Source of the DNA: Gammaproteobacteria bacterium
GTDB lineage: Bacteria; Pseudomonadota; Gammaproteobacteria; JAJDYQ01
DNA: 64,000 nt
Assembly (NCBI GenBank): GCA_028289815.1
Contig: JAPYNQ010000063.1
Location: forward strand, 15,017-79,016
Reading direction: 5' to 3'
Under the pieces are notes generated by a model that saw only the letters and a list, made by a program, of their open reading frames with translations, had not been told where the DNA came from and made no database searches. The position numbers and the translations under genes were made by a program. Positions 1-64,000 of the stretch are shown here, one piece after another. Positions within the stretch are counted from its first letter, which is position 1, and each line of letters opens with the position of its first letter.

Positions 1-506
1 TTCATCGGAAGAATTTCAATCCCGACATCAATGGTATCGGAGACATAGAAGCTCAGGTGCTTTACAAACAAGTCATGTGCGACAAATGCATATTTGCCGA
101 ATTGAACTTCAACGGCAACCCGATCCTTCACAAAATCTGTTTGGTTGTAAGATTTAATTGGCTCATATCCCGCAGCTTTTATGCCGGCCTCCTGCTTATC
201 GGGTGAATAGCCATGAATGGTGCGCAGGATTTTCTCATCAGCAGTCACCCAGAAGGTGTTACGCTGTTCTTTCCATCCGGCATTTTTAAATCCATCATCG
301 AAGGCCTGGTTCATGTCTCTCGGAGAAAATAACATGTCACCTTTTTTACTTTTCTCCTGAGATACCTTTGTCTTGCAGGCATGGGCATCTACTCCTGCGA
401 TGATGCTCCTGACCTGTTGCCACAGGTTACAGTGGTGAACTATCAGATATTCTTTTCCGTTGAGATGTGAATATAGGTTGCCCCGATCCGCATCAGTGCC
501 CTCCAT
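1..506 (-). CDS. Type II restriction endonuclease, BglII/BstYI-like, partial (N-terminal about 168 aa visible; gene continues past the window start)
   Basis: My own translation of the minus strand from the ATG at 506 gives MEGTDADRGNLYSHLNGKEYLIVHHCNLWQQ...DFVKDRVAVEVQFGKYAFVAHDLFVKHLSFY. The segment D-x9-E-V-Q-F-G-K-Y-A-F matches the BglII catalytic region (GKRDTLVEVQFSNYPF, with the E-x-Q variant of the PD-(D/E)xK motif). The ATG overlaps the 3' end of the upstream methyltransferase by 14 nt, which suggests an operon. It is absent from the ORF track because it has no stop inside the window. Confidence 0.6.
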   Translation of the reverse strand, partial: MEGTDADRGNLYSHLNGKEYLIVHHCNLWQQVRSIIAGVDAHACKTKVSQEKSKKGDMLFSPRDMNQAFDDGFKNAGWKEQRNTFWVTADEKILRTIHGYSPDKQEAGIKAAGYEPIKSYNQTDFVKDRVAVEVQFGKYAFVAHDLFVKHLSFYVSDTIDVGIEILPM

Positions 507-1353
507 TGGGTTTTGATGGATCATAGATAGGCTTACCCATAGGGCGCGTCTTAAGTGTCCCCGAATGCATCTGTGAAATACGCTCATTGGCGATTTCAAT
601 GTATTCTTCGGCTATGTCACACCCGTAGGCAGACCGTCCATGCTTGAGGGCAGCTATCGCCGTAGATCCTACTCCCAGATAGGGATCAAATACGGCATCA
701 CTTGCTTCCGTCATGGACAATACCAAGCGTTCCACCAGTTCAATAGGGAACTGGCATGGATGGATGGTTTTCTCTGGATGATTGTTTTTCACATTCGGTA
801 ACATCCATACATCGCTTGGGTTTTTGCCATTCGGATTACAGGACAGCTTCCCCACATTTGGTCCCTTGAAATATCGCTTTCCCGGGTATTTGGATGGGAT
901 GCGGATTGGATCAAGATTCCATGTGTAATGGTCGTTTTTGGTCCACCAGTTGACTGTCTCGTATCTACCCGACAATCGCTTGGTGCAATGTAAGCCATGA
1001 CCGAAATGCCAGATTATTCTATTCCGAAGTTTAAGTCCGTGGGACGCAAAAATTGGATAAAGCGGAATATCCATCGGTATGATCTCTCCGTTGCTCACGT
1101 GGTTTCCTACCTGCCAGCATATCGAACCACGCTCATCCAGCAAGCGAACGCACTCTGAAATGACATCTGCCTGTCTTTGCAGATATTCATCCATAGAAAC
1201 TCGCCTCTCATACGATTTGCCGAGATTGTAGGGAGGTGAGGTGACGATCAGTTTGAATATTCCGTCTGGTAATGCAGACATGAATTTGAGGTTATCCTCA
1301 CACTCAATGACAATCCCGGGTGTCTGGAGTTCTGGTACTGTTGCCATAAACAT
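493..1353 (-). CDS. DNA methyltransferase, beta-class N4-cytosine/N6-adenine family (SPPY motif precedes the FxGxG AdoMet motif); the M subunit of an R-M pair
   Basis: 286-aa ORF. Motif IV is TSPPYNL near the N-terminus and motif I is FDPYLGVGST near the C-terminus. This permuted order is typical of the N6_N4_Mtase family that includes M.BglII and M.BamHI. Confidence 0.8.
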   Translation of the reverse strand: MFMATVPELQTPGIVIECEDNLKFMSALPDGIFKLIVTSPPYNLGKSYERRVSMDEYLQRQADVISECVRLLDERGSICWQVGNHVSNGEIIPMDIPLYPIFASHGLKLRNRIIWHFGHGLHCTKRLSGRYETVNWWTKNDHYTWNLDPIRIPSKYPGKRYFKGPNVGKLSCNPNGKNPSDVWMLPNVKNNHPEKTIHPCQFPIELVERLVLSMTEASDAVFDPYLGVGSTAIAALKHGRSAYGCDIAEEYIEIANERISQMHSGTLKTRPMGKPIYDPSKPNGGH

Positions 1354-1372
1354 TTCGATTTGTTCTTCGTCT

Positions 1373-2026
1373 TTATGGCTGGCTTGCCTTGGATGCCAGC
1401 CACTTGATCAGCGGCTGCCATTCAGCACGGAGCAGGGCGGTTGCCGCCGGTGCCATTTCAAAAATCCCCAAGCCTTTATCAACCGCACGCACGTAGTTTA
1501 TGTTGTCCGATAGTGCTGCAATATAGGGTTCACGCAGGCGATCCAGAAATTCATCCAGCTCCCAGAAAATCCGGGTACGGTCGCGTCCACGATTGGCAAC
1601 CAAGCATATCTTGCCCTTTTTGGCCGATATCAGGCGGGTTGCCCGAATTTCCCTGATGTAATCCGCTGCCGCACGCATGTCCATAGGGGAGGGCAGGACG
1701 GGGATAATAAAGGTGCGGGCATGGCGGACCAGGTTATTTAGGTCTTTACCATGCACAGATGCCGGTGCATCCATAATCATATAGCCGGTGCCCCGACCGG
1801 GGTTGACGGTCGCGGAAGTACCGTCTATACACTGAATTCTGGGTCTGTTGATTGAGGGGCGCACTTTTAGCCATGCCAAGCTGGAACCTTGCGGATCATA
1901 ATCGACCAAGGTGACTTTATTGCCCTTGCAGGCATAGTAACTGGCCAGATTGGTCGCGATAGTACTTTTGCCTGAACCGCCCTTGGCATTGATTACCATG
2001 ATAGTACGCATAGCTAATACCCTCAC
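1373..2026 (-). CDS. ParA/MinD-family ATPase (deviant Walker A)
   Basis: MRTIMVINAKGGSGKSTIATNLASYYA...VTLVDYDPQGSS is a classic ParA deviant Walker A (KGGxGKS/T). The protein is about 210 aa, like small plasmid-type ParA. An alternative start sits at MRTIMV (2008). It lies 20 nt upstream of the methyltransferase on the same strand. Confidence 0.8.
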   Translation of the reverse strand: MRVLAMRTIMVINAKGGSGKSTIATNLASYYACKGNKVTLVDYDPQGSSLAWLKVRPSINRPRIQCIDGTSATVNPGRGTGYMIMDAPASVHGKDLNNLVRHARTFIIPVLPSPMDMRAAADYIREIRATRLISAKKGKICLVANRGRDRTRIFWELDEFLDRLREPYIAALSDNINYVRAVDKGLGIFEMAPAATALLRAEWQPLIKWLASKASQP

Positions 2027-2193
2027 TTTCGCATTATTTTAGCAAAAGACTAGCAGAGTGGATTAGCTAAAACCAGTTGAATTAAGGACATTTTTCCATG
2101 GTAATGGCAGAATTACTGTCGGTACCCGGCCTGGAAGTGACTCTATCCGGGTGATGGGCGGATATAAACTGACGATTAAACGGAGAGATATTA

Positions 2194-2417
2194 TGAGTGA
2201 CAGAGAAGCCATGCAGGCCGAACGTGACAGACTTGTTCAGGAAATGATCGAAATGCAAAAACAGTTTATTGCTCGAGAGCGTGAGAGAGGAATCTCACCC
2301 AAAGAGTATTTCACGGCCACAGATGGAATGCTGAAGGATTATCGAAGCATTTATATGGATAAGGCGATGCGAGTCTCGGAAATATCCCGTCAGCTGATTG
2401 CTGATACCAAGGCATAG
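2194..2417 (+). CDS. Small hypothetical protein of about 74 aa, predicted charged and helical
   Basis: A GGAGAG Shine-Dalgarno sits 7 nt upstream of the ATG at 2194. The track ORF starts at 2151, but that start has a weaker ribosome-binding site. It is divergent from parA. I recognise no family. Confidence 0.3.
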
Positions 2418-2486
2418 TTGCCTCTGACAGAGCTACCGGGTGCAGATTCTTTTCAATGGGAGGCTGTCTATACTCGGAGCAGGTCA

Positions 2487-3896
2487 TCACTCCATCCCAT
2501 AGTGCCGGACTTTCCTTGTCAGTGTATTACGTCCCCATCCCAGCAGATGAGCTGCCTCATGTTTTTTGCCATGACACAGCCTGAGTGCCGCGCGGATAAG
2601 AATTTGTTCGGTCTGTTCCACCACATGCCTGACAGGTTCTGTATCACCGGTTTGATACTGTTCGACGAGCCAGCGTGACAACGATTCCTGCCAGTCGTTT
2701 CCGGCAATAACCTGCTTTGGTGCCGTGTTACGCAATTCAGCGGGCAGGTCACGGACATAAACCTTGCGGCTGTGGCACATCACGGTAAGCCAGCGACAGG
2801 CGTTCTCCAGTTCGCGTACATTACCGAGCCACTTCAGTTTCATAAGATGTTGTGTTGCCTCGTCGGTCAGGAATCTGGATTCAATACCAAGCTCGTGACC
2901 TATTCGGGTCAGAAAGTTCTGCGCCAACAGCGGGATATCTTCGGATCGCTCTCGCAGGGCAGGAAGATGAATACGGATGACATTCAGGCGATGATACAGG
3001 TCTTCGCGGAACTTGCCACTTGCAACCCGTTCCAGCAGGTCCTGATGGGTCGCGGCGATAATGCGTACGTCTGCCTTTACCGGAGCATGTCCGCCAATAC
3101 GGTAAAATCCGCCGCCGGACAGTACACGAAGCAGGCGAGTTTGTAACTCGGCCGGCATATCACCGATCTCATCCATAAACAGGGTTCCGCCGTGTGCCTG
3201 CTCAAAGCGTCCCTGACGCCGGGTATCGGCACCGGTAAAAGAACCCTTCTCATGTCCGAAGATCTCCGCTTCCATCAAATCTTTCGGGATAGCGGCCATA
3301 TTCATGGCAATAAAAGGCCTTTTCTTGCGAACGCTGTGCCGGTGCAGTGCCCTAGCGACCAACTCCTTGCCGGTACCGGACTCTCCGGTGATAAGTACCG
3401 TGACATCAGAACGTACCAGTCGACCTATGGTGCGAAAAACTTCCTGCATCGCCGGTGCCTTGCCGATAATTTCAGATGTATTATCGTCGGTGATACTGTT
3501 GCCACCACTGGTATCCGCTGAGGAGTCGGAGGACTCAAAGGCCCTTTCGATAATATCAACGGCCTCATCCACATCGAACGGTTTGGGTAGGTACTCAAAT
3601 GCCCCATCCTTATATGCTGACACAGCACTGTCCAGATCCGAGAAGGCTGTCATGATAACGACGGGTATGCGAGGATGCTGAGTCTGTAGCGTGCCGAGCA
3701 GTTCAATGCCCGACATCCCGGGCATACGGATATCGGTGACCATAGCCCGGGGCCGGGAAGACTTCAGTGCCTCAATCACATATTCTGCATTTTCAAATAT
3801 CCGGGCAGGCTTGTCGGTACGGGCTAGGGCCTTCTCCAGAACCCAGCGTATGGATCGGTCGTCATCAACTACCCAGACTTCATTTACCTGTGTCAT
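2487..3896 (-). CDS. ntrC: Nitrogen regulation protein NR(I), a sigma-54-dependent response regulator
   Basis: REC domain (VWVVDDDRSIRWVLEKAL), AAA+ sigma-54 activator motifs (GESGTGKELVARALH, GAFTGA-like region), and a C-terminal Fis-type HTH. The start is chosen at MTQVNEVWVVDDD by analogy with E. coli NtrC. The track ORF extends to 3944. Confidence 0.9.
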   Translation of the reverse strand: MTQVNEVWVVDDDRSIRWVLEKALARTDKPARIFENAEYVIEALKSSRPRAMVTDIRMPGMSGIELLGTLQTQHPRIPVVIMTAFSDLDSAVSAYKDGAFEYLPKPFDVDEAVDIIERAFESSDSSADTSGGNSITDDNTSEIIGKAPAMQEVFRTIGRLVRSDVTVLITGESGTGKELVARALHRHSVRKKRPFIAMNMAAIPKDLMEAEIFGHEKGSFTGADTRRQGRFEQAHGGTLFMDEIGDMPAELQTRLLRVLSGGGFYRIGGHAPVKADVRIIAATHQDLLERVASGKFREDLYHRLNVIRIHLPALRERSEDIPLLAQNFLTRIGHELGIESRFLTDEATQHLMKLKWLGNVRELENACRWLTVMCHSRKVYVRDLPAELRNTAPKQVIAGNDWQESLSRWLVEQYQTGDTEPVRHVVEQTEQILIRAALRLCHGKKHEAAHLLGWGRNTLTRKVRHYGME

Positions 3897-4962
3897 TTTT
3901 CCGTCCTGTGGGCAAATAAACGATAAAGCAGGTTTTGCCATCACACCTTTCGTATTCGATCAGACCGTCATGTCGCTGTACCAGATTTTGCGCGATCGCC
4001 AGGCCTAACCCGGAGCCATCCTTCCTGCCGGTAACCAGAGGCAGGAACATGGTTTCAACCATATCTTCAGGGATGCCATTGCCGTTATCAATTATTTCAA
4101 CCCTGATCAGTAGGCGATGTTTTACATGCCCGATAGTGAATTGGCGCTCGGGGCGGGTCCTGAGCACTACTTGGTCCTCGCCGGTAGAAGCCTGTATGGC
4201 GTTTCTGACCAGATTCAACAGAGCCTGCTGTAGCATACCGGTATCGGCATCCAGCTCAGGCAGGCTTGGATCATAATCAGCAACAACGCGAATACTGTAT
4301 TCGTTGTCAACCTCAGCGAGCATGCGCACCTGTTCCAGTACCTGGTGAATGTTTACCTTCTCGAGCCTAGGAAGCTGTCTGGGTCCCAGCATACGGTCCA
4401 GCAGGCTTTGCAGACGGTCCACTTCGTGGATGATGACGTCGGTATAACTGGTATATTGAGAATCGGGTAACTCGCCGGCTAGCAACTGTGCGGCACCACG
4501 AATCCCCCCGAGAGGATTCTTTACTTCATGGGCGACACCTCGCAGTAATTCACGGGTGCTTTCTCCCTGGGATAGCAGATGATCTTCGCGGTAGATACGC
4601 AGACGGCGGTCAACCTGATACAGCTCAATCATCAGATACTTAGTACTCAGGTCGTCACTGATTTTCGGGGAGATAACACAGTCAATAATAATACGGTGTG
4701 GTTTCTCCATGACGATTTCCATATCCCTCCCGAAATATATCTGCTGATTGTCCCATGCCATCATCAGCTGCTTATTGATGCGGGTCATCGAGGGAAATGT
4801 CTCGAAGATATTACGATCATTTGCCATGGTGCGGCTTATGCCCAACATGGATTCAGCGGCCGTATTCATATGCCGAATATACAGCCCGGAACCAACAAGT
4901 ACTATGCCGGTGTTCATGGTGTCCAGCAGTTGCCCGGTCTGTGTATTCAGAATCCTACTCAT
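3880..4962 (-). CDS. ntrB: Nitrogen regulation sensor histidine kinase NR(II)
   Basis: N-terminal PAS domain. The H-box HEVKNPLGGIRGAAQLL is nearly identical to E. coli NtrB (HEIKNPLGGLRGAAQLL). N, G1 and G2 boxes are present. It overlaps ntrC by about 17 nt. Confidence 0.9.
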   Translation of the reverse strand: MSRILNTQTGQLLDTMNTGIVLVGSGLYIRHMNTAAESMLGISRTMANDRNIFETFPSMTRINKQLMMAWDNQQIYFGRDMEIVMEKPHRIIIDCVISPKISDDLSTKYLMIELYQVDRRLRIYREDHLLSQGESTRELLRGVAHEVKNPLGGIRGAAQLLAGELPDSQYTSYTDVIIHEVDRLQSLLDRMLGPRQLPRLEKVNIHQVLEQVRMLAEVDNEYSIRVVADYDPSLPELDADTGMLQQALLNLVRNAIQASTGEDQVVLRTRPERQFTIGHVKHRLLIRVEIIDNGNGIPEDMVETMFLPLVTGRKDGSGLGLAIAQNLVQRHDGLIEYERCDGKTCFIVYLPTGRKNDTGK

Positions 4963-5055
4963 GACCTGCCGCGGGGTGGAAGGCGAACCGGCTTATTTAG
5001 AAGTACAATCACCGGCAGGATGCACAAAGCGGTGGTATCTCAAATTAAGGGGCTG

Positions 5056-5553
5056 TTACAGATGGTGGCGCTGAACATGAAACTGTACCGGGCTGGAGCG
5101 TACCAGGATTTTGCCACTTTCATTCTCTACAGCGGCATATATGGTATGTGTTCCTCGGTAAAGGTTCAGCAGAGTGAAGCCGGCTGAGGAGCCTCTGGAA
5201 ACGCTGTTGCCGTCAAGGTACAAGACGATGGAATGTTCGCTATGCAGAGCCGGTTGCAATTCGACCTTGACGGCGACACTTTGTACATCCGGGGTAAATA
5301 TCTGATCGTTTGCGGGGGAAGTAATTGACAGAGACTCATATTTGATTTCCTGACGGGGAGCCTTCTTCGGTAATAATGGTATCGTCGGACCAGCCGGTAC
5401 AACCATAATCGGTTTCGGGGTATAGACCTCTGCGCTATTGTCGAGAGGCCTGTCCGAGAAATGCACGCGTCCCTTTTTATCGACCCATCGATAAAGCTCG
5501 GCATCAGCAACCGTACAAAACACCAGCAGCATGAGTAGTGTCGCGAGTCTCAT
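5056..5553 (-). CDS. DUF4124-family secreted protein
   Basis: Signal peptide followed by the motif ELYRWVDKKGRVHFSDRP, which is characteristic of DUF4124. Immediately upstream of ntrB. Confidence 0.65.
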   Translation of the reverse strand: MRLATLLMLLVFCTVADAELYRWVDKKGRVHFSDRPLDNSAEVYTPKPIMVVPAGPTIPLLPKKAPRQEIKYESLSITSPANDQIFTPDVQSVAVKVELQPALHSEHSIVLYLDGNSVSRGSSAGFTLLNLYRGTHTIYAAVENESGKILVRSSPVQFHVQRHHL

Positions 5554-5617
5554 GGGAGAAACATAGCTACTTTATTGGTGATGTGCAATCCTTTGCTGAT
5601 TGTACCGACATGCGTAT

Positions 5618-6421
5618 TCATCGTGCAGGTAGTCCGAGTGTCAGTGCCAGGGAGGATTGCAATCGGTCCAGCCAATTGCCACTGTATAAATATCCGTCCA
5701 TATGCATTTCACCGTCAGATGTGGTGCAGCTAAGAATGACTTTAATGCCACCATGATTGTGGGCAGCACCAAGTCTGTGGTCGGCCTGCCCGAGCAGGTT
5801 CTCTATGACATGTAACCGGTTTTTGTTAATACCGGTCTCTGCAAGTACACGATCCTCGTCGTCATATGCTGTCAGTGTCAATTCATCCGTCATGTCATGC
5901 GGTTTCCATAAAATATATCTGATCGGAGGTTTTGACCAAATCTGCACCGATAGTAAAATGGCTTGTGTATCAGGTGAGTTGCTGGTGATCGGAGTAATAT
6001 CCAGCTGCCGGCTAACTGTACGGCCCTCAAAATCGCGATCCCTCAGCCATTGCCTAGCCTGCAGGGCATAGAACTGTTCCTTGAATGCATACCAGTCATC
6101 CTCAAACTCAGGATGCTCCGCGAGTACCTGCTTGAAGTGCCAGTCTGCCTGCTTATGTCGTAACGCCGCCTGTAATTTATGACAGCAAACCCGTTCATCG
6201 ATAGTGGCGATAAAGCCTTCCATCAGTGTCGGCAATACATTGGAGGATATCGGTTTTATATTAATATATTGCGATATCGGTGTCTCGGCACCGTTATGAA
6301 TTTCCTCAATCGGTCCCGGTGCAACCTCGCCACTAGTCGTATCCAGCCACCAACTCACACCGTCATCTGCCTGTAATGCCATAATCAGCATATCGAGATC
6401 AACGAGTGATGGTTTGCTCAT
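5618..6421 (-). CDS. Hypothetical protein of 267 aa
   Basis: Long ORF with coding-like composition, 11 nt downstream of xthA on the same strand. I recognise no motif. Confidence 0.5.
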   Translation of the reverse strand: MSKPSLVDLDMLIMALQADDGVSWWLDTTSGEVAPGPIEEIHNGAETPISQYINIKPISSNVLPTLMEGFIATIDERVCCHKLQAALRHKQADWHFKQVLAEHPEFEDDWYAFKEQFYALQARQWLRDRDFEGRTVSRQLDITPITSNSPDTQAILLSVQIWSKPPIRYILWKPHDMTDELTLTAYDDEDRVLAETGINKNRLHVIENLLGQADHRLGAAHNHGGIKVILSCTTSDGEMHMDGYLYSGNWLDRLQSSLALTLGLPAR

Positions 6422-6432
6422 GGTGATACAGG

Positions 6433-7200
6433 TTACAAATTAAATTCAGCAACTACTGGCGCGTGGTCCGATGGTCGCTCAAGCTTCCTTGGTTCCTTAT
6501 CAATATAGCTTTTAATACAGCTTTTCGTCATGGCCTCGCCGGATAATATCAGGTCAATCCGCAGTCCAAGATTTCTGCGAAATCCGGCCGCTCGATAGTC
6601 CCACCAGCTAAAAGATTTTTCCGATTGCTCAAACAATCGAAACGTATCGCTTAAACCCATATCAAAAAGACGCTGCAGTGCCTGTCGTTCCAAGGCACTG
6701 CACAAAATCCGATCCTTCCATACGGCCGGATCGTGCGTATCCTCATCGGCAGGGGCGATATTAAAGTCACCCATGACGATAAATCGGTTATCCGCCTGAA
6801 GCTGAGATTCAATGTAGTCGCTCACCTTGCCCAGCCAGTGCAGCTTCCAGTGATACTTTTCATGTCCGACTTCCCTGCCGTTGATGACGTATAAATTCAG
6901 TACACGCACGCCATCGACGGATGCTCCTAGAATTCTGCGTTCCGGTTCATCCAGATTCGGCACATCGACCACAACATCTGTGACCGGATGCCTAGTAATC
7001 AGCGCTACGCCGTTATAGGTCTTCTGGCCAGAGCAGGTGACCTCATAGCCCAGCTCACGTATTTCTTCAACCGGAAACACATCATCGCTCATCTTTGTTT
7101 CCTGCAAACCAAGCACATCCGGCTGCTGTGCCTGCAACCAATCCAGTACATGTGGCAGGCGTACCCGTAGAGAGTTGACATTCCAGCTTGCTATCTTCAT
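6433..7200 (-). CDS. xthA: Exodeoxyribonuclease III
   Basis: MKIASWNVNSLRVRLPHVLDWL...LQETK is a diagnostic N-terminus of the ExoIII/APE1 EEP family. Length 255 aa. Confidence 0.9.
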   Translation of the reverse strand: MKIASWNVNSLRVRLPHVLDWLQAQQPDVLGLQETKMSDDVFPVEEIRELGYEVTCSGQKTYNGVALITRHPVTDVVVDVPNLDEPERRILGASVDGVRVLNLYVINGREVGHEKYHWKLHWLGKVSDYIESQLQADNRFIVMGDFNIAPADEDTHDPAVWKDRILCSALERQALQRLFDMGLSDTFRLFEQSEKSFSWWDYRAAGFRRNLGLRIDLILSGEAMTKSCIKSYIDKEPRKLERPSDHAPVVAEFNL

Positions 7201-7662
7201 AAGTTTCTCTGGTTATACAACGATAACGAGGCAACTATTTCCTTGGATTGTGACGGGACCGGGTCTGTCGGTCTGGTCGGTATAGCCCCTCAAGACCGCC
7301 GTCAACCATAACCAGCCGGAGATTTTGTGTAAAGCGTCTGTATGAGCGTATTACAAACTGCATTTTGTTTATGGTTGATAATGTACTGTACGGGGGATTG
7401 TAATCCTAGTTCTTTAGTATGGCGTAAAGATTGATGCTGTAGAAGCCTTTACCCTATAGCCTGTATACCGATATTGTACTCGCTTCCATCCTCTTTGCAG
7501 CGCGATAGATTTATGAGCTCATGCAAGGGATAGATTTGCGCAGGGTTTTTGCAGTAAGATATGCTAGTTAAAGGGTTTCTGGACGGTTCAGATTCTCCCC
7601 TGAATAATTCCACTTCACCAAATCTGGTCAGCGATCACATGTAACACCATCAGGAGACAAAA

Positions 7663-8676
7663 ATGGATGAACAGAAGCAAAGGGCATTAGCGTCAGCGCT
7701 CTCCCAAATCGAAAGGCAGTTCGGACAGGGTTCAGTCATGCGCATGGGGGATACCACAGCCACGGATATTGATGTTATTTCAACTGGCTCTCTGGCTCTT
7801 GATGTTGCCTTGGGGATTGGTGGTTTACCGAAGGGACGTGTCATTGAGATATACGGTCCGGAATCTTCGGGTAAAACGACCCTCAGCCTGCAAGTGGCCG
7901 CAGAAACGCAGAAGCAGGGTGGCACCGTGGCATTTGTTGATGCTGAACACGCGCTTGACCCAGCATATGCCGAAAGGCTCGGTGTCGCTATTGATGATCT
8001 GCTGGTATCGCAGCCGGATACCGGTGAGCAGGCCCTGGAAATCACGGATATGTTGGTGCGTTCCGGTGCGGTGGAGCTGGTTGTGGTTGACTCCGTGGCA
8101 GCTCTGACACCCAGAGCTGAAATTGAAGGAGAAATGGGAGATTCTCATATGGGACTGCAGGCACGCTTGATGTCTCAGGCACTACGCAAGCTGACCGGTA
8201 ATATTAAGCGTTCAAATACAATGGTGATCTTTATCAACCAGATACGCATGAAAATAGGTGTCATGTTTGGTAACCCGGAAACAACTACCGGTGGTAATGC
8301 CCTGAAGTTCTATGCTTCTGTTCGCCTAGATATCCGTCGTACCGGTGCGATCAAAAAAGGCGAAGAGATAATTGGTAATGATACCAAGGTCAAAGTGGTA
8401 AAAAACAAGCTGGCACCTCCATTTAAGGTCGCGACATTTGAGATTCTGTACGGTGAAGGCATTTCTTATCTTGGTGAAATTATTGATTTGGGTGTGCAAC
8501 ATGGCTTCATTAAGAAATCAGGTGCCTGGTACAGCTACAAAGAGGAACGTATTGGCCAAGGCAAGGAGAATGCGCGGCAATACCTGAAAGAACACCCCGA
8601 GGCTGTGCGGGAAATTGATAATGCTCTGCGAGAAAAGTTATTGGGTATAACGCCTTCCTCTGAGGAAAAGCCGTAA
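7663..8676 (+). CDS. recA: Recombinase A
   Basis: Canonical RecA sequence: [26 protein letters not shown] (Walker A) and L2 loop region. Length 337 aa. Confidence 0.97.
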
Positions 8677-8922
8677 GGCACAGTGAAATAGAATTAATGG
8701 TAACCAGCCTGCTGCGGATCGCTATAGTGGTCGCTCAGGTTCCTTTTTTCCTGACGTGCCTGTTTCCAGTGTTCTGATACACTCTTACCGTAGATACAAA
8801 AAATGTCTCAGAAGCATTTCCCCGCGCGTGAGAATAGAGTATCTTAGTGGCAAGGAGTGGAGCACCTGAACGGTTGGTGTCCTAGGAACCTTGTTTTTGT
8901 CAGGCTAAAAGAGGAAATAGAG

Positions 8923-9357
8923 ATGAGAGCAATCCGGTTATTACTCGGCCTTGTGCTTGTGATGGTGTGTTCATCGGGTTTTGCGGATACCATATACCGG
9001 TGGACAGACGATGGAGGTAAGGTTCATTACTCACAAAGCAAGCCCCTTGACTACGAATATACCGTTATAGAATCGGTACCACCGCCGCCGGCGAACTCTC
9101 CGGATATTAATAAGCCATTCGCTGAACAGATTAACGCAAGAAGCAGGAGTGGAGTCGAGGCGTCCACCAGTGAAGCCAAGGTGCCTGAAAAAAGTGATGT
9201 TCAGTGCGAGACTGCCAGAAGTAACCTGTCAAAGCTGCAGTCTTCTGTTCGTGTAGGTTATACCAGTGAAGCTGGTGAGACCGTTTATCTGGATGACGAA
9301 GCCAGAAATGCAAAAATAGAGGAAACTCGGAAATACATTGAGTATTTCTGCAATTAG
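8923..9357 (+). CDS. DUF4124-family secreted protein, paralog of 5056..5553
   Basis: MRAIRLLLGLVLVMVC signal peptide followed by TIYRWTDDGGKVHYSQSKP. An AGGAAA Shine-Dalgarno precedes the ATG at 8923. The track ORF starts upstream at 8857. Confidence 0.65.
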   Translation: MRAIRLLLGLVLVMVCSSGFADTIYRWTDDGGKVHYSQSKPLDYEYTVIESVPPPPANSPDINKPFAEQINARSRSGVEASTSEAKVPEKSDVQCETARSNLSKLQSSVRVGYTSEAGETVYLDDEARNAKIEETRKYIEYFCN

Positions 9358-9401
9358 GCAAGCCAAGCTCCAAGGAAGCCTTGGGTAAATCAGAGCATTA
9401 T

Positions 9402-11156
9402 TTAGTATTCAATCACCTCACTGCTGGGGACGAATGGTATATGTTCCGGTTTCCAGAACTGGGAGCGTACATAATCTTCAAGATCTTCCATATTCAGGTC
9501 GTCACGGGTCGTGGAACTGTCGGCCATGGCTTGGATCAGTACCCTTGTTGCAACTTTGATGCTGACTTCCTGTAGCTCATCAATAGGTGGGAAGATAAGC
9601 CCTTCTTGCAGATGTCGGTCACTGGTATAGTCGGCGAGTGCGTAGGCGGATTCAAGCACCATCTCATTCGTGATACGTTTGCAGCCACCGAGAATAGAAG
9701 CCAAGCCGAGCCCTGGAAACACAAAGGCATTATTTCCTTGGCCGATGACAAAGATCTGGTCTTCATAGGCCACATTTGCAAACGGGCTGCCGCTGGCGAC
9801 AATCGCCTTCCCTTTGGTCCATTCAATAATATCGGCGGGTAATGCCTCACAATTTGATGTTGGATTGGACAGGGGAAAGATAATAGGCTGTCCAGTATTG
9901 CGTGCCATGCCTTCAATAATGGGTCGTGAAAATAGACCATGAATACCGGTAAGGCCGATCAGCACAGTAGGCTTACCATTATCAATGACCTCCATCAAGT
10001 TGGGTATATTGCCCTCAATACTCCAGTCGGCACAGGTATCCTGATACTGAGATATCGGTATTTTGTAGCTATCGGTGGTGATGCCTTCCATAACCAGTCC
10101 GTGGGCGTCCAATACAAACAGCCGTCGTCGTGCCTCCTGATCAGTCAATCCATCCTTTACCATGCCATCGCGGATAGCATTGGCGACACCAACACCACCG
10201 GCACCCGCACCTGAAACGACAACACGTTGGTCCCGCAGATGCTCACCTTTTCTACGGCATGCCGACAACAAGCCAGCCAATACCACCGCCCCTGTGCCCT
10301 GAATATCATCGTTAAAGCAGGGGATTTTGTCCCGGTAACGCTCCAACACCTCAAAGGCAATATTCTTGGCAAAATCTTCCCATTGGATGATGGCCTTGGG
10401 CCAGCGTGTGTAAACCGCATTGACAAAATTATCTACCAACTCGAAATATTTCTCGCCATGCAAACGCGGCTGCTGTATGCCTAGATAGTGCGGATCATCC
10501 AGCAGTTCCTTACGGTTTGTACCGACATCCAAGTTGACTGGCATGGTATGGAACGGACTCACGCCTCCTCCCGCGGTGTAAAGTGCCAGCTTACCGATGC
10601 AGATTGCCAGTCCGCCATGCCCTTGGTCGCCAATACCTAAAATAGCGGAAGAATCCGTGACAACGATCATCCTGACATCATCCCAAGGATAGTTATTGAT
10701 GACCTGTTCAGCGCGGTCGGCATTTTCAGCAGAAATTGTTATCCCTCTTGGGCTCTGATAAAGCGAACTATACTGCTGCACTGCCTTACCCACGGTTGGT
10801 GTATAAATGATCGGCATCATTTCGGTAAGGTGATCCGCCAGCAGGGCATAAAATGTAAATTCCGAACGCTCTTGCGCACTACGCAGAAACTGATACTTTG
10901 CAATATCATCCAATTGTTGTAGATAATTGCGATATAGACGCTCCACCTGATGCTCCAGATTGGTTACCCGCGGTGGTAAAAGACCTTCAAGCCCGAGAGC
11001 GATGCGCTCCTTATTTGTAAAGGCCGTGCCTTTATTTGTCGCTGCCAAGCGCAGCAATGCAAGACCGCGCAGCTTGACCTCCAGAAAGGGGTTGCCGTTT
11101 TTGTCCAGTTTGGGGTTAAAGTATGCGCTGCTTGGTATGGGCGGGATCTTTTTCAT
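9402..11156 (-). CDS. maeA: NAD-dependent malic enzyme
   Basis: Matches the malic-enzyme family along its length: IYTPTVG, VVTDSSAILGIGDQG, and the NAD-binding GAGAGGVGVA. Confidence 0.9.
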   Translation of the reverse strand: MKKIPPIPSSAYFNPKLDKNGNPFLEVKLRGLALLRLAATNKGTAFTNKERIALGLEGLLPPRVTNLEHQVERLYRNYLQQLDDIAKYQFLRSAQERSEFTFYALLADHLTEMMPIIYTPTVGKAVQQYSSLYQSPRGITISAENADRAEQVINNYPWDDVRMIVVTDSSAILGIGDQGHGGLAICIGKLALYTAGGGVSPFHTMPVNLDVGTNRKELLDDPHYLGIQQPRLHGEKYFELVDNFVNAVYTRWPKAIIQWEDFAKNIAFEVLERYRDKIPCFNDDIQGTGAVVLAGLLSACRRKGEHLRDQRVVVSGAGAGGVGVANAIRDGMVKDGLTDQEARRRLFVLDAHGLVMEGITTDSYKIPISQYQDTCADWSIEGNIPNLMEVIDNGKPTVLIGLTGIHGLFSRPIIEGMARNTGQPIIFPLSNPTSNCEALPADIIEWTKGKAIVASGSPFANVAYEDQIFVIGQGNNAFVFPGLGLASILGGCKRITNEMVLESAYALADYTSDRHLQEGLIFPPIDELQEVSIKVATRVLIQAMADSSTTRDDLNMEDLEDYVRSQFWKPEHIPFVPSSEVIEY

Positions 11157-11162
11157 CGTTAG

Positions 11163-12296
11163 TTACCCAACAATTGCCAGTAGTATGCCTGCGGCAACGG
11201 CGGAACCGATAACGCCCGCAACATTTGGTCCCATAGCCTGCATCAGCAGGAAGTTCTGTGGGCAGGCTTCCTGCCCCACCTTATTGGCGACACGGGCGGC
11301 CATCGGTACGGCGGACACACCGGCGGCCCCAATGAGGGGATTAACCTGACCGTCGGTTACCCGGTGCATAATTTTACCCATGATCACGCCGGCTGCTGTG
11401 CCGATTGTAAATGCAATAATGCCAAGTGCCAGAATACCAAGAGTTTCGGCGTTAAGAAACTTATCAGCGGAAAGTTTGCCGCCAACAGAGAGCCCCAAAA
11501 ATATGGTAACAATATTAATAAGCTCATTTTGCGCGGTATTACTCAGGCGGTCAACCACTCCGGATTCCCTTAGCAGATTGCCGAAAGCCAGCATACCGAT
11601 CAGGGGCGTGGCTGTTGGCAGCAAAATGATTGCCAAGCCTATGAGTAGAAAAGGGAACATGATCTTCTCATAGCGACTGACCGGACGCAATTGGGTCATC
11701 ACAACCTTACGCTCCTCTTCGGTCGTCAGCAGTTTCATAACTGGTGGCTGGATCAGTGGCACCAGCGCCATATAGGAATATGCTGCAACCGCGATTGCCC
11801 CCAGCAGATCAGGCGCCAGCAGCGAGGCCAGAAAGATAGCTGTCGGTCCGTCTGCTCCCCCGATAATAGCAATTGCTGAGGCATCAGCCAGACTGAACTC
11901 AATTCCGGGGATATAATTCATGACAATGGCACCAACCAGGGTAATAAAAATACCGAATTGTGCGGCAGCGCCGAGTATCGCCAAACTGGGCCGGGCCAGC
12001 AGTGGGCCAAAGTCAGTCATGGCACCGACACCCATAAAAATTAATAATGGAAATAGTCCGGTTTTGATGCCTGCGTCATACAACAGGCCAAGTAGTCCGT
12101 CCGGTCCGCTGATACCGGCTAGAGGGATGTTTGCCAGAATGCCGCCAAAGCCTATCGGTATAAGCAGCAGCGGTTCAAAATTTTTAACGATTGCCAAGTA
12201 GATAAGCAGTCCGCAGACGACCATCATGACAATTTCGCCTAGCGTGAAATTAGCGATACCCGTGGAGAACCACAGCTCCAGTAAGCTGCTTTTCAT
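11163..12296 (-). CDS. oadB: Oxaloacetate decarboxylase beta subunit (Na+-translocating)
   Basis: Polytopic membrane protein containing [19 protein letters not shown], the conserved OadB/GcdB motif. The start is chosen at MKSSLLEL, 8 nt after the oadA stop. The track ORF starts at 12332. Confidence 0.85.
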
Positions 12297-12303
12297 GCTC
12301 GGG

Positions 12304-14073
12304 CTACAGAATACTGAGCAGGCTTTGATCAACCTGTACGTTATCGCCTTTATTTACACTGATACTGGCGACATGGCCGTTGCTGGAGCAGCGAATCTGA
12401 GTTTCCATCTTCATTGCCTCAATGACGATAACTACTTGGCCGGCAGATACTTGGTCGCCAGACTGTACCGGAATATCAATTATACTACCTGCAAGTGGAG
12501 CGGTCACAATCTCGCCGGCGTGTGTGGGATCAATTGTAACACCGGGAGCGGCAGTCGTTGTCGGAACGGAGGCCAGAATATCACCAGTCGCAGGTTCAAC
12601 CTGAACATTATAAACATGGCCATCGACATTGACACGGTAGTTTTCAGTCCCGCCAGCCGGAGCTGCCACGGCTTGTGCCGATTCAACTGTTGGAACCGGT
12701 TCAAATGCGTCCATACTACCACGATTCTTCAGGAATTTCAGGCCAATCTCCGGGAACTGGGCATAAATCAGCACATCGTCCTCTAAGTTTTTCGCCAGAT
12801 CAAAACCTTCATCACGTGCCAGCTGCTTCAGTTCGCTGGTCAGTATATCCATTTCATTATCAAGTATATCCGCAGGGCGGCAGGTGATCGCCTCACCTCC
12901 ATTCAGTACGCGTCTTTGTAGTGCCTCATTGACCTCTCCGGGTGGAGTGCCGTACTCCCCCTTTAACACACCAGCGGTTTCTCTGGATATTGTTTTATAG
13001 CGTTCGCCCGACAACACATTGATAACCGATTGCGTGCCAACGATTTGCGAAGTAGGTGTGACCAGCGGGATATAACCAAGGTCTTTGCGAACCGCCGGAA
13101 TTTCTGCCAGCACCTCATCCATTCTATCCAGAGCGTTTTGTTCACGTAGCTGGTTTTCCATATTGGTCAACATGCCACCGGGTACCTGAGCGATCAGAAT
13201 GCGCGGGTCAACACCCTTCAGTGAACCTTCAAAAGCGGCATATTTCTTGCGTACCTCACGGAAATAAATAGCAATTTCCTCGAGCAGATGGATATCCAAG
13301 CCGGTATCTCGTTCGCTGCCATCCAGCATGGCTACCATTGATTCTGTAGGCGAATGTCCATAAGTCAGACTCATGGAAGAAATTGATGTGTCCGCGATAT
13401 CCAGCCCGGCCTCAGCCGCCTTCATCAGCGTTGTAGTGGACATACCGGTGGTAGCATGGCTGTGTAGAGCAATCGGCAGTTCGGTGGTTTCCTTTAGCTT
13501 GGTAACCAGCTCATACGCCGTATAGGGCTTGAGCAGGCCGGCCATGTCCTTGATAGCGATCGAGTGGCAACCCATATCCTCCAAGTGTCTGGCCATATCC
13601 ACCCAAGTATCCATGGTATGTACCGGGCTATCGGTGTAACAAATAGTGCCTTGGGCATGTCGGCCAGCACCGATAGTCGCCTTGACTGCTGTTTGCAGAT
13701 TACGTACATCGTTCATGGCGTCAAAAATACGGAAAACATCCATGCCGTTTTTTGCGGCACGCTCTACAAATTTGTTAATTACATCATCCGCATAATGCCG
13801 ATAGCCGAGCGCATTCTGCCCGCGCAACAACATCTGTTGCCGGGTATTTGGCATGGTCGCTTTCAGGCAGCGCAGACGTTCCCATGGGTCCTCGCCAAGG
13901 AATCGGATACATGCGTCAAAAGTGGCACCACCCCAGGTTTCCAGTGACCAGTAGCCGACTCTGTCGAGTTTTTCGGCGATTGGTAGCATGTCCTCAATGC
14001 GGAGACGGGTAGCGAATAGCGACTGATGTGCATCACGTAAGACCACATCTGTAATTTGCAGTGATTTATTCAT
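12304..14073 (-). CDS. oadA: Oxaloacetate decarboxylase alpha subunit (carboxyltransferase plus biotin carrier)
   Basis: N-terminal TIM-barrel carboxyltransferase ([17 protein letters not shown]) and a C-terminal biotinyl domain with EAMKME. Confidence 0.9.
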
Positions 14074-14282
14074 CGTAACTTGGAAAAAGCCATAGACGGG
14101 GACAAAATAATGAGACTATCAAGGAATACCAAAGAACTGTAGCGGACCGGCACCGAAGCAAGGTGCCACACAAGTTGAGGCTTGATAGGCTTGCTCGCCA
14201 TAGCGTCAGTCTATGGAGACTAGAGGTGTCGTGCAGCACCGCTGTGGTTCTGTATGGCAGTTTTTCAGAGGTTCCCATTATA

Positions 14283-14513
14283 CTAGCCAGCCGAGTGGTT
14301 GTTCCTGTGCATGTGGATTGCAGACTGAATCGCGGCGACCAGAGATGCGTCCGAATTGCTGCTATGTGCCGAAGCAGCAATCGGTTCTTCTTTGGGAGCT
14401 AGATAACCCAGTAAGGTCATACATCCAATCAGCAAGCCAAGAATAACGAAAACTGTTCCCATGCCCAAGACCAGTAACTCTATTGAAGCGGCTAACAAAG
14501 CATCGATCGGCAT
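14283..14513 (-). CDS. oadG: Oxaloacetate decarboxylase gamma subunit
   Basis: 76-aa protein with one N-terminal transmembrane helix and the C-terminal AAIQSAIHMHR motif, typical of OadG. It lies about 210 nt upstream of oadA. Confidence 0.6.
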   Translation of the reverse strand: MPIDALLAASIELLVLGMGTVFVILGLLIGCMTLLGYLAPKEEPIAASAHSSNSDASLVAAIQSAIHMHRNNHSAG

Positions 14514-14927
14514 AAAACTTCCTTTGGCGGCGTTCTTAGTAGACCCTGATTGTCCGATGAATCAGGGAAATTTCATAGTTTAATTTACCGATGGGCACTA
14601 TTTCTTCAAGAATGAAAGTCTCAAGATGATTTATAACAAAGGGCTGCTAACCATATGATAGTCAAGGTATAAGCTAGGTTAGCCAGGTAAGTTATAGCTT
14701 ATGTGTGCATAAAAAAATTATAGGAAGCCCGTGCATAGTCTGCTGACCCAGCTTTCATTTCTGCGAGCACAGCTATGTAGCGGTAATGGCATTGAACATC
14801 TGCTAGTATTAACCCAATCAATTCAGATAATTAAAATATGAAATTTAGTCAATACTTCATGCCTCTCTATAATTGTAAGCAAAGTATGCTAGGTTGCACA
14901 AAACTTAAACAACAGGAGAAATCAGAT

Positions 14928-16265
14928 ATGAAAACCCGTCAGCAGCAGACCGATGAATTACAACAGGATTGGGACACCAACCCTCGTTGGAACAACATTG
15001 AACGCAGCTACAGTGCTGCGGATGTTGTGCGTCTGCGTGGTTCCATACAGCCTGAACACAGTATCGCCAGACACGGCGCGGAAAAGCTCTGGCAGCTGCT
15101 TAATGGTGGTGCTGCAAAAGGCTACGTTAACGCATTCGGTGCCATCAGTGCCGGCCAAGCTATGCAACAGGCAAAAGCCGGTTTGGAGGCCGTTTACCTG
15201 TCCGGCTGGCAAGTTGCTGCCGATGGTAACACGTCCGAAACCATGTATCCTGATCAGTCGCTTTATGCTTATGACTCTGTACCAGCGATGGTCCGCCGTA
15301 TCAACAACACCTTCAAGCGTGCCGATGAAATCCAGTGGAGCCGTGGCACAGGTCCGGGAGACAAAGGTTATATCAACTATTTTCTGCCCATAGTAGCCGA
15401 TGCCGAAGCTGGTTTTGGTGGCATCCTCAACGCCTTTGAGCTGATGAAAAACATGATTACTGCAGGTGCTGCCGGTGTCCATTACGAAGATCAGCTAGCC
15501 GCTGTCAAGAAATGTGGGCATATGGGTGGCAAAGTTCTGGTGCCTACCTCCGAAGCTGTGCAGAAGCTTATCGCAGCACGTTTTGCTGCCGATGTTATGG
15601 GTGTACCGACCATCCTGTTGGCGCGCACTGATGCCGAAGCGGCTAACCTCTTGACAGCCGATATTGACCCCAATGATCAGCCGTTCCTCACTGGTGAGCG
15701 CACCACTGAAGGTTTTTATCGGGTTCGCAATGGTCTTGAGCAATCAATCAGCCGGGGTGTCGCCTACGCCCCATACGCCGATCTGATCTGGTGCGAAACC
15801 GGTAAGCCGGACATTGGTTTTGCACGCGAGTTCGCTCAAGCCGTACAGGCCGCCAATCCGGATCAACTCATGGCCTATAACTGCTCACCGTCGTTTAATT
15901 GGCAGGCTAATCTGCCGGCAAACCGGATAGCTGCCTTCCAGGAAGATCTGTCCGTCCTTGGCTACAAATACCAGTTTATCACCTTGGCCGGTATCCACCT
16001 CAACTGGTACAACACTTTCCGCTTTGCCCACGCCTACGCTCGCGGCGAAGGTATGAAGCACTACACGGAAATGGTACAGGAACCGGAATTTGCTGCCCGC
16101 CAGCAAGGCTACACCTTTGTATCCCACCAGCGGGAAGTTGGTGCTGGTTACTTTGACGACGTAACCACAGTTATCCAAGGCGGCGTCTCTTCGGTGACTG
16201 CCCTTACCGGTTCCACCGAAGAAGAGCAATTCGGTGATACCTCAAGTGCCGAAAAAATCGCGTAG
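14928..16265 (+). CDS. aceA: Isocitrate lyase
   Basis: Signature [14 protein letters not shown]. Length about 445 aa from the internal ATG at 14928, which is preceded by AGGAGA. The track ORF starts at 14838. Confidence 0.9.
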
Positions 16266-16579
16266 CCCTGAGGTAGTTTACTTCGCATCCTCTATAGGTG
16301 AATTTCAGCAGCCTGTCAGATGAGAGTAATGTGAGACCTATAAAAAAGCCTGTGGAGAACTTCTAGAAATTTTTTGCGCAAGGTTATAGCTGCGCGCAGT
16401 GCTGGAAACGCCCATGTAGCTGACTATGTGTTGCAGTTCTTGTGTTCTGTACGTCTTTGTTTGGGAATCGTGTAGAAGGTTTTCTGGGGTTCTCTAGAAA
16501 ATCATGTTTGCAGTCCGTGGTGTCTGATGTCCCCATGCAGTAAAAATCCGGCTTTTTGATTGCGGATGGGCATGGCGGA

Positions 16580-17023
16580 CTAAAATCCGGCTTTTTGGTA
16601 ATATTCGCGTGCCTTATCGGGGTCACGGGGTACGCCGATTCCTTGTTCGTACATCATGCCTAGAGTGGTCAGCGAACCGGCGAGGCCTTGGTCGGCGGAC
16701 TTGCTGAACCAGTGTATCGCCAGCTCGGAGTTTTGGGCAGCACACTCGCCCTGCATGTACATGAACCCGAGGCCATGTTGGGCAAGCGCATGACCCTGTT
16801 CGGCGGCGATACGCATCCATTTAAATGCTTGGGTATCATTTTTTGTCATGCCCAGCCCACCTTGGTATATGACTGCTATACGGTACTGGGCTTCGGCTTC
16901 ACCACTTTCTGCCAGCGGCGTGAGTAGCTGCATGGCACGAGAAAAGTGTTTCGCTTCAAACGCCATGATACCGCTGTGCAGCTCCACGGTGGCATTGCTG
17001 GTGGGATCCTGGTGCTCTGACAT
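16580..17023 (-). CDS. Sel1/TPR-like repeat protein
   Basis: Three repeats of the AxxxGxAxAQxxLGxMYxxGxGVxxD type. Confidence 0.65.
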   Translation of the reverse strand: MSEHQDPTSNATVELHSGIMAFEAKHFSRAMQLLTPLAESGEAEAQYRIAVIYQGGLGMTKNDTQAFKWMRIAAEQGHALAQHGLGFMYMQGECAAQNSELAIHWFSKSADQGLAGSLTTLGMMYEQGIGVPRDPDKAREYYQKAGF

Positions 17024-17573
17024 GATATAAGTTCCGTGCGTGGGTTAGGTTTTCAGGTATCCTCCGCAGAGAAAAATCCGAGTGTCTGGATATTTCTCAA
17101 AGTGTAGCAAATTTATGGCGACATCGCGAGTCATAGTGTGAGCTTGCCGGGCGGCGGCGGATGTCGGCAGACTGGTCCATCAGGTACTCACTGTAAACGG
17201 CCTGATGTCATGTAGAGCGCGCACTATACTTTGAGCATGGTTGGGTCACAATTCTGTAGCTAGCTGGAGGATACTAAGATGTCATCTTGTCGGAACCTTC
17301 CGATACTCAGGCATTGCGCTTGTATCAAAGATTAACCGGCTATCATCTCGGTTTAATAAAGGATGGGGGTTAGTGTGTGGTTACGGTGGATGTGCAAAGT
17401 TTTATGTCAATGAATTTCATAGCTTGATGTATGTGTCAAATCTGCTCTCGGAATCAATCAATAACCGGTACAGCGTGAGATTCCGATTTTGACTGGGCAT
17501 ATTTTGTTCCGGGCATGACCACAGCCTCCTGTGGTATCATTGGCAGGCTTTTTTCTGTGTTTTTTCAAAGGTT

Positions 17574-17867
17574 TTGATGATGGTGTTGAGTGGCGCACAG
17601 GTGAGGGACATTGCTTGGCTGGCACGGTTGCAGATCGATGAGGCGGATATTGGGCAGTATGCAGCGGAGTTATCGCGGGTACTGGAGTTAATCCGGCAGA
17701 TGAATGAGGTGGATACCGATGACGTGATTGCTATGGCGCATCCGACGGATGCGGTGCAACGTTTGCGGGCCGATAAGGTCACGGAGGTGGATCAACGAGA
17801 GAAATTGCAGGCGCTCGCGCCGTTGGCGGAGTCCGGTTTATATTTGGTGCCGAGGGTGATTGAGTGA
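17574..17867 (+). CDS. gatC: Asp/Glu-tRNA amidotransferase subunit C
   Basis: [42 protein letters not shown] is the GatC family sequence. It overlaps gatA by 4 nt. Confidence 0.85.
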
Positions 17868-19339
17868 CTGATCTGCATACTCTAAGCATAGTCGGATTAG
17901 CAGAAGGCCTGCGGCGGAGAGAGTATTCCGCAGCCGAGCTGACACAGCATTTCATGGAGCGTATTAGTAAGTCAAATACGCTTTTGAATGCCGTTATTAC
18001 GCTTGCTGAGGAGCAGGCAGCGGCGACTGCTGAACAGGCCGATGTGCGGATTGCCGCTGGTGATGCGGAACCATTGACGGGCATTCCGCTGCTGCATAAG
18101 GATATTTTTTGTACCGACGGAATACGCACATCGTGCGGCTCGAAAATGCTGGATGCGTTTATCGCACCCTATGACGCGACAGTTGTGGCCCGGTTGAGTG
18201 CAGCGGGTGCAGTAATGCTGGGCAAGACTAATATGGATGAATTCGCCATGGGGTCGTCGAATGAAGCCAGTTATTACGGACCAGTCAGGAATCCCTGGGA
18301 TATAGAACGGGTACCCGGCGGTTCTTCCGGCGGCTCTGCGGCAGTGGTGGCGGCGCGGCTGGCACCGGCTGCAACTGGCAGTGATACGGGGGGGTCTATC
18401 CGGCAGCCGGCGGCATTGTGTGGTGTGACCGGTTTGAAGCCGACTTATGGCCGGATCTCCCGGTATGGCATGGTTGCCTTTGCCTCCAGCTTGGATCAGG
18501 CCGGCACGCTGAGTGCCGATGCGCGGGATGCGGCTTTGCTGCTCAATGTCATGGCCGGTTTTGATCAGCGGGACTCCACCAGCATCGATCATCCTGTGCC
18601 AGATTATACAGCGATATTGGACAATAGCCTTGATGGCTTGAAGATAGGTATTGCCGAAGAGTTTTTTGATGCGGGCCTAGATGATGGAGTGGCCTCGCAG
18701 GTGCAGGCTGCCATCAGGCAGCTGGAGGTGTTGGGGGCATCCATAAAAAATATCAGTCTGCCGCATATGAAGGTTTCGGTTGCCACTTATTATGTGGTGG
18801 CCTCAGCCGAGTGTTCTTCCAATCTGTCGCGTATGGATGGGGTGCGGTTTGGTTACCGCTGTGAAAACCCGAAGGATCCGGGGGATATGTATGCACGTTC
18901 TCGGAGTAAAGGCTTCGGAGCTGAGGTCAAGCGTCGTATCATGATCGGTACTTACGTGCTGTCGGCTGGTTTTTATGATGCTTATTACCTGAAAGCACAG
19001 AGGGTGCGTCGCGTTATCGCGGATGATTTTAAGCGAGCATTTGACGATGTTGATCTGATTGTCGGGCCAACGACGCCGGAGACTGCTTTTACGTTAAACG
19101 AGAAAGCCAGCGACCCGATCAGAATGTATTTATCGGACATTTATACGATTGCTGCAAATCTTGCCGGCTTGCCGGCTATGTCAATACCCTGTGGCTTTAG
19201 TCAGGGCTTGCCTGTTGGTTTACATCTGATTGGTAATTTGTTTGATGAGGCGCGTTTATTGAATGTCGCGCATCAGTATCAACGGCATACGGACTGGCAT
19301 AGCCGGGTTCCTGAGCGATTTTTACAGGAGATACCGTGA
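17864..19339 (+). CDS. gatA: Asp/Glu-tRNA amidotransferase subunit A
   Basis: Amidase signature [13 protein letters not shown], 491 aa. Confidence 0.95.
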
Positions 19340-20775
19340 CGGTCTGGGAAACTGTTATTGGCTTGGAGATTCATGTACGGTTGCTTACTTGCAGCAAGCT
19401 GTTTTCCGGTGCCTCCACGACTTATGGAGCCGAACCGAATAGCTTGGCCTGTGCGGTTGACCTGGGGTTGCCAGGTGTTCTGCCGATGGTAAATGAGGAG
19501 GTGTTTCGCAAGGCGGTCAGATTCGGTCTGGGTGTTAACGCGGAAATCAGCAGGTGCTCGGTGTTTGACCGCAAGAATTATTTTTATCCTGATCTGCCCA
19601 AGGGATACCAGATTTCCCAGCTTTATCTGCCTGTTGTTAGCAAGGGCGAGCTGGAGATCAACGTGGGCGATGGTAACAGCAGTAAAGTGATCGGCATTAC
19701 TCGGGCACATCTGGAAGAGGACGCGGGAAAGTCGCTGCATGAGGACTTCGCCGGGATGTCTGGTATTGATCTGAATCGAGCCGGTACACCGCTGCTGGAA
19801 ATTGTTTCCGAGCCGGATATGCGATCAGCCAGCGAGGCGGTGGCTTATATGAAGGCCATGCATACGCTGGTTCGGTATCTGGAAATATCCGATGGTAATA
19901 TGCAGGAAGGCTCGTTTCGATGTGATGCGAATGTTTCGGTGCGTGCCCAAGGGCAGGCTGAGTTCGGCACACGTACTGAAATTAAAAATCTGAACTCTTT
20001 TCGCTTTGTGGAGCGTGCTATCAACCATGAGGTGGAGCGGCAGACGGATATTCTGGAAAACGGTGGTGAAGTGATGCAGGAAACGCGTCTGTATGACAGC
20101 GACAGGGATGAGACCCGTTCCATGCGTTCCAAGGAAGAAGCCAACGATTACCGTTATTTCCCTGACCCGGATTTGCTACCGGTTATTATTGATGATGCCT
20201 ACATAGAGGCTGTTCGGCAGTTCATGCCGGAATTGCCAAATGCGAAGCGTAACCGCTTTATACAGGAACTGGGGCTGAGTGCATATGATGCTGCGGTGCT
20301 GACCGGCAGCAGGGAGATAGCGGATTACTATGAAGCGGTACTGGCTGAGGCAGGAGAAGCCCGGTTGAGTGCCAACTGGGTTATTGTGGAGCTGGTTGGT
20401 GCCTTGAACAGTGATGGACTGGATATCAGGCAGAGTCCGGTTAGTGCAAAAAGGCTCGGGGGGCTTATCAGGCGCATTGACGATAACACAATTTCAGGCA
20501 AGATCGGCAAGCAGATTTTTAGGCAAATGTGGTGTTCGGAAGATGACGCGGATACGATTATTGAGGCCAGAGGTCTCAGGCAGATTACCGATAACAGTGC
20601 CATTGAGGATATGATTGATAAAGTATTGGCTGACAGTCCTAGGCAGGTTGAACAGTATCGGGCCGGGCAGAAGAAGGTACTGGGTTATTTTGTGGGACAG
20701 GTTATGAGGGCTTCACAGGGCAGGGCCAACCCGCAGCAGGTGAATGGGATACTGCGCTCCAGGTTGAAGAATTAA
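19336..20775 (+). CDS. gatB: Asp/Glu-tRNA amidotransferase subunit B
   Basis: N-terminus [13 protein letters not shown], and a C-terminal YqeY-like domain, 479 aa. Confidence 0.95.
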
Positions 20776-20846
20776 TCCTGCATATCTTTCTGGCGTGCGA
20801 AGGATTGACCATTATGTGTTAGGTAGTAGGTAACGCAGGATCGCTT

Positions 20847-21101
20847 TTAGAAAACCGACAGTGTTGTTGTTTTTTGACGTAGACTCCTTTCCGGTTTTAA
20901 GGCAGACGGTTTTAATCTCGGCTCCATCTGAAAATTGCGACTATTCGCGCACTCCGCAACCGGAATCCCAACAGTGGGAAAGGTTCCGGACCGATCATTG
21001 TCCAGCATCCGGACGTATAGCGAGCCGTCTTTATCCAGCCAAAGCGCGAATCCAATTTCCCCGTCCCCTTCGATCTTTGGTGCTTCGCCGTAGAAATCCA
21101 A
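20847..21101 (-). CDS. Small hypothetical protein; a TTG start is used in the track
   Basis: Only an ORF with weak ribosome-binding-site evidence. No family recognised. Confidence 0.15.
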   Translation of the reverse strand: MDFYGEAPKIEGDGEIGFALWLDKDGSLYVRMLDNDRSGTFPTVGIPVAECANSRNFQMEPRLKPSALKPERSLRQKTTTLSVF

Positions 21102-21435
21102 CTTCTTAAATTTCTCTATATCATTTCCTCGTTTTCAATGACGGCTAGCTATTAACAGTCCCTCCAGTTTACCCTGAAATGCAGACGAACACAAAAATGC
21201 TTTTGGGAGCAATAAAGTCGACAGTATTTTAGTTTAGTCTATCATCCTTGATGAAGGACAGGTTTATACTGTTGCCTCCCATCGGGTTGATTATAGATAT
21301 TCGGCGTAAAACCTCCAGAAGGGTATTCTGACCACGCTCTTTCCACAATTTAACTCAATACGGCTTGGAGTAGCAACGCTTTTCAGTGAGAGACAGATCG
21401 GTTTTCGATCATTGTGGCTGAGAGAGGCAAGCAGG

Positions 21436-22062
21436 TCAGATTCGGTAGGCTGTGATTGTCATTATCCGGGAGATAAATTTCATGCTGCGTCTGACGGATT
21501 CTGGCAGGGGTTTGCCGCCTGCATGCATGGCATTGTCAGCATGTTGTATTTCGTCTTCTCTTATTTGCCTCAGTATGGCACGGCTGCGTTGGTCCTGTTT
21601 TGGTAATTGTCTCAAATGCTGCTCCAGATGTGCCTGTACTTGGCGTTCGGTTTCCATGATAAAACCCAGATTCCAGCTATTGCCGGCCAATCCGGCGGCG
21701 GCACCAATGGCAAAAGAACCGGCATACCACAGAGGATTTAGCAGGCTGGCGTGGCCTTGCAGCTCATCAAGCCGCTGTTTGCACCAGTGCAGGTGGTCGG
21801 CTTCCTGTTCGGCGGCATGCAGCATGTGGCGACGTGTATGTCGATTTTTGGCGGTGAGTGCCTGTCCGTGGTAAAGAGCCTGTGCGCAAATCTCACCTGT
21901 GTGGTCAACCCGCATCAGGTCGGCAACATATTTGCGTTCGTTGTCTGATAGCTCGGGCTGAGGGATGCCGGCGGCCGGATTGGGACGACTGCTGTTGCAG
22001 ACTCCGTGTAATGTGCGCAGCGCGCTATCAAAGGTGTTAATCAAGTAGTCGATATCAAACAC
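21436..22062 (-). CDS. coq7: Demethoxyubiquinone hydroxylase (di-iron, ferritin-like)
   Basis: Paired E-x-x-H motifs (EQEADHLHW, DEIQHADNA), 208 aa. Confidence 0.85.
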   Translation of the reverse strand: MFDIDYLINTFDSALRTLHGVCNSSRPNPAAGIPQPELSDNERKYVADLMRVDHTGEICAQALYHGQALTAKNRHTRRHMLHAAEQEADHLHWCKQRLDELQGHASLLNPLWYAGSFAIGAAAGLAGNSWNLGFIMETERQVQAHLEQHLRQLPKQDQRSRAILRQIREDEIQHADNAMHAGGKPLPESVRRSMKFISRIMTITAYRI

Positions 22063-22071
22063 GGTTGTGGC

Positions 22072-23418
22072 CTACATCTCGGCGGATTCGAACATGCGTG
22101 TCAGCATGGCCATATCGCCGGCTGGCGCAGGCAGTTTGACACGCACCTTCCAGCCGCTGCCTGGCGCGACATCAATGGCTTCCCCCTGTAATGTCCGCAT
22201 GGTCTCCACTCTGAATTTTCGATTGCCTTGTGGGGTGATGAGTTCGAGTCGGTCGCCGACAGCGAACCGATTTTTGATCTCCAACTCAGCTTCGCCGGAA
22301 TCAGCATAGTAGCGTGTGACATCTGCCACGAATTGGGACCGGGTTGCCTTTGATGCGCCCTGACGGTAGTTCTGTAGTTCCTGTGACTCATGCCGTTGCA
22401 AAAAGCCGTCGGTGTAGCCGCGTTGCGCAAGGTTTTCCAGTTCCGCCAGCAGGGCAGGGTCAAACGGTTGACCGGCGGCTGCATCGTCGATGGCGCGGCG
22501 ATACACCTGGGTGGTGCGTGCGGTATAGTAATAGGACTTGGTACGGCCTTCTATTTTCAGGCAATCAACGCCTATCGCCGTTAATTTGTGGACATGCTCC
22601 ACGGCACGCAGATCTCTGGAGTTCATAATATAAGTGCCGTGTTCATCCTCAAAGATCGGCATGAACTCACCGGGACGGCCTTTTTCTTCCAAGTAATACA
22701 TCTCATCCGCTAACGGATGGCGCCGGGTTTCACCGGCCGTGACCGCGCTGTCCGCTATTTTGTTGACGTCGGATAGATCGATGGTGCGGTTGGTTTGCGG
22801 TTCTGTTCCCAGTCGATATTGCCAGCGGCAGGCGTTGGTGCAGGCGCCTTGGTTGGCATCACGGTGATTCAAATAGCCGGATAACAGGCAGCGACCGGAA
22901 TAGGCCATACACAGCGCACCATGCACAAAGACCTCAATTTCCATATCCGGGCATGTGTCGCGGATTTCGGCGATTTCCTCCAGTGATAACTCCCGCGATA
23001 ATATAACTCGGCTCAGACCAATAGATTGCCAGAACCTGACACCGGCTGAATTAACTGTATTGGCTTGGACTGAAAGATGAATGGGTATGTCCGGCCATTT
23101 TTCCCTGACCAGCATAATTAATCCGGGATCGGCCATGATCAGTGCGTCCGGTCGCATGTCGATAACCGGCGCGATATCGTCCTCAAATGTGTTCAGCTTG
23201 GCATCATGCGGCATGATATTGGCAGCTACGAACAGTTGCTTGCCTTGGTCATGCGCCTCGCGTATGCCGATACGCAGGTTTTCCCGGAGAAAGTCGTTTT
23301 CGCGCACGCGCAGGCTGTAACGCGGCATACCGGCGTAGACCGCATCAGCGCCATAGGCAAAGGCATAGCGCATATTTTTCAGGGTGCCGGCAGGCGCGAG
23401 TAATTCGGGTGCTTTCAT
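22072..23418 (-). CDS. Peptidase U32-family protein, YegQ/TrhP-like in length
   Basis: N-terminus MKAPELLAPAGTLKNMRYAFAYGADAVYAG and a conserved Cys cluster are typical of U32 proteins. It lies 9 nt upstream of coq7 on the same strand. Confidence 0.85.
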   Translation of the reverse strand: MKAPELLAPAGTLKNMRYAFAYGADAVYAGMPRYSLRVRENDFLRENLRIGIREAHDQGKQLFVAANIMPHDAKLNTFEDDIAPVIDMRPDALIMADPGLIMLVREKWPDIPIHLSVQANTVNSAGVRFWQSIGLSRVILSRELSLEEIAEIRDTCPDMEIEVFVHGALCMAYSGRCLLSGYLNHRDANQGACTNACRWQYRLGTEPQTNRTIDLSDVNKIADSAVTAGETRRHPLADEMYYLEEKGRPGEFMPIFEDEHGTYIMNSRDLRAVEHVHKLTAIGVDCLKIEGRTKSYYYTARTTQVYRRAIDDAAAGQPFDPALLAELENLAQRGYTDGFLQRHESQELQNYRQGASKATRSQFVADVTRYYADSGEAELEIKNRFAVGDRLELITPQGNRKFRVETMRTLQGEAIDVAPGSGWKVRVKLPAPAGDMAMLTRMFESAEM

Positions 23419-23518
23419 GGTGCTCTGCTGTCCATAAATTACGGAATCCGTCTATTGTGCTCGAAATCTGCCAGCGATTGAATATATCATTCTGATCATT
23501 CTTCGGGAAAGACAGATA

Positions 23519-23824
23519 GTGTACTACCAATATCACGTATTTTTTTGTACCAACCGTCGCCGGGATGGGCGTGAATGCTGTGAGGCGCATGATGCCTCCG
23601 GTATGCGCGCCTATCTGAAAAGGCGTTGCAGTGAATTGGGGTTGTCCGGTAAAGGTGGTATCCGTATCAATACGGCAGGCTGTCTGGACCGTTGCGAGCA
23701 GGGGCCGGTACTGGTGATTTATCCGCAGGGTATCTGGTACACCTACGTTGATGAGCAGGATATCGAAGAGATACTCAGGCGTCACCTGTTGGAGGGAGAG
23801 GAAGTAGAGCGGCTGAAGATATGA
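23519..23824 (+). CDS. Thioredoxin-like [2Fe-2S] ferredoxin
   Basis: Cys pattern C-x(n)-C...C-x3-C (FFCTNRRRDGRECC...AGCLDRCEQGPV) of the NuoE-like or Trx-like ferredoxin family. Divergent from the U32 gene. Confidence 0.65.
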   Translation: MYYQYHVFFCTNRRRDGRECCEAHDASGMRAYLKRRCSELGLSGKGGIRINTAGCLDRCEQGPVLVIYPQGIWYTYVDEQDIEEILRRHLLEGEEVERLKI

Positions 23825-23905
23825 GCGATACTGTTGTGGCGGCGGCAGGCAACGGGGCGCCGAAGCACTCCTGCCGCCTAGCCGCTGTGATTTTGTCTGT
23901 TGCCG

Positions 23906-24454
23906 TCAGAAGCCAAAAACAAGGCTGGCTCCGAAATTGTGCATATTAGTATCGCTGATTCTCAGTCCTTGGTATTCAAAGCGAACAGCAACATCGGGAT
24001 TCAGTTCGGTTTGATAGCCCAGCCCCAAGAGTACATCGGTACCAACGTCGTTGGTACTGACATCAGCAAGTTCCTCTTCTACTTCCCACCGATGCCACCC
24101 CAGCTTAGCAAACAGGCCATTATCAAAATGATAAACACCGGAAATGCCAAAGCTATCGCCGTCCGTATCCGCAACTACTGAACTATCAGCCGATGAATAT
24201 TCAGAATCACCGCCAATAATCATATATTGGATTTCAAGTGCAAAGTTACCGACAGAACCGAGACTATCGGTGGAATGATCAGGTTGGATACCTAGGAAAA
24301 GGGCGGGATTTACATTATCGTAATCATATTCAACCCCAACCTCCTCGTCCCCTGCAATGGAATAAAGAAAGCCTGCCCCACCATAAACATTCGGATCGGC
24401 CATGACCATTGGGGATAGAAACAGCCCCGAGGCTGCAACCAAGTACTTAATCAT
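23906..24454 (-). CDS. Outer-membrane beta-barrel protein (OmpW/OmpA-N-like, 8-stranded)
   Basis: Signal peptide, alternating hydrophobic beta-strand pattern, and a C-terminal aromatic residue (VFGF). Confidence 0.65.
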   Translation of the reverse strand: MIKYLVAASGLFLSPMVMADPNVYGGAGFLYSIAGDEEVGVEYDYDNVNPALFLGIQPDHSTDSLGSVGNFALEIQYMIIGGDSEYSSADSSVVADTDGDSFGISGVYHFDNGLFAKLGWHRWEVEEELADVSTNDVGTDVLLGLGYQTELNPDVAVRFEYQGLRISDTNMHNFGASLVFGF

Positions 24455-24475
24455 CTTTTTCTCCTTGTATTTTCA

Positions 24476-24509
24476 GCAAAATAAACAACGACACCGAGTA
24501 GGGGGTGTC
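24476..24509 (-). terminator. Rho-independent terminator-like hairpin: GACACC-n8-GGTGTC followed by a T-rich run on the minus strand
   Basis: A 6-bp GC-rich stem. The reverse complement continues GTTGTTTATTTT. It is downstream of the DUF3800 gene. Confidence 0.4.
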
Positions 24510-24701
24510 GGGCTTTTGCTATCTCAACAAAGGAAAAGAAGACCTCACCTATTTACCACAACAGGGAGCGACCCTATTGTTTGGAATGGCTGTTGTATTC
24601 AGTGAGAATCCCGACATGGGGGTCCCTCTTGTTGAGTAGCGGTGTGGATTCTCACACAGTTCCGGCATGGTGTCAATAGATCTGTCCGGGTTCAGTGCTT
24701 T

Positions 24702-25402
24702 TTATTCTTTGACGTATAGTCCGTGTTTGATGCCACCTTCCGAATCAAAGCAATCACAAATTTCACTAAAGAAGCTGTTATCTTTTGCTTCGTATTGGCG
24801 AAATATTGAATATGCAGCTAGGTCAGCGAGTTGAAGCAGGCGGGTAGCTTTTGAGTCAAGAAAAACCGGTACTTCCGCGTAATTTGCTATCGTGCCCCAA
24901 GTATGGCCCTCATACTTGAATTCACGTGCCAACGACTGAATACGTTTTTCTGTAGCCGATTTATCAAACAGCATAAGACTGCGCTGAGTGTCTCCGTATT
25001 TGCGATAGCGACGTTTCAAGAATAGGTCGAAGCGGCTGACCAGTTGTTCAAATGAGTGAATAACCGGGTCTTCGCCGGGTAACGCTGACTTTTTAACAAC
25101 TGCCGCAAACAGCCGAACGCCACCATAGTGCTGATGTTTATGTTCTTTAATCCCCGTTTGCAGAGCGAATTTGATCTGTCGGCTAATGGGTACGCCTTCC
25201 AGCCCTCTCTGCCTGATCGCATGGAAGAACCATGCAGATCAATGGCATTGGGATTTTCATTATTGAATCTTCGGGCGACATCGTCTAGTCCCTGCTCTAT
25301 CCAATGGGTTTGTCTTTCAAAAACACAGGCCTCCGCCAAGACAAAGTATTGTTGAGCAGGATCAGGGACTGAACCGGATTCATCAACATAGAGCAGGTAC
25401 AA
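24702..25402 (-). pseudogene. DUF3800-family gene split into two ORFs (128 aa plus 105 aa) with a 4-nt overlap
   Basis: N-terminus MYLLYVDESG is the DUF3800 signature. The family is normally about 230-250 aa as one polypeptide. Here it is two frames overlapping at 25016..25019. Confidence 0.45.
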
Positions 25403-25486
25403 GTCCGGTCTCCGTTATAATGTCCATTATAATGTAAAAAAGTGCCGCATTGTTTGTCCCGATTGAAAGGGTAAGCCAAGCGGGGG

Positions 25487-25690
25487 AAAAGGCCCCGACG
25501 CACCGCATAAGGGGCGGTACCCCCAGCTTATAGAAGATGCTAATTTTGGGGATTATAACGAGTAGTTGATGACAAGACAACTTCGCTCAATTTCACGCTC
25601 CTGCCTTCTGCAGGCAGGCCTCCACGTGCAACAGCCCCATCTTTGGAGGCCGAAAGGTTGATGGTAACCTTTGTAGCGCGTAATAACAGC
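25487..25690. other. Structured GC-rich non-coding region upstream of rplM: a nested hairpin followed by three tandem perfect hairpins
   Basis: AAGCGGGGG...CCCCCAGCTT encloses GCCCC...GGGGC. Then CTGCCT-tctgc-AGGCAG, GCCTCCA-n20-TGGAGGC and AAAGGTT-gatggt-AACCTTT. No ORF is present. Confidence 0.3.
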
Positions 25691-26037
25691 GATTTTCCAA
25701 AGCGCAACAGGCTTCTCATAGATATGCTATGAACTCATAGACTTGTTTGTCTACGTCTATTAAGAAATAGTAATATCTTGTCAGCTATTACTAGATAATT
25801 TCCTGCCTGTTTTTCGGATTGTAAGCCTTTCTAGGAGAAACTCCGACCCAGCATAGTGTCAATGATTATGGCTTTTGGACAGCCGTGCGGGGTGTGACCA
25901 GTCTTTTTTCGCTATTATTTCGGTCAGGGGACGGTAAGGTGAAATATTTACGGCGGTCATACGCGAAAGTGCTTGTTTACGTTGGTGTCTGCCGGTAACA
26001 TGACCGGCCTTTTTGACAACAAGAAGTTTTCACCATC

Positions 26038-26466
26038 ATGGCGACTAAAAATACTCGGCCTGCTGAGGTCCAAAGGAATTGGTATCTGATTGATGCCGAC
26101 GGCAAGATCTTGGGCCGTTTGGCAAGCAAAATCGCACATCGTCTGCGTGGTAAGCATAAGCCTGAATACACGCCGCATGTCGATACCGGTGACTATATTG
26201 TGGTGGTCAATGCCGAGAAGGTGCGCGTGACCGGCAACAAAATGAAGGATAAGGTGTATCGGCACCATACCGGTTATATTGGCAACCTGAAATCAATCAG
26301 CTTGGAAAAGCAGCTGCAGCAGCATCCGGAGCGGGTTATTGAGTCCGCTGTCAAGGGGATGATGCCCAAGGGCCCTCTGGGACGCCAGATGTATGCCAAA
26401 CTGAAGGTTTATGCTGGGGCGGAGCACAGGCACGCGGCGCAACAGCCGGTACCGATGGATATCTAA
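26038..26466 (+). CDS. rplM: 50S ribosomal protein L13
   Basis: [30 protein letters not shown] is canonical L13. Confidence 0.97.
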
Positions 26467-26499
26467 GCCGCCGAATATTTAATGTAGGGATCTTTCAAT

Positions 26500-26889
26500 A
26501 TGAGTGAAACATATTATGGGACGGGTCGGCGCAAGAGCAGTACCGCACGTGTTTTTCTGAGCACGGGCAGAGGCGATATCAGGGTCAACAAGCAGCTGCT
26601 GGATGACTATTTTGGCCGTGAAACCAGCCGTATGATTGTACGTCAGCCACTGGTGTTGACTGGAAATCTGGACAGATTTGATTTCCGAATCAGTGTAAAA
26701 GGTGGCGGTGACAGCGGTCAGGCGGGTGCTATCCGGCACGGTATTGCCCGCGCCTTGATTGCTTATGATGAAAATCTGCGCGGTGAACTGCGTAAGGCCG
26801 GTTTCGTAACGCGCGATGCACGTTCTGTTGAGCGCAAAAAAATTGGTTTGCATAAAGCCCGTAAGGGGACGCAGTACTCCAAGCGCTGA
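26500..26889 (+). CDS. rpsI: 30S ribosomal protein S9
   Basis: [16 protein letters not shown]...[11 protein letters not shown] is canonical S9. Confidence 0.97.
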
Positions 26890-26935
26890 TGGGTCGTCAG
26901 CCCTGCTGCCGATACGGTGTGTTTAATGTAGTAAT

Positions 26936-27187
26936 ATGCAGGTCATCAGTACGATTCAGGTAGGAATATATGATGCGCTGATTGATGCGGGTGCGGCCGA
27001 GAGCAAAGCCCGACCCGCTGCGAAAAGCCTGACTGGATAGCGCGAAACGGACGAAGTAGCCACCGGAGTTGATATAACGGAAGTTGAGGTGGAGATAGCC
27101 GACCTTGAAGATCGATTAACTTGGCGCATCGTTGTTATTGCGGGCCTGATGATTAGCCGCTGTTTCAGTAGCTACAAGGTATCCTGA
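26936..27187 (+). pseudogene. DUF1640-family small protein gene interrupted by an in-frame TAG at 27038..27040
   Basis: My own translation: MQVISTIQVGIYDALIDAGAAESKARPAAKSLTG*RETDEVATGVDITEVEVEIADLEDRLTWRIVVIAGLMISRCFSSYKVS*. It matches the DUF1640 pattern (FDTLxFVKxLxxAGFxxxQAEA...LxTKxDLxxLExRL, then a C-terminal transmembrane helix). The two halves are each too short to appear in the track. Confidence 0.45.
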
Positions 27188-27200
27188 TGGCGGCGCTGGC

Positions 27201-28076
27201 CTAAGGGAGTTCCTCCGAAAGCCTGTTATATGTTGTCGTTTGTTGTTTGCAGTGATCATAGGCAACGATAAATTCATGCCAGATTTCGCCAGGTTCCCCG
27301 GTGCCTATGCGTCGGTTATCAACTGATATGACCGGGACAATTTCCCGGGTGGAGCTGGTCAGCCAGACTTCATCGGCGGTAAATAATTTGTTCACGGAAA
27401 ATGACTGCTGCTGGTGAGGGAAACCGGTATTTTCGGCGATTTCCAGTACCAAGTCGCGGGTAATGCCAGGAAGCAACATGGGGCCTTTGGGCGGTGTAAA
27501 CAGTGTACCGTCACAAACAATAAAGATATTACTGGCTGCTCCTTCTGTGACCTGTCCGTCACGAACAAGAAATGTCTCCGTGCATCCCCGATCAACGGCT
27601 TGTTGCCGCAGCAGAATATTGGCCAGCAGGGTAATTGCTTTAACGTCACAATGTTGCCAGCGGTTGTCTTCCCGGGTTATGGCACAGGTACCGAGGTGTT
27701 GCTGGGGCACCGGTACCGCCTCCAGTTTGGAAGACATGATGAAGACAGTGGATTCGATATGCCTTGGTATGGCGTAGTTACGATGATTGTCTGCGCCACG
27801 TGTTACCTGGAGATATATCGTGTGGTCGTCGTAGTCCTGCTTTGCTATCAGTTCTCGCAGAATATTCTGCCATTCTTCATCGGAGTATGGATTAGCCATG
27901 CGCACAGCGTCTAGGCTGTTGTCCAGACGTTGAAGATGTTGTTTAATACGAAACAGCTGCTTGGCATAGGCCGGTATGACTTCATAAACACCATCGCCAA
28001 AGAGAAATCCACGGTCAAGTGGGGAGATTCTGGCCTGTTCGAGTGGTAGGAATTCACCGTTAAGAAATACGGTCAT
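27201..28076 (-). CDS. dat: Class IV (D-amino-acid / branched-chain) aminotransferase
   Basis: Fold-type IV motifs (GDGVYEV, ExxxxNxF). The start is chosen at MTVFLNGEF with a 4-nt overlap on the dacA stop. The track ORF extends to 28151. Confidence 0.75.
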   Translation of the reverse strand: MTVFLNGEFLPLEQARISPLDRGFLFGDGVYEVIPAYAKQLFRIKQHLQRLDNSLDAVRMANPYSDEEWQNILRELIAKQDYDDHTIYLQVTRGADNHRNYAIPRHIESTVFIMSSKLEAVPVPQQHLGTCAITREDNRWQHCDVKAITLLANILLRQQAVDRGCTETFLVRDGQVTEGAASNIFIVCDGTLFTPPKGPMLLPGITRDLVLEIAENTGFPHQQQSFSVNKLFTADEVWLTSSTREIVPVISVDNRRIGTGEPGEIWHEFIVAYDHCKQQTTTYNRLSEELP

Positions 28077-28077
28077 G

Positions 28078-29247
28078 TTATTCGAGCATAAGCCGTATGG
28101 AGTCCACCATCCGTACCCAAGGATTGCCCTCGGGGACATCTTCCAAGGCAATCAGTGGCAGGGTCGCCAGATTTTTTTCATCCAAGGTAACAATGGCTTT
28201 GCCCATGACGGTGCCTTTTTGTACCGGGGCGATGATTTTTTCGCTGAATTCCAGTTCCGCATTGAGGTCGTCGTAACTTCCTCGGGGGATGGTAACGATC
28301 AATTTGTTGGCTAATCCCAAGCTGATTTTTTGTTGCGCGCCTTTCCATATACGGCTTCGAACCAGTTCTTGGCCTGCCTTATATATCTCTGTGGACTCGT
28401 AGAATCGGAAGCCGAAGTTAAGCAGTCTGGCAGAAGATCGGTTGCGGAGTCGCTCGCTGGATGCGCCCATAATGACCGAGATCAGGCGCATATCATTGCG
28501 AACCGCAGAAGCCACCAAGCAGTATCCGGCGCCACTGGTATGACCGGTTTTAATGCCATCAACAGAACCGTCCTGCCACAACAATTTATTGCGGTTGTAC
28601 TGTTTAATGTCATTATATTCATAGGCCCTGACGGCGTGTAATTGATACGGGTCCGGAAAATGTTTAATCATTGCGTGTGCGAGTATAGCTAGGTCTCTCG
28701 CTGTAGTGACATGGTTGTCTGCTGGCCAGCCCGCGGCATTTGCAAAATGGGTGTTTTGCATGCCAAGCGTCCGGGCATATTGATTCATCATGTCTGCAAA
28801 TGCCTCTTCAGAACCCGCGACATGCTCTGCCAGTGCCACTGCGGCATCATTTCCGGATTGAATAATCAGCCCATGAAGCAAGTCGTTGATGGAAACCGAT
28901 TTGTTGACTTCAATAAACATGCGGGAACCGCCGGTTCTCCAGGCTTTTTCACTGACAATGGTTTCCTCTTCCAGTGTCAGTCGGCCTTTCTTGAGCTCAT
29001 CAAAGATAATATAAGCCGTCATTATCTTGGTAAGGCTGGCGGGTTCCAGAGGTGTATCAGCATTTTTCTCAATTAGAAAACTGCCTGTGGCGTAATCCAT
29101 CAAAGCATAGCTGTCAGCCTCGAAAGCAGGTGGCGCAGGAATCGGGAGGGCGGTGAAACCGCTGATTGACCAAGGTAAAAATGCCAGCGAGAGTAGGATA
29201 TTTCTTAAAAACAATGGCTTGAGATATGGTTGCTGCAAGCGGCACAT
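28078..29247 (-). CDS. dacA: D-alanyl-D-alanine carboxypeptidase (PBP5/6 class)
   Basis: Signal peptide, SLTK (SxxK), SGN and KTG motifs, 389 aa. Confidence 0.9.
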   Translation of the reverse strand: MCRLQQPYLKPLFLRNILLSLAFLPWSISGFTALPIPAPPAFEADSYALMDYATGSFLIEKNADTPLEPASLTKIMTAYIIFDELKKGRLTLEEETIVSEKAWRTGGSRMFIEVNKSVSINDLLHGLIIQSGNDAAVALAEHVAGSEEAFADMMNQYARTLGMQNTHFANAAGWPADNHVTTARDLAILAHAMIKHFPDPYQLHAVRAYEYNDIKQYNRNKLLWQDGSVDGIKTGHTSGAGYCLVASAVRNDMRLISVIMGASSERLRNRSSARLLNFGFRFYESTEIYKAGQELVRSRIWKGAQQKISLGLANKLIVTIPRGSYDDLNAELEFSEKIIAPVQKGTVMGKAIVTLDEKNLATLPLIALEDVPEGNPWVRMVDSIRLMLE

Positions 29248-29421
29248 TGTATCGGGATTATTTTCTCAATGCACTGATAAATTTCAGTGGCTTATGGGAA
29301 TCCCTGAAATCCTGTCATACAATATCAGGGCGGTGTTGCGCAGCGCCCGGAATTTATATTTGGTCGTCCACTTTTTTGGGGGCGAGTTCCTTGCGTTTGA
29401 TGCAGTATGCAGGATGTTGAT

Positions 29422-30189
29422 TCAGCCGCGGATAAAGGCCCAGATGCTGTCCGTGGACAGGGATTCATTGAATCGGTAGCCCTCTAGGTCGAACTGCTTC
29501 AGATCTTGTGGAGTGTCTATTCTGTTTTTGATGATGAAGCGGCCCATCAATCCGCGGGCTTTCTTGGCGAGGACACCAATTATTTTGAAGGCACCATTCC
29601 TGCGCTCTCTGAAATTGGGTGTAATGATATCCGCATTGAGTCCCCCGGGACTGATGACTTTGAAGTATTCATTTGAGGCCAGATTGACAAGTGTTTCGGA
29701 TTGATGTTTTGCCAGTTCTTTGTTCAGCTGTTCGGTGATGGTATCTCCCCAAAAATCATAGAGGTTTTCTCCTCGTGGGTTGCGCAGCCGGGTCCCCATT
29801 TCAAGTCGGTAAGCCTGTATAAGATCCATCGGGCGTAAAATACCATACAGGCCGGACAGTATGCGAAGATGTTGCTGGCCAAATTCCAGCTCTTTTTTGT
29901 CCAAGGTTTCAGCATCCAGACTTCGATAAACGTCCCCTTTGAAGGTCATTATGGCGGGCTTGGCATTTTTTTCAGTAAATGGTGTCTTCCAGAAGTGATT
30001 GCGCTCCGCATTGAGCTCAGCAATCGCTGAACTGATGTGCATAAGTTCCATCAAATCCAAGGATGAGTATTCACGCAGAATTTTGTTTAATTTTCGTGAT
30101 TCCGCAAGCAAAGCCGGTCTGGTCGCATTGAAGGAGCGCCCGGATGTATCAGGGTCCAGTTTTTTGGCTGGAGAGAGAACTGTCAGCAT
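29422..30189 (-). CDS. yaaA: Peroxide stress protein YaaA (UPF0246/DUF328)
   Basis: N-terminus MLTVLSPAKKLD is diagnostic for the family. Confidence 0.85.
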   Translation of the reverse strand: MLTVLSPAKKLDPDTSGRSFNATRPALLAESRKLNKILREYSSLDLMELMHISSAIAELNAERNHFWKTPFTEKNAKPAIMTFKGDVYRSLDAETLDKKELEFGQQHLRILSGLYGILRPMDLIQAYRLEMGTRLRNPRGENLYDFWGDTITEQLNKELAKHQSETLVNLASNEYFKVISPGGLNADIITPNFRERRNGAFKIIGVLAKKARGLMGRFIIKNRIDTPQDLKQFDLEGYRFNESLSTDSIWAFIRG

Positions 30190-30305
30190 TATTATTTCCC
30201 TATTATGTGGTGAAAGCGTTACTATAGCGCTGGGAACATCAACTTGTCAGTGACTTTAGTGTTATAAGCAGCCCATCACGCTCATTCGGCTAGGAAGGTT
30301 TAAGT

Positions 30306-32402
30306 ATGGATATGTCCAGCAAGGCTATAAAGTGGTTTACCGTGTTGTCAGTGGTTATTACGGCTGGCGTTGTGAGTGGCGCGACCATACTGGCGCCGGC
30401 TCCTACACAAGCCAGATCAACCAAGCTGATAGCAGACCTTGTTAGCAGCCTTCACTACAGCCGCCCGGGGCTTGATGATGAATTGTCTTCGGCGATGTTG
30501 GACCGTTATGTTGAAACACTTGATCCCAACAAGCATTTTTTCCTTTCCGTTGATATCGCGGCTTTTGAAAAATACCGACATTATCTGGATGACGCATTCC
30601 GTGGGTCAGACATTTCTCCGGCGTTTGAGATCTATAATGTGTACAAGCTCAGAGTTGAAGAACGTATTCAGCATGCACTGAAATTACTCAAATGGGAGCA
30701 TGACCTGACGGTCAACGAAGAATATCACGTTGATTATGAAGAAGAACCTTGGTTGTCCGGTAGTTCGCAGATGGACGACCTCTGGCGTAGGCGCGTTAAA
30801 AATGACATCCTGAATTTACATCTCTCCGGAAAGGAGTCAGAGGAAATTACGGAAACATTGACCAAGCGCTATGAGCGGATATTGAGGCGGGTAAATCAGC
30901 AAACGACCAACGATATTTATCAGGTGTTCGTCAATTCATACACCAATTCAATAGATCCCCATACGACTTATTTTTCCCCGCATAATTCGGAAAATTTTAA
31001 TATCAATATGCGCTTATCTCTGGAAGGTATCGGTGCAGCGCTTCGAACCAGGAACGAACATACGGTGGTACAGAAAGTTATTCCTGGCGGACCGGCGGCC
31101 TTTAGTGGTCAACTAAAAGCCCGCGACCGTATTATTGGTGTTGCACAGGGGCAGGATAAAATGATAGATGTGATCGGTTGGCGCCTGCAGGATGTGGTCG
31201 AATTGATTCGCGGTCCGAAGAATTCGGTTGTTCGTTTGCTGCTGTTGCCGTACAGTGCCGGTGTTGACGGGCCGACTAGGGAAATTACCTTGGTGCGTGA
31301 CAGAATTAAGCTTGAAGAACAATCGGCCAAGTCCTCCATCATTGAGATTCCTGGCGATTCCATGATGGTCAGGGTCGGTGTTATTGATCTGCCAACGTTT
31401 TACCTTGATTTTGAGGCCAGAGCGCGTGGAGATGCTGACTACAGAAGCACTACCAAGGATGTAAAAAAGCTTATTCGTGAGCTGCAGCGCCAGGAGTTTG
31501 ATGGCCTGCTGATTGACCTGCGTGATAATGGTGGTGGTTCCCTAGCGGAGGCGACCGAGCTTACCGGTTTGTTTATTCCGCAGGGGCCGGTTGTGCAGGT
31601 CAGGGGTACTCGTGGTGGTATCGATATCAATGAAGATCCTGACCCTGCGGTCATCTATGATGGACCGCTGGTCGTCTTGGTAAATCAGGGTAGTGCATCC
31701 GCGTCCGAGATATTTGCGGGAGCAATGCAGGATTATGGTCGTGCTATCGTTGTTGGTGAGCCAACCTTTGGTAAAGGTACGGTACAAACCTTGGTGGATT
31801 TGAATAATTACGGACGGAATGTAGAAGATCTGGGCCAGCTTAAGGTAACCGTGGCGCAATTTTTTCGCATCAATGGAGAAAGTACTCAGCATCGGGGAGT
31901 ACGTCCGGACATCATCTTTCCAACAGCGAATATAGAGAATGATCATGGTGAACGGTCACTTGATAATGCCCTGCCATGGGCCAGGGTGAGACCAGCGAGC
32001 TTTACCCGCATGTCAAGTGATCGGTTTAATATGGAATACCTGCGCGGCCAGCATAAGTCTCGCATTGCCGAGGATGCCGGTTTTAGGTATCTGATGACAT
32101 TGTCCAATGAGCTGCGTAGGGCACAGGATAAAAAGGTTGTTAGTTTGGTGGAAAAAATACGGCGCCAAGAACGTGATGAGATACAGCAACGTAATTTGGA
32201 ATTGGAAAATCTATTCCGTGAGTCACGAGGTATGGCACGATTAACTCAGGAAGATAAGGATGAGGAAGAAGATGACTTTATCGAGGAAGATGATGCCCCC
32301 GTCCTGAAAATCAAGCTGGAAGAAGCCGCTCATATTCTTGCTGACTATATCGGTATGTTGCGTGGTCAATACGCGGCACACCCTAATCTGGGGAAGCTCT
32401 GA
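30306..32402 (+). CDS. prc: Tail-specific (C-terminal processing) protease, S41 family
   Basis: About 698 aa with a PDZ domain and an S41 catalytic region (GPTFGKGTVQ). Confidence 0.9.
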   Translation: MDMSSKAIKWFTVLSVVITAGVVSGATILAPAPTQARSTKLIADLVSSLHYSRPGLDDELSSAMLDRYVETLDPNKHFFLSVDIAAFEKYRHYLDDAFRGSDISPAFEIYNVYKLRVEERIQHALKLLKWEHDLTVNEEYHVDYEEEPWLSGSSQMDDLWRRRVKNDILNLHLSGKESEEITETLTKRYERILRRVNQQTTNDIYQVFVNSYTNSIDPHTTYFSPHNSENFNINMRLSLEGIGAALRTRNEHTVVQKVIPGGPAAFSGQLKARDRIIGVAQGQDKMIDVIGWRLQDVVELIRGPKNSVVRLLLLPYSAGVDGPTREITLVRDRIKLEEQSAKSSIIEIPGDSMMVRVGVIDLPTFYLDFEARARGDADYRSTTKDVKKLIRELQRQEFDGLLIDLRDNGGGSLAEATELTGLFIPQGPVVQVRGTRGGIDINEDPDPAVIYDGPLVVLVNQGSASASEIFAGAMQDYGRAIVVGEPTFGKGTVQTLVDLNNYGRNVEDLGQLKVTVAQFFRINGESTQHRGVRPDIIFPTANIENDHGERSLDNALPWARVRPASFTRMSSDRFNMEYLRGQHKSRIAEDAGFRYLMTLSNELRRAQDKKVVSLVEKIRRQERDEIQQRNLELENLFRESRGMARLTQEDKDEEEDDFIEEDDAPVLKIKLEEAAHILADYIGMLRGQYAAHPNLGKL

Positions 32403-32417
32403 TTTAATCAGAGCTTC
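32393..32417. terminator. Perfect 12-bp hairpin overlapping the prc stop, between convergent prc and mdh
   Basis: GAAGCTCTGATT-t-AATCAGAGCTTC, base-paired by eye. No adjacent T-run. Confidence 0.35.
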
Positions 32418-32442
32418 CTCTGGCCTTACCCTGAACCTGTCA

Positions 32443-33435
32443 TCAGTTTGAAAGCTTCAGAAAGTCCGAGATAATGTCTCGCTCTTGGCTCAGCTCTTGT
32501 TCGGTGGTATTCATTTTGTTTTGCATGTCATCATCCACTTCCAACCCGGTGACAATATGATATTGGCCGTTTGAACAGGTTACGGGGTAGGAGAAGATCA
32601 ATCCTTCCTTGACACCGTAGTGTCCTTCGTCGCTGGGTATGGCCATGCTGGTCCAGTCGTCCTCTTTTGTGCCCAGCACCCAGTCTCGCATATGGTCAAT
32701 AGCCGCGTTTGCAGCGGAGGCCGCTGATGAAGCACCTCTGGCTTCAATAATCGCGGTGCCACGGTGCTGTACTGCGGGAATGAAATAGTCCTCTGCCCAG
32801 TCTCTAGAAACCAAGTCAAATGCCGGTGTTCCGCCAACTAGGCAATGACCTAAGTCGGGAAACTGGGTAGAAGAGTGATTACCCCATACGGTCATATGTT
32901 TTACATCCGCTACCGGGTGCCTAGTTTTGAGCGCGACCTGGGTTTTGGCACGATTATGGTCAAGCCGCATCATAGCAGTGAAGTGTTGACGATTGATATT
33001 CGGTGCATTGGCAGCGGTAATCAAAGCGTTGCTGTTGGCCGGATTGCCCACGACCAGCACGCGTATATCTCTTGCTGCATGCTCATTTATAGCCCGCCCT
33101 TGGGCGGCGAATATTTTCGCATTGTCAGCTATCAAGTCGCTTCGCTGCATGTCTTTGGTACGTGGTTTGGCACCAACCAGGATAGCATAATTGCTATCAT
33201 GAAAACCCACTGATAAATCATCAGTCAGCACGATGTCCTGCAGTAGAGGGAACGCACAATCTTCTAGCTCCATGGCAATGCCACTTAGGGCAGCAGCTGA
33301 CTGTGGTATTTCCAGCAGTCTCAGAATGACAGGTTGATCTTTTCCAAGCATCTGCCCGGATGCTATGCGAAAGACAAGGGCATAGCCAATATTTCCAGCG
33401 GCACCGGTAACTGTAATATGAACAGGTGATTTCAC
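32443..33435 (-). CDS. mdh: Malate dehydrogenase
   Basis: N-terminus [23 protein letters not shown] (Rossmann fold), 330 aa, similar to the LDH-like type-2 MDH. Confidence 0.95.
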
Positions 33436-33558
33436 GGATATTCTCCCTAAACTTTTAACCAGCCTTTATTATAAGGCACACGGCCTGCTGCAGCTAATGT
33501 ATGAGTCAGCTATAAGCTGCATTTCCATTGTACTCTGGCAATTTCCGGATGGACCCGT

Positions 33559-34089
33559 TCAGGGCTTTCTATCGGAATTTTTCCGCCTCAATAGCTGATT
33601 AATCGTGTTGATAATCGCGGAATCGCTCCAGTCTAGGGCACCGACGGCGGCATACTGTATGTTCCCTGACTGATCAAGCAGGAATGAAGTTGGGAAAACA
33701 TAGATATTCCATTGCTTGTGGACTTTACCGTCCATGTCCATCAGTACAGACAGTTCATCAGAGTCAGTTTTTTGGAGGAAAGGCTTGATCTGCGAAGCAG
33801 GTTCACCGACATCAATGGTTATAATGGCAACCGACTGATCATTGAAGTGTTGTTGTAATCTGTTAAGCGAGGGCAGCTCCTCGACGCAGGGAGGGCACCA
33901 AGTTGCCCAGAAATTGAGTAATACTACCTTGCCCTGATAATCATGCAGCTGATGGGATTTGCCATATAGGTCCCGCAGCACAAAATCGGTGGCCGGTATA
34001 TCGCCCTGATAAGGCTTTAATTCGGTTGCGTACACAGGGCCATGGATACCGCAAATGAGCAACATGGCGATAATGGTTGCGGTTTTCAT
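33559..34089 (-). CDS. Periplasmic thiol:disulfide oxidoreductase (TlpA/ResA-like thioredoxin fold)
   Basis: Signal peptide and a WATWCPPC active site. Confidence 0.8.
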   Translation of the reverse strand: MKTATIIAMLLICGIHGPVYATELKPYQGDIPATDFVLRDLYGKSHQLHDYQGKVVLLNFWATWCPPCVEELPSLNRLQQHFNDQSVAIITIDVGEPASQIKPFLQKTDSDELSVLMDMDGKVHKQWNIYVFPTSFLLDQSGNIQYAAVGALDWSDSAIINTINQLLRRKNSDRKP

Positions 34090-34939
34090 TGTATTTTCTG
34101 TAGCTTTTCCATGGCGGAACGAAGCAATGCTCCGGTTCTTTCACGCAGAGCTGTTTCGACAGGGGTACGGTCATCCCGCAGGGGGTAGCCATCTCTGACA
34201 TGCGGCAATTTTTCGATATGGAACCGGTAGGCGTGTGACTGTAAGTGCTCGCTTAATGCTTGCAGGTGCCAGTAATGTGGTGAATATTCTGGCTGGAAAA
34301 TATACACGGGAAGATAAGGATTATTTAGCTCTGCAGTGTAGCGGTGTGTTTTTCCCGCCTCAGGTGTTTCGTTGAGGAGATTTGGGGAGAAAAATATCAG
34401 ACCATCCGGAGGGGCTATGTTATTGTCTCGTAGGTGCTTGCGCCAGCTTGACGGCGAACTAGGCACCCCCGGGCGTGTGTGGAAAAATACACTGGTCGAC
34501 TGGTATCTTGTGCAATCTGTTGTAAAAAACGTGCATAGTCCTCAATGGGCAGCTTATTGTAACTGTTGTTTTCCAACGGTAGAAACAGGTCAGAAAAAAT
34601 ATTGCTCAGGCATGTGGACTGGCCTTGTATCGCCAAGTCTTCGGCATAGTCCAGCTGATCCTGCAAAGAGGCGTAAGCTGTAGGTAGCTGTACCACAATG
34701 CTATCGAAATGTACTAAAAAACAGGATGCGGTCAGCTCGGTGTCGTCCCTCATATAGGAAATTAATCGGCTATCCGGTGAAAACAGGGTTTCCGCGTGAG
34801 CTGGAACTAGGCAAACGCATAGCCCGGGTAGAAACTTAATCAAAACGTTTCTCTTGCCATCCCAGACGGAGCGAGTAAGCACGCTCGTAGAAATTGGTCT
34901 TATCCGAAAAATTTTCCGGATGAAAGGCATCATAAACAT
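34086..34939 (-). pseudogene. Hypothetical protein gene apparently frameshifted (two overlapping ORFs of 174 aa and 126 aa)
   Basis: I translated both frames across 34415..34541. The downstream ORF frame stays open upstream to a TGA at 34542. The overlap region is the same DNA read in two frames. A single indel near 34470-34500 would fuse them into about 284 aa. Confidence 0.35.
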
Positions 34940-35649
34940 GGTAACTCACATACTTATTACTGAGAGGCTTAACAGCTGCCATATTTTTTATAGTGCTGTT
35001 TCAGGGGCTTGTTACTCAACTTTACTCTGGATCTCATGATGTAGGAAGATGGACATGATCGGAATACCCGCTTGTATGGATGTCGCAAATATATTCCAGT
35101 GAAATTCATGGATGTGTCTCCCGTTATATTTGTCCTCCGGAAATATAGTGATGCTCCGACCCGAAAGTGGTTCATCGGTAATTTGGTAGTTTTACGGTTT
35201 TGTATGACTCAGTGAGTTTCCTTGCAACAAACAGCATATCTGGGGCTAAGGTAAAGTGGGCGTTCGGGATATAACGGCTATGGGACCAGTGGTTACGCCC
35301 CGGTCATGGTTGTGTCCAAACTCAACAATCAATCCGCCGGAGTTTTCTTTGAAAAGTGCCTTTGACTAATGCCCCTCAACACCCGGTAGATAACCACCGA
35401 TGGTAGCAGTGAGTTCGAAGGTTTGTTTGACTGCCTTCTTCACGACAGTTATATCGTTCGCCTCGTGGACTGGTTCCAGAACTCCCGGGATGGATGTCGC
35501 CTGTGAGCACTTTAACCGCACTACCCGGGAACAGTTGGTAGGTTTCCATGAGAGCTTATGGTGTACCAATCTAGATTTGCTGGATGCAACACTGGCCGAT
35601 TGGCTGATCAAACACAGTGGCATTCGGTTATTCAGAGGATTGGGATTAC

Positions 35650-35770
35650 GGTAGTGTCTCAGTTTCAAAATTATTTTCTTGCAAGGACCTTTGTCCATCT
35701 CGGAATATGCCGACCATCAAGGCAATACCACAAAACCGAGTAGGCTGAAATTTCAAACTGAGACACTACC
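35650..35770. mobile_element. MITE-like element of 121 bp with 23-bp terminal inverted repeats and an 8-bp direct repeat (GGGATTAC) flanking it
   Basis: Left GGTAGTGTCTCAGTTTCAAAATT; reverse complement of the right GGTAGTGTCTCAGTTTGAAATT. Flanks are GGGATTAC (35642..35649 and 35771..35778). There is no ORF inside. Confidence 0.5.
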
Positions 35771-35885
35771 GGGATTACAGACCTTGGTGCAGCACGTTAC
35801 TAACGGCGATAAAGGGTGCAGTTTATGGTGGACTCATACAGACTATTGCCTCTGGCGTGAGTGGGTTGTAAAGTGTGCAGCTTAA

Positions 35886-36974
<1,089 letters not shown>

Positions 36975-37314
36975 TATAACAGCCTGCCAGTGAAAACTGA
37001 CTTAGTATGAGATAGAAGCGGTCTTTTTTGTTAGCTGTCATCCGGGTGTGTCCGATGGCATAATACCCTGCTAAGGGAAGCTCGAAAAAACGATAGCGGG
37101 AGACACCTCGGAACACGATATCAAAAGGTAAGGCGCACGGAGTGCAGCAAGCAACCGCAGCCGGGATTCGACAGGCTTACTTGGTGTAGTATCAGTCATA
37201 TAAGGGTTCCGGGTGGTGCGCGGTGAGCTTCTGGGGGGCTCTTTTAAGTGAAGTCAAAACAGGAAAACAACCATTAACTCAATTTTCCTCAAAAGGCCGT
37301 CCAATACTACACGC

Positions 37315-38145
37315 TTGGTCGTGAGTATTATCCTGTCAGTTGCGCTTATGACTTTAGACCATCGCCTCGGACAGATGGAAAAGCTGCGCAGCGGCCTCGC
37401 TTTTTTATTATCCCCTGTCCAGTACATTGTTGATCTGCCACTGGTAGTGTTTCAATGGGGTAGTGACAGTCTCATTTCGTATAAAATGCTACTGCAGGAA
37501 AACAGAGAACTCAGGCGGGAGCGTTTGGAATTGCGTGTCCAAAGCATTAAATACACCGCACTTGAAGCCGAGAATATGCGGCTTAGAAAACTGCTGGATT
37601 CATCTATTCGTCTCACTGATCGGGTTCTTGTCGCAGAAGCCTTGCATGTTGAAACAGATCCTTTGAAAAGGCAGATTGTCATTAACAAGGGTACAACCAA
37701 CCGAGCCTTCGTCGGGCAGACAGTTATTAATGCAGATGGTATTGTCGGTCAGATTATACACGTCAGCCCCTATACTTCAACGGTTATGCTCATCACGAGT
37801 CCCGATCATTCCATTCCGGTACAGGTTGCACGTAACGGCATTCAGTCTATTGCCATCGGCAGTCGGGAGGATTATCAGCTTGAGCTGCCATACCTGACGA
37901 CCAATGCCGATGTAATAGATGGTGATTTGTTGATTACCTCGGGACTCGGTGGTAGGTTTCCCTATGGTTATCCGGTAGCTGAAATTAGTCATGTACAACA
38001 GGACGACGTTGAGGCATTTTCCAATGTTTATGCCGTGCCAACCGCAAATCTTGACAGACATCGGGAGGTATTGCTCGTCTGGCCGGCATCGGTTCAACAG
38101 GTTGAGGGCGGTGCCATCGAAATTTTCCGGGAGGCTAGGCAGTGA
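37315..38145 (+). CDS. mreC: Rod shape-determining protein MreC
   Basis: Transmembrane helix plus coiled coil plus the MreC beta-domain. The track uses a TTG at 37315. Upstream in frame, ...SIFLKRPSNTTRLVV resembles the E. coli N-terminus MKPIFSRGPSLQIRLIL, so the real start may be about 14 codons upstream at a non-ATG codon. Confidence 0.85.
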   Translation: MVVSIILSVALMTLDHRLGQMEKLRSGLAFLLSPVQYIVDLPLVVFQWGSDSLISYKMLLQENRELRRERLELRVQSIKYTALEAENMRLRKLLDSSIRLTDRVLVAEALHVETDPLKRQIVINKGTTNRAFVGQTVINADGIVGQIIHVSPYTSTVMLITSPDHSIPVQVARNGIQSIAIGSREDYQLELPYLTTNADVIDGDLLITSGLGGRFPYGYPVAEISHVQQDDVEAFSNVYAVPTANLDRHREVLLVWPASVQQVEGGAIEIFREARQ

Positions 38146-38630
38146 TTCGGGAGCCGGCAAATGCACTGCATGTTGTTCTGATCACTTTCATGGTTGCCTT
38201 GGTGCTGACGGTACTGCCGTTGCCGGCAATGATCACAGGCTACAAGCCAGAGTGGGTTACACTGATACTGCTGTACTGGATTATGGCATTGCCTCAGCGT
38301 ATCGGCATCAGTATTGCTTGGATACTGGGTATTGCGCTTGACGTACTAAGGGGGGCATTGCTCGGGCAGCATGCTCTGGCCCTGACTGTGGTCGCTTTTA
38401 TCGTATCGCATCTATACCTGCGTCTTAGAATGTATCCGTTTTGGCAACAGTCAGTTGTCATAGGATTCATCTTGTTGGTTTATCAGGTACTGCTGCTGTG
38501 GATATACGATATGACTTCTACGGTAAGTATTACTTGGTCGTATTGGTTGCCATCCCTGACGGGTGCTCTGCTCTGGCCATGGCTGTTCATGGTGTTACGG
38601 AATGTCCGCAGAAAATATAACATTAGATAG
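38142..38630 (+). CDS. mreD: Rod shape-determining protein MreD
   Basis: 162-aa polytopic membrane protein. It overlaps mreC by 4 nt. Position is conserved. Confidence 0.85.
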   Translation: MIREPANALHVVLITFMVALVLTVLPLPAMITGYKPEWVTLILLYWIMALPQRIGISIAWILGIALDVLRGALLGQHALALTVVAFIVSHLYLRLRMYPFWQQSVVIGFILLVYQVLLLWIYDMTSTVSITWSYWLPSLTGALLWPWLFMVLRNVRRKYNIR

Positions 38631-38636
38631 CTGACC

Positions 38637-40544
38637 ATGCCTGCTGTAGTCCGAATAAAAGATTATCGAAGTGAGAGTCGTCTGTTTTATATGCGGGTGA
38701 TCCAAGCCATTATCTTTGTCATTATTCTGTTGGTCATACTGGTTGGCCGGTTCGTGTATCTGCAAATCATAAATCATGATGTTTATGCGGCACTATCCAA
38801 AGAAAACCGTGTCAAGCTTGTTGCTATCCCTCCTACTCGCGGTCTGATATTCGACCGCAACGGAATATTGCTGGCTGAAAGTCAACCCTCCTATAGCTTG
38901 GAAATTATCTCTGAACGTGTCATCAATATGGATAAAACACTGGAGGACATAGCAAATCTTATTGATGTTAGTGATATTGATATTGCTCGCTTTTTCAAGT
39001 TAAAAAAACGCCGATCCTCTTTCCAGGGTATTCCGTTGCGCCTGAAAATGACAAATGCGGAGGTTGCTAAAATCGCTGTCAATCAACACCATATGCTTGG
39101 TGTTGATATTGTGGTTCGCCTGATTCGCCACTATCCACAAAAACAACATGCGGCCCATGTCTTAGGCTATGTCGGACACATCAGCGAGCAGGAGCTTGAC
39201 CAGCTCGACAAATCTGATTATCGCGGCACCAGTCATATTGGCAAGTCGGGCATTGAAAGGCATTATGAAGCCACCTTGCATGGCAGGGTTGGCATGCAGC
39301 AAGTTGAAATCAATGCCCGCGGGCGGGTATTAAGAAAGCTCGAGAGTGTCACCGCACAGCCAGGCAATAACCTGTACCTGACCATAGATTCAAAATTACA
39401 GCATGTTGCTGAACAGGCCTTGGGTGAGGAGAGCGGGGCAGTTGTTGCTATCGCTCCGCAAACAGGTGAGGTTTTGGTTTTTGCCAGTAAGCCGGGTTAT
39501 GACCCGAACTTGTTTGTTGATGGTATTGACTATAAAACCTATAAAGCCTACAATGAAAGTGGAAGCCGCCCACTCTACAATCGAGCCTTGCATGGTCGTT
39601 ACCCGCCCGGTTCCACAATAAAGCCCTTTGTGGCCTTGGCGGGACTTGAAACCGGTATAGTCGAACACGACCACAGCGTCAGCTGCCCTGGCTATTACAG
39701 CCTACCTGGTGATAACTACAGATATCGTTGCTGGAAAGAACGCGGTCACGGTACGGTCAATATGCATAAGTCCATCGTCGAGTCCTGCGATGTGTTTTAT
39801 TACCAGTTGGCAAGAGCCCTTAAAATTAATCACCTGCATGACTACATGGTGCTGTTCGGATTCGGTGAAAAAACCGGTGTTGACCTGCTTGATACTCGTA
39901 ATGAACCATCCGGCCTATTTCCTTCAAGAGGCTGGAAACGCCAGACGCTAGGAGAAACATGGTATCCTGGTGAAACCCTGATTACCGGAATTGGACAGGG
40001 TTTTATCCTGTCCACTCCCCTACAGCTTGCATCTGCAACGGCAACGCTGGCGAACCATGGAGTTAGAATTCGCCCGCGACTTGTTCGACAAATTGAAGAT
40101 ATGCGTACCGGCGAAAAAATCCGAACACCTATCCAGCGGTTCAATGTAGTTCCCAAGATTGAAGAAGAGCATTGGGAGCAAGTCATACAGGCTATGAGAG
40201 ATGTGGTTCATTCGCCAACCGGAACCGCACGCCGACTAAACAGAGATATTCCTTATTCCATTGCCGGCAAGACTGGTACAGCTCAGGTTATCGGTATTGG
40301 ACAGGATGAGACGTATGACGAAACTAAAATCGCAAAAAAATACCGTGACCACGCGTTGTTCGTGGCCTTTGCTCCAGTGGAAAATCCACAAATTGCGGTT
40401 GCTGTTATTGTAGAAAATGGTGGCAGCGGTAGTTCATCCGCTGCGCCGGTGGCTGGTGAAGTGATTAAGGCTTGGTTGGTTCCTAAGATAGAATCGGGTG
40501 AACTTGTTCTTGGTCCTGAAATCTCTTCGGCAAGTCCACCATGA
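38637..40544 (+). CDS. mrdA: Penicillin-binding protein 2 (elongasome transpeptidase)
   Basis: PBP dimerisation domain plus transpeptidase (STIKP, SCD, KTGTAQ). Length 635 aa. Confidence 0.95.
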   Translation: MPAVVRIKDYRSESRLFYMRVIQAIIFVIILLVILVGRFVYLQIINHDVYAALSKENRVKLVAIPPTRGLIFDRNGILLAESQPSYSLEIISERVINMDKTLEDIANLIDVSDIDIARFFKLKKRRSSFQGIPLRLKMTNAEVAKIAVNQHHMLGVDIVVRLIRHYPQKQHAAHVLGYVGHISEQELDQLDKSDYRGTSHIGKSGIERHYEATLHGRVGMQQVEINARGRVLRKLESVTAQPGNNLYLTIDSKLQHVAEQALGEESGAVVAIAPQTGEVLVFASKPGYDPNLFVDGIDYKTYKAYNESGSRPLYNRALHGRYPPGSTIKPFVALAGLETGIVEHDHSVSCPGYYSLPGDNYRYRCWKERGHGTVNMHKSIVESCDVFYYQLARALKINHLHDYMVLFGFGEKTGVDLLDTRNEPSGLFPSRGWKRQTLGETWYPGETLITGIGQGFILSTPLQLASATATLANHGVRIRPRLVRQIEDMRTGEKIRTPIQRFNVVPKIEEEHWEQVIQAMRDVVHSPTGTARRLNRDIPYSIAGKTGTAQVIGIGQDETYDETKIAKKYRDHALFVAFAPVENPQIAVAVIVENGGSGSSSAAPVAGEVIKAWLVPKIESGELVLGPEISSASPP

Positions 40545-41641
40545 AAGAGCTTCTAAATAAATTACACCTTGATGGCATGTTATTACTGGGTATTATTGCA
40601 CTGTGCTCATTGAGCCTCGTTATTCTGTACAGTGCAGGTGGCCAGCAAACCGATATTCTAATCAAGCAATCCATACGTTTGCTGTCCGGGTTGGTTGTCA
40701 TGCTTGCCATCGCCCAGCTCCCGCCTCAGTTGTTCAGAATTTGGACACCTTGGATTTATATGATCGGTTTAGCTTTGCTCGTTGGAGTGATTTTTTATGG
40801 AGAGCAGGCCAAGGGCGCACAGCGCTGGCTTGATATATTCGGCTTGTTTCGTTTTCAGCCTTCTGAGATAATGAAGCTGGCTCTGCCACTTATGTTGGCT
40901 CGCTTCTTTTCAGAGTATGAACTGCCTCCGGCTTGGCCTAGGTTGTTACTTGCAGCCGTTCTCATTGGTTTGCCCTTTGTTCTGATTATTCTGCAGCCTG
41001 ATTTGGGGACATCATTACTGATCGCTGCCTCGGGTTTTTTCGTCATCTTTTTGGCAGGAATACGCTGGAAGGTGCTCATCAGCCTGCTGCTGACTGGTAT
41101 CTCCTGTTTACCGATGGCTTGGTATTTTCTACTGCATGAATATCAGAAACTTCGTGTCATAACGCTGCTTGATCCTGAGAGTGATCCTCTTAATGCGGGA
41201 TGGCATACTATCCAAGCGAAAATTGCTATCGGTTCGGGTGGTACCTATGGTAAGGGTTGGCTGAATGGTACTCAGTCACAACTGGAGTTTTTGCCCGAAC
41301 GACATACTGACTTTATCTTTGCTGTGATCGGCGAAGAATTTGGCTTCGTGGGACTGGTTATTCTTCTGGCTGTCTATTTGTTTATCACAGGAAGGGGACT
41401 ATATATTGCAGTGCATGGCCAAGATAGCTTTGAAAAAATGCTGGTGGGTAGTCTGTGTTTAACTTTTTTCACTTATGTCTTTGTTAATATCGGCATGGTC
41501 AGTGGCATACTACCGGTTGTTGGATTGCCTCTACCGCTTATCAGCTACGGTGGAACATCTATCATTACACTGTTAGCCGGTTTCGGTATGATCATGTCTG
41601 TACAGACACATAAAAAACTATTCCAGCATGAAGGCTTTTGA
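40541..41641 (+). CDS. rodA: Peptidoglycan glycosyltransferase RodA (SEDS family)
   Basis: FtsW/RodA/SpoVE family; 366 aa; overlaps mrdA by 4 nt. Confidence 0.95.
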   Translation: MKELLNKLHLDGMLLLGIIALCSLSLVILYSAGGQQTDILIKQSIRLLSGLVVMLAIAQLPPQLFRIWTPWIYMIGLALLVGVIFYGEQAKGAQRWLDIFGLFRFQPSEIMKLALPLMLARFFSEYELPPAWPRLLLAAVLIGLPFVLIILQPDLGTSLLIAASGFFVIFLAGIRWKVLISLLLTGISCLPMAWYFLLHEYQKLRVITLLDPESDPLNAGWHTIQAKIAIGSGGTYGKGWLNGTQSQLEFLPERHTDFIFAVIGEEFGFVGLVILLAVYLFITGRGLYIAVHGQDSFEKMLVGSLCLTFFTYVFVNIGMVSGILPVVGLPLPLISYGGTSIITLLAGFGMIMSVQTHKKLFQHEGF

Positions 41642-41653
41642 TTTGAGGTTCAG

Positions 41654-42607
41654 ATGCGTATACATCTTACGTTTATTTTATTATTCACTCTTATTTTTTC
41701 CTATCCATTACAGGCCAGTTATGAGTCCCGTGAGGATGTCAAGCAGTTCATTGATACGATGTATAGTGAACATGACTTTGATAAGTCACAGTTGCTTGGC
41801 TGGTTTAGTAAAGCAACGAAGCAAACCAGAGTTCTTGAGGCGATTGCCAGGCCAGCTGAGAGTTTACCTTGGTATAAGTACCGCAGGATTTTTCTTACTG
41901 ACAAACGAATCAGACAGGGTATGGCATTTATGCGGAAGCATCGGGAAATTTTGGCACGTGCCGAGCGTCAATATGGAGTGCCACCAGAAGTCATTACGGC
42001 AATTATTGGTGTTGAAACATTCTATGGTACATACCAGGGAAAATATCCTGCCTTCGATACGTTGGTAACGCTGAGTTTCGATTACCCCAAACGGAGAAAA
42101 TTTTTTCGTAGTGAATTAGAAAACTATTTATTGTTAGTCAGGGAAGAGGGGTTTAATCCTTTCGCTCTAAGAGGTTCCTATGCTGCAGCGATAGGTAGCC
42201 CTCAGTTTATATCCAGTAGTTACCGTCATTATGCCGTTGATTTTGATGGTGACGGTAAACGTGATCTGCTCAATAATATAAATGACACTATTGGTTCTGT
42301 AGCGAATTACCTCAAGCGCCATGGTTGGCGCAAAGGTGAAATGATTACGGTGATGGCAAATTTTGATGGTAAGCAATTTGCCGAATATGATATAAAACCG
42401 ACATACTCTGTTAGTGAATTAATTCGGCATAATTTATTTCCAATACAACCTGTAAAATCTTCATCTCTTGCGGCTCCTGTAAAACTGGAACTAGAAAATG
42501 AATATGAATACTGGCTGGGGCTGCATAATTTTTATGTCATCACACGATATAACCATAGTAACCTTTATGCTATGGCTGTTTATCAATTAAGCCAGCAGAT
42601 AAAGTAA
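41654..42607 (+). CDS. mltB: Lytic murein transglycosylase B (Slt35-like)
   Basis: AIIGVETFYG...PAFDTLVTL and the downstream MltB-family region. Confidence 0.8.
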   Translation: MRIHLTFILLFTLIFSYPLQASYESREDVKQFIDTMYSEHDFDKSQLLGWFSKATKQTRVLEAIARPAESLPWYKYRRIFLTDKRIRQGMAFMRKHREILARAERQYGVPPEVITAIIGVETFYGTYQGKYPAFDTLVTLSFDYPKRRKFFRSELENYLLLVREEGFNPFALRGSYAAAIGSPQFISSSYRHYAVDFDGDGKRDLLNNINDTIGSVANYLKRHGWRKGEMITVMANFDGKQFAEYDIKPTYSVSELIRHNLFPIQPVKSSSLAAPVKLELENEYEYWLGLHNFYVITRYNHSNLYAMAVYQLSQQIK

Positions 42608-42625
42608 GACACACAGGATTAAGTT

Positions 42626-43465
42626 ATGTCATTTATCAAACTGGTATCTATATCGTTAATTCTATTATTATTGTTTTCCTGTAGTGATATAGAAAAATTA
42701 AAGCCTTCTGATGAGAAATATTATTCTGATGGCGGACCACCATATGATTATACAGATAAACAGATTATTGCTGACGCTATTCCCAAGGTTGAGCCAAAAA
42801 GCAGAATGGGTAATCCGCAATCCTATGATATCTTCGGTAAGCAATATTATGTTTTGGACGATAGTAAGGGTTATGTGGAGCGTGGTATAGCTTCTTGGTA
42901 TGGAAAAAAATTCCATGGTCGTAAAACATCGAATGGTGAAATCTATGATATGTATGCCATGACAGCAGCACATAAGACTTTACCTATACCGACCTATGTA
43001 GAAGTTGAGAATCTGAAAACCGGAAAAACTATTATTGTCCGTATCAATGATCGTGGGCCATTTCATCAGGGACGTATTATTGACTTAAGTTATGTGGCTG
43101 CCCAAAAACTTGGTACTGCTATCAATGGTACCGGTGCTGTTGAAGTCAGAGCTATTGACCCTGCAACCTGGGGATTGAATGGAGAGAAGAATACAAAACC
43201 GGTACAGCCTTATCTTCAGCACCAGGATATACAAATTTATTTGCAACTTGGTGCCTTCAAAGTCAGAAAAAATGCCGAGGCCTTAGCCTTGGATCCTTCA
43301 TTAAAGGTGATTGCAAACGCCTTTATAATGGGCGGCTATGACTCAAATTTATTGCCAATATATCGTGTGCGTATTGGTCCGATTTCGACAGTTGATATTA
43401 TGGATGATATTGCTGAGCGATTAATAAATAATGGATTTGATGATTTTTATGTTATCATTGAATAG
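42626..43465 (+). CDS. rlpA: Septal ring lytic transglycosylase RlpA (lipoprotein with DPBB and SPOR domains)
   Basis: Lipobox LLLLFSC. DPBB motif GIASWYGKKFHGRKTSNGEIYDM...RINDRGPF. C-terminal SPOR-like domain. Confidence 0.85.
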   Translation: MSFIKLVSISLILLLLFSCSDIEKLKPSDEKYYSDGGPPYDYTDKQIIADAIPKVEPKSRMGNPQSYDIFGKQYYVLDDSKGYVERGIASWYGKKFHGRKTSNGEIYDMYAMTAAHKTLPIPTYVEVENLKTGKTIIVRINDRGPFHQGRIIDLSYVAAQKLGTAINGTGAVEVRAIDPATWGLNGEKNTKPVQPYLQHQDIQIYLQLGAFKVRKNAEALALDPSLKVIANAFIMGGYDSNLLPIYRVRIGPISTVDIMDDIAERLINNGFDDFYVIIE

Positions 43466-43572
43466 CTAAGCATTAGTGCGATTAGAATTATACGGAATAT
43501 TCTTCTGATGTGAAATGGACCTTGATGAGTTTGGCATTCCCCCGAGATTTTATACTGTCAGTATAGCTTTAA

Positions 43573-45612
43573 ATGTCTAATCACCTAAAAGACCAAACCA
43601 GTCCCTACTTGTTGCAACATGCGGAAAATCCGGTTGACTGGTATCCTTGGGAAGAAGAGGCACTGGCGAAAGCAAAAAGCGAAAACAAGCCTGTTTTATT
43701 ATCTATTGGTTACTCCGCCTGTCATTGGTGTCACGTCATGGCACATGAATCATTTGAAGATATGGAAACGGCCATGCTGATGAATAAGCTGTTTGTTAAT
43801 ATAAAGGTTGATCGCGAAGAGCGTCCCGATTTGGATAAGATCTACCAGACGGCACACCAGATACTAACACAACGACCGGGTGGTTGGCCATTAACCCTTT
43901 TTTTACGACCGGACGACCGCATCCCTTTTTTCGCCGGTACATATTTTCCCAGAGAAACCCGTGGCAGGATAGTTGGTTTCAAGGATCTTATGCAGCATGT
44001 TTACAATTGGTATTTGCAGAATCCCGCAGATCTCGCACGTAGAAACGATCAGCTTGGTCTCATTTTAGGCCGCATCGCAGAAAGCATTCCCGGCTCTGCG
44101 ATAGCTGCCCTCAATTTAACAGAAAAAGCGACTAAGGCACTAAAAGACACGTTTGACAGTAAACTGGGTGGGTTCGGCAGTGCCCCTAAATTTCCACATC
44201 CCGGTGATATTGAACGGTTGTTGAGAAATGGTGCCGGTCGGTACGGGGATCAGGACAGCCTTGATATGGCGCTGTTTACTCTGGAAAAAATGGCACTGGG
44301 CGGTATAAATGATCAACTCGGAGGAGGGTTTTGTCGCTATTCGGTGGATGATCGTTGGGAGATTCCCCATTTTGAGAAAATGCTTTACGACAACGGACCT
44401 TTACTGGCTCTCTATGCTCAAGCATTCACCATCGATCAGGCACCGTTGTTCCTGCATACCTGTATTGAAATAGCCAACTGGTTGATGCGGGAAATGCAGT
44501 CGGATGAAGGAGGGTACTATTCTTCCCTAGATGCCGATTCAGAGGGAGAGGAAGGTAAATTTTATACTTGGACTCGCGAACAGGTTTATCATCATCTTAC
44601 GCCGCAACAATTCGATATATTCTGCATGCGCTATGATCTTGATCGGCCTGCTAATTTTGAAGGTAAATGGCATTTACATGTTTATCAAAGCATCGAAGCT
44701 ATTGCGAAAAAATCTGACCAAACTATTGATACGGTACGGCAACAGCTTCAGGATGCTCGACTGAAGCTGTTTAGTATCAGAGAACGGCGTAGCCGGCCTG
44801 GGTGTGATGAAAAAATTCTGACATCCTGGAATGCCTTGGCAATCAGAGGCATGATGGTGGCAGCCCGCCATTGTGACAAACCGGAATGGGCAGTTTCCGC
44901 CCAGCGGGCGCTCAATTTTATTCACTGCAAGCTCTGGCAAGGTAACAGGCTACTTGCCACCTATAAAGATGGCAGGGCACATCTGAATGCTTATCTTGAT
45001 GATTATGCCTATTTGATTGACGCGCTCTTGGAGTCACTCCAGTACCAGTGGAATAACCGGCATCTTGAATTTGCCTGCCAGCTCGCCGATGTCCTGCTGA
45101 GGCAATTTGAGGATCGGGACCACGGAGGCTTTTATTTTACTTCTCACGATCATGAACCCCTTATCCAGCGGCCCAAGCCATACACCGATGATGCCTTGCC
45201 TGCCGGTAATGCCATCGCAGCTTGTAGTCTGCAACGCTTGGGATATTTACTGGCAAACACGGACTACTTGGAGGCTGCTGGACGCTGCCTGCAAGCCGCC
45301 GGTGCTGTGATGCAAGAGCACAGCCGGGGGTGTATTGCCATGCTGCTGGCATTGGAGGGGCACTACCATCCGATGACAACGGTAATCCTGAGAGGCAGAG
45401 AGGAAACGCTGGGTCAATGGCAAAAAATACTGAACCGAAAATATAGGCCTGATTGCATGGTGTTTGGCATACCAACCAATACTGTGGATTTGCCCGACAA
45501 TATCGCCGTCAAAGCGGCAAAGAACAGCTTCATCGCCTATCTGTGCGAGGGGACAAGCTGTCGACCTGGCTATTATTCCATTGATGATTTAATGGCGGCG
45601 CTTCTAGAGTAA
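43573..45612 (+). CDS. Thioredoxin-domain protein YyaL (DUF255 plus a six-hairpin glycosidase-like domain)
   Basis: [37 protein letters not shown] is the DUF255 signature. Length 679 aa. Confidence 0.85.
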
Positions 45613-45620
45613 AAGTCCGC

Positions 45621-46685
45621 TTAACTGATCTTCGGATCCAGATCTCCGCTTGCATAACGTACAACCATATGCTTCAAAGCAGTGGGCTTGATCTTGGAAG
45701 CATGGCCCGCACAGCCGAATACCTCAAAGCGTGCCTGACAAATATCTTTCATTGCTGCAGTGGAAGCCTTCAAAAACTTGCGCGGATCGAAATTGGCAGG
45801 ATTATCTTTTAGATGTTTACGAATTGCGCCGGTGGAAGCCATGCGCAGGTCAGTATCAATATTAACCTTGCGTACACCATGCTTGATACCCTCTCGTATT
45901 TCTTCAACCGGGACACCATAAGTTTGACCCATGTCACCACCATGGCTGTTGATAATTTGCAACCAGTCCTGAGGTACGGAAGAAGAGCCATGCATGACCA
46001 GATGTGTATCGGGGATACGTTTATGAATTTCCTTGATGCGATCAATACGCAGAATGTCACCGGTAGGTTCTTTGGTGAACTTATATGCGCCGTGGGAAGT
46101 ACCGATAGCGATGGCCAGTGCATCCACTCCTGTTGCCTTAACAAATTGAGCGGCTTCTTCAGGGTCAGTCAGCAACATATCCATGTCCAGTTTGCCTTCA
46201 GCACCGTGCCCGTCTTCTTCGCCCATTTCACCTGTTTCCAGGGAACCTAGGCAGCCTAGTTCGCCTTCCACGGTTACGCCGCCAGCGTGGGCAATCTCAA
46301 CAACCTTGCCGGTGACATTGACGTTGTATTCAAAAGTAGCTGGAGTCTTCATATCTGTCATCAGGGAACCATCCATCATAACGGATGAAAAACCGGATTG
46401 GATAGAACGCAGACATACTGCCGGTTCGGAACCATGATCCTGATGCATGACAATTGGAATGTGCGGATACTGTTCGATAGCAGCAACAATCAGATGTCGT
46501 AGAAATGGTTCGCCGGCATAGGAACGTGCACCGGCGGAACCCTGCATGATAACCGGGCTGTCCACCGCATCCGCGGCCTGCATAATGGCGTGAACCTGTT
46601 CCATGTTGTTTACATTAAAAGCAGGCATACCGAAATTATTTTCGGCGGCATAATCCAGCAGCTGTCGCATTGAAATAAGGGCCAT
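45621..46685 (-). CDS. fba: Fructose-bisphosphate aldolase, class II
   Basis: N-terminus [30 protein letters not shown]. Length 354 aa. Confidence 0.95.
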
Positions 46686-46745
46686 TATTATCTCCTCAAT
46701 ATGTTTAATAGCTTAACACTAGTTGTTTGTTTACAAACATAAATT

Positions 46746-48206
46746 TCATGAGCTAATATTACAGTATCCCGGTGTGTGTAGTCCTCCAACCTTGACTACT
46801 TTCATCGTATTAGTTCCCCCGGTAATACCGGCCAAGTCGCCTTTGGTAATAATCACCAGATCCCCGTCTCGGACTGCATCACGCCGCACCAGATCATCAA
46901 TGGCTTCTCTGTTGAGGATGGATTGATCGGAAAAATCCAGCTTAAAGCTGACCGGATAGACACCGCGATATAACGTTACCCTGCGACATGTTTTTATGCG
47001 GGAAGTCATAGCGTAGATCGGGATACCCGAACTGATACGCGACATCCATAGAGGTGTTGACCCGGACTCGGTAAGAGAAATGATTGCTGCCACTCCCAGG
47101 TGATTCGCCGTGTACATGGTTGCCATGGCAATAGCCTCGTCAATATAACCGAAAGTTGTTCCTGTGCGATGAGTGGAAATCATGGCCTCGCGCTGCTTCT
47201 CGGCACCCAGGCAGATTTTACTCATGGCAGCTACCACTTTTGCCGGATGTTTACCGACCGATGTCTCCGCTGACAGCATGACCGCGTCGGTGCCATCCAA
47301 TACGGCATTTGCTACATCCATGACTTCCGCACGGGTAGGCGTATGGTTCTCGATCATGGACTGCATCATTTGCGTAGCCGTAATGACCACACGGTTCATT
47401 CTGCGGGCTTTGGCAATCAGTTTCTTCTGTACGCCCGGTAACTCCGGGTCACCGATTTCTACACCTAGGTCGCCGCGGGCAATCATAATGATATCAGAAG
47501 CTTCAATGATCTCATCAATATTAGTCAGTGCCTCGGCACGTTCGATCTTGGCAATAATGCCTCCGTGTCCGCCAGCCTTGCGTAACAGGTCACGCGCCAG
47601 ATTGACGTCTTCGGCGTTGCGGGGAAAAGACAGTGCTAGGTAATCCGCTTCAAGCTTGGCGGCTGTTTTAATATCCTGCCGGTCCTTTTTGGTCAGCGCA
47701 CCGGCAGACAAACCGCCGCCCCGTTTGTTAATGCCCTTCTTGTCAGAAAGTATCCCGCCTGTCACTACACGGCAGTGTATCCGGGTACCGGCAACGTCAT
47801 CGACCCATAATGTGATAGCGCCGTCGTCAAGTAGTAAGGTATCACCGCGGCCCACGTCATTGGGTAGTGCCTTGTAAAGAATGCCCACCGAGTTTTCATT
47901 GCCCGCCTGCATACCCAGCTCCGCATCCAGTGTGAACATGGTGCCTTCGGTCAGTTCAACGCAGCTATTCATAAACGAACCGATACGAATTTTGGGCCCC
48001 TGCAGGTCGGCAATAATTCCGACCTGACGCCCGCAAGCGCGGGCACGATTACGCACGGTCTCGGCACGTGCCTTATGCTCCCCGACCGAACCATGAGAAA
48101 AGTTAATACGGCAAACATCAACTCCTGCCTGGATCAATTTATCCAGAGCTTTAGGGTCATCTGTTGCCGGTCCCAAGGTGGCGACGATCTTGGTTCTTCT
48201 TGGCAT
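46746..48206 (-). CDS. pyk: Pyruvate kinase
   Basis: N-terminus RRTKIVATLGPA...INFSHG. Length 486 aa. Confidence 0.95.
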   Translation of the reverse strand: MPRRTKIVATLGPATDDPKALDKLIQAGVDVCRINFSHGSVGEHKARAETVRNRARACGRQVGIIADLQGPKIRIGSFMNSCVELTEGTMFTLDAELGMQAGNENSVGILYKALPNDVGRGDTLLLDDGAITLWVDDVAGTRIHCRVVTGGILSDKKGINKRGGGLSAGALTKKDRQDIKTAAKLEADYLALSFPRNAEDVNLARDLLRKAGGHGGIIAKIERAEALTNIDEIIEASDIIMIARGDLGVEIGDPELPGVQKKLIAKARRMNRVVITATQMMQSMIENHTPTRAEVMDVANAVLDGTDAVMLSAETSVGKHPAKVVAAMSKICLGAEKQREAMISTHRTGTTFGYIDEAIAMATMYTANHLGVAAIISLTESGSTPLWMSRISSGIPIYAMTSRIKTCRRVTLYRGVYPVSFKLDFSDQSILNREAIDDLVRRDAVRDGDLVIITKGDLAGITGGTNTMKVVKVGGLHTPGYCNISS

Positions 48207-48242
48207 AAGGTTCCTGTTCCTGCCAGTGGCCTGAATCCCGGG

Positions 48243-49424
48243 TTACCCGCGCGCCCGGGATTTCAGCATGGTGACGGCAGGTAATGTCCTGCCTTCAAGG
48301 TATTCAAGGAATGCGCCGCCTGCAGTAGAAATATATGAAATCCTGTCATAGATGCCATACTTTTGGATGGCAGCAATCGTATCGCCGCCACCGGCGAGCG
48401 AGAAACAATCCGAACCAGCGATGGCCATAGATATGGCCCGGGTACCATCACCGAACTGATCAAGCTCAAACACGCCAACAGGACCATTCCATACAATCGT
48501 ACCCGCCTCGCCGATAATATTGATCAACTCTTGTGTAGAGCGAGGACCAATATCGAAAATCATATCGTCTCCTGCTACCTCAGCTGCATCTTTTAGCATT
48601 GCCTCAGCACTTTCAGAGAATTCTCTGCCAACCACCACGTCAGTCGCGATGGGAATATGGGCACCGCGTGACTTCATTTTTTCAACCAGACCCCGGGCGG
48701 TATCAACCAGCTCGTCTTCACATAATGACTTGCCGATATTGAGTCCCATTGCTTTCAGAAATGTATTGGCAATACCGCCGCCCACAACCAGCTGATCGAC
48801 TTTCTCGGACAAGGTCTCTAGGACCGTCAGTTTGGTGGAAACCTTGGAACCACCCACAATGGCAACCATTGGCCGAACCGGCGCTGCCAGGGCCTTGGCC
48901 AGATTATCCAGCTCATCCGCTAACAGCAAACCGGCACAGGCTACTGGTGCATACACACCAACGCCATGCGTTGAAGCCTGGGCACGATGCGCCGTACCAA
49001 ACGCATCCATTACAAAGATATCACACAAAGCTGCATATTTCCTTGCAAGGTTTTCATCGTCCTGTTCCTCGCCGGCGTTAAAGCGTACATTTTCAAACAA
49101 CACGCATTCACCTTCTGTAACCTCAGGAGTATTGTTCAGGTAGTCTTTAATCAAACGCACTTTACTCCCCAGCCGGACGGACAGGTCATCGGCAATCGGT
49201 TGCATCGAATTTTTATCATCGACTCGGCCTTCCTCGGGACGCCCGAGGTGAGACATCAGCTGCACCTTGGCACCAGCCTTCAGGCAATGCTCAATAGTCG
49301 GTATGGAAGCTGTAATACGTGCATCAGAAGTAATTACGCCGTCCGCGATAGGAACATTTAGGTCAGCCCGGATCAGTGCACGCCTGCCGGCCAACTCAAG
49401 ATCAGTCAGCTTGATAAAAGACAT
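48243..49424 (-). CDS. pgk: Phosphoglycerate kinase
   Basis: Canonical PGK N-terminus and hinge motifs. Length 393 aa. Confidence 0.97.
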
Positions 49425-49953
49425 TTCTTACCCCCGTGTATATTATTTTTTCAAAGGCGGATGTTCATCCGCCTGGTGCGGCAGATCGGCGAACTTTCAA
49501 GAATATTCGATCTCGGGTTCCCATGCCAGAGCATTTTTTCGGATAACTGTTTACTGCCATCTGAATTGAATGTCTTTCCGAATGGCCCCGGTAAAAGTTG
49601 GTCTTCTCGGGGGAATATTGGCATTGAGTTCATAGTGTGTTTACCAGGTCCCGAACCAGCTTTTGGGCAGGGTTGTGTTTATCGGGAGTGGTTTTCGAGC
49701 TTCCTGCATGTGTCTGCATTTTTCAGGCATCAATCTTGGCTGGTTGTGTGTGCAGATTTTTTGCCGGGCAAACATCCATGCCGGTGACTTTTCCCTCAAA
49801 TCTGGGCCGGTTACCAGATATCTGTGATGGCGGATATTGTACACGGAATCGAATCGTCAGATGATTGGTGTTGAGCTAAGGCAAGTAGCGCATCAGAAGT
49901 ACCGGGTATTTGATTCAATGGGAATCGGCAGTTGTGCCTCAAGCCCGCATGGT

Positions 49954-50958
49954 TCAATTTGTCGCAACGTGTCGGACAAAACGCAGCATATTGCAGGTGT
50001 AACCGTACTCATTGTCATACCAGCTAATCAGTTTGACAAAGGTATCATCTAGGGCGATGCCCGCGCTGGCATCAAAGATAGAGGAATGGCTGTTACTACG
50101 AAAATCTGTGGAAACCACCTTCTCATCAGTGTAAGCCAGTGTTTCGCCGATGCCCGCTGTCTCTGACGCTGTTTTCATAGCTGTGCAGATGTCGTCATAC
50201 GAGGCACTGCTGTTCAACTCACAAGTCAGGTCGACAACGGAAACATCAGAAGTCGGTACACGAAAGGCCATGCCCGTTAATTTGCCGTTTAATTCAGGTA
50301 AAACCACCTCTACAGCCCTGGCTGCGCCGGTTGAAGAAGGGATAATATTTTCCAAGATGCCGCGACCACTGCGCCAATCCTTCGCTGAAGGGCTGTCAAC
50401 CGTTTTCTGGGTGGCCGTAGCGGCGTGCACAGTCGTCATCAAGCCACGCTTGATACCCCATTTGTCATTCAGTACCTTGGCAACCGGTGCCAAGCAGTTG
50501 GTTGTACAGGAAGCAGCCGAGACAATTTTCTGTCCCGTATAGGTTCCATGATTTACCCCATATACAAACATGGGTGTGCCGTCTTTAGAGGGTGCCGACT
50601 GTACAACCTTTTTTGCACCGGCATTGACATGCTTCCGGCAAGTTTCCTCCGTCAGGAAAAAACCGGTGGACTCAATGACCACATCAATATCAAGCTCACC
50701 CCAAGCCAGATTGGACGGCTCACGTTCTGCCGTCAGGCGGATAGCATTCCCGTTGACCACAAGATTACTGTTATCTACGGAGATATCACCATCAAAATTA
50801 CCATGTACAGAATCATGTTTCAGCATATAAGCCAGATAATCTGTATCCAGCAGGTCATTGATGCCAACGACCTGCATATCAGAAAAATCCTTTGCGATTG
50901 CACGAAACACCATACGACCAATACGCCCAAAGCCATTAATACCGATTCGAATAGCCAT
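49954..50958 (-). CDS. gap: Glyceraldehyde-3-phosphate dehydrogenase
   Basis: N-terminus [11 protein letters not shown] and active site [10 protein letters not shown]. Length 334 aa. Confidence 0.97.
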
Positions 50959-51025
50959 TACTTATTCTCCTTGTAAAGTAGAGGTTCCAAAAACACCAGA
51001 ATTCTGCAAAAATCCCTGAAGAAAA

Positions 51026-53014
51026 TCAGTTACATACTTCATCAATCGCCTTACCGATATTTTCAGCGGTAAAGCCAAAGTGCCTGAAAAGCTCATCGGC
51101 TGGTGCCGACTCGCCAAAACGGTGCATACCGATTACCCTGCCATGTGAGCCAACATATTTATACCAGCCGTCGGTAACTGCCGCTTCTACCGCCACACGC
51201 GCCGTCACGGATGATGGCAAAACAGATTCTCTGTAGGCATCCTCCTGAGCATCAAAAACAGTAGTGGAAGGCATTGATACCACCCGCACATTTTTACTGC
51301 TGGTCGCAGCGGCCCGCATGGCGATGCTAACTTCTGAACCTGTGGCAATAACAATAACATCGGGTGTGCTATTGCAATCCTGCAAAATATATCCCCCCCG
51401 GCTGATATGGGCTATCTGGTCGGTATTACGTTCTTGGTGGGCTAATTTCTGACGAGAAAAGATCAGACAGGTAGGGCCATTGGTTCGCTCGATGGCTGCT
51501 GTCCAAGCGACTGCGCTCTCCACGGTGTCACACGGGCGCCACACATCCATATTCGGAATCATGCGCAATGTGGGAATCTGCTCGATCGCTTGATGCGTGG
51601 GACCATCTTCGCCCAGACCGATAGAGTCATGGGTAAACACGAAAATCGAACGCAGCTTCATCAACGCCGCCATACGGATAGCGTTCCGCGCATATTCTGA
51701 AAACACCAGAAAGGTCGCACCGAACGGAATAAAGCCGCCATGCAGTGCAATACCGTTCACAATGGCCGACATGCCAAACTCGCGCACGCCGTAATTAACA
51801 TAGTTACATTCAGGACTGTCGGCACGCATCGGCTTGTAACCGGACCACTCTGTCAGATTCGAGCAGCCCAAGTCGGCAGAACCACCAAACAACTCAGGCA
51901 GCGCATGGGAATAAGTCTCAATACAGGTCAGCGAAGCTTGGCGCGTCGCCTTGCTGGCGGCCTCGCGATTACAATCAAAAACAAACGCAGCCGCCTGTTT
52001 CGTCCAGTTATCAGGAAGCCTGCCTGCCATCTGGCGCCTGAATTCTGCGGCTTCCTCAGGGTATGTTGTCTCATAAGCAGCAAATTTCTCCCGCCAGGCG
52101 GATTCCGCGGTACGGCCCTTTGTCCTGCTGTCCCAGCCGGTATAAACATCATCAGGAATTACAAATGCCTCATGTTTCCAGCCCAACTCCTTGCGGACCA
52201 GAGCGATTTCATCATCGCCCAGCGGTGTGCCATGACAGGCATGAGAACCCGCCTTGTTGGGTGAGCCAAAGCCAATCGTGGTTTTACAGCAGATTAAAGA
52301 TGGCCTGTCAGTCACAGACCGTGCCTCTTCAATAGCCCGATTCACAACCTCCGGATCATGTCCGTCAACTCCGGTGACCACGTGCCAGTTATAAGCCTCA
52401 AAACGCTTGGGTGTATTATCGGTAAACCAGCCCTCAGCGTGCCCGTCAATGGAAATGCCATTATCATCCCAAAAGACAATCAGTTTACCCAGTCCCAGTG
52501 TACCGGCCAACGAACAGGACTCATGCGAAATACCTTCCATCAGGCAACCGTCACCTACAAACACATAAGTATAGTGATCTACAATGACACGTTCGCCCTT
52601 ATTAAACTTTGCGGCCAGCGCACGTTCAGCGATAGCCATGCCCACGGCGTTGCTGATACCTTGTCCCAGTGGCCCGGTAGTAGTTTCAACGCCGGGGGCA
52701 TGGCCATATTCAGGGTGCCCCGGTGTCCTTGAATGCAGTTGCCGGAAGTTCTTCAGATCAGCAATGCTCAGATCGTAGCCGGATAGATGCAGCAAGGTAT
52801 AAATCAACATGGAACCGTGGCCATTGGAAAGAACAAAGCGATCACGATCTGCCCACTCCGGATTTTCTGGATTATGCTCCATATGATCATTCCATAGTAC
52901 CTCGGCAACATCCGCCAGGCCCATGGGGGCACCCGGGTGGCCGGAATTGGCCTTTTGTACGGCATCCATACTTAACACACGGATGGCATTCGCCAACTCA
53001 AAACGTGACGGCAT
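51026..53014 (-). CDS. tkt: Transketolase
   Basis: N-terminus [25 protein letters not shown] and the TPP-binding GDG motif. The start is chosen at MPSRFEL. The track ORF extends to 53098. Confidence 0.95.
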
Positions 53015-53348
53015 AACAACGTTTTCCTCAAAATATTGATGAATTCCCGCAAATCCGGTAGCACTGACTACCGGCGGCCTGCCGCTATCCCGCAACACAC
53101 AGCCCGATCAGACAAGCAGGACGCCCCAAAGACAGGGACGAAAAATCGGTTATTCTCGCTGAATTGTTTTCTGCCCGCAACACATTGTAGAAAGAAGATC
53201 GCTTATAGGCGCATAAACGAACAGAATAAAAGCAATTCCAAAGGGTAGTGGCGAGTGGTACCTTGGCAAGAGTGTTACAAAGCGGGGCTGCTCGGATATG
53301 AAGAATCGTCGTATCCGAGAGATAGCAAGAGTGTTCCGGATGCCGCCT

Positions 53349-54186
53349 AGATAATGTCGTCATAAGATGGGGAGATATGGTATTATCCGCTAGGCTATCA
53401 CTGACTGGAGAGGCCCATGACACATTCCTGCCATGGCCACGATATTTCCGATGATGTCTGAGTCTTACTGAGAACCTCAACTGCCGGGCAGAAGAGGAAG
53501 CCGGGGCAGTATCGCACACGATAACCGGTGCTTTATCAATGTGGTGTTGTGGATTTTGCGCACAGGTTCACCGTGGCGAGACTTGCCGCCCGACTATGGA
53601 GATTGGAAAAACACCCATTGGTGCTTTTGTCGTTAGCGCGATAACGGAATCTGGGAAGGGTTGCTTGAGCAACTCATCGGGGAACCGAATTATGAATGGC
53701 AGATGACAGATGCTAGCCATGTCAAAACGTATCCTCATGCGGCAGGAGCCCAAGGTGATAATCCGGCGATGAGTCGCATAGAAGAGGGGTTCAACACGAA
53801 GCTACATTTGGTCGTGGATGCGCATGGTCTGTGTCTGCAACAGGCAGGTTCATCCCGAGTACTGGTTACGCCGGGTACCGCAGCAGATTGCGAGTCGGCT
53901 TTGAACTTGATTGGGGGCATGGGTGCCAAGGTGTTAGTAGCTGATCGTGTTTTGTGATAAGGGGGATTGAACCGGTCGTTGGGCCCAAGCAGAACCGGAA
54001 AGAACAATGCGACTATGACTGTTATCCGTATCGTTTGAGGCACTTAGTGGAGAATACTTTTTTGCATTTGAAACGTTAGCGAGGTATTGCGACACGTACG
54101 CGAAAAATACCGTCTCTTTGTATGGTCGCTATTCAAATACGTTGTTTAATACTCTGGTGTAAAATCTCGTGACGATACTATCTGGC
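53349..54186 (+). mobile_element. Degraded IS5-family insertion sequence (IS427/IS1031-like), about 840 bp, with imperfect terminal inverted repeats and an inactivated transposase
   Basis: One frame (53450..53957) reads MMSESY*EPQLPGRRGSRGSIAHDNRCFINVVLWILRTGSPWRDLPPDYGDWKNTHWCFCR*RDNGIWEGLLEQL...KLHLVVDAHGLCLQQAGSSRVLVTPGTAADCESALNLIGG...LVADR. This is the IS5/IS427 transposase pattern with two in-frame stops. The C-terminal segment (YPYRLRHLVENTFLHLKR...IATRY) continues in another frame to about 54140. Inverted repeats: the left end (AGATAATGTCGTCATAAGAT) pairs with the reverse complement of the right end (AGATAGTATCGTCACGAGAT). Confidence 0.65.
53450..53957 (+). pseudogene. IS5-family transposase pseudogene (in-frame stops and a 3' frameshift)
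   Basis: See the mobile-element entry. Stops lie after MMSESY and after WCFCR. Confidence 0.65.
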
Positions 54187-54291
54187 AGGTTTTGATAAAG
54201 TTTCCTAAAAAAACCGTCATGGGCCTTGGTCGGGTCATTGAAATTTGTAATGAAGCTGTTCATGCTTCTGCAAACAGCGCTGCCATAGAAA

Positions 54292-54849
54292 CTATTCGCC
54301 GATCCATTTGATGGAGCAACCCATGCTAGGTATCTGCTTCGTTGGCCCTTGTCCTGTTTCAGCAACCAGTTTCATTGCTTCAAATAGCTCACGGCGCACC
54401 CCCGGGCTCGCGGCCTGCTTGCGGCTCTCATCCAAGCGCCCACGGTACTGAAGCTTCAAATCGGCGTTGTAGCCAAAGAAATCCGGCGTACAAACCGCGC
54501 CGTAAGCCCGGGCCACGTCTTGCGACTCATCCAGCAAATATGGAAAGCCAAAGTCGAATTCTTCTGCAATCGCTCGCATATTATCAAACGAATCCTCTTC
54601 ATACTGTGTCGCATCATTAGACATGATAGCGACACTGCGCACCCCTATCGTTGCAAGCTCACGGGTATCGCGCACAATTTTGTTCCTGACCGCCTGTACA
54701 TAAGGACAATGATTACAAATAAACATCACCAAAAGACCGCTTTTACCCGCACAGTCCTGTAATGTGCACATCTTTCCATCTACGCCGGGCAGTGAAAAAT
54801 CAACCGCAGGCGTATTAAAATCACAAACTGGAGTCTCCAGACTGACCAT
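54292..54849 (-). CDS. Thioredoxin-fold redoxin protein (CxxC)
   Basis: The CNHCPY motif in a redoxin-like context (GKSGLLVMFICNHCPY). Length 185 aa. Confidence 0.6.
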   Translation of the reverse strand: MVSLETPVCDFNTPAVDFSLPGVDGKMCTLQDCAGKSGLLVMFICNHCPYVQAVRNKIVRDTRELATIGVRSVAIMSNDATQYEEDSFDNMRAIAEEFDFGFPYLLDESQDVARAYGAVCTPDFFGYNADLKLQYRGRLDESRKQAASPGVRRELFEAMKLVAETGQGPTKQIPSMGCSIKWIGE

Positions 54850-54969
54850 GATTTATCCTCTAGAAAAATAATAAAAAGACAACAGGGCAAGCCCTGATGA
54901 AGCCAAAGTTACTATTGAAATTCTAATCCCTTCGATCAAGCAGTCAAGCCCTCGGTTTGCTGGCTCTGC

Positions 54970-56190
54970 TTAAGGAAGATTCTGTTCTTCCGAAACCGTA
55001 TAGCCTGCCTCTCGCAATGCCGATACAATCTCTGCAACATGCGGTGCATTGCGCGTCTCCATCGTGATCCCTAGTTCTGCTTCTTTTACCGGTAAATGTC
55101 GATGCAGTCGATGATGCGCGATCTCCACAATATTGGCCCCGCTGGAACCGACAATATCTGCTACCTGCGCCAGTACCCCCGGACGATCCACAATACCGAT
55201 ATTCAGGCTTGTCAGAAAACCTCGTGCCATCATCTGCCGCAGAATCACTGACGAAGCCAAGCGCAAGTCAATATTCCCACCGCACAGTACCACGCCGACC
55301 TTTTTTCCTCGGAATCGCCCACTAATCTGGCTCAAAGCTGCAATTCCTGCGGCACCTGCGCCTTCTACCAACACCCGTGCCCCGCTCAGCAAATCATAGA
55401 TCGCCGCCTCAATATCGGCCTCTTCAACCAGCATCAGCTCATCTACGTAACGGCGGATATAGTATAAATTACGCTCCCCCGGTGATTTCACCGCAATACC
55501 TTCCGCCAGCGTTCCTCCGCCGATGGGCAGAGCAGCATCTCGAATTTGGTTAAACACAGACGCATACCGGTCAACTTCCACCCCGATCAGCTCGATATTC
55601 GGACGCAATGCTTTCGCCACAATCCCAATCCCCGAAATCAGGCCGCCGCCGCCCACTGGTACCATTAAAACATCCAGTTCTGGCACATCTGTCAGCATTT
55701 CCAGTGCTACCGAACCCTGGCCACAAATCACCTCATCATTATCAAAAGGGTGTATGCACGTCAGTCCCCGTTCCTCAATTAACTCCTGCATACGACAGCT
55801 ACAATCATCCAGTGTCTCACCGAACAGCTCTACATTAGCGCCGAACGCGCGGGTCCGTTCAAGTTTTGTAAACGGCGTATTTACCGGCATCAATACCGTA
55901 GTCGGTACCCCTAGCCGCTGACCATGCCAGGAAAGTCCCTGCGCATGATTCCCCGCCGATGCTGTGATAACCCCCTGACGTCGCTGTGCTTCGGATAAGC
56001 GCAGTAATGCTGCCAGCGCACCCCGATCCTTAAACGATCCCGTGCGCTGAAACATCTCGCATTTCAAAAACAGTTCACAGCCAAATTGCTCCGATAAAGC
56101 TCGTGCCGGCAAGGTCGGGGTGCGCGTGATCGCCGGCGCAATCGCCTCATAAACCGCCTTTACCCGCTCCAGAGAAATATCTTTAACCAT
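54970..56190 (-). CDS. ilvA: Threonine ammonia-lyase (threonine dehydratase), short form with a C-terminal ACT domain
   Basis: PLP motif FKCEMFQRTGSFKDRGA and a glycine-rich loop GGGGL. The start is chosen at MVKD. The track ORF extends to 56208. Confidence 0.85.
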   Translation of the reverse strand: MVKDISLERVKAVYEAIAPAITRTPTLPARALSEQFGCELFLKCEMFQRTGSFKDRGALAALLRLSEAQRRQGVITASAGNHAQGLSWHGQRLGVPTTVLMPVNTPFTKLERTRAFGANVELFGETLDDCSCRMQELIEERGLTCIHPFDNDEVICGQGSVALEMLTDVPELDVLMVPVGGGGLISGIGIVAKALRPNIELIGVEVDRYASVFNQIRDAALPIGGGTLAEGIAVKSPGERNLYYIRRYVDELMLVEEADIEAAIYDLLSGARVLVEGAGAAGIAALSQISGRFRGKKVGVVLCGGNIDLRLASSVILRQMMARGFLTSLNIGIVDRPGVLAQVADIVGSSGANIVEIAHHRLHRHLPVKEAELGITMETRNAPHVAEIVSALREAGYTVSEEQNLP

Positions 56191-57207
56191 ATTGACCTCC
56201 AAATCCACGCACCAAAATCCCGACTAGAATACAATCTCGTACCACTGAAATCAACAAACTCGACCCTTACTATACTGTTACTACTCATTAATTCTTGTCT
56301 CTTCCGTCATTCCTTTGAAGGCAGGGAGCCATAAAAAATTCGTTAGTGTCCTGAGTGATTTGAGTGGAGTATGAGTTGCCTGCGGTGCTCTATTTTGTTC
56401 AACATATCCATTTTGAATCCTTCGGTTGAACTGCCCAGGATCAGCTTATGGGCTTTCGTGAGATCTTGCTGCTTGCCGATCTGTAGAAATTTAATATTTT
56501 CAGTGAACATTTGATAAATTAACCGGCGCAGATAGCAGCGCTACTCTACAATACAATGAAGACTGGTTAGATACTGGCCTATAAATAATTAGTTATAGTA
56601 GAAAATACAGTTTGAGATGGATGTAGGTGTATACAGTAGCACGGGCATAGAGGGGCCAGTCGAGTATATGGAAAAATCTGATAGCCTTATAATTCATTAG
56701 GTTGTGATGAAATTATATGGGAGAAAATATAGCAGGTTGTGCTGAAAAAAGTGTTTCGAAGTCTGAAAACAGTTGATAGTTGAGGATAGTAAAGTGATGC
56801 GGACTATGGTCGTGGGGCCGAATAATTCATCGGTGATGGTCAGAAGATCATCACTGGAGCAGGGCATAGTCCTGATTCGGAATGAATGGCGCATATTTTG
56901 CGTTCCGGTAGCCGAGTAATTTTCATGTGGCAATTAAGAAGTCGAGCCGTGCTTGCTGGAATGTTTCAAATGTTAATAAACAGCCTGTATAATTTCCTCT
57001 TGTTAGTGCTATATATAGTTCAATCTATTCCAGAAGTTGATGTGTTGCGGGAAGCTGTATTCGCAGCTGGTGAAACATCATTGCGTGGCGGCCTTTTGGT
57101 GCTGCTATGTCTGTCGTTGTTCGCCGGGTTTGCCTCTAAAGCTGCCGCGCAGTCACAGGTGCTTGTCAGTAATCTCGGCTAGGTAAATTACGTATCTTCT
57201 TTGGAGT

Positions 57208-60034
57208 TTGGCTTTGACCATGTCTAGGCGTTCACTACCGGTAACAGTCCCTCAGGACTACAGATTGGAAAGTGTCGAAGTGCCATTCGATGAGATACTC
57301 ACCGATGGAAATCTGAGCGCCACGATCCTGAGCGACAGCAGTGGAGTGCCGGGAGACTCCCTCGGTACCTTGACGACTCCCCGCCAATCAGGTGTGCGGC
57401 TGACATTTATAGCACCGGATGCCATCATCCTCGCCGCCAGTACTACCTGTTGGTTTGTCTTGGATGTCTGTGCAGGCAGCGCTAGTCACGGTTTTTTGCG
57501 AACCACGCTTTCTGGTAACGAGGATTCCGGTGGTGCAGCCGGCTGGAGCATTGCTGATACAACTATTCGACTAGGATCATACCTAGATGGTATCGGTGGT
57601 GGTATTGATTGGACCTTTTTGGGCGCTATAGTCACGAAAATACACACCAGCGGTTCCGTCTCTTCTTCCGTTATCGTCTTGCTCGCCCGTGACGGCAGTG
57701 GTACAGTAAAGGAAGATGATACGGTGCGTTTTACGGTGATGCTGGACCGAGTGCTGATGTCGGGCGAAATTGTCGATGTGCAGCTGGAGATCGGCGGTAT
57801 CGGCCTAACCATGGACGATTGGCGACTGATGCCTGATGACGCGAGGGCTTTAATGCCTGTGTCACCCTCAGCGATCAGATTACTAGGAGACGCCCGATGT
57901 ATGTTTTTCGGGCACAGGTGTAGAGATGGCAACGCTGGTGCTGATGGCGACCCTTGACAGAGCAAACGAGGGTAGTGGCAGTGAGACCTTCAAGATTGAT
58001 CTGGAATCGAGCGGCACAATAACGAAAAACCTTCACCGCAGTAGCCTTGTTACCAACATCGCCGCCGGTCCGGACGCTACCAATAACGGCTTCAATGTGC
58101 AGGTAAACGACGCTTCGGTTGTCTCCATGGTCGTAGATGCGCTGAGGGTATCCGAAGATGCCGGGATAGTGGGTCTGACCGTGACCATTTTTCCGGTACG
58201 TGCTGTGGACACCCGGTTATCGATTCGCACGGATAGTGTCAGCGCCTCCGATAATGCGGATTTCACTCCGGGACCGTTTTCCTTGACCATACCGGCGAGC
58301 GAGGGTACGGCTATGTTTCAGGTTCTGATCATTGAGGACCAGACAGATGAAGCGGATGAAGGCTTCAGCGTTATTGTGGCTGACCAAGGACTGCCGGATG
58401 ATGTGGCATTGGATCAGCCGGATGGTCCGGGGACTTTGCCCATGACCCTTGTTCCCATCACCGACAGTGATGCCACCGAGGTCGCGTTGACCATGCTGGA
58501 TATGTTGGCGATGGAGGGCAGAGCAGAAACACGGCTGAGATCACTCTGATACCCAGCCGGGGGCTGGTTGACGGAGAAATGTTGGCAATCCCGCTTCAAT
58601 TTGACGGCGGTATTTCTAAGATACCGATTTTATCTTGGCGCTGTCGGTCACGCCGATGGGTGTAGGTGTAACTTATAGAATGGTACGCTGATCTTTACCG
58701 GTCCGTCCACCGGCGTAACGGCGAGTGAAGCTACCGTGGTTATGGTGGCGGATGGTAATGATAGTGACTCGGAAGACGAGACCTCCATCGTCTCTATACT
58801 GTTCACCTCCGCCCTGATCCTCGTCGACATCCCGGTTCCCATCTCGGACGATATTGTTCGTTCAATCACAACCGGTATTAATGCCAGCGATAATGGCAGT
58901 TATATCCTCGGTACTTCCACCGTTACCCTGACCGTGACAGATAATGATCTAACCAGTATGACTTTGGCAGCTGATAGGTATGATATTAGTGAAGGCGGCA
59001 GCAAGGCGCTGACTATCACCCTGGGTCGAGTTCTGGTGACTGGGAGAGAGGAACTGGCCATACCATTGAGTTTTGCCGGTGCAGCCATCCGTGGTGCCGA
59101 CTACACCCTGAGCGGTGTTCAGGCAGACGGTGTACGTTATCAGAATCTTGGCGACGGTAACGCTATGGTGATTGTCACCGATCCGTCCACATTGACTGCC
59201 ACCATCGCTCTGATGACCTCTACCGATATTATGGATAAGGTCACCGGAGGGGATGTCAGCATTACCTTGGGTACGTTGGACAGCAGTTTTGGCACTAACC
59301 TAGATGGTGGTGCCAAGGGCATTGGCACGATTACCTTTACGATACAGGAGCTGCCGCTGATCGTGATCATTAGCGGCGGAGCGGCGGTTACCGAGGGCGA
59401 ACCGGCATCTTCACATTGACAAGCCTCACGTGTCGTGACCAGCGCCCGTACCATCAATCTGAGTGTGTCGGATGCTACCGATAGTGATTTTGTGAATACC
59501 GGTGATGAAGGAATGCAAACGGTCACGCTGTCCTCTGGTAACAGTGTTTCCTATGAGGTTACTATCCAGTTTGATACTAATGGCGAGGCCAACGGCGGCA
59601 TTACTGTGACGGTTGAAGACGGTACCAGCTACATTCCCGGTAGTTATGAGTGTGGCTGCGGTGGTTGTCGCAGACGATGATGCCACCAACGTGACTCTGG
59701 CGGGCATGAGTGGCAATGTCAACGAAGGTGCCAATTCTGACTTTATCTTGACGCTGGGCCGGGCACTGGCAGAGGGCGAGGTGCTGCCGGTACCGTTGAC
59801 CTTGACAACATCCGGATATGGGATTTGTTGGCCTATGGTGTGGGAGAGTTGCAGTTGCAGCAGACCTTGACTGGTGGTGACCTAGAGTCTGAGCACGATC
59901 TCAGGCAAGTGGCGATCTCTGGGGGTGTGCGCGGTAAACTGCTGTGGTATTCGCTGGAGCAGTGCGGTCCGCGGATGCGACTGTATTGCGCATTGAGGCG
60001 GACGATGACAGTGCCACCGATAGGGAGAGTATGA
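57208..60034 (+). pseudogene. Large repetitive Calx-beta-like surface/adhesin protein gene, fragmented into at least six reading-frame segments
   Basis: Fragments lie in frames 1,2,2,2,0,2 at 57208-57957, 57926-58549, 58736-59419, 59435-59680, 59613-59870 and 59825-60034. Calx-beta-like modules recur (DNADFTPGPFSLTIPASEGTAMFQVLIIEDQTDEADEGFSVIVAD; TLDRANEGSGSETFKIDL). A module of the form IPLxFxGxAxxGxDYTLSG recurs three times or more. A possible N-terminal signal peptide (LLVLLCLSLFAGFASKAAAQ) is stranded in another frame at 57061..57182. A G9 run lies at 60157..60165. Confidence 0.5.
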
Positions 60035-60515
60035 CGGTGGATACCGGGCGATCCCGTATAGGACCGGAGTAGTCTTGGCAATAACGGCAGGCAGATGGTG
60101 GGCGCACAGTGCCGGAACTGGAGTTAGGCGTACGCTATGACAGCGGTGGCACTCACGGGGGGGGGTTGGCCTAGAGTCGGGTGGTGGTATCAGCTGGGAG
60201 CTGCCAGCCAGAGGCTTGGCGCTGGGCTGGTATCTGCTAACGGCTTGGGGCGGGGTGGCGCACGGAGCTGGTTATCAAGGTGATTCGTCGCGCAGAAGAT
60301 GAAAGCGCTGCCAACTACAGCATCGGTGCGAAATTCAAGTTGCACTGGAGTTGCTCGCGCCCCTTGAAGGCCGGGCTATTCCTTATTTGATTTCGGCTTC
60401 GTTTTTGTCGCTCGACTCTCCATCTGTTAGTGTTATCATTTACACCTGTGCCTTGGAACCGCTTACCGCGGTTTGTCGAGATTTGTATCTGTTACTTGCC
60501 ATCGGGAGATACGAA

Positions 60516-61799
60516 ATGGCCGAATATGTGATTAATGGTCGGAAAATCAATCGCTATATGCTGGAACTTGGAAGGCAGGCTAGAGAGGCATCGCGCCTAC
60601 TGGCTACTGCCGATGGTGCCGCCAGAAATCGGGCGTTGCTGGATATTGCGGATGTTCTGGACGCTGGTCGTGATACCCTGATGGGAGAAAACAGCAAAGA
60701 CCTTGATGCAGGCAGGCAAAAGGGACTTAGTGCAGCATTATTGGACAGATTGGAACTAACAGCTGCCCGCGTTGATGGCATGGTTGAGGGCTTGAGTCAG
60801 ATTGCAACATTGCCTGATCCGGTCGGTGAGATTTTCAATATGAATTATCGTCCATCGGGCATACAGGTAGGGCGCATGAGAGTGCCTTTGGGGGTTGTGG
60901 GAATTATTTACGAGTCCCGACCGAATGTGACGATTGACGCCGCGGCACTGTGCCTGAAGTCTGGCAATGCTACGGTATTGCGTGGCGGTTCGGAGTCGTA
61001 CTTTTCAAATCAGGCGATTGCCGGAATCATTCAGGATGGTTTGCAGTCTGCCGGTTTTCCTGCTTCTGGTGTGCAGGTTGTGGCAACAACCGATAGAGCG
61101 GCGGTCGGGCATATGATTACCATGCCTGAGTATATTGATGTCATTGTCCCGCGCGGCGGCAAAGGTTTGATTGAGCGTATCAGTAGTAAGTCACGAGTCC
61201 CTGTTATCAAGCACCTTGATGGTGTCTGCCATGTCTATGTCGATGACGAGGCTGATCCTGAAAAGGCTTTTAATGTTTGTCTGAATTCCAAGACTCATCG
61301 CTACGGTGTATGTAACGCCATGGAGACATTGTTGGTCTCGAACAGTGTTGCGGGGGACTTTCTTCCCGGAATGGCCGATGCCTACCGGGAAAGAGGTGTG
61401 GAATTGCGTGGTTGCGCGAAGACATGTGAAATTCTTGACGATGACTGTTTGCCGGCAAACGAGGAAGACTGGAAGACCGAATATCTGGCGCCGGTTTTAT
61501 CAATTTGCGTCGTCAATGGCCTTGCTCAGGCGATTGAGCATATCTCGCAATATGGTTCCGGTCATACCGAAAGCATTATTACCGAAAATTTCAGCAAGGC
61601 ACGGCGCTTTTTACGTGAGGTGGATTCCAGTTCCGTTATGGTCAATGCATCAACACGCTTTGCGGATGGATTTGAGTATGGTCTGGGTGCCGAGATCGGG
61701 ATATCTACCGATAAGTTCCATGCCCGCGGGCCGGTTGGTTTGGAAGGATTGACTTCCGTGAAGTATATTGTCCTAGGGGATGGGACTGTCCGCCAGTAG
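60516..61799 (+). CDS. proA: Gamma-glutamyl phosphate reductase
   Basis: Aligns with E. coli ProA along its length ([31 protein letters not shown], catalytic Cys in [10 protein letters not shown]). A GGGAGA Shine-Dalgarno sits 6 nt upstream of the ATG at 60516. The track ORF starts at 60351. Confidence 0.95.
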
Positions 61800-61823
61800 A
61801 GATAAGCTAGGTTTTCGCGACTT

Positions 61824-62465
61824 GTGATAATAGGATTGTATGGCGGAGCATTTGACCCGGTGCATTTAGGGCATCTTGGTGTCGCAGAAGTGGCTAGCCG
61901 GCAATCTGGTGTTGAGCGTATAATATTTGTGCCGACAGGTAATCCGCCTCACCGGAAAGATGCTCGCGCATCTGCTGAGAGCAGGCTTAGACTGTTGCAG
62001 GTGGCCGTGTCCGGTTGCGACCGGTATTCCATCAGTGACTTTGAAATCAGGAAGCCATCAAAATCATGGACGATTAAGACCCTTGAGTATTTTTATCAGC
62101 GGTATGGTCAACAGACACTTTGTCTCATTATGGGTTCAGATGTATTCGGCAAGATTGATGGCTGGCACCTTGGCAGTGAAATTTTGAATTACAGCCACAT
62201 CATGGTGATTGGTCGAGCAGGTGATGACCATCGGCTAAGCGCCACAGTTGCCAAGTACTACAGATACCATCGGGTGGCGGAATTGCCGGCAACGCTAACG
62301 GATGAAAATGGTCGGTCGCGGGGAAGCATACTCTGGGTGAATGCCGGGGTGCCCGATGTATCTTCTACGTTAGTTCGCCAGCGGATCAGAAGTGGAGAAA
62401 GACTGGTATCGTTGTTACCGTCGGCAGTTGAGGCCCTGATTCAGGATGAAAATATGTATGAGTGA
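61824..62465 (+). CDS. nadD: Nicotinate-nucleotide adenylyltransferase
   Basis: N-terminus [15 protein letters not shown] (HxGH motif). Length 213 aa. Confidence 0.9.
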
Positions 62466-62793
62466 GGTGCGCAAAATTCAGCAGCTTGTCATTGACGCAC
62501 TGGATGATTTGAAAGCCATCGATCTCCTGTCTATTGATGTAAGCGGCAAGTGTTCTGTAACTGATATTATGGTTATATGCAGTGGCACATCATCACGTCA
62601 TGTGAAGTCGCTTACCGATAGTGTTATTCAAAAGTCGAAGGAGGCAGGTGTTGTCCCGCTGGGGGTGGAGGGTGAGGCAGTGGCGGAATGGGCATTAGTT
62701 GATCTTGGTGATGTGGTGGTACATATCATGCTGCCCGAGGCAAGAGAGTTCTATCAGCTTGAACGTTTGTGGCTGATTGGTGAGGCGCATTAA
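62446..62793 (+). CDS. rsfS: Ribosomal silencing factor RsfS (Iojap)
   Basis: [38 protein letters not shown] is the RsfS family sequence. Length 115 aa. Confidence 0.9.
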
Positions 62794-62807
62794 CAGCCTG
62801 TTGTCAG

Positions 62808-63410
62808 GTGTTAGGCGTTGCCGATATTGTGATTCGCCCGTCCCTTATACTGGCTTCGGAGTCTCCAAGGCGGCGACAGTTGCTGGAGCAAATTGGACTC
62901 GCTTTTCAGTGCTGTGCTGTGGCTGTCGATGAGTCCTGTCGATGTGGCGAACCGATAGAAGAGTGTGTAAAAAGGCTTTCTTTGCAGAAAGCCAAGCTGG
63001 CTTTTGGTTGCTATCCGGATAGTGTGGCATTGGGTGCAGATACGATGGTCGTTGTGGATGATATGGCCTTTGGCAAGCCCAAGGACCGGCGGGATGGAGT
63101 GCAGATGATAGAGTCTCTGTCAGGGCGCTTTCATAAGGTGATGACCGGGGTTGCGATTGTTTCTTGTCGTGGTGAGGATGTGACATTACAGACATCAAGG
63201 GTTAAGTTCAGGCCGTTGCTCTGTGATGAAATCGTAGCGTACTGGGAGACCGGAGAACCATGTGACAAGGCAGGAGGATATGGCATACAGGGGATTGCGG
63301 CGCAGTTTATTGAGAGTATTGAGGGAAGTTATTCAGGGGTGATGGGACTGCCGTTGTTTGAAGCGGCAATGCTTTTACGCAATCATGGTATCCACCCGCT
63401 TTTCTCCTGA
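62808..63410 (+). CDS. maf: Maf-like nucleoside triphosphate pyrophosphatase
   Basis: LILASESPRRRQLL...GKP and the Maf family sequence. Length 200 aa. Confidence 0.85.
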   Translation: MLGVADIVIRPSLILASESPRRRQLLEQIGLAFQCCAVAVDESCRCGEPIEECVKRLSLQKAKLAFGCYPDSVALGADTMVVVDDMAFGKPKDRRDGVQMIESLSGRFHKVMTGVAIVSCRGEDVTLQTSRVKFRPLLCDEIVAYWETGEPCDKAGGYGIQGIAAQFIESIEGSYSGVMGLPLFEAAMLLRNHGIHPLFS

Positions 63411-63424
63411 TGCCACCAACACAC

Positions 63425-64000
63425 TATGCAGGAAGAAATACTCATTAATGTTACGCCACAGGAAACCCGTGTGGCAGTGGTCGAGAACGGTATGTTGCAG
63501 GAGCTGTTGCTGGAGCGTAGTTCGAAGCGTGGATTGGTAGGGAATATCTATAAGGGTAAGGTACGGCGCGTTCTGCCGGGTATGCAGGCTGCTTTTGTTG
63601 ATATTGGCCTGGAGCGGGCGGCATTCCTACATGCTTCCGATGTTTTTTCTGGCAAAGAAAATGATTCCGAGGACGAGTCAAAAGCCATAACCGAATTACT
63701 GTCAGAGGGGCAGACTTTACTGGTGCAGGTTATCAAGGACCCGTTAGGTACCAAGGGTGCTCGCCTGACCACGCAGATCACCATTCCTTCACGCTATCTA
63801 GTGTTGATGCCGCAGGTTAAGTATCTGGGCGTTTCCAGTAAGCTGGAAGGAGAGAAAGAGCGCTTGCGGCTCAAGGATCTCGTGGCAGGCCAGCTTGATA
63901 AGGAGTGCAGGGAGGGGTTCATTATTCGTACGGCGGCCGAGGGCATAAGTGAAGAACAGGTAAAGGCTGATATCAGATATTTGCAGAAGCTGTGGACAAT
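63425..64000 (+). CDS. rng: Ribonuclease G, partial (runs off the right edge)
   Basis: MQEEILINVTPQETRVAVVENGMLQELLLERSSKRGLVGNIYKGKVRRVLPGMQAAFVDIG is the RNase E/G S1-domain N-terminus. Position after maf is conserved. Confidence 0.8.

What the first reader, a model, noticed from the sequence alone, without database searches (positions are those of the whole stretch)
1..2026. Three-gene ParA / beta-class methyltransferase / BglII-like endonuclease module at the window edge
The methyltransferase (SPPY then FxGxG) and the endonuclease (D-x9-E-V-Q-F-G-K-Y-A-F, the unusual E-x-Q catalytic variant known from BglII) form a credible Type IIP R-M pair. A full-length ParA-family ATPase sits in the same orientation 20 nt upstream of M, with no ParB partner. 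The whole block abuts the 3' end of the conserved ntrBC locus. A ParA ATPase co-transcribed with an R-M pair is not an arrangement I know as standard. R-M operons normally carry a C-protein if anything. It could be an integrated plasmid-derived remnant, with parA left over from a partition cassette. It could also be a ParA-dependent positioning or stabilising accessory of the R-M system. Only the first 168 aa of R are visible.
Basis: partly seen in the sequence, partly recalled or inferred. Interest (0 to 1): 0.6.

Follow-up and report, generated by a model that had tools for sequence, protein, structure and literature searches.

The report
Decayed BstYI-type R-M beside host ParA
The three genes are real, but they are not one system: a two-gene BstYI-type restriction-modification cassette, whose nuclease gene is already broken in two places, sits directly behind a conserved chromosomal ParA-like gene that has nothing to do with it.

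Summary
ParA (window 2011..1373), a beta-class methyltransferase (1353..493) and a BglII/BstYI-family nuclease (from 493 leftward) lie head to tail on the minus strand.

The interpretation mostly fails.

1. The nuclease is a close BstYI (RGATCY) relative, not a BglII one. Extending the contig shows it is a pseudogene. A 2-nt insertion shifts the frame after native codon 7. A 3-nt insertion creates an in-frame TAA that removes the last 28 residues. The methyltransferase is intact.

2. The ParA is a conserved chromosomal gene of sulfur-oxidising Gammaproteobacteria. In close relatives the order is ntrBC-orf88-parA-fre. None of 85 ParA loci holds an M or R homologue. None of 52 R-M loci with enough upstream sequence has a ParA upstream of M.

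3. Homology with the nearest genome stops 2 nt after the parA stop codon. The 1.8-kb M-R segment sits at a synteny break between loci that lie at least 1.2 Mb apart in that genome.

This is an ordinary decaying Type IIP R-M, probably now a solitary methylase read through from parA. Interest is low.

The parts
1373..2011 (-). Conserved chromosomal orphan ParA/MinD-family ATPase (212 aa, deviant Walker A NAKGGSGKS, intact native C-terminus WLASKASQP). It is a host gene and not part of the R-M cassette.
   Evidence: Pfam and NCBIfam matches. 3717 homologues at E<=1e-10, almost all 211-212 aa among the 120 listed. Alignment A2. Orthologues at 47-92% identity in chromosomes and MAGs of sulfur-oxidising Gammaproteobacteria. 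Homology with L002 runs through its stop codon.
1354..1372 (-). 19-nt parA-M spacer. The synteny break lies here, because homology with the nearest relative ends 2 nt after the parA stop codon. It overlaps the left arm of a 16-nt imperfect inverted repeat (window 1373-1358).
   Evidence: blastn of L001 against L002 ends at L001 9983. Inverted repeat I3. No promoter-like or terminator-like site on the coding strand.
493..1353 (-). Intact beta-class amino-methyltransferase of the M.BstYI type (286 aa; SPPY motif IV at 39-42, DPYLGVG motif I at 223-229). The predicted target is RGATCY, probably as N4-methylcytosine.
   Evidence: PF01555 at E 7.5e-50. PADLOC MTase_II at 2.4e-77. 84% amino-acid identity to the M of the intact L087 system, dN/dS 0.083. 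Matches the majority residue in 115 of 118 columns that are >=95% conserved in 68 homologues. The N4mC assignment rests on the SPPY motif and on PMC2890505.
499..504 (-). Conserved Shine-Dalgarno GGAGGG, 5 nt upstream of the native R start codon and inside the 3' end of M.
   Evidence: DNA alignment A3 with L087 and L089; sequence.
1..493 (-). BstYI-family restriction endonuclease pseudogene. The native ATG is at 493-491 and overlaps the M stop (TGATG). The gene continues 124 nt beyond window position 1, to L001 11477. Catalytic D119/E128/Q130 and specificity residues K133/S172 are still encoded.
   Evidence: Match to PDB BstYI 1sdo at E 1.4e-81 running across the in-frame stop. PF09195 full-length match only after repair. 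Alignments A1, A3, A4 and A5. Removing the two insertions gives exactly 612 nt, or 203 codons.
472..475 (-). Lesion 1: TATA where homologues have TA. This 2-nt insertion follows native codon 7. The native frame now reads MRIGATYIHISTEKNI followed by a stop.
   Evidence: Alignment A3; frame translations.
1..1 (-). Marker for lesion 2, which lies outside the window at L001 11388-11390, 34-36 nt left of position 1. A 3-nt insertion (CCA TAA TAC where homologues have CC[A/T] TAC) creates an in-frame TAA and removes the last 28 residues.
   Evidence: All 83 surveyed homologues reach the family C-terminus. Of the top 120 database hits, only this protein is 180 aa; the others are 203-204 aa.
2193..2417 (+). 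Conserved small host ORF (74-88 aa, no family match) between ntrC and parA. It is part of the ancestral ntrBC-orf88-parA-fre neighbourhood and not part of the R-M cassette.
   Evidence: tblastn identity of 69-71% in L008 and L010 and 80% in L087.

Best explanation
Two unrelated things sit side by side.

(1) parA is a vertically inherited chromosomal orphan ParA/MinD-type ATPase of this clade of sulfur-oxidising Gammaproteobacteria. Its ancestral context is ntrB-ntrC-orf88-parA-fre.

(2) Directly after its stop codon lies a 1.8-kb segment (L001 9984-11801). It holds a minimal BstYI-family Type IIP restriction-modification cassette, M then R. The R start codon overlaps the M stop codon, as in every other member of the family.

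The segment sits at a rearrangement junction. It joins the parA locus to the cobO-btuB-metE locus, which lies at least 1.2 Mb away in the nearest complete genome.

The endonuclease gene has been knocked out recently by two small tandem-duplication-type insertions, one of 2 nt and one of 3 nt. The methyltransferase remains intact. What is left is in effect a solitary methyltransferase, predicted to modify RGATCY (probably m4C).

Its native upstream region is gone and nothing separates it from parA. It is therefore most likely transcribed by read-through from the parA promoter.

Shown here: gene identities, both lesions, M integrity, synteny, and the absence of co-occurrence. Inferred: the timing of the decay, co-transcription, the target sequence and the type of methylation.
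For: Gene identities:
- The BstYI crystal-structure sequence aligns at E 1.4e-81 over residues 6-203. The alignment runs straight through the TAA.

The two lesions:
- Both are seen against L087 and L089 DNA and against nine protein homologues.
- Removing them restores exactly 203 codons with the consensus N-terminus MxIGAxYSHLNG.
- The conserved SD GGAGGG serves the native ATG, not the MEGTD ATG.
- In a 20-sequence family alignment, 20 of the 28 lost residues are invariant and 4 more are at least 90% conserved.

Integrity and timing:
- M matches the majority residue in 115 of 118 highly conserved columns, and the three differences are conservative.
- dN/dS is 0.083 for M and 0.098 for R against the intact L087 copy, so the decay of R is recent.

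Synteny:
- In all nine loci with ParA at >=74% identity, parA is followed by a fre-like reductase.
- ntrBC and/or orf88 lie upstream in L002, L008 and L010.
- Homology with L002 ends 2 nt after the parA stop.
- Homology with L171 on the cobO side ends at L001 11802.
- parA and cobO are at least 1.2 Mb apart in the L002 genome.
- The fre-hemD-algR-argH block is absent from the window and from L001.

Co-occurrence:
- 0 of 85 ParA loci carry M or R within 6 kb.
- 76 of 83 R loci have M directly upstream. The other 7 are cut by a contig end.
- 0 of 52 R loci with enough upstream room have a ParA there. One ParA-like ORF lies 3.9 kb away on the opposite strand.

Mobility and expression:
- A related organism (L087) carries an intact copy at a different locus. 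Homology there is confined to the two genes.
- No promoter-like or terminator-like site lies on the coding strand between parA and R.
Against: - The contig is a metagenome assembly. I could not inspect reads, so the two indels are not independently verified. The 180-aa product is listed from NCBI, JGI and Logan, but the exact-match look-up failed.
- The promoter scan uses only a simple consensus, so M may have its own promoter inside parA.
- Synonymous divergence of M-R between L001 and L087 (dS 1.0-1.3) equals that of host genes (0.94-1.15), and GC content is not anomalous. The cassette may therefore be old in this lineage and relocated, not newly acquired.
- The order of events (insertion, rearrangement, decay) is not resolved.
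- Methylation type and target are inferred from homology only.
Confidence: 0.84

Rival explanations
1. One reading: ParA is a functional accessory of the R-M pair (positioning, stabilisation or regulation), and the three genes form a ParA-M-R operon.
For: The three genes share one orientation. The parA-M spacer is 19 nt with no predicted terminator.
Against: - The ParA is orthologous (47-92% identity) to a chromosomal gene found in 85 loci, none with M or R nearby.
- R-M homologues never have a ParA upstream: 0 of 52 loci with room.
- Homology with the closest relative breaks 2 nt after the parA stop codon.
- ParA matches no defence-system family in PADLOC beyond two marginal hits (E about 5e-4, 17 bits).
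- The R gene is dead.
Confidence: 0.03
2. The block is an integrated plasmid or mobile-element remnant, with parA left over from a partition cassette.
For: ParA matches NCBIfam ParA_partition below its cut-off (117 against 180 bits). R-M cassettes are mobile, and the same cassette sits at a different locus in L087.
Against: - The best identity of ParA to any of 72,556 plasmids is 36%. Identity to chromosomal orthologues is up to 92%, and those sit in conserved housekeeping neighbourhoods (ntrBC, xthA, ubiD, fre).
- No parB, integrase, transposase or replication gene lies within 10 kb.
- The BstYI family occurs on only 5 plasmids in the collection.
Confidence: 0.02
3. The two lesions in R are assembly or sequencing errors, and the organism has an active BstYI-type Type IIP R-M system.
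For: - Apart from the two indels, the coding sequence is perfectly family-like and shows strong purifying selection.
- RGATCY is about two-fold rarer than dinucleotide composition predicts: 32 observed against 61 +/- 8.
Against: - Two independent indels at non-homopolymer sites fall within 510 nt. Neighbouring genes on the contig (parA, M, ntrB, ntrC, cobO) are intact.
- The same 180-aa product is recorded from three sources, including an independent Logan assembly.
- The RGATCY depletion largely disappears under higher-order Markov models (ratio 0.86).
Confidence: 0.08
4. A 180-aa protein is made from the upstream MEGTD ATG and keeps some activity despite lacking 28 C-terminal residues, for example DNA binding, nicking or regulation.
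For: An open frame of 180 codons exists and still encodes D119/E128/Q130/K133/S172.
Against: - The MEGTD ATG has no Shine-Dalgarno. It lies inside the SD that serves the native ATG, and it is AAG in L089.
- Of the lost 28 residues, 20 are invariant and 4 more are at least 90% conserved in a 20-sequence family alignment.
- All 83 surveyed homologues are full length.
Confidence: 0.03

Closest known systems
BstYI restriction-modification system (Geobacillus stearothermophilus Y; R.BstYI PDB 1SDO/1VRR/2P0J; recognises R^GATCY)
   Same: - The repaired R has the same 203-aa length as BstYI. The alignment is gap-free apart from the inserted stop (E 1.4e-81).
- R shares the D119-x8-E128-x-Q130 catalytic motif and residues at the positions I recall as BstYI's outer-base-pair contacts, K133 and S172.
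- The partner is a beta-class SPPY methyltransferase encoded just upstream.
   Different: - Here R is a pseudogene, with a +2 frameshift after codon 7 and a +3 insertion giving a TAA that removes the last 28 residues.
- The host is an uncultured sulfur-oxidising gammaproteobacterium.
- M has lost its own upstream region and abuts a host gene.
   Same: Same Pfam family (PF09195) and the same unusual E-x-Q catalytic variant.
   Different: The relationship is only remote (E 0.003, two short stretches; BglII is 223 aa). The window protein belongs to the BstYI subfamily.
Solitary (orphan) methyltransferases derived from decayed Type II R-M systems
   Same: An intact M sits next to an R gene inactivated by small indels. 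The rest of the R sequence is still family-like, which suggests recent decay.
   Different: Nothing here shows that M has been recruited for a host function. Its methylation activity is not demonstrated.
Orphan ParA/MinD-family positioning ATPases (e.g. McdA, ParC, PpfA; the unstudied 'nitrogen metabolism' A/D ATPase Hn0255 of Halothiobacillus neapolitanus, PMC10241942)
   Same: It is a small (212 aa) deviant Walker-A ATPase, chromosomal, with no adjacent ParB. In this clade it sits next to ntrBC.
   Different: - No partner or cargo gene is conserved next to it across 80 genomes.
- The ntrBC adjacency holds only for the closest relatives.

Membership tests
BglII/BstYI-family Type IIP restriction endonuclease (PF09195) | Significant full-length sequence match to the family | tested here: met
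   PF09195 at E 5e-25 for the fragment, and at 1.8e-33 over profile positions 1-163 when read through the stop codon (X) from the MEGTD start. BstYI 1sdo at E 1.4e-81.
BglII/BstYI-family Type IIP restriction endonuclease (PF09195) | Catalytic D-x8-E-x-Q, plus K133/S172 for BstYI-type RGATCY specificity | tested here: met
   D119, E128, Q130 and K133 are invariant, and S172 is >=90% conserved; all are present in the window sequence. Their role in specificity is recalled from the BstYI literature and was not tested here.
BglII/BstYI-family Type IIP restriction endonuclease (PF09195) | Intact reading frame of about 203 codons from the SD-served ATG that overlaps the M stop codon | tested here: not met
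   A +2 nt insertion follows codon 7 and a +3 nt insertion gives an in-frame TAA that removes the last 28 residues. It is the only 180-aa member among the top 120 hits. All 83 surveyed homologues are complete.
BglII/BstYI-family Type IIP restriction endonuclease (PF09195) | Cleavage of RGATCY | not testable with these tools
   This needs enzyme assays of the native and repaired alleles.
Type II R-M pair (cognate M adjacent to R) | Methyltransferase of the partner family immediately upstream on the same strand, with its stop codon overlapping the R start codon | tested here: met
   The same M-then-R arrangement occurs in 76 of 83 homologous loci; the rest are cut by a contig end. The TGATG overlap is conserved.
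Beta-class N4/N6 amino-methyltransferase (PF01555) | Motif IV (S/D/N)PP(Y/F) ahead of the AdoMet-binding motif I, full-length profile match, conserved positions retained | tested here: met
   E 7.5e-50 over profile positions 2-221 of 221. SPPY at 39-42 and DPYLGVG at 223-229; 115 of 118 conserved columns kept.
Beta-class N4/N6 amino-methyltransferase (PF01555) | N4-cytosine (as opposed to N6-adenine) methylation of RGATCY | not testable with these tools
   SPPY is typical of N4mC enzymes (recalled from knowledge of the family). PMC2890505 calls M.BamHI and M.BglII N4mC methylases and M.BstYI 'possibly' one. The closest solved structures include both m6A and m4C enzymes.
ParABS-type partition cassette (plasmid or chromosomal) | Deviant Walker-A ParA ATPase | tested here: met
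   KGGSGKS motif present. Pfam CbiA/AAA_31/ParA match. NCBIfam ParA_partition at 117 bits, below the 180-bit cut-off.
ParABS-type partition cassette (plasmid or chromosomal) | Adjacent ParB or other centromere-binding partner gene | tested here: not met
   No partner lies in the window. No conserved small partner gene flanks the orthologues in 80 genomes; the neighbours are ubiD, xthA, a fre-like reductase, a YkuD-like gene and an AmpG-like gene.
ParABS-type partition cassette (plasmid or chromosomal) | Plasmid or mobile-element origin | tested here: not met
   Identity to any PLSDB plasmid is <=36%. Orthologues lie on 2-2.7 Mb chromosomes.
Hypothetical three-gene ParA-M-R system | Recurrent co-occurrence of the three genes | tested here: not met
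   0 of 85 ParA loci carry M or R. 0 of 52 R-M loci with room carry an upstream ParA.

The most novel reading that the evidence does not exclude
After losing its nuclease, the methyltransferase was captured into the parA transcription unit. The fusion lies 2 nt after the parA stop codon, with no intervening promoter or terminator. M is now kept as a host-controlled solitary m4C methylase, for example for epigenetic regulation or for protection against incoming BstYI/BamHI/BglII-type systems. The R-M cassette itself may have mediated the >=1.2-Mb rearrangement that joined the parA and cobO loci. A related point: the cobO 3' flank would be a recurrent landing site for R-M genes, because a relative carries a different MTase-HNH gene there.
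Probability: 0.15. Interest if true: 0.35.

Novelty: new member of a known kind. Interest (0 to 1): 0.15.

Why it matters
It matters mainly as a correction. An apparent ParA-linked R-M operon would have been a new architecture, but here it is an accident of gene order on a single contig.

What remains is a textbook case: a selfish Type IIP cassette caught soon after its nuclease was inactivated, leaving a solitary methyltransferase at a rearrangement junction. That is useful for annotating this genome. R should be marked as a pseudogene and M as a probable orphan RGATCY methylase. Otherwise it is not surprising to a specialist.

The conserved orphan ParA family, which has no known cargo or partner, is the more interesting object. 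It is independent of this finding.

Tried and rejected
- **Structure prediction.** AlphaFold2 on the close homologue P0122, meant to show the structural role of the lost C-terminus, gave a poor model (pLDDT 61, with residues 163-192 below 50). I did not use it. I relied on conservation and on the BstYI crystal-structure sequence instead.
- **RGATCY avoidance as a sign of past restriction pressure.** The window has 32 sites. Expectation is 61 +/- 8 under dinucleotide or first-order models, 47 +/- 6.5 under a third-order model, and the ratio is 0.86 under a maximal-order Markov model. GATC itself is depleted. The result is inconclusive.
- **Terminal repeats of a mobile unit.** A 16-nt inverted repeat (14/16) brackets M-R, with its left arm starting at the last base of the parA stop codon. 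The arm sequence recurs nowhere else beyond chance in 1.4 Mb of loci, and seven other inverted-repeat pairs of 11-23 nt and 74-92% complementarity occur in the same 2 kb. It may be chance.
- **Promoter, terminator and Rfam scans** of the junction and the 324-nt AT-rich tail found nothing on the coding strand.
- **GC content** of M and R (46-47%) is within about one SD of the window mean (49.4 +/- 3.3%), so there is no compositional signal of recent import.
- **Exact-sequence look-up** of the 180-aa R product, meant to confirm the lesions in an independent assembly, returned nothing.
- **Cluster look-up** gave no organism names.
Full report
**What is in the sequence.** Three ORFs lie head to tail on the minus strand of window 1-2026.
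- A ParA-like ATPase runs 2026/2011..1373. It matches Pfam CbiA, AAA_31 and ParA. It scores 117 bits against NCBIfam ParA_partition, below the 180-bit cut-off.
- After a 19-nt spacer comes a 286-aa methyltransferase at 1353..493. It matches PF01555 at E 7.5e-50. SPPY lies at residues 39-42 and DPYLGVG at 223-229, which is the beta-class motif order.
- An ORF overlapping the 3' end of M runs off the window edge. It matches PF09195 Endonuc-BglII at E 5e-25.

Two details need correcting: the catalytic motif is D-x8-E-x-Q, not D-x9-E, and the spacer is 19 nt.

**Extending the contig.** An exact-sequence look-up of M returned the source contig, JGI metagenome 3300009883, Ga0131710_100003, 100.8 kb. 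This is locus L001, which is the window in reverse complement (window x = 11354 - L001 position). In L001 the called R gene is only 180 aa. Directly after its TAA, the same frame continues with YYERDLLNVIRQGRGVPAVPLALIGVTP.

**R is a BstYI homologue and a pseudogene.**
- Read through the stop, the protein aligns with the crystallised BstYI (1sdo, 203 aa) at E 1.4e-81 over residues 6-203. BglII gives only E 0.003.
- The family is very large: at least 7997 proteins at E<=1e-20. Among the best 120 hits, every protein is 203-204 aa except this one.
- Protein and DNA alignments show two lesions.
  - *Lesion 1.* TATA replaces TA after native codon 7 (window 472-475). The family's start codon is the ATG that overlaps the M stop codon (TGATG, window 493-491). 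It is served by a conserved GGAGGG 5 nt upstream. From that ATG the window now encodes MRIGATYIHISTEKNI followed by a stop.
It happens to re-enter the R frame after the 2-nt insertion, and that hid the frameshift.
  - *Lesion 2.* CCA-TAA-TAC replaces CC[A/T]-TAC, 34-36 nt beyond the window edge. This 3-nt insertion creates an in-frame stop and removes the last 28 residues.
- Deleting the five inserted bases restores exactly 612 nt, or 203 codons, with the consensus N-terminus MxIGAxYSHLNG.
- In a 20-sequence family alignment, 20 of the 28 lost residues are invariant and 4 more are at least 90% conserved.
- All 83 surveyed homologues reach the family C-terminus.
- Catalytic D119/E128/Q130 and residues K133/S172 are still encoded. 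I recall K133 and S172 from the BstYI literature as the contacts to the outer R:Y base pair.
- BstYI recognises RGATCY (PMC2731914).
- Against the intact copy in L087, dN/dS is 0.098 for R and 0.083 for M. R was therefore under purifying selection for nearly all of its history, and its inactivation is recent.

**M is intact.**
- It is 84% identical to the M of the intact L087 system.
- It matches the majority residue in 115 of 118 columns that are at least 95% conserved across 68 homologues. The three exceptions are conservative (M/L, V/I, R/K).
- The type of methylation cannot be read from sequence. SPPY is typical of N4-cytosine enzymes. PMC2890505 lists M.BamHI and M.BglII as N4mC methylases and M.BstYI as "possibly" one.

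**ParA is a host gene.**
- The ParA has 3717 homologues at E<=1e-10. Almost all of the 120 listed are 211-212 aa.
- Alignment A2 shows that the window copy is complete from MRTIMV to the conserved C-terminus W-L-x-S-K-x-S-Q-P.
- A scan of one genome per species returned 80 loci at 47-89% identity. They include Thioalkalivibrio, Thiothrix, Ectothiorhodospiraceae, Thiotrichales, Chromatiales and many unnamed gammaproteobacterial MAGs. Several lie on 2-2.7 Mb chromosomes.
- In all nine loci with ParA at >=74% identity, parA is followed by a fre-like Fer2/FAD/NAD reductase. In most of them hemD, algR and argH follow. In L002, L008 and L010, ntrBC and/or the small orf88 lie upstream, as in the window.
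- None of the 85 ParA loci holds an M or R homologue within 6 kb.
- Across the wider family the neighbours are housekeeping genes: ubiD and xthA upstream; a YkuD-like gene, an AmpG-like gene or fre downstream. No conserved ParB-like partner appears.
- Against 72,556 plasmids the best identity is 36%.
- PADLOC gives the ParA no match to a defence-system family beyond two marginal hits (E about 5e-4, 17 bits).

**The reciprocal survey.** I fetched 83 loci that encode an R homologue.
- 76 have the M homologue immediately upstream on the same strand. The other seven are cut by a contig end.
- 52 have at least 1.7 kb upstream of R, and none of those has a ParA there.
- One locus has a ParA-like ORF 3.9 kb downstream on the opposite strand.

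**Where the cassette sits.**
- Nucleotide homology between L001 and the nearest complete genome (L002, about 80% identity) runs from xthA through ntrBC and parA. It stops 2 nt after the parA stop codon.
- On the other side, homology with L171 (cobO-btuB-metE) ends at L001 11802, 29 nt beyond cobO.
- The lineage-specific segment is therefore L001 9984-11801, about 1.8 kb. It consists of M, R and a 324-nt AT-rich tail with no RNA-family match.
- In the L002 genome, parA (about 1.54 Mb) and cobO (about 0.17 Mb) are at least 1.2 Mb apart.
- The fre-hemD-algR-argH block is absent from the window and from L001.
- The cassette thus lies at a rearrangement junction.
- A related organism (L087, GCA_022825085.1) carries an intact copy at a third location. 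Homology there (80.6% nucleotide identity) covers only the two genes.
- In L171, the cobO 3' flank carries a different N6_N4-MTase-HNH gene.
- Synonymous divergence of M-R between L001 and L087 (dS 1.0-1.3) matches that of host genes (0.94-1.15), and GC content is unremarkable. The cassette may have been in this lineage for a long time and moved. I cannot order the events.

**How it most likely works now.**
- R is not made. The SD-served start gives a 16-residue peptide.
- Any product from the upstream ATG would lack a conserved 28-residue C-terminus.
- M is intact. It has lost the upstream region seen in other loci (265 nt in L087) and lies 19 nt from parA. The simple scan finds no promoter-like or terminator-like site on the coding strand.
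- I infer read-through transcription from parA and solitary methylation of RGATCY. Neither is shown.

**Rivals.**
- A functional ParA-M-R system is contradicted by both co-occurrence surveys.
- A plasmid remnant is contradicted by the orthology, the plasmid search and the absence of mobile genes.
- Assembly error is the only serious rival (about 8%).
  - Against it: there are two independent indels at non-homopolymer sites, in a contig whose neighbouring genes are intact. The 180-aa product is also listed from NCBI, JGI and Logan.
  - I could not inspect reads, and the exact look-up failed.

**Verdict.** The finding is an ordinary, recently decayed BstYI-family Type IIP R-M cassette. A rearrangement or insertion unique to this contig placed it next to an unrelated, conserved orphan parA. 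It is a new member of a known kind, and interest is low.

Noticed in passing
window 1373-2011 (-); loci L002-L086: The ParA belongs to a tightly conserved family of about 212 aa: 3717 hits, 47-92% identity across sulfur-oxidising Gammaproteobacteria. No cargo is known and no partner gene is conserved next to it. Neighbours are housekeeping genes (ubiD, xthA, a fre-like reductase). A paper on Halothiobacillus neapolitanus mentions an unstudied seventh ParA/MinD ATPase (Hn0255) with a 'nitrogen metabolism' neighbourhood. It might be the orthologue, since this one sits next to ntrBC in its closest relatives.
   Followed up: partly
window 2151/2193-2417 (+): A small ORF of 74-88 aa lies between ntrC and parA, on the opposite strand to both. 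It has no Pfam or NCBIfam match. It is conserved at 69-80% amino-acid identity in L008, L010 and L087, with dN/dS 0.10 against L087. In L087 it sits next to DUF4124 instead. tblastn did not detect it in L002.
   Followed up: partly
L001 9981-9996 and 11563-11578 (left arm = window 1373-1358): A 16-nt imperfect inverted repeat (14/16; AAGACGAAGAACAAAT / ATTTGATTTTCGTCTT) brackets the M-R cassette. Its left arm starts at the last base of the parA stop codon, at the synteny break. It is not repeated elsewhere beyond chance and could be coincidence.
   Followed up: partly
L171 6805-8106: In a close relative, the 3' flank of cobO carries a different gene: a 433-aa N6_N4 methyltransferase fused to an HNH nuclease domain. 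The window's organism has the BstYI-type cassette at this site. This may be a recurrent landing site for R-M genes.
   Followed up: partly
L005 12431-14734 compared with L004: Two loci share identical ParA, with otherwise the same genes in the same order. They differ by a 767-aa HSDR_N/N6_Mtase gene (Type IIG/Type I-like) inserted between algZ and argH in one of them. This is strain-level R-M variation in the same neighbourhood.
   Followed up: no
whole window: GATC contexts are skewed: RGATCY 32, YGATCR 85 and mixed 126 (both orientations together), counted on one strand. RGATCY is about half of its dinucleotide expectation. It is only 0.86 of the expectation from a maximal-order Markov model.
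   Followed up: yes
L002 5628-7718: In the 2.57-Mb long-read chromosome of the nearest relative, ntrB and ntrC are called as truncated or split genes (226, 273 and 216 aa). These are probably long-read indel errors, not real pseudogenes.
   Followed up: no
L089 6747-7013: One intact BstYI-type locus has an 88-aa HTH_3 gene just downstream of R, a candidate controller (C) protein. No such gene accompanies the cassette in the window's contig or in L087.
   Followed up: no

Follow-up and report, generated by a model that had tools for sequence, protein, structure and literature searches.

The spacer between mreB and the divergent gene that precedes it (34086-34939) measures about 970 nt in the window, by which we mean the whole 64,000-nt stretch of DNA analysed here. 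Relatives align to this spacer on its left side only up to 35070 (L197) and on its right side, in blastn comparisons with L123 and L124, only from 35860-35862 onward, and about 790 nt of it is lineage-specific. This part holds the remnant of an IS481-family transposase gene (35441-35840), and nested within the remnant lies a short element with the marks of a MITE. The features of the region are as follows.

35441-35649, plus strand: IS481-family transposase pseudogene, part upstream of the MITE, covering about residues 257-325 of homologues of about 350 aa (HMMER)
35642-35649, no strand: left copy of the target-site duplication, GGGATTAC (sequence and repeat finder), an octamer that is single in the relative's IS481 remnant
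35650-35672, plus strand: left terminal inverted repeat, GGTAGTGTCTCAGTTTCAAAATT, an end of the IS1-family type (GGnnnTG) by direct reading, containing the TAG that ends an 84-codon ORF
35673-35747, no strand: non-coding interior of the MITE, 75 nt, without detectable relative
35748-35770, minus strand: right terminal inverted repeat, AAATTTCAAACTGAGACACTACC, which as its reverse complement GGTAGTGTCTCAGTTTGAAATTT matches the family consensus at every position
35771-35778, no strand: right copy of the target-site duplication, GGGATTAC (sequence and repeat finder)
35779-35840, plus strand: downstream part of the IS481-family transposase remnant, reaching the C-terminal ...C..WWTHT and a probable IS right end (...CATACA) (tblastn and DNA alignment)
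35843-35906, plus strand: mreB leader or promoter-proximal segment, which follows both IS relics and within the spacer is alone in being conserved in relatives
35907-36974, plus strand: mreB, first gene of mreBCD-mrdAB (Pfam MreB_Mbl), given as context outside the element

The two copies of GGGATTAC directly abut the 121-bp element (35650-35770). The first-pass annotation had described an element of this length with 23-bp inverted repeats matching at 21 of 23 positions and an exact 8-bp duplication, and this description is confirmed by the sequence, by shuffled controls and by the repeat finder: the arms agree at 21/23 positions and are perfect over the outermost 16 nt, 100 shuffles yielded no chance match for such an inverted-repeat pair, and the repeat-finder listing of the window has entries for both repeats, the direct one of 8 bp as D10 and the inverted one as I1. 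A search of the 64-kb window for further copies of the repeat, allowing up to three mismatches, found none, and the element is the sole copy there. ORFs that run across it are either extensions of the flanking pseudogene or spurious. Rfam searched at gathering thresholds gave no match at the site. The predicted RNA fold is a long hairpin (-45.6 kcal/mol, z = -5.1), in agreement with the earlier expectation of such a structure if the element is transcribed, and 136 nt separate the right end of the element from the mreB ATG downstream, close to the roughly 140 nt that had been stated for its distance from mreBCD.

The interrupted IS481-family transposase gene

The 84-codon ORF (35400-35654) has its TAG stop inside the left repeat of the MITE. 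It had been recorded in the first-pass annotation as an ORF of unknown function beside the element; the adjacency stands, and its identity is now that of an IS481 transposase pseudogene fragment split by the MITE. In an exhaustive HMMER search, residues 22-84 of the ORF matched 49 proteins (best E = 2e-15), and the matched region corresponds to about positions 264-323 of 340-560-aa proteins that carry HTH, rve and rve_3 domains. The NCBIfam IS481 model (NF033577) scores 394 bits against one of these homologues, P0140 (cut-off 224), and is also the best match for P0157 and P0149. JGI did not call the ORF, and in the 118-codon form obtained on removal of the MITE its composition is non-coding (GC1 < GC2); the view that the 84/118-codon ORF is spurious was overturned by the HMMER matches to IS481 transposases. 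Like members of the IS481 family, the window remnant has the C-terminal rve_3 region, the motif CEHFNRT (consensus CERFNRT, the catalytic-E motif) and the terminal WWTHT, and it is colinear with full-length transposases over 35441-35649 and 35779-35840. In contrast to them it retains only about 82 C-terminal codons; some 260 codons on the N-terminal side are lost, as is the left end. With so little left, and the MITE dividing what remains, this IS481 copy is a dead relic. In annotation, the 84-codon ORF should be entered as the pseudogene of an IS481-family transposase, interrupted by a MITE, in place of a hypothetical protein.

The junction itself can be read at both the protein and the DNA level. 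Native tblastn alignments to IS481 transposases either break off at the MITE or continue only with a gap of 43 residues, whereas in silico excision of 129 nt (the MITE together with one GGGATTAC) makes them gap-free and lengthens them from 62 to 81-82 residues, with bit scores rising from 53 to 74, from 57 to 66 and from 51 to 66. The excised alignment runs ...GLGLQ/TLVQHV...CSLWWTHT (the slash marking the junction) to the C-termini of the homologues. Moreover, the remnant aligns at the DNA level to L199 over window positions 35441-35838 (67% over 286 nt), across the MITE junction. L199 is an IS481 remnant at an unrelated locus on a relative's 2.57-Mb contig, and it has a single, uninterrupted GGGATTAC at the junction. 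We therefore have an empty site in two senses, in that protein colinearity is restored on excision and a paralogous copy of the target carries one GGGATTAC. Together with the terminal inverted repeats and the 8-bp duplication, this empty site in a homologous target supports the earlier reading of the element as a non-coding MITE that bears the footprint of transposition. Homologous IS481 remnants are scattered in the relative's genome (L199 4076-4360).

The check proposed with that reading, a search of relatives for an empty site with a single GGGATTAC, thus succeeded for the paralogous target copy and failed for the orthologous locus. There, alignment to L123, a syntenic relative whose MreC is 74% identical, begins only at about 35860; of the closest relative's contigs, L122 ends short of the site and L197 departs from the window beyond 35070. 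An unoccupied allele, or an excision, would read ...GGATTGGGATTACAGACCTTGG... across the junction, and GAGGATTGGGATTACAGACCTTGG, the junction expected at an unoccupied site, had 0 matches in a metagenome scan. The window's own MITE was not among the metagenome returns, and the metagenome negatives, for a sibling copy as well as for an unoccupied allele, are weak because the source sample evidently lies outside the collection. The source contig (JGI 3300009883 Ga0131710_100003; 100.8 kb), from an uncultured gammaproteobacterium, was read over 78 kb, that is the 64-kb window and about 14 kb outside it, and these 78 kb hold no other terminus, IS1-type transposase or further IS481 remnant. Nor were further IS1-type ends, an IS1 transposase or IS481 remnants found on the contig that a second run (SRR10406107) yielded, which is 100% identical. 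A search for another assembly of the locus that might break at the MITE brought up this contig alone.

Termini shared with IS1-type transposons and their miniature derivatives

The 20-mer terminus GGTAGTGTCTCAGTTTSAAA was scanned against one genome per bacterial and archaeal species (596 Gb) and is present at no fewer than 120 genome loci in at least 8 phyla, where by our own arithmetic chance would give roughly 2. Hosts among the matches listed are Bacteroidota, Acidobacteriota, Alpha-, Beta-, Gamma- and Deltaproteobacteria, Binatia and NC10, and further Planctomycetota, Verrucomicrobiota and Chloroflexota. Many of the listed loci have two inverted copies of the terminus, mostly 2-4.8 kb apart, and among the matches listed the inverted pairs, most of them full-length elements, are flanked by 8-bp duplications that are perfect in 13/16 cases and agree at 7/8 positions in 2/16. 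The matches listed include 19 complete elements of 2.1-4.8 kb (one of them on a Hoeflea plasmid), all of which encode a transposase of about 280-305 aa adjoining one end, as at L051 1965-2852, and the 20-23-nt ends of the window's element are identical to those of these 19 IS1-family elements. Position 17 of the ends is G in 135/136 ends from the genome loci listed and C in 18 of 142 MITE ends, and the left repeat in the window carries this minor-variant C. When the search leaves positions from 17 on unconstrained, the terminus shows a conserved core of about 17 nt, and similarity is gone after about position 23; invariance at the positions that the search patterns prescribe is a consequence of the search itself.

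The parent transposase matches Pfam PF03400 (DDE_Tnp_IS1) with 35.5 and 25.1 bits (gathering score 24.1), and its best NCBIfam match is the IS1 equivalog at 59-66 bits, below the cut-off of 100, which places it in a distant IS1 subgroup. Plasmid homologues 59-64% identical to it bear the PGAP name "IS1 family transposase". According to ISfinder summaries, the hallmarks of the IS1 family are 8-9-bp duplications and GGnnnTG ends (PMC10425158 Table 8; PMC6807381), and the window's element starts with GGTAGTG and has an 8-bp duplication. An ISAba3-like IS1-family element has the terminal inverted repeat GGTGGTGTTTCA... and 8-bp duplications (PMC6382973), and the outermost 12 nt of our element equal this repeat at 10/12 positions. 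The window's element therefore shares its ends and duplication length with IS1 and ISAba3, and the DDE transposase of its parents matches IS1 models best, although the element itself is without any transposase. IS1595 was considered as a parent family and rejected, the parent transposase giving no match. IS6 was likewise rejected, with 23 bits in Pfam against a gathering score of 27, and in NCBIfam 30 against 66 for IS1. The IS6/IS26 family also has GGnnnTG ends and 8-bp duplications (PMC6807381), and in these features it agrees with the window's element; however, the parent transposase matches IS6 models weakly and secondarily, the matches being below threshold and weaker than those to IS1, and PGAP names the homologues IS1 family. 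On this evidence, the termini are those of a distant, cargo-carrying IS1-family subgroup. The 8-bp duplication had earlier been taken to point to a transposase of the IS1/IS4/ISL3/IS66/IS256 type, and the first name on that list has proved to be the right one, with parents that make 8-bp duplications.

Although the parent family is IS1 in the broad sense, it is other than classical IS1. Classical IS1 is about 770 bp long and has insA/insB' with a programmed -1 frameshift and a zinc finger in InsA. The parents, in contrast, are 2.1-4.8 kb long and cargo-carrying, and have a single ORF of about 300 aa with an N-terminal HTH and, by our own reading, no obvious zinc finger or frameshift; on account of this length, the single ORF and the cargo we regard them as a non-classical IS1 subgroup. 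Passenger genes are possible in the single-ORF and ISMhu11-type subgroups of the ISfinder IS1 family. In the literature library searched, neither ISMhu11 nor the sequence of the repeat turned up.

Several of the parents carry as cargo a HigB-like toxin with an HTH_3 + Peptidase_M78 (IrrE/ImmA-like) partner, and another carries a P63C-domain protein (cargo loci L078 3490-4932, L009 3218-4381, L059, L070, L072 and L086). A conserved protein of 75-100 aa is encoded in 18 of the 19 full-length IS1-type transposons among the matches listed, next to the end opposite the transposase (L012 3881-4126, L078 2714-3016, L051 3801-4064, L196 2821-3057 and 14 other elements). It has the motif ...PADVI..AV.VAKIATGEIEE...GGKARA..LS.E.RSEIA.KAA.ARW, is oriented as the transposase in 4/4 elements checked and has no Pfam or NCBIfam match; it may be an accessory or regulatory factor. 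We raise as a tentative possibility that the parents form an undescribed, phylum-spanning clade of IS1-family cargo transposons, of which the window's element would be one trace, with near-invariant 17-20-bp termini GGTAGTGTCTCAGTTTG, a small accessory protein, variable cargo and repeated, independent MITE families. The termini of this proposed clade range from Bacteroidota to Acidobacteriota to Proteobacteria. The GGTAGTGTCTCAGTTTG termini offer a simple signature by which a widespread group of IS1-family cargo transposons, and the miniature elements derived from them, can be recognised in environmental genomes, and the conservation of the ends across phyla, which points to recent horizontal spread or to tight co-evolution of transposase and ends, may interest specialists in mobile elements.

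Miniature derivatives with such ends are common. A metagenome scan for two 16-nt ends with 74-104 nt between them returned 71 two-ended elements of 106-136 bp, with perfect 8-bp duplications in 27/71 and one mismatch in 9/71; several have 7-bp duplications, offset by one base. By sequence they group into at least 15 clusters; some of these comprise 5-9 copies scattered over several sites with different duplications, which indicates that short derivatives of IS1-type transposons have been mobilised. Compared with the 71 metagenome MITEs, the interior of the window's MITE reaches no more than 60% identity, as shuffled controls do, and it has no significant match in the subterminal regions of full-length elements; the exception is the right end of the MITE, where about 35 nt look like an element end in L049, allowing for one 1-nt indel. 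The eight members of one family of 126-128-bp MITEs with the same 16-nt ends, seven from a single metagenome (sample Ga0082212: L131, L140, L154, L160, L172, L182 and L194) and L195, are flanked by an 8-bp duplication in none of eight cases (4-8 mismatches out of 8), and in this family the true ends or the mode of insertion may differ.

By the definition of MITEs used here (PMC6382973), the window's element has the expected size (121 bp, in a range of about 50-600 bp) and no transposase gene or other coding capacity; its inverted repeats are of the parent type, its duplication has the length found in the parents and in the metagenome MITEs (8 bp), and an empty site exists in a homologous target. 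Similar to MITEAba12 (113 bp, derived from ISAba12 of the IS5 family) and to Correia elements, it is small and non-coding, has the inverted repeats of a parent IS and a duplication of parental length, is presumed to be mobilised in trans and would form a hairpin in a transcript. It differs from them in having an IS1 parent; moreover, described MITE families are defined by multiple copies, whereas a single copy was detected here in 78 kb. For specialists this is an ordinary, unsurprising MITE, and its by-products are a clean proof of nested insertion and the phylum-spanning IS1-type cargo transposons.

Origin of the element and its relation to mreB

Taken together, we consider it very likely that the 121-bp element is a non-autonomous MITE of an IS1-family transposon that inserted into an IS481 remnant upstream of mreB. 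The course of events best supported here is the following. An IS481-family element would have inserted just upstream of the mreB leader, about 66 nt from mreB. A full-length transposon would have supplied an IS1-type DDE transposase, recognising only the ~17-23-bp termini that the MITE retains, and this enzyme would have joined the MITE to an 8-bp staggered cut at GGGATTAC in the 3' end of the IS481 transposase gene. Repair of the gaps would then have produced the flanking 8-bp duplication, and the in-frame TAG brought by the MITE created the apparent 84-codon ORF. Loss of the 5' two-thirds of the IS481 copy could have come before or after the MITE insertion. The element is presumably without activity today.

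The 121-bp form probably arrived as such, mobilised in trans. It is also possible, though we think it unlikely, that a full-length IS1-family transposon inserted at the site, made the 8-bp duplication and later lost its interior, so that the 121-bp form itself never transposed. Such a deletion in place would fit with an interior unlike that of all 71 metagenome MITEs, with the lack of a second copy in 78 kb of the source contig, and with the ~12 nt past the right repeat that resemble the L049 element end and may derive from the end of a transposon. However, both histories yield the same present-day object, and the negatives on further copies are weak, covering 78 kb of the source genome. What favours arrival by mobilisation in trans over deletion in place is that same-size mobile derivatives are abundant in the family, with clusters of 5-9 copies carrying different 8-bp duplications.

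A quite different reading would make the element a conserved regulatory hairpin or attenuator of mreBCD that merely resembles a mobile element, and the strong fold and the position 136 nt upstream of mreB would suit it. We hold this to be exceedingly improbable, as the stem consists of the terminal repeats that a transposon family carries at unrelated loci in many phyla, relatives lack the sequence ahead of mreB, and the element interrupts a transposase pseudogene; it also has no Rfam match, no terminator-like T-run and no plus-strand promoter-like site. The first-pass annotation had named a conserved regulatory hairpin as the outcome should the repeat have no other copy in the genome and orthologous loci carry the same sequence without flanking duplication, and matters stand otherwise, since the repeat is common elsewhere and a homologue of the target offers an empty site with a single GGGATTAC. 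A genuine MITE might nonetheless have been exapted and act in mreB expression, either through an outward promoter or as an RNase III- or terminator-type hairpin in a long leader. IS elements, including IS1, can create outward or fusion promoters (review PMC9330008), and since all sequence beyond about -66 has given way to the IS481 remnant and the MITE, any distal mreB promoter must now lie in or beyond the IS relics. Exaptation nevertheless appears improbable to us: the sole promoter-like site in the MITE is on the minus strand and points away from mreB, in a number no greater than chance (1 found, 1.9 expected), the segment conserved in relatives, with what appears to be a -35/-10 pair, sits downstream of the relics, and, with divergent genes as its nearest upstream neighbours, mreB is not expected to receive read-through transcription.

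In relatives, conservation is confined to about 47-64 nt adjoining the mreB ATG. Judged by eye, similarity in the leader appears to reach back to about 35843 (CTATTGCC), and the right end of the IS481 element (...TGGTGGACTCATACA) lies about 66 nt upstream of the ATG. The conserved segment contains a candidate -35/-10 pair (TTGCCT, 17 nt, TAAAGT); a consensus scan of the region gave no plus-strand promoter-like site and no terminator-like site. The link to mreB implied by the first-pass annotation finds no support here, the MITE lying in a lineage-specific IS graveyard upstream of a short conserved leader. The MITE is most likely an inert relic without effect on mreB, and it matters little for this locus, where nothing suggests that it regulates the operon.

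Other features of the window

The divergent gene at 34086-34939 (minus strand) is split by a frameshift into ORFs of 174 and 126 aa, whereas its relatives (P0122-P0124) are single ORFs of 265-283 aa without a Pfam family; it is either a pseudogene or the product of an assembly error. It has no match in the L123 spacer. In L123 the redoxin gene next to mdh is apparently reduced to about 290 nt (3994-4284, 80% identical to window 33583-33873), and no gene is called there. The reduced redoxin gene and the unmatched divergent gene indicate that the mdh-mreB spacer is variable in this lineage. The window's only Rfam match at gathering score is a DUF3800-VI RNA motif at 25473-25529 on the minus strand (38.5 bits, E = 2e-4). 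A type II restriction-modification pair occupies window positions 493-1353 (minus strand) and the contig to the left of the window (L202 10001-11390), in the order N6/N4 DNA methyltransferase, then BglII-like endonuclease.
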